Position numbers and translations under genes: made by a program
Part shown: positions 1 through 24,576 of the stretch, piece by piece
Numbering within the stretch: position 1 is the first letter of the stretch
How the letters are laid out: each line of letters opens with the position of its first letter
The notes under the pieces: model-generated
What the model was told of the DNA's origin: nothing
Database searches by the model: none
What the model saw: only the letters and a program-made list of their open reading frames with translations
From: a virus
Taxonomy: Duplodnaviria; Caudoviricetes
DNA: 24,576 nucleotides
Virus record (IMG/VR): IMGVR_UViG_3300037797_000033
Span: 1 to 24,576 of that record
Reading direction: 5' to 3' (one strand)

Positions 1-18
1 GGATGTTGCTCAGGGTAG

Positions 19-279
19 CTACGTGATGGGTGGCGGGATGACGAGGCGCGCGATGTACGCGACCACGGCGGTGAGGACGTCGGCGGCCAGCTTCAGGCCG
101 AGCGCCGTCCAGTAGTCGCCGGTCCAACGAAGGTCGCCGAGCGCGGCCGTCATCCCCACCGCCACCGTCGCGACGACGGTGATGAACAGGTTCCACGCGA
201 AGGTGCGGAACGCGCGGGTCCACGCGTCGACGGAGGCCGGCGCCGGCATGGGCAACGGCTGCGGTGCGCTGTGCGTCAC
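19..279 (-). CDS. Small 2-TM membrane protein, holin-like
   Basis: Two hydrophobic stretches (FAWNLFITVVATVAVGMTAAL; LAADVLTAVVAYIARLVI); AGGAGGA SD upstream; downstream of the endolysin. Confidence 0.7.
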   Translation of the reverse strand: MTHSAPQPLPMPAPASVDAWTRAFRTFAWNLFITVVATVAVGMTAALGDLRWTGDYWTALGLKLAADVLTAVVAYIARLVIPPPIT

Positions 280-305
280 GGGCTCCTCCTGGTGTGATGG
301 GCGGC

Positions 306-506
306 ATGGAACCGGAGGAGTGGACGACGAGCCAGGTCCGGGACTACCTCGGGTACAAGACGCTGGCGGTCACCCGCAGCATCCTGACGCAGCGGTGGAA
401 GATCCGGCCGGTGGCGTACAAGGCCAGCGGTGAGGCGCTGTGGCACGCCGACGCGGTCCGGGCGTTGGGCCGGGAGCGCCGGCAGCAGATCCTCGGGGAC
501 CTGTGA
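306..506 (+). CDS. Small HTH DNA-binding protein (excisionase/MerR-like), probably leaderless
   Basis: WTTSQVRDYLG...LWHADAVRA resembles Xis/MerR-like winged HTH proteins. It fills the gap between two minus-strand genes exactly. There is no SD, but TGTGAT-N7-ATG precedes the start. Confidence 0.65.
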   Translation: MEPEEWTTSQVRDYLGYKTLAVTRSILTQRWKIRPVAYKASGEALWHADAVRALGRERRQQILGDL

Positions 507-507
507 C

Positions 508-816
508 CTACCGGTGGCGCCGGCCGGCGCGGTGTTCACGCACCACCAGCCACACCCGCTGGCACATCACCAACGCCAGCGCGCAGTAAAACGCGGCGAT
601 CAGGTGTCGCCGCCACGGGTAGTCGCCGAGCACCAGCCGGGCCAGGCCGAGCGCCAGCAGGGCGGCGATCACGTAGGAGAACAGCATCACGTGCCGGCCC
701 CACGGGTTACGCCGCCAGGCTGTCCAGGCGTGGTTGAGGGCGATGAACGCCACGTCGGCGGCCAGCACCACGCACGACGCGACCAGGGCCACCAGTTCCG
801 GACCGCCCAGTTTCAC
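508..816 (-). CDS. 3-TM membrane protein, putative holin
   Basis: Three hydrophobic helices and a basic C-terminus; in the lysis cassette; GTGA overlap with the upstream gene. Confidence 0.7.
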   Translation of the reverse strand: MKLGGPELVALVASCVVLAADVAFIALNHAWTAWRRNPWGRHVMLFSYVIAALLALGLARLVLGDYPWRRHLIAAFYCALALVMCQRVWLVVREHRAGRRHR

Positions 817-1016
817 GTCGGACCCCCCCGGAACAGGGACATCATGGCGTCACCGAACCCGTTGCGCTGCTGGTGCTGGCGCAGCGACTCGGACACTTCG
901 CGCACGTCGGGCCAGCGTTCCTTCACCTCGCGCAGCCGGCCCTCAGCCTCGCGGTGCGCCTGCTCCCCGCGCGGGGCACACTTCGGCCTACGACGCCACC
1001 AGCCCCACCACCTCAC
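813..1016 (-). CDS. Small lysis-cassette protein (Trp/Arg-rich N-terminus, helical)
   Basis: GTG at 1016 overlaps the TGA of the upstream gene (GTGA); VRWWGWWRRR...RNGFGDAMMSLF. The ORF track's longer N-terminus overlaps the neighbouring gene. Confidence 0.7.
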   Translation of the reverse strand: MRWWGWWRRRPKCAPRGEQAHREAEGRLREVKERWPDVREVSESLRQHQQRNGFGDAMMSLFRGGPT

Positions 1017-1303
1017 CGCTGCCCCCTCGGTGGCCGCTGCCCCGGCTGCGGAAGGGCGCGGATCACCTGGTCGGTCGTGCGGGCCAATTCGAGGAGCTCG
1101 TCGAACTGGTTGGCGCGGATGCGGTTGATTTCCTGCTCGGCCTCGGCGGTCTTGCGCCAGCCGTCGCGGTCGGCGCGGGCGTCTTCGACGGTTGAGCGGG
1201 GGACGAGGCGGCCGGTCATGACCAGCCACACCGTCGCGGCCAACAACATGACGGCCCCGCCCTGGATGAATACGGTGGACGGCAGGTTCAGCAGCGCTTC
1301 CAC
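1013..1303 (-). CDS. Single-TM plus coiled-coil lysis-cassette protein (holin-like)
   Basis: N-terminal TM (GGAVMLLAATVWLVMTGRLVP) followed by a charged helix; immediately after the endolysin. Confidence 0.75.
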   Translation of the reverse strand: MEALLNLPSTVFIQGGAVMLLAATVWLVMTGRLVPRSTVEDARADRDGWRKTAEAEQEINRIRANQFDELLELARTTDQVIRALPQPGQRPPRGQR

Positions 1304-1321
1304 CGTACCCCCGTCCTGCGG

Positions 1322-2173
1322 CTACGGGGTGTCCGCGTCGGCGCCGCCCCGGAATGCCTGGTCGAGCTGCTCGTCGATGACGGGCCGCAGCGCGGCGGCC
1401 AGGTCTGCGACGATCGCGGCCCGGTCAGCCTCCGTCAGGACAACGGTGGCGGCGGGGCGGTCCTTCAGTTCGGCGACGTCGCCGAGCAGCGCGTTGACCA
1501 TTTGGATGAGGGCCATCGGTTCGCCCTTGTACGGGCCGCCTCGCACGGTCGGCGTGCCCGCGTGGAGGGCGTCGACCCGCCAGGCCAGCGCGGCGGCGTC
1601 GTTGTCCGCGAGGAAACCCATGGTGCCTCCTGATGCGATCGAGTTGAGGTGGCTTGCAACCCGCATGCGGAACGCGGGCATGTTGAACGTCGGGTCGGTC
1701 TTGCCCAGCGGCTGGTGCTCTTTGTGCCCGACGGCCCGTTCGACGGGCCAGCCCATCCAGTGGCAGATCGCGGCGACGCCGCGCGTGTACGACTCGTACA
1801 TGGCCGGCGGCCACTGCTCGCCGCGGTTGTCATTGGCGGCCTCGATGCCGAGCAGGTTGGTGTTGCCGAGGCCGGCGAGCGGTGTCCCCCGCTGGCCGAG
1901 GAGGGCGTGGTTGCAGCGCCCCGACGCGACGACGTGCCAGTGGCCGGTGCGGGACAGGTAGAGCTGCGCGATCGGTGCCGGCGCCGACGCGGACCCGGTC
2001 AGCAGTACCTTGATCTCGGCCAGGTCGGGCGCAGTCCGGGATCCGGCGGTGGCGTGGACGATGATGCCGCGCGGGTCGAAGGTGGCGCCGCCGCGGGACT
2101 GCCAGCCGGACACTTCGTGCACGGTCAGCCCGGCCGCGCGCAGCACGGCGGGTAGCCACAGCGCGCGGGCCAC
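1322..2173 (-). CDS. Endolysin, N-acetylmuramoyl-L-alanine amidase (Amidase_2) with helical C-terminal domain
   Basis: Zn-amidase motifs IIVHATA, CNHA, LGIEA, VGHKE..K.DP; lies after the tail genes. Confidence 0.92.
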   Translation of the reverse strand: MARALWLPAVLRAAGLTVHEVSGWQSRGGATFDPRGIIVHATAGSRTAPDLAEIKVLLTGSASAPAPIAQLYLSRTGHWHVVASGRCNHALLGQRGTPLAGLGNTNLLGIEAANDNRGEQWPPAMYESYTRGVAAICHWMGWPVERAVGHKEHQPLGKTDPTFNMPAFRMRVASHLNSIASGGTMGFLADNDAAALAWRVDALHAGTPTVRGGPYKGEPMALIQMVNALLGDVAELKDRPAATVVLTEADRAAIVADLAAALRPVIDEQLDQAFRGGADADTP

Positions 2174-2174
2174 G

Positions 2175-2438
2175 TCAGCTCGCCTGTCGGAGCACGTCGT
2201 CCGGGATCTGCACGACGGTGACCAGCCGGGCCTGCTGGTGCCCTTCGGCGACGAACCCCGCCTCCTCGCCGCCCCACCACGCCCGCTCGACCGCGGCGCT
2301 GTGGGTGACCAGATCGGCGGTGACCTCGTCCACGCCGCGGCTGGTCAGCCAGTCGTACGCGAGCTCGCGGCACACCGACACGCGGCCGCCGTCGCCGTCG
2401 AGGAGCAGGCCATGGCCGGGCACAGCGATCGGGTCCAC
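2175..2438 (-). CDS. Hypothetical protein (possible tail-fibre partner)
   Basis: TAGGAGG stop/SD then GTG at 2438; fills the gap; GC3-rich codons. Confidence 0.7.
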   Translation of the reverse strand: MDPIAVPGHGLLLDGDGGRVSVCRELAYDWLTSRGVDEVTADLVTHSAAVERAWWGGEEAGFVAEGHQQARLVTVVQIPDDVLRQAS

Positions 2439-2449
2439 GACAGGGCCTC

Positions 2450-2941
2450 CTATGTGGGCTGGTAGGCGATGGACAGGCGGATCTGGTCGTTGTTGGCCCA
2501 CGTCTGCGGCGCGGTCGCCGTGATACCACCCGTCGTGGCCTCAAGCGCGAGATCGGTCGAGCTGGAGACCACGCAGCAGCCGGTGCGGCTCGTCGTGCCC
2601 GAGTCGTTGATGTACAGCGGCCCGGTCGCGGCCTCCACGCTCGACGCCGCCGCCGACGCCGCGGCCGGCAGCGAAAACGCCCACTGGCCGGTGCCGTACG
2701 TGGTCGTCGAACCCGCCTTGAAAGCGATCTCGACGTGCACCAGGCCGGAGCCGAAGAGCCGGTACCGGCCGGTAAGTGTCCCGTTGTTGAGGACGGGCTG
2801 GGTTGCCGACGTCGACCAGGTCGGCGTGTAGGAGACCCATGCGGCGTTCAGCGCGTCGTCGGCGTCCTGGACGATGTCGCCCAGCGCGTTCAGGCTCGAC
2901 GAGGCCAGCACCCCGGGGGCGAAGTTCGGGACGGTCGCCAC
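2450..2941 (-). CDS. Short tail fibre / receptor-binding-type minor tail protein
   Basis: Start GTG 2941 after TAGGAGG. FAPG..L....LN anchor then W.SYTPTW...GTLTGRY...FSLP, a beta-rich head typical of actinophage fibres. Confidence 0.8.
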   Translation of the reverse strand: MATVPNFAPGVLASSSLNALGDIVQDADDALNAAWVSYTPTWSTSATQPVLNNGTLTGRYRLFGSGLVHVEIAFKAGSTTTYGTGQWAFSLPAAASAAASSVEAATGPLYINDSGTTSRTGCCVVSSSTDLALEATTGGITATAPQTWANNDQIRLSIAYQPT

Positions 2942-2949
2942 GGGGCCTC

Positions 2950-3615
2950 CTAGAAGGGCAGCAGGTCGGTGCCGTCGAGCAGGCTCTCGTCGAGCCGGAA
3001 CCACGGCCCGGGCACGCCCGGGTCCTCGCCGACGACGGGCACCGTGTTCCATGTCACCGTGCGGCCGCCGTCGGCGCAGACGTGCCGGGCACCCTCGATG
3101 ACCAGCGAGTCGGCGCCTTCGGGCCAGGTGGCAGGGACGCCGGTGACGGTGATCCGGTCGCCGATGGACAGGTCGAGGATGCGCCACCGCTCCAGGTCGG
3201 TGCGGGGCAGCAGGTCCACGGTGAGCTGTGGGCAGCGCACGCGCGGGTCGGCGTGGTAGGCGACGGTGAACGCGGCCAGGTTGGCCGGGTCGTCGTCGAC
3301 GGTGGATTCGATGGTGAAGGCGCGGGCGTACTCGCCGTACTCGGTCACCGATGCGGCGCTGGTGGCGCGGGCGGCGGCGCCGCCGGTCCGGGTCACCTCG
3401 GCCACGTTGATCGGCTTGTCGAGGCGGAACGTCACCGGCGACGCCAGCCAGTCGTACGGGATCTCGGCCGGGGCCGGCGGGTAGGCGCCCCAGTACCAGT
3501 CCGCGGCGACCTGCCAGCCGGGCGAGCCGATGGTGGCCTGGCCGGGCAGCGTGTACTGGACGTTCCACGGCACCAGCCCGGCGAGGGTGCGGTGTTGGCC
3601 GAGGCCGGTCGACAC
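2950..3615 (-). CDS. Minor tail protein, resembling the C-terminal half of a baseplate hub-type protein
   Basis: IN..EVTR.GG...S...YG.Y...P..R...LTVDL...L.IGDRITV...IEG..H and a terminal F.LD...LD motif, as in actinophage hub proteins. Confidence 0.8.
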   Translation of the reverse strand: MSTGLGQHRTLAGLVPWNVQYTLPGQATIGSPGWQVAADWYWGAYPPAPAEIPYDWLASPVTFRLDKPINVAEVTRTGGAAARATSAASVTEYGEYARAFTIESTVDDDPANLAAFTVAYHADPRVRCPQLTVDLLPRTDLERWRILDLSIGDRITVTGVPATWPEGADSLVIEGARHVCADGGRTVTWNTVPVVGEDPGVPGPWFRLDESLLDGTDLLPF

Positions 3616-3616
3616 G

Positions 3617-4423
3617 TCAGCCCTGCGTGTACTGCACGAGCGCGGACACCACGCCCCCGGCGGTGCCGGCCAGCACGTACACCAGCCACGGCACCGACGT
3701 GTCGTACATGCGGACCGGCCGGCCCGGCGCCAGCGGCACGGACACCCCGGCGACGGGGGTTCCGACCACGGCGATCGGCCGGTAGGCGACGAGGTGGATG
3801 GCGCCGCCGCCGTAGCTGGTGCCCAACGTCACGGACTGGACCGACCGGACACCCTTGTCCCCGGCGGCGAGCGCGAAGGGCACGAACGTCCCGGCGACCG
3901 CGGTCGCGGGAAACGACGTGATCGTGCCCGTCTTGCCGGCGGTGCCGTCGCTGTTGGTGTAGCTCAGCGTCGTGTTCGTGATGGCCGAGCCGTTCGTGGT
4001 GGCCGTCGACACCTCGATCGCCACGCCGATGCCGGCACCGTTGGTCGACCCGGCGATGTCGCGGGCCGGCCACGCCGGGGACGTGATGGACTGCGACGTC
4101 GTCGTGGTCACCGTCAGGCCCGAGTTGTGCCACAGCCGGTCCAGCAGGGCGACGCTGCCCACGTTGGCGCCCTGCACCACGTCCAGGCCGGCCAGGTAGA
4201 CGTTGGCGCCGGACACCGCCGCCGGGAAGTCGATCTGCCCCGCGTAGGTAGTCAGCGCCGCACCGTTGACACCCGGCGACGGCGCCGCCGCAGCCCCGGG
4301 CAGGCCGGCCAGGTAGAACGAGCTGTGCCGCTCACCGGCCGCCTCACCGGTGAACGCGGCCTTGGACACCTCGCGCGGGGCCAGCAGGCCGGCGATGAGC
4401 GAGTCGACACCGGTGATCGCCAC
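3617..4423 (-). CDS. Beta-rich virion structural protein of unknown function (268 aa)
   Basis: TAGGAGG SD; G/A/T/V-rich; DRLWHNSG, YTNSDG.AG.TG, L.AGD.GVRSVQS motifs; ends in QG. Confidence 0.8.
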   Translation of the reverse strand: MAITGVDSLIAGLLAPREVSKAAFTGEAAGERHSSFYLAGLPGAAAAPSPGVNGAALTTYAGQIDFPAAVSGANVYLAGLDVVQGANVGSVALLDRLWHNSGLTVTTTTSQSITSPAWPARDIAGSTNGAGIGVAIEVSTATTNGSAITNTTLSYTNSDGTAGKTGTITSFPATAVAGTFVPFALAAGDKGVRSVQSVTLGTSYGGGAIHLVAYRPIAVVGTPVAGVSVPLAPGRPVRMYDTSVPWLVYVLAGTAGGVVSALVQYTQG

Positions 4424-4431
4424 CCGACCTC

Positions 4432-5817
4432 CTAGACGTTGTAGATACGCGTACGGGAATGAAACACCAGCCGGCCGTCACCGTCGGCGACAAGGCGCCC
4501 CTGCTCGGTGGTGGCCGCCTCACGCATCGCCTCGATCGGCCGCTTACCGGCCAGCGCCGCCTGCTGCATGTACCCGGCGCCACGGTCCAGCACGAGCTCG
4601 GTAGCCGGAATGCCGGCATAGGAGGCAACGGTGGCTACCCGCTCGTCGGTCCGCTGCCCGTCCAGGCCGTCGCGCCCCACCTCGCGCTGAGCGAGGAAGT
4701 CGTCGTGGGTGTAGTCACCCACATACACCTGGGCGTGCCCGACGACCCCGTCCATCAGGCGGCCCACCGCGAAGTCGGTGAACGGCTCCGACGCCGGGCC
4801 GGTGCCGACCGGGGTGCCGGTGTACTCGTCGGCGTCGACCCACAGTTTCAGCGTGTTCGGGGTCCAGCCGTACTGCATGGCGACCGGGTACGCCTTCCCG
4901 TAGACGGGCAGGTCACCCAGCACCTCAAGGCTGAGGGTGCCGTCGAAGTCGAACGCGTCGGCCATCCACTTGTTTTCGACCGAATCGCGTCGAAGCTGCA
5001 GGAAGAACCGGAACCCGTACAGGGACGCCGCGAACCAGTTCTGGGCGTGGACCTCATTCGGGGTGACCCACACCACGACCGTCACCGTCTGCCCCGCGGC
5101 GAGGGTGACCGGTGTGCCCCACGTCGTCTGCAACGCGTACGAGGTGTCCGGGAACAGGCCCGGGATGGCGACGACCGGCACCGACAGTCGCGCCCCGGGC
5201 AGGTCATCGCCCGGCGCGGACAGTTCGGCGGCGTAGTCGACGGCGAGCCGCCCGGTCGGGGTGGTGGCGGTGCCCAGGTAGCTGCGGGTCTCGACCGGAC
5301 GCAGCCCTTCGCGGGAGTTGCCGGACCGGTCGCCGAGCGGGGCGCCGGCATCCCCCATCGGGTAGTACGCCTGCAGGCCGGCGGCGGTGCCGAGGACGTG
5401 TGCGCCCAGGGTCGAAATGAAAGCCGGGGCGCGGTCCATCCGGCCGGGCCGGTCGATCGCGGTCACGGACACGATCTGGTCCCCGCACGCCGCCCAGTCG
5501 TCGACGTCGGGCTCCTCGATGTACCCGTCGAACACAGGGAACGACTGGTAGCCGAGCACCTCGACGACGCGTAGCCGGCGGGCGTGGCGCCAGTACGGGT
5601 ACAGCGGCGACGTGGTGTTGCCGGGCGTGAACCGGTGGTCGGCGTTGTTCAACACCACGGTCAGGCGGGACGGTTCGATGCCGTCGGCCTCCGTCGCCCG
5701 CCCGGCCTGCACATCCCACGCCTCGACGTAGCCGGTCACATCTGTCCAGGCGGGCGGGAACTCGTCCGGCGCCGTCGTCAACGCCGCCTCAACGCGGTAG
5801 AACTCCCACGGCGCCAC
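4432..5817 (-). CDS. Minor tail protein (hub N-terminal half) with inserted LamG/concanavalin-like domain
   Basis: First gene after the tape measure. WTDVT.YV...GR...L.N.D.RFTP.N..SPLYP N-domain; AYYPMGD...LWVD...G.VGHAQVY LamG-like insert; E.G.L..DGDG.LVF..R end. Confidence 0.82.
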   Translation of the reverse strand: MAPWEFYRVEAALTTAPDEFPPAWTDVTGYVEAWDVQAGRATEADGIEPSRLTVVLNNADHRFTPGNTTSPLYPYWRHARRLRVVEVLGYQSFPVFDGYIEEPDVDDWAACGDQIVSVTAIDRPGRMDRAPAFISTLGAHVLGTAAGLQAYYPMGDAGAPLGDRSGNSREGLRPVETRSYLGTATTPTGRLAVDYAAELSAPGDDLPGARLSVPVVAIPGLFPDTSYALQTTWGTPVTLAAGQTVTVVVWVTPNEVHAQNWFAASLYGFRFFLQLRRDSVENKWMADAFDFDGTLSLEVLGDLPVYGKAYPVAMQYGWTPNTLKLWVDADEYTGTPVGTGPASEPFTDFAVGRLMDGVVGHAQVYVGDYTHDDFLAQREVGRDGLDGQRTDERVATVASYAGIPATELVLDRGAGYMQQAALAGKRPIEAMREAATTEQGRLVADGDGRLVFHSRTRIYNV

Positions 5818-5818
5818 G

Positions 5819-7519
5819 TCAGGCCAACCCCAGCGTCACCTTGCCGGCGCGGCGCTTGAACCGCAGCAGGCCCTGCCACACCGTCTCCGTGTCCAGTTGC
5901 AGGACGACCGGGGCGGCCACGTCCACGTCGCCGCTGCTGCTGCGGCCGCCGAGCATGCGCGCTGTCTCCGTCCCCGAATGGACGTAGCCGGAGCGGGACG
6001 GGGTGTACAGCTCGGGCAGGCCCTGCTCGCCGACGAGGTAGGTCCGCCCGGCCATGACCGGCCCGCCGGCGGCACGGCCGCCCTCGCCGGACACGTATAC
6101 GGAGTTGCCCTGCACGTTGCGGCCCGGGTCGCGGTACTTGACGTTGGCGAACACGGTCACGTGCACGTCGGGGATGCTGTTCAGCGCCTTGGTCGCGCCG
6201 GCGGCGAACGCGTCGAACTCCGACTTCGCCTTCCGCAGCGCACCGCCCATGCCCGGCACCCAGCCGAGCAGCTTCTCCAGCCCGGTCAGCACGGTGCCGA
6301 TGGAGAACAGCGCGTAGTTCACGAAGATCGACCAGATCGTTCTGATACCGCCGGCCCAGGAACTCCACAGCCCTATCAGGCTGCCGGTCAGCGCGGTGAT
6401 CTGGACGAGCGCGACGGAGATCTTGCCGAGGTTGTCGACGAACTTCTGCCCGTCAGGGCTCGCCATCCAGTCGGCCCACTTGTCGGTGAGCTTCTCCAGG
6501 GTGTCGAGGAAGTCCTCGCCGGACTCCTGGCCGCCGGTGAAGATCGCTTTGATCATGCGGCCGACGTTGCCGGCGATACGTTCAAGCTGGTCAAGGGTCT
6601 CTTTGGCCTTGTCCAGCCACCCCTTGAGCTTGCCGGATTCCTTGGCCTCGCGGATCCACGCGGCGAACTTCTCGGCGAGGTTGCCCGCCGACTTCGACAT
6701 GCCGGCCAGCGTCGGACCCGCCGTCTCGGCGATGTCGAGGAACGCCTGCGACAGCGGCGCCAGCGTCGACAGCAGACCATCGAGGATGCGGGACACCGAC
6801 GCGAAGATGCGTTCCATCTGCCCCGACTGGATGCTCGCCTCAACCACGCGCGAGATCCCGACCGCGGCCTTACGGAACTGCTCGGCCAACGCAGGCAGCC
6901 ACCGGCTCGCCAGCGGCGCCGCCGCATCGCTGAGCCGCTGCAACTCGGCCGCGGCGCCCTTGAAGAACGACTGCTGTACGTCGCCGCGGATCCGGCGCCA
7001 CACCGACGCGAGGGCGACGAGCTTGGCGACGGTCTCCTGCGCGGCCGGGGCGAGCTTGCGCATCGCCTCGGTGTACTTCTCGATGTCGCCCTCAAGCCCG
7101 GCCTTGAGCGCGTCCCCGACCCCGGCGAAGGCCAGCTTCAGCGTCGAAAACGCGGCGACCGCGGTCAGCGTCGCGGGGGCGATCAGCATCAGCAGCGGGA
7201 TGAGGTTGCCGATCGTGGCGACCAGCGGCACCGCGAGCGCGGCGATGGAGACGATGATCGCCGCCCACTTCCCCAGCGCGGGCGCCGCCGACATGGCGGC
7301 GTTACCGATCCGGCGGATACCCTCCCCGATCGCATTGACCCCCGCCGCGGCGCCGGCCCGCCCGAGGCGGGCCAGGTCACGGACCATGTCGCCGAGGGCA
7401 CCGCGGTTGCGGCGGCGAACGTTTCCGATCTCGTTCGACAGGCGGGTGAACTGGCGGCCGAGGTTGCGCAGCGCCTGCTCGCCGGTGGCGCGCACGTTGA
7501 CCAGCAGATTGATCGCCAC
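5819..7519 (-). CDS. Tape measure protein (566 aa)
   Basis: Long Ala/Leu-rich helical protein after the chaperones; C-terminal GRAAGGPV.AG..YLVGE.G.PELY.P motif. Confidence 0.92.
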   Translation of the reverse strand: MAINLLVNVRATGEQALRNLGRQFTRLSNEIGNVRRRNRGALGDMVRDLARLGRAGAAAGVNAIGEGIRRIGNAAMSAAPALGKWAAIIVSIAALAVPLVATIGNLIPLLMLIAPATLTAVAAFSTLKLAFAGVGDALKAGLEGDIEKYTEAMRKLAPAAQETVAKLVALASVWRRIRGDVQQSFFKGAAAELQRLSDAAAPLASRWLPALAEQFRKAAVGISRVVEASIQSGQMERIFASVSRILDGLLSTLAPLSQAFLDIAETAGPTLAGMSKSAGNLAEKFAAWIREAKESGKLKGWLDKAKETLDQLERIAGNVGRMIKAIFTGGQESGEDFLDTLEKLTDKWADWMASPDGQKFVDNLGKISVALVQITALTGSLIGLWSSWAGGIRTIWSIFVNYALFSIGTVLTGLEKLLGWVPGMGGALRKAKSEFDAFAAGATKALNSIPDVHVTVFANVKYRDPGRNVQGNSVYVSGEGGRAAGGPVMAGRTYLVGEQGLPELYTPSRSGYVHSGTETARMLGGRSSSGDVDVAAPVVLQLDTETVWQGLLRFKRRAGKVTLGLA

Positions 7520-7522
7520 GCG

Positions 7523-7735
7523 TCACCCCTTCGACGTCATCGCCTTGCGGTACGCGTCGACCCAGCCCATGCGGTCGTAGAACTCGGTGTACGTCCAGCG
7601 GCGGATGTCCCACGGCTGCGCGTGCAGCAGATGGCCCATGTCGGGGCCGTACTCGCGGATCAAGTCTTTGAGACGGCGGTCTTTCGTGCGGCCGCGCGCC
7701 GAGCCGCGCGGTTGCCGGCGGTCGCGTCCGGGGGG
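7523..7735 (-). CDS. Tail assembly chaperone second (-1 frame, gpT-like) segment
   Basis: Not in the ORF track. The -1 frame is open from 7735 to TGA at 7523 and encodes ...RRLKDLIREYGPDMGHLLHAQPWDIRRWTYTEFYDRMGWVDAYRKAMTSKG, ending 3 nt before the tape measure start. Confidence 0.8.
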   Translation of the reverse strand, partial: PPGRDRRQPRGSARGRTKDRRLKDLIREYGPDMGHLLHAQPWDIRRWTYTEFYDRMGWVDAYRKAMTSKG

Positions 7736-8034
7736 TCAGCATCATCCGCCTCGTCGGACTCCGTCTCCACCTTCAGGATCTTCGGCTGGAACGACGCCCA
7801 CTCGTCGACACAGCCGGCCATCCGCCGCGCCAGCCACAACATCGCCCGGATCCCCTTGACCGAACCGCGGCCGACCTCGGCACCGAACTCAGTGATCGTC
7901 AACCCGGTGACGGTCTCGAACTCCTCCAGCACCGACAGTTCCTCATCGGCGACCTGGGCATAGTCGAACTCGATCCACTCCGGTCCGCCGTAGCGTTCCT
8001 GATCCTCCGGGCTCATGCGCAGGCTGAGCTTCAA
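7660..8034 (-). CDS. Tail assembly chaperone (gpG-like)
   Basis: TTG start after GAGGAG; acidic; A.LWLARR.AG motif; upstream of the tape measure. Confidence 0.82.
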   Translation of the reverse strand: MKLSLRMSPEDQERYGGPEWIEFDYAQVADEELSVLEEFETVTGLTITEFGAEVGRGSVKGIRAMLWLARRMAGCVDEWASFQPKILKVETESDEADDADPPDATAGNRAARRAAARKTAVSKT

Positions 8035-8038
8035 ACGG

Positions 8039-8596
8039 TCACACTCCTCGCCCGATGGCGTCCTCGACAGTGCGCACGGCGTCGGCGACACCGCGGTTGA
8101 TGCGGCCCATGTGCCGACGCAGCGTCGGCCACCACACGTCCGGAACGTGCTGCTGCGCCCACACCTCCCGGTTTCCCATGACGGGATGCCGTAGGCGCGT
8201 GCCCCGCCTCGATCGGCCGGTCAGGTACTTGACCAGCGGTCGGATGTTCGCCGGCACGGCGAGATCTTGCAGCCGGATCGTCAGTCGGGACCCGTCCCCG
8301 AGCGAGGCCACCGCGAAGTCGACCTTCGACGCGATGCGTGCCCGCGTGCCCCTCGACGGAGATGCCGTGAAGGCGCGGCGGCGCACCTTCCGCCCGTCGG
8401 GCAGTGTCCTGTACTCGGGCAGACGCTGGCCGGGCATTTCAGCGCCGCGTATCGCGCGCTGAACCGCCAGCACGGCCGGCCGGGCGGTACGGCGCAGCGT
8501 CGAGGTGAACTCGCGCCGTAGGTGACCGGGCGCACGGCGCAGGTTGCGTGCCGCGTCCTGCAGCCGGTCCTCGCCCCGCACCCGGATCTGGATCAC
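8039..8596 (-). CDS. Basic tail-completion/neck protein (HK97 gp10-like)
   Basis: GTGA overlap with the tail tube stop; Arg-rich; RHPV.GNREVW.QQ motif. Confidence 0.7.
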   Translation of the reverse strand: MIQIRVRGEDRLQDAARNLRRAPGHLRREFTSTLRRTARPAVLAVQRAIRGAEMPGQRLPEYRTLPDGRKVRRRAFTASPSRGTRARIASKVDFAVASLGDGSRLTIRLQDLAVPANIRPLVKYLTGRSRRGTRLRHPVMGNREVWAQQHVPDVWWPTLRRHMGRINRGVADAVRTVEDAIGRGV

Positions 8597-9627
8597 GGGG
8601 CGGTGTCTTGTCCTTCTACTTCCACCTGAATGAGCGGGTGGGTGCCGGCGTCTTCCTCGTACGCGGTGAAGCTCATGTTGTTGTCGAGCACGTCCGGGCC
8701 ACCGATGCTCGGCGCGCCGGTGTCGAACTTGACCTTCGGATAGGTGACCCGCAGCACCGGGAAGTTGCCGCTGCCGTCGTTCGTCACGCCGGTCCACGCG
8801 AACTGCAGCGCCGTGCTCGTGTCCGCGTCATACAGGTCGACGAGCTGCGTCCGGTCCGCGAACTCCATGTCCAACTCGCCGGTGAACTCGCGGAACCCGT
8901 TCTCCAACTGCTCGGCCTTGATCCCGGCGCCGCCGGCGACCCGCCGGTCGGTGCGCAGGGCGTTCGTGCCGGACAGGGTGATCCCGCGCAGGCCCTTGAT
9001 CGTGGTGCCGCCGGAGATCGTGGTCCGCCCGGAGCCGGTGGACACGGTGCCGCCGAACGTCGCCGTCATCTGCCCCCAGTGGTACGCCTCCAGCGACGCC
9101 AGATACGACGCCGTGGCGAGCGCGGTCGCGTTCGTCCAGTTCCAGCCGTCCAGGGTCAGGCTCAGCTTGACCAGGTCGTCCATCTGGTTGCTGAGCTGCC
9201 ACTCGGTGACCTTGCACCCGTTCCACGTGTACGGCCGCACCGTCCCGGAGTAGCTCTCAGGGAAGCCGCCCTGCACCGTCAGACCCTTACCCGTCAGGTC
9301 CCCGACCAGGTGGATCTGCCGATACGTCAGCGACGCCGCAAGCTGCGCCGTCGACACCGTCCCCAGCGCATGCTTGAAGAACACGCCGAGGCCCTTGGAC
9401 ATGGCGGTCATGCCGACCTGCGCCGACACGCTCTTGCCCGTCACCACCCGGTTGCGCTCCCGATGCCCACGGCCACACGCCCGCAGACCCTCGGACACCT
9501 TCGTGACCTTCTCGTGGGTCGGCTCGACGCTGTCCACCTCGTAAAAGCGCGTCACGGTCACGGCCGTGCCTACGGTGGACTCCTCGGCAAGGCCGAGTTG
9601 CGCGCAGATGCCAGCGCCGATCGCCAT
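8593..9627 (-). CDS. Major tail (tube) protein
   Basis: G.A.EST.GT.VTVTRF N-terminus, Y.GCKVTEW.LS, R.FTG.L..EF; size and position fit. Confidence 0.88.
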   Translation of the reverse strand: MAIGAGICAQLGLAEESTVGTAVTVTRFYEVDSVEPTHEKVTKVSEGLRACGRGHRERNRVVTGKSVSAQVGMTAMSKGLGVFFKHALGTVSTAQLAASLTYRQIHLVGDLTGKGLTVQGGFPESYSGTVRPYTWNGCKVTEWQLSNQMDDLVKLSLTLDGWNWTNATALATASYLASLEAYHWGQMTATFGGTVSTGSGRTTISGGTTIKGLRGITLSGTNALRTDRRVAGGAGIKAEQLENGFREFTGELDMEFADRTQLVDLYDADTSTALQFAWTGVTNDGSGNFPVLRVTYPKVKFDTGAPSIGGPDVLDNNMSFTAYEEDAGTHPLIQVEVEGQDTAP

Positions 9628-9908
9628 TACTGCTCCTCGGTGGTGACGGTGTCAGCGGTCGGGGACTTCGGCGCGCGCTTGTCGGTACGCCACTGCGCGT
9701 GCGGCCACGCGCGGACCACCGGCGGGTTCCCCGCCGAGATCAGATACGCGTCGTCCGGCCAGTTGAAGCCCTGCTCGGCGGCGGCCTTCTCGTCGAGCAC
9801 TTCGCCGGCCAAGTCGACCACGGTGTCGGCGCCGACGACACGGCCGGCCAGCGGCGCCACCTCCAGCGTCTGGCCGCTGACGTTGCGCAGCCTCACGATC
9901 GTCGGCAC
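9627..9908 (-). CDS. Small hypothetical virion-associated protein
   Basis: TAGGAGG SD; TAATG coupling to the tail tube gene. Confidence 0.75.
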   Translation of the reverse strand: MPTIVRLRNVSGQTLEVAPLAGRVVGADTVVDLAGEVLDEKAAAEQGFNWPDDAYLISAGNPPVVRAWPHAQWRTDKRAPKSPTADTVTTEEQ

Positions 9909-9916
9909 AGGACCTC

Positions 9917-10396
9917 CTAAGACAGCCGGGCCCGGCCGGCAAGGGTAAACGAGACAGCGACAGTCGAGCCGGTCGGCGCCTGCGTCTGGATCTGGCGAAT
10001 CTCAGCAGCCGCCAGATGGATCCACAGCAGCCGGCCGACGGCCAGGGTGTAGTTGGTGCGCAACGCCGCCTCGATCGCGTCCAGCAGCGCCTTCGCCGTG
10101 TCGCGGCGGGCAGCCATGTCCTGCGACCCGGACCGCACCCACAGCTCGCAGCGCACGATCAGGTCCTCGTACTTCGCCCGCGCGCCCAGCTCACCCCACG
10201 ACTGGCTGAAGGACGCGTCCGGGCTGTCGTCGTTCGGGTCGCTGGGCGCCGAGCCGACGAACAGCAGGTTCGGCGGCGACAGGTCCGTCGTCGGCGGCCC
10301 GTCAACCACCCGCACACCGGCCGCGGCCAGCGTCGCATCGGCGGCGAACAGGGCCACCAGGGCGTCCAGGACCTCCCAGACAGCCGACGTCGCCAT
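9917..10396 (-). CDS. Tail terminator / head-tail joining protein
   Basis: V.DGPP, A.RD.A..LL..IE.ALR pattern; lies between the adaptor and the tail tube. Confidence 0.75.
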   Translation of the reverse strand: MATSAVWEVLDALVALFAADATLAAAGVRVVDGPPTTDLSPPNLLFVGSAPSDPNDDSPDASFSQSWGELGARAKYEDLIVRCELWVRSGSQDMAARRDTAKALLDAIEAALRTNYTLAVGRLLWIHLAAAEIRQIQTQAPTGSTVAVSFTLAGRARLS

Positions 10397-11202
10397 CAGC
10401 CCACCATCAGCGAGGGTGGCGGCGAATACGGCCGCAGCAGCTCACGCGCCCGGTTCGGGATCGCGAACCCCATCCCCGACGGCACCAACTGGTCGGTGCC
10501 AGGGAACGGCAGACCGCCGCCGCCGGACTGCGTCTGCCACAGATGCTGCGCGATGATCAGCGTGGCGAGCTTCACCGCCGCCGGGATCGCCGCGAACCCG
10601 ACCGTGTACTCGACCTCGTACTGCCCGTAGAAGCTCAGCCCCGACGCCCGGCGCATCACACCCGACGACGAATAGACGACCAGGTCAGCCACATCCACCA
10701 CCGACGCGTGCGTCAGCGCCGTGATAGCCGTGACCGCGGTCACCGGCCGCCGCGTGAGCAGCAGGTCCGTGTTCGAGGCGTAGACGGTCTCCGTGACCTC
10801 CGTCGGGGTGGCCGGGCCCACCATCCACTCGACAATGTCGTTCGCCGCCTCCAGGTGCACGCGGATCTCGTCATCCTGCGTCGTGTCCGTCGCCGGTATG
10901 TTGAGCTGCCGCTTCAGGTCCTCCAGCGAGGCGAACAGGGTGCGGCGGGCGGTGACGGTGAACTGGCCGTGCTCGACGGCGACAACCGCCCCCGACGCCG
11001 TCCACGTGTAATGCCAGGTATCGGGCTGGTCGGCGGTAACCGTGGCCCGGTAGACGCCGGTCGACGGGCTCGTGATCGCCGGACTGGTCGTCGTTCCGTC
11101 CGGCTTCGTCACCAGCAGCGCCATCGTGGCAGCGGTAGCGACCCCGTCAACGTCGGTGACGGTGGTCGACAGGCGCACAGCGTCGCCGACGTCGTAGGTC
11201 AT
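10396..11202 (-). CDS. Head-tail adaptor (gp6-like) with N-terminal Ig-like domain
   Basis: ATG 11202 just after the upstream TGA. YDVGD.V.L...V.KPDGT...G.Y Ig-like domain, then SLEDLKRQLNI...DDEI...L.AA and Y.VG...IP..VK.A.L.IA.HLW. Confidence 0.85.
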   Translation of the reverse strand: MTYDVGDAVRLSTTVTDVDGVATAATMALLVTKPDGTTTSPAITSPSTGVYRATVTADQPDTWHYTWTASGAVVAVEHGQFTVTARRTLFASLEDLKRQLNIPATDTTQDDEIRVHLEAANDIVEWMVGPATPTEVTETVYASNTDLLLTRRPVTAVTAITALTHASVVDVADLVVYSSSGVMRRASGLSFYGQYEVEYTVGFAAIPAAVKLATLIIAQHLWQTQSGGGGLPFPGTDQLVPSGMGFAIPNRARELLRPYSPPPSLMVG

Positions 11203-11203
11203 G

Positions 11204-12694
11204 TCACCCCCTGCTCGTGGCCAGCCGTGCGCTCGTGGTGCTCGACGACATGCCCGCCGCCGCCGTGGTGGCCGCGATCCGGCCGGCGGTGATGGTGCCG
11301 CCAACGACGGGCAGCGGCAGCGTCACCGTGGCCGCGATCACGGCAGGGCCGGCCCCGGACGAGAACCCCGCCTGCGGCAGGGCGACCAGGGTGGCGATCG
11401 TGGCCGGGCCGGCGACGACGGCACCGCTGGGCGCTGCTTGCGGCAGCGTCACCGACGCGGTCACGATCTGGCCACCGACGGTGCTGTTGACGCCGCCCGC
11501 AGGCATGGTGACTGCTGCGGCGAGCGCTGTTGGGCCGGCAGCGGCCATTACAGCGGGCCGGTTCACGGCCCCCAGCGCCACCACGACGGCCGGGGCGACA
11601 CTCGCGCCGGCAGAGACAGCAGCGGCCGGCAGCGAAGCCGCTACGGCCACGACAGCGGGCTGCGCCGTCGCCGACCCACCCACACTCACCGTCGCCGCCG
11701 GCACCGCGGCGACCAACGGGATGACTGCCGCACCGACCAGGGAGTTGACAGTTGCTGACGGAACCGCCGCGGACCCCGACAGGACCACCGCGCCGGCCGA
11801 GACGTTCACGCCCGGCCGCGGCACCGCCGTCGTCGAGGCCGCCACGGCGGGCCCGGCCGAGATGTTCAGGCCCGCCCTGGCCGCCGCCGTGGCGGCCGCC
11901 ACCGTCGCAGGCAGCACCGCCGTGACCAGCGTCGCCTGCGGCACCACCACCGACCGCGCGATCACCACGCCGCCGACGGTCGAGTTCAACGCCGCCCGAG
12001 GCACCGCCGACGTCGCCGCGATGACCGCCGGGGTCGCGGTCGCATCCGTCCCACCGGCCGCAACCTTGAACGCGACGATGATCCCGGTACGGGCCTCCGG
12101 CCCCTGGTTGTACGTCGCACCCGTGCTGTAGCCGGTCGACCCGTTCGCCGTGACCGTCCGGTAGGCGAGGCCGATGATGTCCCGCGTCCCCGACCCGAGC
12201 ACCGTCTCAATGTCGACGACCTCGGTAAACGAGTCCGTCCACGTGTTCAGATCGGTTGTGCCGGCCGCACCCCGCGCGCCACCGATGGAGCCGATCAGCA
12301 GCCGGTCACCGGACGTCGGGGTAATCGTCGGGGTCGTGTAGCTGTTACCGAACGACGCCGTGAGTTGGCCGTTGCTGGTGTCGTACGGCGTCCCCGTCAG
12401 GCCCGACCACTCGGAGACGATCCAGCACGACGGCGACGCCGAACCGATCGTGTACTGCACCGACGTCTCACCGCCGGCCGCGACCTTCCACCACACGTAG
12501 TGGCCCAGGAACGTCTCCTGGCCGCAGCCGGTCGACTCGGTGAACCCGGTCGGCGGGGTCGAGTTGTAGTCGTCCGACCCGACGATGAGGACCAGCAGGT
12601 TCCCCGCCGTCGCACCCGAGTCCAGGGTGGCCGTGACCGTCGCCAGCCCGGTATTCTGCGCGGCCTCGTTGTACTGGACCAGCGACGCGGCCAC
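11204..12694 (-). CDS. Fibre/decoration-like virion protein: beta-sandwich head plus 20-aa repeat stalk
   Basis: N-terminal T.GNLLV...P.GFT...WWKVAAG domain (duplicated at T.GDRLL...AYR); C-terminal A/V/P/T/S/G repeats. Confidence 0.8.
   Translation of the reverse strand: MAASLVQYNEAAQNTGLATVTATLDSGATAGNLLVLIVGSDDYNSTPPTGFTESTGCGQETFLGHYVWWKVAAGGETSVQYTIGSASPSCWIVSEWSGLTGTPYDTSNGQLTASFGNSYTTPTITPTSGDRLLIGSIGGARGAAGTTDLNTWTDSFTEVVDIETVLGSGTRDIIGLAYRTVTANGSTGYSTGATYNQGPEARTGIIVAFKVAAGGTDATATPAVIAATSAVPRAALNSTVGGVVIARSVVVPQATLVTAVLPATVAAATAAARAGLNISAGPAVAASTTAVPRPGVNVSAGAVVLSGSAAVPSATVNSLVGAAVIPLVAAVPAATVSVGGSATAQPAVVAVAASLPAAAVSAGASVAPAVVVALGAVNRPAVMAAAGPTALAAAVTMPAGGVNSTVGGQIVTASVTLPQAAPSGAVVAGPATIATLVALPQAGFSSGAGPAVIAATVTLPLPVVGGTITAGRIAATTAAAGMSSSTTSARLATSRG
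11300..12043 (-). repeat. Twelve degenerate 20-aa (60-nt) coding repeats
   Basis: Examples: ATATPAVIAATSAVPRAALN / STVGGVVIARSVVVPQATLV / ISAGPAVAASTTAVPRPGVN / SGAGPAVIAATVTLPLPVVG. Pro recurs at positions 5 and 15. Confidence 0.85.
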
Positions 12695-12733
12695 GCGATC
12701 ACACCCTTACCGCTCGGTGGTGGCGTTACCGCA

Positions 12734-13177
12734 TCACGGGGTGTAGTCGAGCGTGAACAGGCCGCTGGCGGACCACTGGACGGTCAGCGTCCCGCTACTG
12801 CTCGACGCCGCACTGACGAAGTCCGACAGCAGGATGAGCTGGTCCGTCGCCGACGAACCGACGTTCGTGTACAGCACCGCCGCCATCGCGTTCGCGATCG
12901 TGCTGCTGGCCCACGACACATCAGCCCCGTCGAACGTCAGCACCCCACCGGACAGGGTGACCTCAGTCGACGTCAGAGCCGTACCGCCGGCCGTATACCC
13001 AGTCCCCGTGACCTCGGCGGCGATGTCCGCCCGGAAGTCGTGGGTGTCGAAGTTCGGCGCCTCCGAGTCCGTGACCAGCAGAACCTTGTTGTCCTCGGCC
13101 TCCAGGCTCTCGCCCAGAGTGTCGATCATCATCTTTTCCAGGCTCAGCCCGTACAACCCGGACGCCGTGATCGCCAA
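12734..13177 (-). CDS. Conserved small virion structural protein (147 aa, head/neck fibre-associated)
   Basis: E.TGTGYTAGG.AL...FD.AD.SW...AVLY....T..LI...DF...T.QW...G.F pattern common in phage structural modules. Confidence 0.8.
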   Translation of the reverse strand: MAITASGLYGLSLEKMMIDTLGESLEAEDNKVLLVTDSEAPNFDTHDFRADIAAEVTGTGYTAGGTALTSTEVTLSGGVLTFDGADVSWASSTIANAMAAVLYTNVGSSATDQLILLSDFVSAASSSSGTLTVQWSASGLFTLDYTP

Positions 13178-13181
13178 AGCC

Positions 13182-13412
13182 CTACTCCTCTACCTGCGCC
13201 GACGCCGACACCGACTCCGGACGGGCCTCACCATCGCCCGCGCCACGGCCCTCGCGAAGCTCCCGGTACTCCTGCCGCGCCGCGCGCAGCTCATCCTTCA
13301 ACGCCCGAAACTCGTCATCGTCCATCGCGGAACCCTTCGCCTCGACGAGGCGCTGCTCCAGGTCGACGACGCGCAGCTCGGCATTCAACTCATCGGCACG
13401 CGACACGTTCAC
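13182..13412 (-). CDS. Small coiled-coil hypothetical protein
   Basis: GTGA coupling; E/R-rich helix. Confidence 0.75.
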   Translation of the reverse strand: MNVSRADELNAELRVVDLEQRLVEAKGSAMDDDEFRALKDELRAARQEYRELREGRGAGDGEARPESVSASAQVEE

Positions 13413-13621
13413 CCCACCTTGCGTAGCTTGTAACGAATGGTCTTCGGACGCACCACCGCGTCCAGCCGCTCGGCCGTCTCGACCTGCAACACCGTGCCCG
13501 AGTCGTCGACCGTGCGCAGCGCCCGCTCACCCGTCCGCAGCGTCACCGTGCGCCTGGTGCGGCGGTGCTCCCAGAAGTCGAACGCGTGCGGCACCCACAG
13601 CCCAGACGGACGCTGTCTCAC
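13409..13621 (-). CDS. Small basic hypothetical protein
   Basis: Coupled by GTGA overlaps on both sides; SGLWVP and DAVVRP motifs. Confidence 0.7.
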   Translation of the reverse strand: MRQRPSGLWVPHAFDFWEHRRTRRTVTLRTGERALRTVDDSGTVLQVETAERLDAVVRPKTIRYKLRKVG

Positions 13622-14190
13622 GACGCCTCCTTCGGCCGCTCCAACACCACGTCAAACGGCTGCTGCAACGCCGCATCCGCCGGCCGGGCCGGCTTCACCG
13701 CGGTCAGGGTCGCGACCATCTCCCGCACCACGTTGCGGTACACCCGCACCGCCGCCATGACCTCGTCATCCGACCCGTGCGCGAACATCGACTCGACCTG
13801 GAGTACGACCCGCACCGTCCGCCAGTCCGCCCGGTACCCGTAGCTCGCGCGCCAATAGAACGGCTGCGAGAAGTAGCTCCACGAGTGCAGGAACAGCCGC
13901 CGCACATGCGTCGGGTCCTCATCGGCGGCATCAGACGACCCGTACGGCACCCGGAACCGGGCCGTAGCACCCGGCCGGGCCACCCGCCACAACTCCTGCA
14001 TCAGCGGAAGTGGCCGGTGCAGGTGCTCCAGCACGTGCGAGCCGTAGACCTCCGACACCGAGCAGTCGTCGAACGGCAACGGCACGCCGGAGTCCAGGTC
14101 GAACACGACGTCGACACCATCACCCGGGGTCGCGTCCACGTTGACCCAACCCGGCCGCACGTCCCGACCACAGCCGAGATTGAGCCTCAC
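13618..14190 (-). CDS. Class I SAM-dependent methyltransferase
   Basis: LNLGCG motif I, WVNVD, LPF.D.SV..VY.SHVLEH, E.WRV..PG, DPTH. Confidence 0.88.
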   Translation of the reverse strand: MRLNLGCGRDVRPGWVNVDATPGDGVDVVFDLDSGVPLPFDDCSVSEVYGSHVLEHLHRPLPLMQELWRVARPGATARFRVPYGSSDAADEDPTHVRRLFLHSWSYFSQPFYWRASYGYRADWRTVRVVLQVESMFAHGSDDEVMAAVRVYRNVVREMVATLTAVKPARPADAALQQPFDVVLERPKEAS

Positions 14191-14948
14191 GTGGCCGCTT
14201 CCAGCTCGGCGAGGCGCTGCTGCCGGTCAAAGGCGTCCTCGTCGAGGAAGATCCCACCCTTCTCGTGGCAGGTCTTGACAGACGTGTCCACATGAACCGG
14301 CACACCGGCACCCGCCGCGCGCACGCAGAACGACAGGTCCTCGGAGAACGTCCGCGGCCTGCCCTTCGCCCCGGTCGGGTGCGTCAACGGCTCGAACCAC
14401 GCATCGCCGTACTTCGCCTGCACCTTCACCAGCGCGTCGCGGTGCAGCAGCAGACACGCCGCCCCGGTAGCGGCGGGCTTGAGGACCTGGTCACGGCCGT
14501 AGTCCAACAGCGGCCGGAACCCGATCTCGTCCCCCAGGTCCAGGTACTCGTACACCGTCGGCGCGACCCGGAACCGCTCGGCGTTGAAGTCGCCGCGCGC
14601 CTGCCGCTTCTGCGCGAAACACAGCCCGCCCATGATTGGCCGGTCGACCGGGTCCGCCGACTTCACCAGGCGGTCAACTGTGTCCGGTCCGTAGCCCATG
14701 TCCGTGTCGATGAACCACAGCCACTCGCCGTCGGTCAGCAGGAAGTCCAGGCAGATTTCGTTGCGGCCGGCCGCGACACCCATCGTGCCGGCAACCTTCC
14801 GCAGCTCCTTGCCATTCTCGCGGATGATCCGCTGGGGGCCGAGCAGGTCGTGGATCAGCAGGTCACGGTAGCTGAGGCCGAAGCAGGCGGACCACTTCCC
14901 GGCGTCGAGGTAGCCGACAACGACAGACCCCTCAACCACCGCCGTCAC
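14187..14948 (-). CDS. Glycosyltransferase, GT-A fold (GT2-like)
   Basis: GRN, WLWFIDTD (DxD), TGAACLLLHR, SEDLSFC.R and H.K motifs. Confidence 0.85.
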   Translation of the reverse strand: MTAVVEGSVVVGYLDAGKWSACFGLSYRDLLIHDLLGPQRIIRENGKELRKVAGTMGVAAGRNEICLDFLLTDGEWLWFIDTDMGYGPDTVDRLVKSADPVDRPIMGGLCFAQKRQARGDFNAERFRVAPTVYEYLDLGDEIGFRPLLDYGRDQVLKPAATGAACLLLHRDALVKVQAKYGDAWFEPLTHPTGAKGRPRTFSEDLSFCVRAAGAGVPVHVDTSVKTCHEKGGIFLDEDAFDRQQRLAELEAAT

Positions 14949-15172
14949 CGGCGGGTCGTCCGCTTCTCACCCGGCCGCGCGGTCGCCTGCTCCACCGGCG
15001 CCTCACGCTCAGCCGCGAGCTCGTCGTCGGTCGCGAACATGTGCGGGTACGCCCTGACCAGCGCGTGATCCTCCGGGTACGCCTCCGTCAGCGACGGCAC
15101 CGTGAACCCGCCCGTGTCCGGATCGCGCACCATGGCCTCTTTGCCCGGCCGAACCCTGTACAGCTTGCCCAT
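14945..15172 (-). CDS. Small capsid-downstream protein
   Basis: GAGGAG SD before ATG 15172; D..V...P..F and EQATARPGE motifs typical of small post-capsid genes. Confidence 0.8.
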   Translation of the reverse strand: MGKLYRVRPGKEAMVRDPDTGGFTVPSLTEAYPEDHALVRAYPHMFATDDELAAEREAPVEQATARPGEKRTTRR

Positions 15173-15176
15173 CTCA

Positions 15177-15233
15177 CTCCTCACGCAGGTGCGCAGGGTG
15201 ACGGCCCGGAGCCCTGCGCGTCTCCGGGCCGTC
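15177..15233 (-). promoter_or_regulatory. Hairpin/pseudoknot RNA leader (may also act as attenuator or terminator)
   Basis: 12-bp perfect stem GACGGCCCGGAG/CTCCGGGCCGTC (15200-15233). Loop GCGCAGGG is complementary to downstream CCCTGCGC and CCTGCG, next to the SD. Confidence 0.7.
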
Positions 15234-15243
15234 GGTACTTGCC

Positions 15244-15618
15244 CTACCTGTCGGACTTGCTCTTCCGGCTCGACCTCGCCGAGCCCAAGTCCGACGCCGG
15301 TGCCGGGTCAGCAGAGAACTCCGTCGTCGCCTCCGGCTCCACCATGGCGGCCTCGCGGTCCTCCTCGGCCCGCTCCTTCGCCTTGTCGTCCCGGTCCTCC
15401 AGGCCGTCCGGAACGTCCGCGTTCTTCGCGTCCGGGCGGTCATCGGCGTCCTCGACCGGCTCCAGGTCACGGTGCGAACCGTCCGAACCCACCGGGCCGA
15501 CAGCCTCGTGGATCACGACCGTCTCACCGTCGACCTCGCGACGCTCGCCGATCTGCTGCTCCAGCGGCACCTTGTCGTCGAAGTCCGGGTCGCCCGACTT
15601 CTTCTTCGCGTACACCAT
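15244..15618 (-). CDS. Acidic, probably disordered protein with its own start, nested in frame in the endonuclease ORF
   Basis: TAGGAGACAGC-ATG at 15618; abrupt return to high GC3; D/E-rich composition. Confidence 0.75.
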   Translation of the reverse strand: MVYAKKKSGDPDFDDKVPLEQQIGERREVDGETVVIHEAVGPVGSDGSHRDLEPVEDADDRPDAKNADVPDGLEDRDDKAKERAEEDREAAMVEPEATTEFSADPAPASDLGSARSSRKSKSDR

Positions 15619-16173
15619 GCTGTCTCCTAGGTAGCGAATGGCCGCAGTGAGCACGGCCGGGTCTTCTCCTGCCATCCCGATCATCAAATTGCAGTAGTGA
15701 CAGAGGATTCCCCGAACACACCGCGCGCACCCATACGAGCCGGGGCAGCAGCCGTGGTCGTGGTCGATGTGCCAGACACCGTGCCCGCCGGGCTCCACGC
15801 GCCTACAGACGGCGCAAGACCCGTCCTGCCGCTCCAGCATCTCCCGGTACGACTCCGGCGTCAGACCGTGCCGAGCAATCGTGAGGTTGCGCCGATACCC
15901 GGGGTTTGTCTTCAGGTACTGCTTGACGTACTCAGCCTGACACGGCTTGCAACTGTTGCTGCGGTCGCCAAATTCAGGCGATGGCTTAACGATCTGACAG
16001 CGCGAACACTTACGACTTGCAGACTGTCGAAACCGTTCGCAACGAAGTTCTCTCTGCCGCTTCCTCTTGCATTCCCTTGAGCAGTTCCGCGCGTTCCCAT
16101 TGGTTGGCAGGAACGTCGTACCACAGTGGGCGCAATCCAAGGGAACCGGGTTGCGGGGCACGCCTCTCGTCAT
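15244..16173 (-). CDS. Endonuclease VII-like (His-Me finger) free-standing homing endonuclease, read through into the acidic ORF
   Basis: CxxC Zn fingers (CAHC/CSREC, CSRC/CKPC), then Q.G.CAVC...IDHDH.CC...C..C.RG.LC..CN; lower GC than flanks. Confidence 0.88.
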   Translation of the reverse strand: MTRGVPRNPVPLDCAHCGTTFLPTNGNARNCSRECKRKRQRELRCERFRQSASRKCSRCQIVKPSPEFGDRSNSCKPCQAEYVKQYLKTNPGYRRNLTIARHGLTPESYREMLERQDGSCAVCRRVEPGGHGVWHIDHDHGCCPGSYGCARCVRGILCHYCNLMIGMAGEDPAVLTAAIRYLGDSMVYAKKKSGDPDFDDKVPLEQQIGERREVDGETVVIHEAVGPVGSDGSHRDLEPVEDADDRPDAKNADVPDGLEDRDDKAKERAEEDREAAMVEPEATTEFSADPAPASDLGSARSSRKSKSDR

Positions 16174-16270
16174 CGTCTCTCTCCAGGTGAGGCGGAGGCC
16201 CGGCGCCTGGAGCGCCGGGACCCCCTTCCCTCGGGGATCAGCCGAGGGCGACTACGACCAGCGTAGCACC
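16174..16270 (-). promoter_or_regulatory. Structured leader of the endonuclease gene: three hairpins, SD-sequestering pseudoknot, extended -10
   Basis: Stems CCCGGCGC/GCGCCGGG (16199-16219), CCCTCGG/CCGAGGG (16228-16248), CTACG/CGTAG; TG-C-TACGCT at 16268-16260. Confidence 0.6.
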
Positions 16271-16284
16271 ACCTATATATCGAC

Positions 16285-17694
16285 CTACGCCGATGTCTTC
16301 TCCTGAAGGAGCCGGAACCCGAGGTCGTTTACGGAATCGCTCCCGGACCTGAAGTGCATGAACCACGCACGCCGGCCATCGGGAAGGTTATTCGAAGTAT
16401 TGAACATATGGGGGATCAGCTCAATACTGGCACTTCCTGGCTTGTCGACAATGATGAAGTTACTAAAATCGCCGAAGACGATCGCATTGTCGTTCGCCGT
16501 GGTCGTCTGCGTGGACGGCGCCTCGTCGGACTCGACGACGGGCCGTCCGAGCAGGGTGCCGGCGGTGCCCATGGTCGCGTCGGTCGTGTAGCTGGCCGAC
16601 AGTGCCGTACCGAGCGCCTTGATGCCGAGCGAGTAGAACGGGTTCATCAGCCACGTCGACCGGCCGCGCCAGCGGACCGGGACCTGCCGGTACACGGAGT
16701 GCAGGTCGGCCAGCGCGATCACGTTCGCCGTGGCCGAGATGATCTCGACGTTGGTGTTGGCGTCGAGGGCGGTGAAGATGCCGGTCGGCGCCGACCCGGA
16801 GCCGGTCGCGTGCGCCACCGCCTCAAGGCGGTCCTTCGCGTCCGCCAGGATCATCAGCACGTCGGAGGTAAGGCCGCTGATGTCCTCCATGGCCTCGATG
16901 CTGGCCTGAACGAGTGCACGCCCGCTGTACAACGGGATCGACACGGGCGCCACCGCCGGCGTGTCGTCACTCACCTCGCTGAGTTCCGAGTCCCAGCTCG
17001 CCGTTGCGCCAGCCGTGGTCACGCCGCGCCACGTGTTCCCGTCCGTGAGCGTGACGACGCGGGAGATGCCGCGAATCACGTTGCTCGTGCCGCTGGACGT
17101 GAGAATCAGCGTCGGGTCGAGGTGCGTCGGCACCAGGTGCCCACCGGCCGTGTTCGTCCCGACCGCCATCGCCGCACGCTTCTCGTCCTCGCTCAGGAAC
17201 GCGGCCCGGCCGGTGACGAGCTTCGAGAACGCCGACAGGTAGTCCGGGTGCGACCGGGCGAGGATGCCGGCGGCCCACGGCGAGTCCGACGCGTGCCGCT
17301 TGACGATCTTCTCGAAGTTGCGCTGCGCGTCGACACCCTCGATGAGGCCTTCGGCGGCGCGGAGGTTGCCGTCGACGAGCTTGCGCCGGATCTCGCCGGT
17401 GGACATGCCGACGCCGCGTGACTGGAGCACCTCGTAGGGGTCGTCCTTGATGATGACGTTGGGTGCGCTGCGGGTGCCGTCGCCCTGCTCGACGTGGGTC
17501 GGGCGGGTGGCGAGGGTGGCGACCTGGGTACGGCGGGCCTCGATCGCCCGCACCTCGCCCTCACGCGTGGACCGTTCGGCGGTCAGGTCGTCCCAGGTCT
17601 TCTGCTGGGCTTCGTCGAGCGGGTTGTCGCCCGCTGCGTCGTGGATGGATCGCAGCTCGACCTCGATGGCCTCAAGCCGCTCCTGTGGTGTCAC
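16285..17694 (-). CDS. Major capsid protein, HK97 fold with N-terminal scaffold (delta) domain
   Basis: Coiled-coil N-terminus, GG.LVP, A.W..E, G.GS..P.GI, WLMN, LLGRPV..S, FGDFS motifs. Confidence 0.95.
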   Translation of the reverse strand: MTPQERLEAIEVELRSIHDAAGDNPLDEAQQKTWDDLTAERSTREGEVRAIEARRTQVATLATRPTHVEQGDGTRSAPNVIIKDDPYEVLQSRGVGMSTGEIRRKLVDGNLRAAEGLIEGVDAQRNFEKIVKRHASDSPWAAGILARSHPDYLSAFSKLVTGRAAFLSEDEKRAAMAVGTNTAGGHLVPTHLDPTLILTSSGTSNVIRGISRVVTLTDGNTWRGVTTAGATASWDSELSEVSDDTPAVAPVSIPLYSGRALVQASIEAMEDISGLTSDVLMILADAKDRLEAVAHATGSGSAPTGIFTALDANTNVEIISATANVIALADLHSVYRQVPVRWRGRSTWLMNPFYSLGIKALGTALSASYTTDATMGTAGTLLGRPVVESDEAPSTQTTTANDNAIVFGDFSNFIIVDKPGSASIELIPHMFNTSNNLPDGRRAWFMHFRSGSDSVNDLGFRLLQEKTSA

Positions 17695-18404
17695 GTTCTG
17701 TCTCCTGAGGTTGTCAGGGTGGGCACGGCGAGCAGACGTGCACGCACGTGCGGGGACAGACCGCGGGTGGCTTGTGCCGGCGCGACGGTCGAAGGCTCCG
17801 AGGTGACCTGCTGGTCGGCATCGGGGGTGGTGCGGAGTAGTTCGGCGAGCTCGTGCACGAGCCGTGCCCGGTCGTCGTCGTCAAGGCCGGCGAGCAGCGA
17901 ACGCACGCCGACAGAGGTGGACGCGTACGCCGGGAACACGACCGGCCCGAGCTCGTACAGCTCGACCTCGCGGATGGTGCGCAGGTCGACGTCGCCCTCG
18001 CGCTTCTTCCACGTGTCGCGGCCGGCCGGCACCTTGAACCGGAACGACATGCCGTCGATGGCGCCGCCCTCGATCGCCTGCCGGATCGGCTCCACGACGG
18101 CGTTGTCGAACAGCCGGGCGCGCACGTACAGGCCCCGACGGTCCTCGCGCAGCTCGTCGAGCGCGCCGATCGGCACCGAGCCGGTGCGGGCGTCGTAGCC
18201 GTGATCGAACTGAAGGACGGGCTTACGCTCGGCGATCGTCTTGGCGAACGCGCCGCGGGCGATCTGCTCGTCGAACATGCCCTCCCACGAGTCGATGCGG
18301 GTCGGGTCGTTGAAGACGGCCGCGTAGCCTTCCAGCGTCCTGCCATCACCGGAGCCCTCGGCACGGAACTCGACGGCGCGGGTGCAGAACCGGGACACCT
18401 TCAC
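17691..18404 (-). CDS. HK97-family prohead protease
   Basis: LEGYAAVFN, F.E.I..GAF, FDHG, ED.RGL, GMSFRF, L.E.GPV.FPAY. Confidence 0.95.
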   Translation of the reverse strand: MKVSRFCTRAVEFRAEGSGDGRTLEGYAAVFNDPTRIDSWEGMFDEQIARGAFAKTIAERKPVLQFDHGYDARTGSVPIGALDELREDRRGLYVRARLFDNAVVEPIRQAIEGGAIDGMSFRFKVPAGRDTWKKREGDVDLRTIREVELYELGPVVFPAYASTSVGVRSLLAGLDDDDRARLVHELAELLRTTPDADQQVTSEPSTVAPAQATRGLSPHVRARLLAVPTLTTSGDRT

Positions 18405-20806
18405 GGGGCCTCCTTCGCGGGGGCGGGGGCCGGCGCCGTGGTGCCGGGCGGTTGAAGCTGCACGCTAAACAGGCCCGAATGGGACAAGAGGGCGAAATCG
18501 TCGGCGAGAACGGCGCCCACAACGGACTCCGCGGTGTATCCCGAGTCGGTCAGCGCCCGAATCGTCTGCGCCTTGCGGAACGCGATCTCGGCACTGTCGA
18601 GCTGGTCCTCGCGCAGGAACGCGATGTCGCGGTCGTCGTACCAGAGCCGCGTGCCAGCCGGCGGCTGAAGAACCGTCTGAAGCGCCGCGCACGCCGAACG
18701 CCACTGCGGCCTCGCCCAGTGGTCGCCGAACTTGCGCCGGGCCTGCCCGTAGTTGCTGTACGTCGCCGCCTGCAAGCCCTCGGACAGGCCCACGATCACG
18801 GCAGGCACACCACCGGCCGCGGTGATCCGGGTTTCGCCGGCGCCCTGGGTGTCCTTGAACGACAGTTGCCGCAGGTCAGAACCCACAACGGTGACGTCAG
18901 CGCCGCCACCCAGGAACAGCGTCTTGTACGCGTTGTCGACGCCCTGGTGGCTGGCGTTCATCGCCGCCATGAACGCCCGGAACTGTTCCTCGGTGACCGT
19001 CTCCTTCAGCGAGACGGCGAGGTTGGGGGTGTTGTGCGTCAGGACGTAGCCGTCCGTCACGTACAGGTGGTCAGACGAGTCGACCGCGATGCACTGCGCC
19101 GGCTTCGGCCCGACGTACTCCACCGACTGGATGAACCGCCACCGGCCACCCCGGAACTTCGGGGAGTACGCCTTCGCCTTGCGGGCGAGACGGCACGGGT
19201 TGATCCATTCGGGAAGCCTGCTGATGGTCACGTGCCACTGAGCACGGCCGCGCTCCGTTGCTGCCCGGCCGAGCCGGACTGACGCCACGGCGCCGAGGCT
19301 GCTCGCCAGTTCAACAACCTGCTGCGCAAGGACCTGACTGGTGGTGTCGAACCGGACCGTGTTCGGCTGCCGGCCATCGATGTTGCCGTCGGTGTCGATG
19401 AGGCCCTGAAGCAGGCCGACACGCTGCGTCACCGAGGCCCGTAGGTACTGCTGCGGGATGGACTTCTCGTAGCCGGGGACGTCGAACAGGCCCATGTCCC
19501 GGATGACCTGCGTAAACGGGTTGGGGCGTGGCCCGCCCGGACCCTTGAAGTAGAACTCGGACCACCCGCCACGGTTGCGGCGGCTGATGGTGACGCCGGC
19601 CGGCAGCAACGCGGACAGCAACGCTTCCTGCTCGTCGACGTCGGAGGAACAGGCCGCGAACGCGACGCCGCCACTGCCCTTGCCGTTGGAGCGGAAGCTG
19701 CCGTCGCCGAGCAGCGACCCGAGCAGGTACGGGTCCATCGGCAGGTCGCCGGGGTCGTCGAACTCCATCGGGTCGACCAGCGGCACGGACCACTTGTAGG
19801 GGCCGCTGTCGTAGCGGATGCCCTGCTGGACCAGTTTCTCCAGGGTCTGGGTGCGGGTCACGCCACGCTGCCTGTCGTAGGCGTTGGCGACCGTCCAGAG
19901 GTGGTCTGCGGTGCATTCGGTGGTCGCGCCGCTGGAGAAGGTGACGCGGTAGATGTCCTGGATGCCCTGCGGGTAGACGCCCAGGACCGTCTTCGGCTTC
20001 CCATCGGAGCCGAAGACGCGGTCGCCGACCTTCAGGTCGCCCATTTCGACCCAGCCTGTAGGAGTTAGCACCCCTGCATCATATGGCTGAGGAGCCGCGT
20101 TCTCGAAGAACTTCAGCTTGTGCGCCGTCGCCGCGCGATCGGCCTGCACCTCGCGGACCACCGGCGTCAGCCACGACATGCCGCGGTACTGCGCCTCCGG
20201 ATCCGGGATCGGGGACCAGTGACACACCTCGCCCGGAAGGAAAATCTCCGGACGGGTGCGGCTACCTGGCCCGCCGGGGTGGTAGGCGTAGCCAGCGACG
20301 TCGGACTCGACCGCCTGATCCGGCGCCGCCGTGAGCACGATCGACACCCAGTCCGGCCGCAGCCTGCGCAAACGCCTGCGCTCGCGAACGGCGTAGAAAT
20401 TCCCCGACAGCGAGACGTCCTGCTCCATGCGGGCCAGCAGCTCGCCGGTGGTGCCGTTCGGCCACGGGTGCTCCAGCAGCTCCAGGGCGGGCGAGCCGAA
20501 CAGGTCCCCCGGCCGGCCCTTCTCCAACCGTTGGAACTGGAACCGCGCCTCGGTGAACAGCAGCATGCGGGCCAGTACGGTCGCGAAGACGACGCCGTCG
20601 GCCTTGTACGCGCCGTTGACGTAGCCGGTGAAGCTGTTCCCGATCGACTCCTGCTTCTCCCCGTACGAGGTGAGGCCCAGGAGCGGGTACTGCCAGCCGC
20701 CGAACGACATCTTCTCGTTCGCGTAGTCGGAGAAGCTGTACCGCTGCTCGATGCCGGTGGGTCCGCCGTTCAGCCAGTCAAGGAAGCGGGTCAAACGGTT
20801 CGCCAC
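18401..20806 (-). CDS. HK97-family portal protein precursor containing an intein
   Basis: L..P.PN, GNFY, L.PD.V, G.S.L, FFENAA|TPN, I.AA.GVP..IVG motifs; GTG 20806 follows GAGGAG; about 447 aa after removal of 354 aa. Confidence 0.95.
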   Translation of the reverse strand: MANRLTRFLDWLNGGPTGIEQRYSFSDYANEKMSFGGWQYPLLGLTSYGEKQESIGNSFTGYVNGAYKADGVVFATVLARMLLFTEARFQFQRLEKGRPGDLFGSPALELLEHPWPNGTTGELLARMEQDVSLSGNFYAVRERRRLRRLRPDWVSIVLTAAPDQAVESDVAGYAYHPGGPGSRTRPEIFLPGEVCHWSPIPDPEAQYRGMSWLTPVVREVQADRAATAHKLKFFENAAPQPYDAGVLTPTGWVEMGDLKVGDRVFGSDGKPKTVLGVYPQGIQDIYRVTFSSGATTECTADHLWTVANAYDRQRGVTRTQTLEKLVQQGIRYDSGPYKWSVPLVDPMEFDDPGDLPMDPYLLGSLLGDGSFRSNGKGSGGVAFAACSSDVDEQEALLSALLPAGVTISRRNRGGWSEFYFKGPGGPRPNPFTQVIRDMGLFDVPGYEKSIPQQYLRASVTQRVGLLQGLIDTDGNIDGRQPNTVRFDTTSQVLAQQVVELASSLGAVASVRLGRAATERGRAQWHVTISRLPEWINPCRLARKAKAYSPKFRGGRWRFIQSVEYVGPKPAQCIAVDSSDHLYVTDGYVLTHNTPNLAVSLKETVTEEQFRAFMAAMNASHQGVDNAYKTLFLGGGADVTVVGSDLRQLSFKDTQGAGETRITAAGGVPAVIVGLSEGLQAATYSNYGQARRKFGDHWARPQWRSACAALQTVLQPPAGTRLWYDDRDIAFLREDQLDSAEIAFRKAQTIRALTDSGYTAESVVGAVLADDFALLSHSGLFSVQLQPPGTTAPAPAPAKEAP
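19031..20092 (-). mobile_element. Full-length intein (354 aa) with LAGLIDADG homing endonuclease, class 3
   Basis: Block A PQPYDAGVLTPTGW; block B TADHLW; blocks C/E DPYLLGSLLGDGS and LLQGLIDTDG; block F AQCIAV; block G VLTHN/T. Confidence 0.95.
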
Positions 20807-20822
20807 GGCTCTCCTCACCAGG

Positions 20823-21050
20823 TCAGAGCGGGTCCTCAGGGTCGGCCTTCCGCGCGGCCAACGCGGTCCCGAACCCGGCCAGAGCCCCAGCCAGAGCCGT
20901 ATCGAGGGAGACGTACATCAGAAACGGCACGGAGTCGCGCCACAGCCACATGCCGGGTCCGAACAGGCACAGCCACTTGACGGCCTGGACGCCGTGGAAC
21001 CACATCCACGCCTTGGGGTTCGTTACGACCGCTCGTGCCCGGCTAGCCAT
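20823..21050 (-). CDS. Small membrane protein between terminase and portal
   Basis: Hydrophobic, Trp-rich, 75 aa; overlaps the terL stop. Confidence 0.7.
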   Translation of the reverse strand: MASRARAVVTNPKAWMWFHGVQAVKWLCLFGPGMWLWRDSVPFLMYVSLDTALAGALAGFGTALAARKADPEDPL

Positions 21051-22542
21051 ACATCGCCCACGGCGCCGGGGACGGCGCTTCCAGGGCGGCGGCGTAGGCG
21101 TGGCCCATCACCGCGCAGATCGCAAGGTCGATCTTGCGGGGCGAGTTCGGGGACTCCTTCTGCACCCGCCAGCCCTGCGGCGTCGCCTTGATCACAGCGT
21201 TCCCGACGTGGCGGGCCAGCCGCTGCTCACCCGAGTGGGTCAGCTTGCGGTCCTTCGCCGCGTCATACAGCCGCTGGGCGGCCTGGATCATCGCCAGACC
21301 CTGCGGCATCGCCTCACACGGATACCCCTCGGCGGCCAGCCGCTCGAACATCTGCTGCCAGATCCGCGGGTCGTACACACAGTGACGGACCTTCCAGCGC
21401 TCGAAGGCGTCACGCAGCGTCGTCTCGACCTCGTCGGGGTTGACCCGCCAACCCGTCTCGCCGGTCGGCTTCTCCCAGCAGGCGACAACGTCCATGTGCA
21501 GGTCGACCACCGAGTGCACCGTCAGCCCGGTCGAGTCACCGGAGAACGACCCGTCGAAGGCCAGCACGACCTCGGAGCCGTCAGGGACCGCCCTGCGGAC
21601 GGCCAGAGAGTCCCACAGGCCGGTCGGGAACCACGCCTGCTCAGTCGCCACCCACTGGTTGCACCGCTTCGTCCTGAACTCGTTCTCAGGCGTCCGCAGC
21701 ACCGCCGACGCGAGATCCTCGGCAGACACCAGATCCGCCAGGCCCGGGTTGGCCTCACGCCACGTCGCCGGGTCACGGTGATCCGCCTCCGGGTTACGGG
21801 GCTCCCACCACGCCATGAAGAACGTCGGGTCGTCCAGCTCGCCAGAGGCGACCCGCTGCCCGTACTGGTACAGGCCGTAACACAGGCTGTCCTGCCCCGT
21901 CGTGTCCGTCCGCACCCCGGCGGTAGTGATGCCCACCATCAACGGCTCGACCCGGGCGCCCTGCGCCAGGGCCATGACGTCCCACAGGTCCCGGTTCGGC
22001 TGGGCATGCACCTCGTCGAACACAACCAGGTGGGGGTTCAGACCCTCTTTGGTGTACGCCTCGGCGGACAACGCCCGGTACACCGACCCGGTCTTCTCGA
22101 ACTCGATGACGTCCCTGTAGACCTTGAGGAGTTGCGACAGCTCCGGGTCCATCTTGACCATGCGGCGGGCCGTGTCGAACACGACCTTCGCCTGCTGCTT
22201 ATCCGCCGCGCACGAGTACACCTCGCCGCCCTGCGGCCCCAGCACCAGCCCACCAAGGCCGAGCGCCGCACCGACACCCGACTTGCCGTTCTTACGCGCC
22301 ACCCCGACGAGCGCCTGGCGGTGCCGCAGACGACCATCCGGACGCCGCGCGAGCAGGTGGCCGAGGAGCTGCTGCTGCCAGGCCCGGAAAACCAGCAGCT
22401 CCCCGGCCGGACTAGCCAGCGAATCCTTGTCGACCCGGCACACCGCCTGCGCAAAGTCGCTGAACAGGGCACCGTCGCCGCGGGCGACGTCCTCGTCCGG
22501 GACCGGGGTCAGCCACCGTGGCGGCCAGCCCTCAACCTGCAC
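21043..22542 (-). CDS. terL: Terminase large subunit
   Basis: WQ adenine-binding motif, Walker A VARKNGKS, Walker B VVFDEVH, coupling motif ITTAG, nuclease AFDGS...D and KID. Confidence 0.97.
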   Translation of the reverse strand: MQVEGWPPRWLTPVPDEDVARGDGALFSDFAQAVCRVDKDSLASPAGELLVFRAWQQQLLGHLLARRPDGRLRHRQALVGVARKNGKSGVGAALGLGGLVLGPQGGEVYSCAADKQQAKVVFDTARRMVKMDPELSQLLKVYRDVIEFEKTGSVYRALSAEAYTKEGLNPHLVVFDEVHAQPNRDLWDVMALAQGARVEPLMVGITTAGVRTDTTGQDSLCYGLYQYGQRVASGELDDPTFFMAWWEPRNPEADHRDPATWREANPGLADLVSAEDLASAVLRTPENEFRTKRCNQWVATEQAWFPTGLWDSLAVRRAVPDGSEVVLAFDGSFSGDSTGLTVHSVVDLHMDVVACWEKPTGETGWRVNPDEVETTLRDAFERWKVRHCVYDPRIWQQMFERLAAEGYPCEAMPQGLAMIQAAQRLYDAAKDRKLTHSGEQRLARHVGNAVIKATPQGWRVQKESPNSPRKIDLAICAVMGHAYAAALEAPSPAPWAMYG

Positions 22543-22999
22543 TCTGACGCCTCGTCAGCAACTGGTCGAGGGCCGACGCCCGCTTCACCTCGGCCACGCC
22601 GAGACGTGAGCGGGCCGTCGGGTTGAAGCCGAGCACGCCGAGCGCCTCGTCGAACCGCTTCCCCAACGCGGCCAGCGCACGGGCGTCAGCAGGGTCCGAC
22701 GTGGCCCGGTACCGGCGGCGCGCCACGGCCAGGTCGTCGGCGACCTCGCACGCCTCGATCACGGCCGCCATGTCCGACGCCGGGGAGATCCACGTGATGG
22801 CCTCGGCCCACGCGCGGCGCCACAGCTCGGCGCCGGCCGCCTCGATGCCGGGCGGCAACGGCGGCACACCCTCGGCCATCGGCAACGCCACGACCTCACC
22901 GACGACGGGCAGCTTGCGGCCACCAGAGTCGGTGCCCTCGTAGCGGGCGCGGCGACGCTTCACTTCGAGCGGTGCCGGGGGCCTGCCACGTGTCGCCAC
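22532..22999 (-). CDS. terS: Terminase small subunit (P27-like)
   Basis: RGRPP.P N-terminus and LGFNPTARSRLG motif; overlaps the terL start. Confidence 0.9.
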   Translation of the reverse strand: MATRGRPPAPLEVKRRRARYEGTDSGGRKLPVVGEVVALPMAEGVPPLPPGIEAAGAELWRRAWAEAITWISPASDMAAVIEACEVADDLAVARRRYRATSDPADARALAALGKRFDEALGVLGFNPTARSRLGVAEVKRASALDQLLTRRQSAG

Positions 23000-23180
23000 C
23001 GCCGCACCTCACTCTACGTAACGTCACTCTCCGTGATGTCCGGTTCGTTCCAGGATCGCGACTCAGACACCTCTGAGACTGCGGGATCGAAGTCCGTCAT
23101 TCTGAGTGCACACGCGCGAAGGGGTTTGGGGTCGCGCAGGGCCATCGGCTTTTCTCGATGCCTACCCGCCCCCCTTGGGC
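23000..23180. other. Probable packaging (cos) region
   Basis: Sizeable intergenic gap between HNH and terS, with G-run/C-run tracts and short repeats. Position inferred from HK97-type phages; the exact cut site cannot be read. Confidence 0.5.
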
Positions 23181-23476
23181 TGTACACGTGCTGCTTTGCG
23201 GCTGTTGCAGGAGCGACACAACACGGAGAGTAATCCGTGCTCGCTTCCACCTGCTGCAACGGGGTGAACATGGTCGGCGGTGAGGTCATGGGAAAGGTGG
23301 GGTTGCACCCTGTAACCAGGACACCAGTCACCGTGTGTAGTCCGCCATTGATCCACTACCCTCGCTCGCCGCTGTCGCTCACTGTGTGTATTCAGGCGCT
23401 GGTGGGGGTTGCCGCATGAAGCGCACCGGGGGGTTCGAACGAGACGCCCGCATTCGAGGCAGGGCCGAAGTGGCAT
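23162..23476 (-). CDS. Terminase-associated HNH endonuclease (HK97 gp74-like)
   Basis: MP.RPCLECG...RC, ADHV.P...GG...L..LCRSCNSRK; directly upstream of terS. Confidence 0.9.
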   Translation of the reverse strand: MPLRPCLECGRLVRTPRCASCGNPHQRLNTHSERQRRARVVDQWRTTHGDWCPGYRVQPHLSHDLTADHVHPVAAGGSEHGLLSVLCRSCNSRKAARVQPKGGG

Positions 23477-23487
23477 GCCCCCCTCTT

Positions 23488-23700
23488 TCAGGCGGCGCGG
23501 TTGGAGCGGGGCCTGGTCTTGGCTTCGGCCTGGGCGAGGTCGACCAGGCGGTACAGGGCTGGTCCGCCGGCGGGTAGGCGGCCGACGCTGGCGAGGTGGC
23601 CGCGGGCTGCCCATTGGCGGATGGTGACGGGTCGTACGCCGAGGTGGGTGGCGGCTTCGTCGGTGGTGAGGAGGAGTCCGTCGGGGCTTGGGAGGGGCAT
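23488..23700 (-). CDS. HTH DNA-binding protein (MerR/excisionase-like)
   Basis: LTTDEAA.HLGV...TIRQWA.RGHL...LYRL.DL. Confidence 0.85.
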   Translation of the reverse strand: MPLPSPDGLLLTTDEAATHLGVRPVTIRQWAARGHLASVGRLPAGGPALYRLVDLAQAEAKTRPRSNRAA

Positions 23701-23738
23701 GGTCACCCCCGTGCGCGGACTGGTCCTGTTGGCAGGCG

Positions 23739-23767
23739 ATGTTACGCACCGTGGATCATGCGTGCAA
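23739..23767 (-). promoter_or_regulatory. Candidate sigma70/HrdB-type promoter heading the late operon
   Basis: TTGCAC (23767-23762) - 17 nt - TAACAT (23744-23739), intergenic. Confidence 0.65.
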
Positions 23768-23772
23768 GCAGG

Positions 23773-23988
23773 TCACGGCGCGTCTTGCGGCTCGACTGTC
23801 GTCACTGGTACGCGGATAACCTCGAACCGGGAGCGGTCGTCGTCGGGCCGCAACGCCTTGAGGGCGGCGATCAACAGTTCGCCGAACTCTCCGGCGCCTC
23901 GGTTGGTAACGGAGCCTCGGATGTAGGCGGTGCCATGCCAGTTGGCGTGGTCAACGTGGAGAACGATTTCCGGTCGGTCGGTGCTCAT
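23773..23988 (-). CDS. Small hypothetical protein (71 aa)
   Basis: AGGAG SD; ATGA overlap with the upstream stop. Confidence 0.7.
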   Translation of the reverse strand: MSTDRPEIVLHVDHANWHGTAYIRGSVTNRGAGEFGELLIAALKALRPDDDRSRFEVIRVPVTTVEPQDAP

Positions 23989-24575
23989 GCGGGTCTCCTG
24001 GTCTGTGCGGTGAGCGGTGCGGCGAGCAGGCCTGTCCACTCGGCGTACTCGGCGTGGGTATAGAGGGCGGGGCAGTTGTCGCACACGATGCGGTCGTCGC
24101 CGGGCGTGCGGTACAGCGCCATGGTGTCGCATTGACGGCATCTGACACCTTGGCACAGTTCCGCACGGGGTTTGACGAGGTGGAGTACGGCCCGGAGCTG
24201 GTGGTGCAGGGTGGCGATCTCGTGGGCGAAGTCGTCGATGGCGGGGTGCTTGTCGCACGCCCAGTGGAACCGGTTGTGGAGCCATGTGGCGAGGTCGGGG
24301 ACGGTGGGTCGGGGCTGGACGGTGCCGGGGGCGCCGTAGCTGCGCCAGTCGTCGACCCACAGGGCGAGGACGGTAGCGGCGCCGGGGTCACCGGTTTGGT
24401 CGCTGAGAGGCCCTGTGGCGGCCTGGAGGCGTGCGGGCATGGTGAGGTCTAGGGCGGACAGGTTGAGCGGCGCTGCGGGGCTTCTGGTGCCACTGACTGA
24501 GGACCCGCCGTTGCGCCCCGGTTCGAGCGCGGCCGGCAGCCACGCGACGAGGGCGGGGATTTCGGCGAGGTGCTT
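23985..24575 (-). CDS. Zn-ribbon protein, 5'-partial; possible late-gene regulator
   Basis: Frame is open to the window edge; P.N...LD motif and CRQC...CDNC; usual position upstream of the HNH-terminase block. Confidence 0.75.
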   Translation of the reverse strand, partial: KHLAEIPALVAWLPAALEPGRNGGSSVSGTRSPAAPLNLSALDLTMPARLQAATGPLSDQTGDPGAATVLALWVDDWRSYGAPGTVQPRPTVPDLATWLHNRFHWACDKHPAIDDFAHEIATLHHQLRAVLHLVKPRAELCQGVRCRQCDTMALYRTPGDDRIVCDNCPALYTHAEYAEWTGLLAAPLTAQTRRPA

Positions 24576-24576
24576 G

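Follow-up and report, generated by a model that had tools for sequence, protein, structure and literature searches.

The preQ1-I and SAM-II riboswitches are H-type pseudoknots that mask the Shine–Dalgarno (SD) sequence. At ColIb-P9/IncB rep, according to the available text of PMC4705826, a loop word pairs just upstream of the SD and activates translation; there is one box, a leader peptide ends at it, and an antisense RNA acts as the block. Structures that sequester the ribosome-binding site (RBS), helices as well as hairpins, are established at the genes of the phage homing endonucleases I-TevI, Aeh1 mobE and T4 segB (available sections of PMC3014915), and the same sections describe the T4/T2 gene 32 operator pseudoknot, which nucleates gp32 binding on A+U-rich repeats and lies 67 nt upstream. 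Hairpins of a different use stand between cistrons, malE–malF for example, where they protect mRNA and have no U-tract (PMC5927463, in part); 3' ends that lack U occur in Streptomyces (PMC6742748, in part). The element described here lies between the genes of a phage late operon, and invites comparison with several of these.

The locus

The window, by which we mean the whole stretch of DNA analysed, is an entire virus record of 24.6 kb. Its minus strand reads as a siphovirus-type late operon: terminase, portal, protease, major capsid, a frame that joins an HNH and an acidic gene, a small gene, glycosyltransferase, methyltransferase, tail and lysis. The genes of concern are these:

16285..17694, minus strand: major capsid protein gene, from its Pfam match (PF05065)
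15619..16173, minus strand: endonuclease VII-type HNH gene, inserted behind the capsid gene; it is without a stop and continues in frame into the acidic gene
15244..15618, minus strand: acidic gene, 124 aa, with its own SD and AUG (AUG at 15618)
14945..15172, minus strand: small gene, 75 aa, downstream of copy 1 (AUG 15172–15170)

The fused HNH–acidic frame spans 16173–15244 (minus), and its acidic part keeps its own SD and start codon. Among relatives the acidic gene is a separate gene right behind the capsid gene, and the multi-box element described below then follows the acidic gene. The frame that precedes the acidic gene closes within 4–23 codons in L111, L127 and L139, and is open for 107 codons in L131. 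The acidic protein has a conserved N-terminal motif, is encoded directly behind the capsid in about one-fifth of relatives, and belongs to no family that we could find in Pfam or the ESM Atlas; it might be a high-copy head protein. The small protein has a weak PHROG match to head–tail connectors (E 4e-4), and no Pfam family among its matches.

Other parts of the operon have peculiarities of their own. The portal gene (20818–18401, minus) is interrupted by an insert that resembles an intein and matches Hint and LAGLIDADG, and the tape-measure region (7519–4432, minus) appears as two long frames, 7519–5819 and 5817–4432, possibly one split gene. The glycosyltransferase and methyltransferase genes (14948–13618, minus) sit within the head module. 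A glycosyltransferase gene follows the capsid block in most relatives, and that of the window has no match among deposited phages. Virion glycosylation is known from mycobacteriophages, and by analogy the pair possibly serves the same end here.

A scan of GTDB with a single capsid as query found no locus, and one with a capsid alignment found eight. Because the named genomes with close capsids (three of the eight loci; 61–72% identity) are Actinomycetota, we infer that the host of this phage is an actinobacterium.

Two copies, not quite alike

The first-pass annotation had singled out two related hairpin leaders on the minus strand of this operon. Direct inspection of the sequence finds both in place, and they are the only two minus-strand CCCGG..CCGGG hairpins with a CAGG loop in the window:

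16228..16248, minus strand: 7-bp hairpin just 5' of copy 2, present also, with changed pairs, in the HNH leader of one relative (L437)
16194..16225, minus strand: copy 2 hairpin; stem of 5+7 bp with one bulge; loop word CUCCAGG at 16212–16206
16181..16187, minus strand: single box of copy 2, CCUGGAG, after a 6-nt linker; it contains the SD, GGAG, of the HNH gene (AUG 16173–16171)
15200..15233, minus strand: copy 1 hairpin; 12-bp stem (15233–15222 with 15211–15200) and 10-nt loop (15221–15212) with the word GCGCAGGG
15191..15198, minus strand: box 1 of copy 1, CCCUGCGC, one base past the stem, with 8 Watson–Crick pairs to the loop
15183..15189, minus strand: box 2 of copy 1, CCUGCGU, loop-complementary and abutting the SD
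15182–15177, minus strand: SD, GAGGAG, of the small gene (AUG 15172–15170)

The reported relations to the SDs, contained in the box in copy 2 and abutted by it in copy 1, are as the list gives them. The CCCGG/CCGGG stem is present in both copies as part of something longer (12 bp in copy 1, 7+5 bp in copy 2); as a feature of the family it has to be given up, since the stem sequence varies freely in homologues. A spacing of 10–11 nt to the ACCTG segment fits copy 2, where it lies 10 nt from CCGGG, and misses for copy 1, where the distance is 14 nt. A single loop-complementary segment per copy is likewise correct for copy 2; in copy 1 the second box, CCCUGCGC, had been overlooked.

Copy 1 begins 10 nt past the stop of the HNH–acidic frame. 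Both hairpins are unusually stable for their composition (copy 1: z –3.8, none of 200 shuffles as stable; copy 2: z –3.1, one of 200). In the best simple fold of copy 2 the loop shrinks to 3 nt, and so the pseudoknot must open two apical pairs. The window has no further convincing copy; two other two-box hairpins sit inside coding regions. No terminator-like site occurs in 14900–16500, and no U-tract follows the stem. The first-pass annotation had raised the possibility of an undescribed RNA family; no family of Rfam 15 reaches its gathering threshold in the window, nor again in 15100–16320, where five weak matches (E 0.34–6.9) stay far under threshold.

A family of hairpins with tandem boxes

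Searches with the capsid gave 172 loci, of which 123, the distinct regions behind a complete capsid 3' end, were kept; those dropped were truncated or repeated the first 60 bases of another. With 25 post-acidic regions added, 5 post-capsid regions without a hairpin, and identical loop–tail pairs merged, there are 138 hairpins to consider. A box, in what follows, is a stretch within 30 nt that forms at least six Watson–Crick pairs with the loop. Behind the acidic gene, 24 of 24 hairpins have at least one box and 18 at least two (3.3 and 0.08 with shuffled tails). Behind capsid genes with no acidic gene following, the numbers are 56 and 44 of 88 (shuffled, 10.0 and 0.3), which leaves 32 of the 88 box-less; behind capsid genes with an acidic gene following, they are 4 and 0 of 26 (shuffled, 2.3 and 0.1). 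The same pattern emerges when the loop is ignored at the outset: the reverse complement of the tail's own direct repeat turns up in the loop in 12/14 post-acidic, 43/49 post-capsid and 0/7 acidic-following cases, and in the upstream flank, the control, in 0, 1 and 0. The box-bearing instances that were parsed number 81, 63 with at least two boxes and 18 with one.

Loop and boxes change together. The commonest loop word is GCAGG, and loop and boxes switch jointly to ten others: GCUGG, CCGGG, GCGGG, ACAGG, GACGG, GCGCGG, GGCUGU, GGUAG, GGGCAG and UCAGG. The 11 classes imply 15 changes on a FastTree tree of 61 capsids (a quick IQ-TREE tree was also used), and although capsid trees of mosaic phages overcount changes, 11 classes still need at least ten. 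When tails are exchanged between classes the two-box match is mostly lost—the swap matrix is strongest on its diagonal—and the exceptions are mainly words that remain compatible through G.U pairs or a common core. Covariation of loop and box, a weak argument from the two copies of the window alone, is in the homologues above chance. In a 52-sequence alignment the stem positions are 97.5% paired, and every one of the 13 pairs has changed on both sides; the figure leans high because the alignment was fitted to the structure. Among 56 sequences a single column is invariant, and the stem sequence is fully variable; the tails are C-rich in homologues.

It is conceivable that a protein binds the words as DNA, one of them inverted and two in direct repeat at a spacing of about 10 bp, and that the hairpin is an unrelated pause or stability element. 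The spacing of box 1 and box 2, about 8–12 nt, is near one turn of DNA, and 11 of the distinct box windows with a single mismatch are of neither wobble type. The remaining mismatches speak for RNA: nine are of G.U type and one of A.C type, several of the former from one clade, at similar opportunities (176 and 148), an excess that favours pairing on the mRNA strand. The inverted word, moreover, always lies within the hairpin loop, and 11 word classes would each demand an altered protein specificity. We judge sites in DNA to be very improbable.

A family model (R2), whose training alignment did not contain the window, has copy 1 as its top match there (26 bits, E 0.0016), and copy 1 is, going by its sequence, a typical member of the family, with tandem boxes. 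Of the shared H-type pseudoknot that the first-pass annotation envisaged, the conserved pairing of loop and downstream segment at the SD survives; two equivalent simple pseudoknots do not, for copy 1 has tandem boxes and copy 2 one. Judged by sequence and covariation, the element is a real, uncatalogued cis-acting RNA family of phages that are likely actinobacterial.

Three kinds of neighbouring structure may be recorded here. In L043, L113 and L033, within the first 100 nt past the capsid stop, the loops of post-capsid hairpins that stand before an acidic gene are complementary to the SD region of that gene, at least 30 nt away. In L016, L034, L087, L090, L096 and L170, the capsid stop is separated from the motif by one more hairpin, and the motif is displaced 50–90 nt further downstream. 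And in L051, L074, L077, L100, L111, L127 and L139, long hairpins of lower GC content stand before the genes that were inserted past the capsid gene; they lie in the first 100 nt past the capsid stop, and several have an AUG or SD-like sequence in the stem.

Distribution

The element is found beyond the relatives of the window's capsid. Two scans of IMG/VR that took no account of capsids, covering 18/64 and 24/64 parts, were made; 123 distinct pattern matches came from the first and 108 from the second, and in 15 and 12 of these a hairpin encloses the word. The strongest 10 from the first scan and all 12 from the second, two sets that share some loci, precede the small gene or a glycosyltransferase-like gene; the gene upstream, where it could be read (all but L397 and L415), is a capsid, acidic or inserted HNH gene. 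The remaining 5 hairpin matches of the first scan are weak and occur in other contexts. PF05065 capsids from two further lineages make up five of the upstream genes, one with 30% identity to the window capsid over 178 residues and one without a significant match. The element also precedes genes that are unrelated to one another, one of them confirmed as a group 1 glycosyltransferase, and it remains before the small gene in 6 loci despite insertions of 190–830 nt (HNH-type or other genes). A second model (R1) finds 52 matches in 701 kb, one per locus and all on the capsid strand.

Host chromosomes, searched with R2 in two samples of 151 genomes, returned two loci already known, G001 and G002, and 18 other matches, none of which, when read by eye, has a loop-complementary pair of boxes; the sensitivity of this search is low because only 35 candidates per genome were scored. 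Among named phages with distant capsids, Che9c, ThankyouJordi, Courthouse, phiPsal1, WXIN and Brujita have hairpins at the capsid 3' end with no box pair, prophiGD02-2 and Omega have almost no gap there, and R2 finds no match in any of the 8 deposited phage records inspected. The post-capsid hairpins of two of these mycobacteriophages, Courthouse (L561 2465–2500) and WXIN (L564 2510–2535), have an identical 8-nt loop on different stems.

Position of the boxes, and what they might do

Among the 63 instances with at least two boxes, in 59 the stem begins 3–18 nt past the upstream stop, in 59 box 1 begins 0–5 nt past the stem, and in 59 box 2 begins 8–15 nt past it. Rough geometry, with A-form constants, coaxial stacking assumed and 5 likely chance instances dropped, suggests that box 2 can pair with the loop without any melting of the stem in 60/60, and that box 1 can do so in 59/60 only if 1–6 bp (median 4) are melted. 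By the same rough estimate copy 1 would have to melt about 4 bp for box 1 to pair in cis, and would reach box 2 with the stem intact.

Positions relative to the SD were compared in 77 instances, 4 likely chance ones having been dropped, with starts and SDs picked automatically and some probably wrong. The last box before the SD ends between 9 nt inside the SD and 6 nt before it in 66/77, and overlaps it in 18/77. The spacer between SD and AUG is itself loop-complementary over at least 5 bases in 17/77, against 2/77 and 0/77 in coding windows, a non-neutral control, and the 17 come from about four or five clades; this spacer box follows the word in the GCAGG, GACGG, GGUAG and GGGCAG classes. 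The SDs are mostly strong, and in most two-box copies the box helix would only abut them.

The reading that we prefer, with a probability of about 0.5, is that hairpin and repeats lower the translation of the downstream gene through a predicted loop–box pseudoknot at its RBS. It would start from the GC-rich stem, 12–18 bp and of free sequence, that stands behind the capsid gene, or the acidic gene if present, and whose compensatory pairs have been counted. The 6–10-nt loop word, complementary to one to four co-changing boxes, would pair with them on the mRNA strand, as the G.U-type variants suggest. The helix of loop and box 2 would lie against the SD—some lineages have the SD under a box, or the spacer taken up by an additional one—so that the 30S subunit would have to melt the helix in order to bind. 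The weakest step is the next: tandem boxes would offer the loop several registers, such that it might re-pair when displaced, and so set the degree of repression. The downstream proteins would then be made in fewer copies than the capsid. We favour such a step-down because the boxes precede only certain genes, remain at the RBS of such a gene when others are inserted, and in several lineages extend into the SD or spacer. Some facts sit awkwardly with it. The strong SDs are mostly only abutted, which alone need not mean repression; box 1 is conserved as well as box 2 yet lies outside the RBS, and is poorly explained; and about a third of post-capsid hairpins (the 32 of 88 above) are box-less, while the similarly placed pseudoknot of ColIb-P9 activates.

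Box 1 is better accounted for by the main rival, in which the element shields a 3' end. After termination or cleavage further downstream, the loop would capture the single-stranded tail, first by box 2 and then, after trimming, by box 1, leaving 3'–5' exonucleases without a toehold, so that the mRNA of the capsid block would outlast the other parts of the operon. In those 59 of 63 instances box 1 starts in the few nucleotides past the stem, the usual place for 3' ends left by trimming. Box 1 also keeps its Watson–Crick pairing where box 2 wobbles or decays (the L011 clade, L162, L087 and L096), the element is always behind the capsid block, and it lacks a U-tract, as do protective intercistronic hairpins and 3' ends of Streptomyces (in the available text of PMC5927463 and PMC6742748, respectively). 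Against this stand the hairpins directly behind the capsid gene when an acidic gene follows, 0/26 with paired boxes, and the anti-SD loops, the SD-overlapping boxes and the boxes in the SD–AUG spacer, all of which point to the RBS; the estimated net gain from pairing box 1 is small besides, with a median of about –6 kcal/mol before pseudoknot loop penalties. As the main purpose of the element, shielding seems to us unlikely; it and repression are compatible with each other.

The conserved reach of box 1 beyond an intact stem (59/60 on the above estimate) has another possible meaning, namely that the loop pairs with box 1 of a second RNA, in a head-to-tail dimer, or that short capsid transcripts with their 3' end at the hairpin repress read-through transcripts in trans. 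An antiparallel dimer would escape the limit on reach, and box 1 is covarying as well as conserved. Box 2, however, fits an intramolecular pseudoknot without melting in every case (60/60), and this should win at low concentration, which makes pairing between molecules decidedly improbable.

Could the pseudoknot activate, as at ColIb-P9 rep? Pairing with the loop might free the SD from C-rich boxes, or a terminating ribosome might melt the base of the stem, whereupon the loop would take box 1 and the RBS would open. The stem does start close to the upstream stop (3–18 nt in 59/63), there is the precedent itself (PMC4705826, in part), and masking the last box reduces the predicted cost of opening the SD–AUG region from 6.8 to 5.5 kcal/mol on average, and by more than 1.5 in 34/77. 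But among those 34 are boxes that overlap the SD, which the loop would then hide, and box-less hairpins begin equally near the stop. We set aside melting of the stem base by the ribosome as the trigger, for the correlation with stop distance ran in the wrong direction: the copies that need most melting sit further from the stop (Spearman +0.33, n 56, related sequences). Activation or coupling of this sort is improbable, and repression at the RBS remains the reading that we adopt below.

Copy 2 and the inserted nuclease

Copy 2 scores poorly with R2 (12.6 bits, E 0.53). The HNH gene has one close relative that we found (L437, 57%), likewise inserted behind a capsid gene, and the leader there has the same two-hairpin layout with altered pairs. 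The loop in L437 is UCUAGG and the box CCUAGGAGG; together they differ from copy 2 by a switch from C–G to U–A, which is compensatory. The SD of the nuclease lies in the predicted helix in both, on a count of one relative and one compensatory change. One-box forms that cover the SD occur before the small gene as well (L017, L018, L075, L082, L094 and L494), and a scan with the pattern of copy 2 gave 140 matches, 4 with a hairpin and 1, L494, convincing. We infer, with one homologue as evidence, that the nuclease carries copy 2 along with it as a one-box variant, and copy 2 likely keeps the inserted enzyme low. The post-capsid site is, to all appearances, a hot spot for HNH insertion with varied folds that would hide the RBS.

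A TANNNT-like hexamer at 16265–16260, found by eye, lies 5' of both hairpins of the leader, so that a late promoter there would not omit the 5' arm, the omission by which masking of this kind would be relieved. A sigma-70-like site at 16442–16469, on the opposite strand, is a pattern match only.

A bolder picture joins the two copies. The element could be a multi-register RNA switch. Its loop would move from one to another of the identical boxes in the tandem (stem base, SD edge, spacer), or would use box 1 for head-to-tail pairing with a second mRNA, and the ratio of capsid to accessory proteins would be set in this way with no protein or ligand taking part; the module would move between unrelated capsid lineages, and would have been captured by a homing endonuclease to silence itself. 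Taken as a whole this is possible but doubtful.

Comparison with known systems

We found no description of the motif in a search that lacked most subscription papers, the available text of PMC5737381 and PMC10690425 included; the 8,495 unnamed candidates of Fremin 2023 may overlap with it. Pseudoknots between a loop and an RBS are known. What we did not find described is a single loop with a row of conserved targets that evolve together with it, one of which seems to be beyond its reach in the intact fold, and it is this arrangement that would set the element apart. The element bears on how phages reduce expression partway through a single late operon, in hosts whose transcripts often end without a U-tract, and it could be used as a tunable translation part for actinobacteria. 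Because it is short (60–70 nt), with a free stem sequence and natural sets of compensatory words, it can be tested directly in reporters.

The riboswitches preQ1-I and SAM-II resemble it in that their loop pairs with sequence on its 3' side, across or next to the SD, a pairing that here is predicted from complementarity and covariation. The differences are that the phage element has no Rfam match, a stem of 12–18 bp and free sequence, tandem boxes, and phage genes downstream; nor has it fixed nucleotides with which to bind a ligand, given 11 classes of loop word and one invariant column among 56 sequences. The protective hairpin of malE–malF is alike in being stable, without a U-tract, and placed behind a gene needed in large amounts; the available text of PMC5927463 describes no pairing of loop and tail there. 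The gene 32 operator, too, is a pseudoknot in phage mRNA upstream of an RBS, with repeats between pseudoknot and start, although in the sections available (PMC3014915) those repeats are not described as complementary to the loop.

Copy 2 resembles the leaders of I-TevI, mobE and segB, as these same sections present them, since it would hide the SD of a free-standing HNH gene in a phage operon. It would do so with a loop-to-SD pseudoknot rather than with the helices and hairpins described for those genes, and the same design precedes genes that encode no nuclease.

The two-box form has a likeness in ColIb-P9, where the loop word is complementary to a stretch just 5' of the SD, as it is in the 66 of 77 instances here that fall within –9 to +6 nt. 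In the phages, no leader reading frame ends at the box; the upstream stop lies 5' of the hairpin, 3–18 nt away in 59 of 63. And where ColIb-P9, in the available text of PMC4705826, has one box, the phage element sets its boxes in tandem, often over the SD or the spacer, and in the midst of a late operon.
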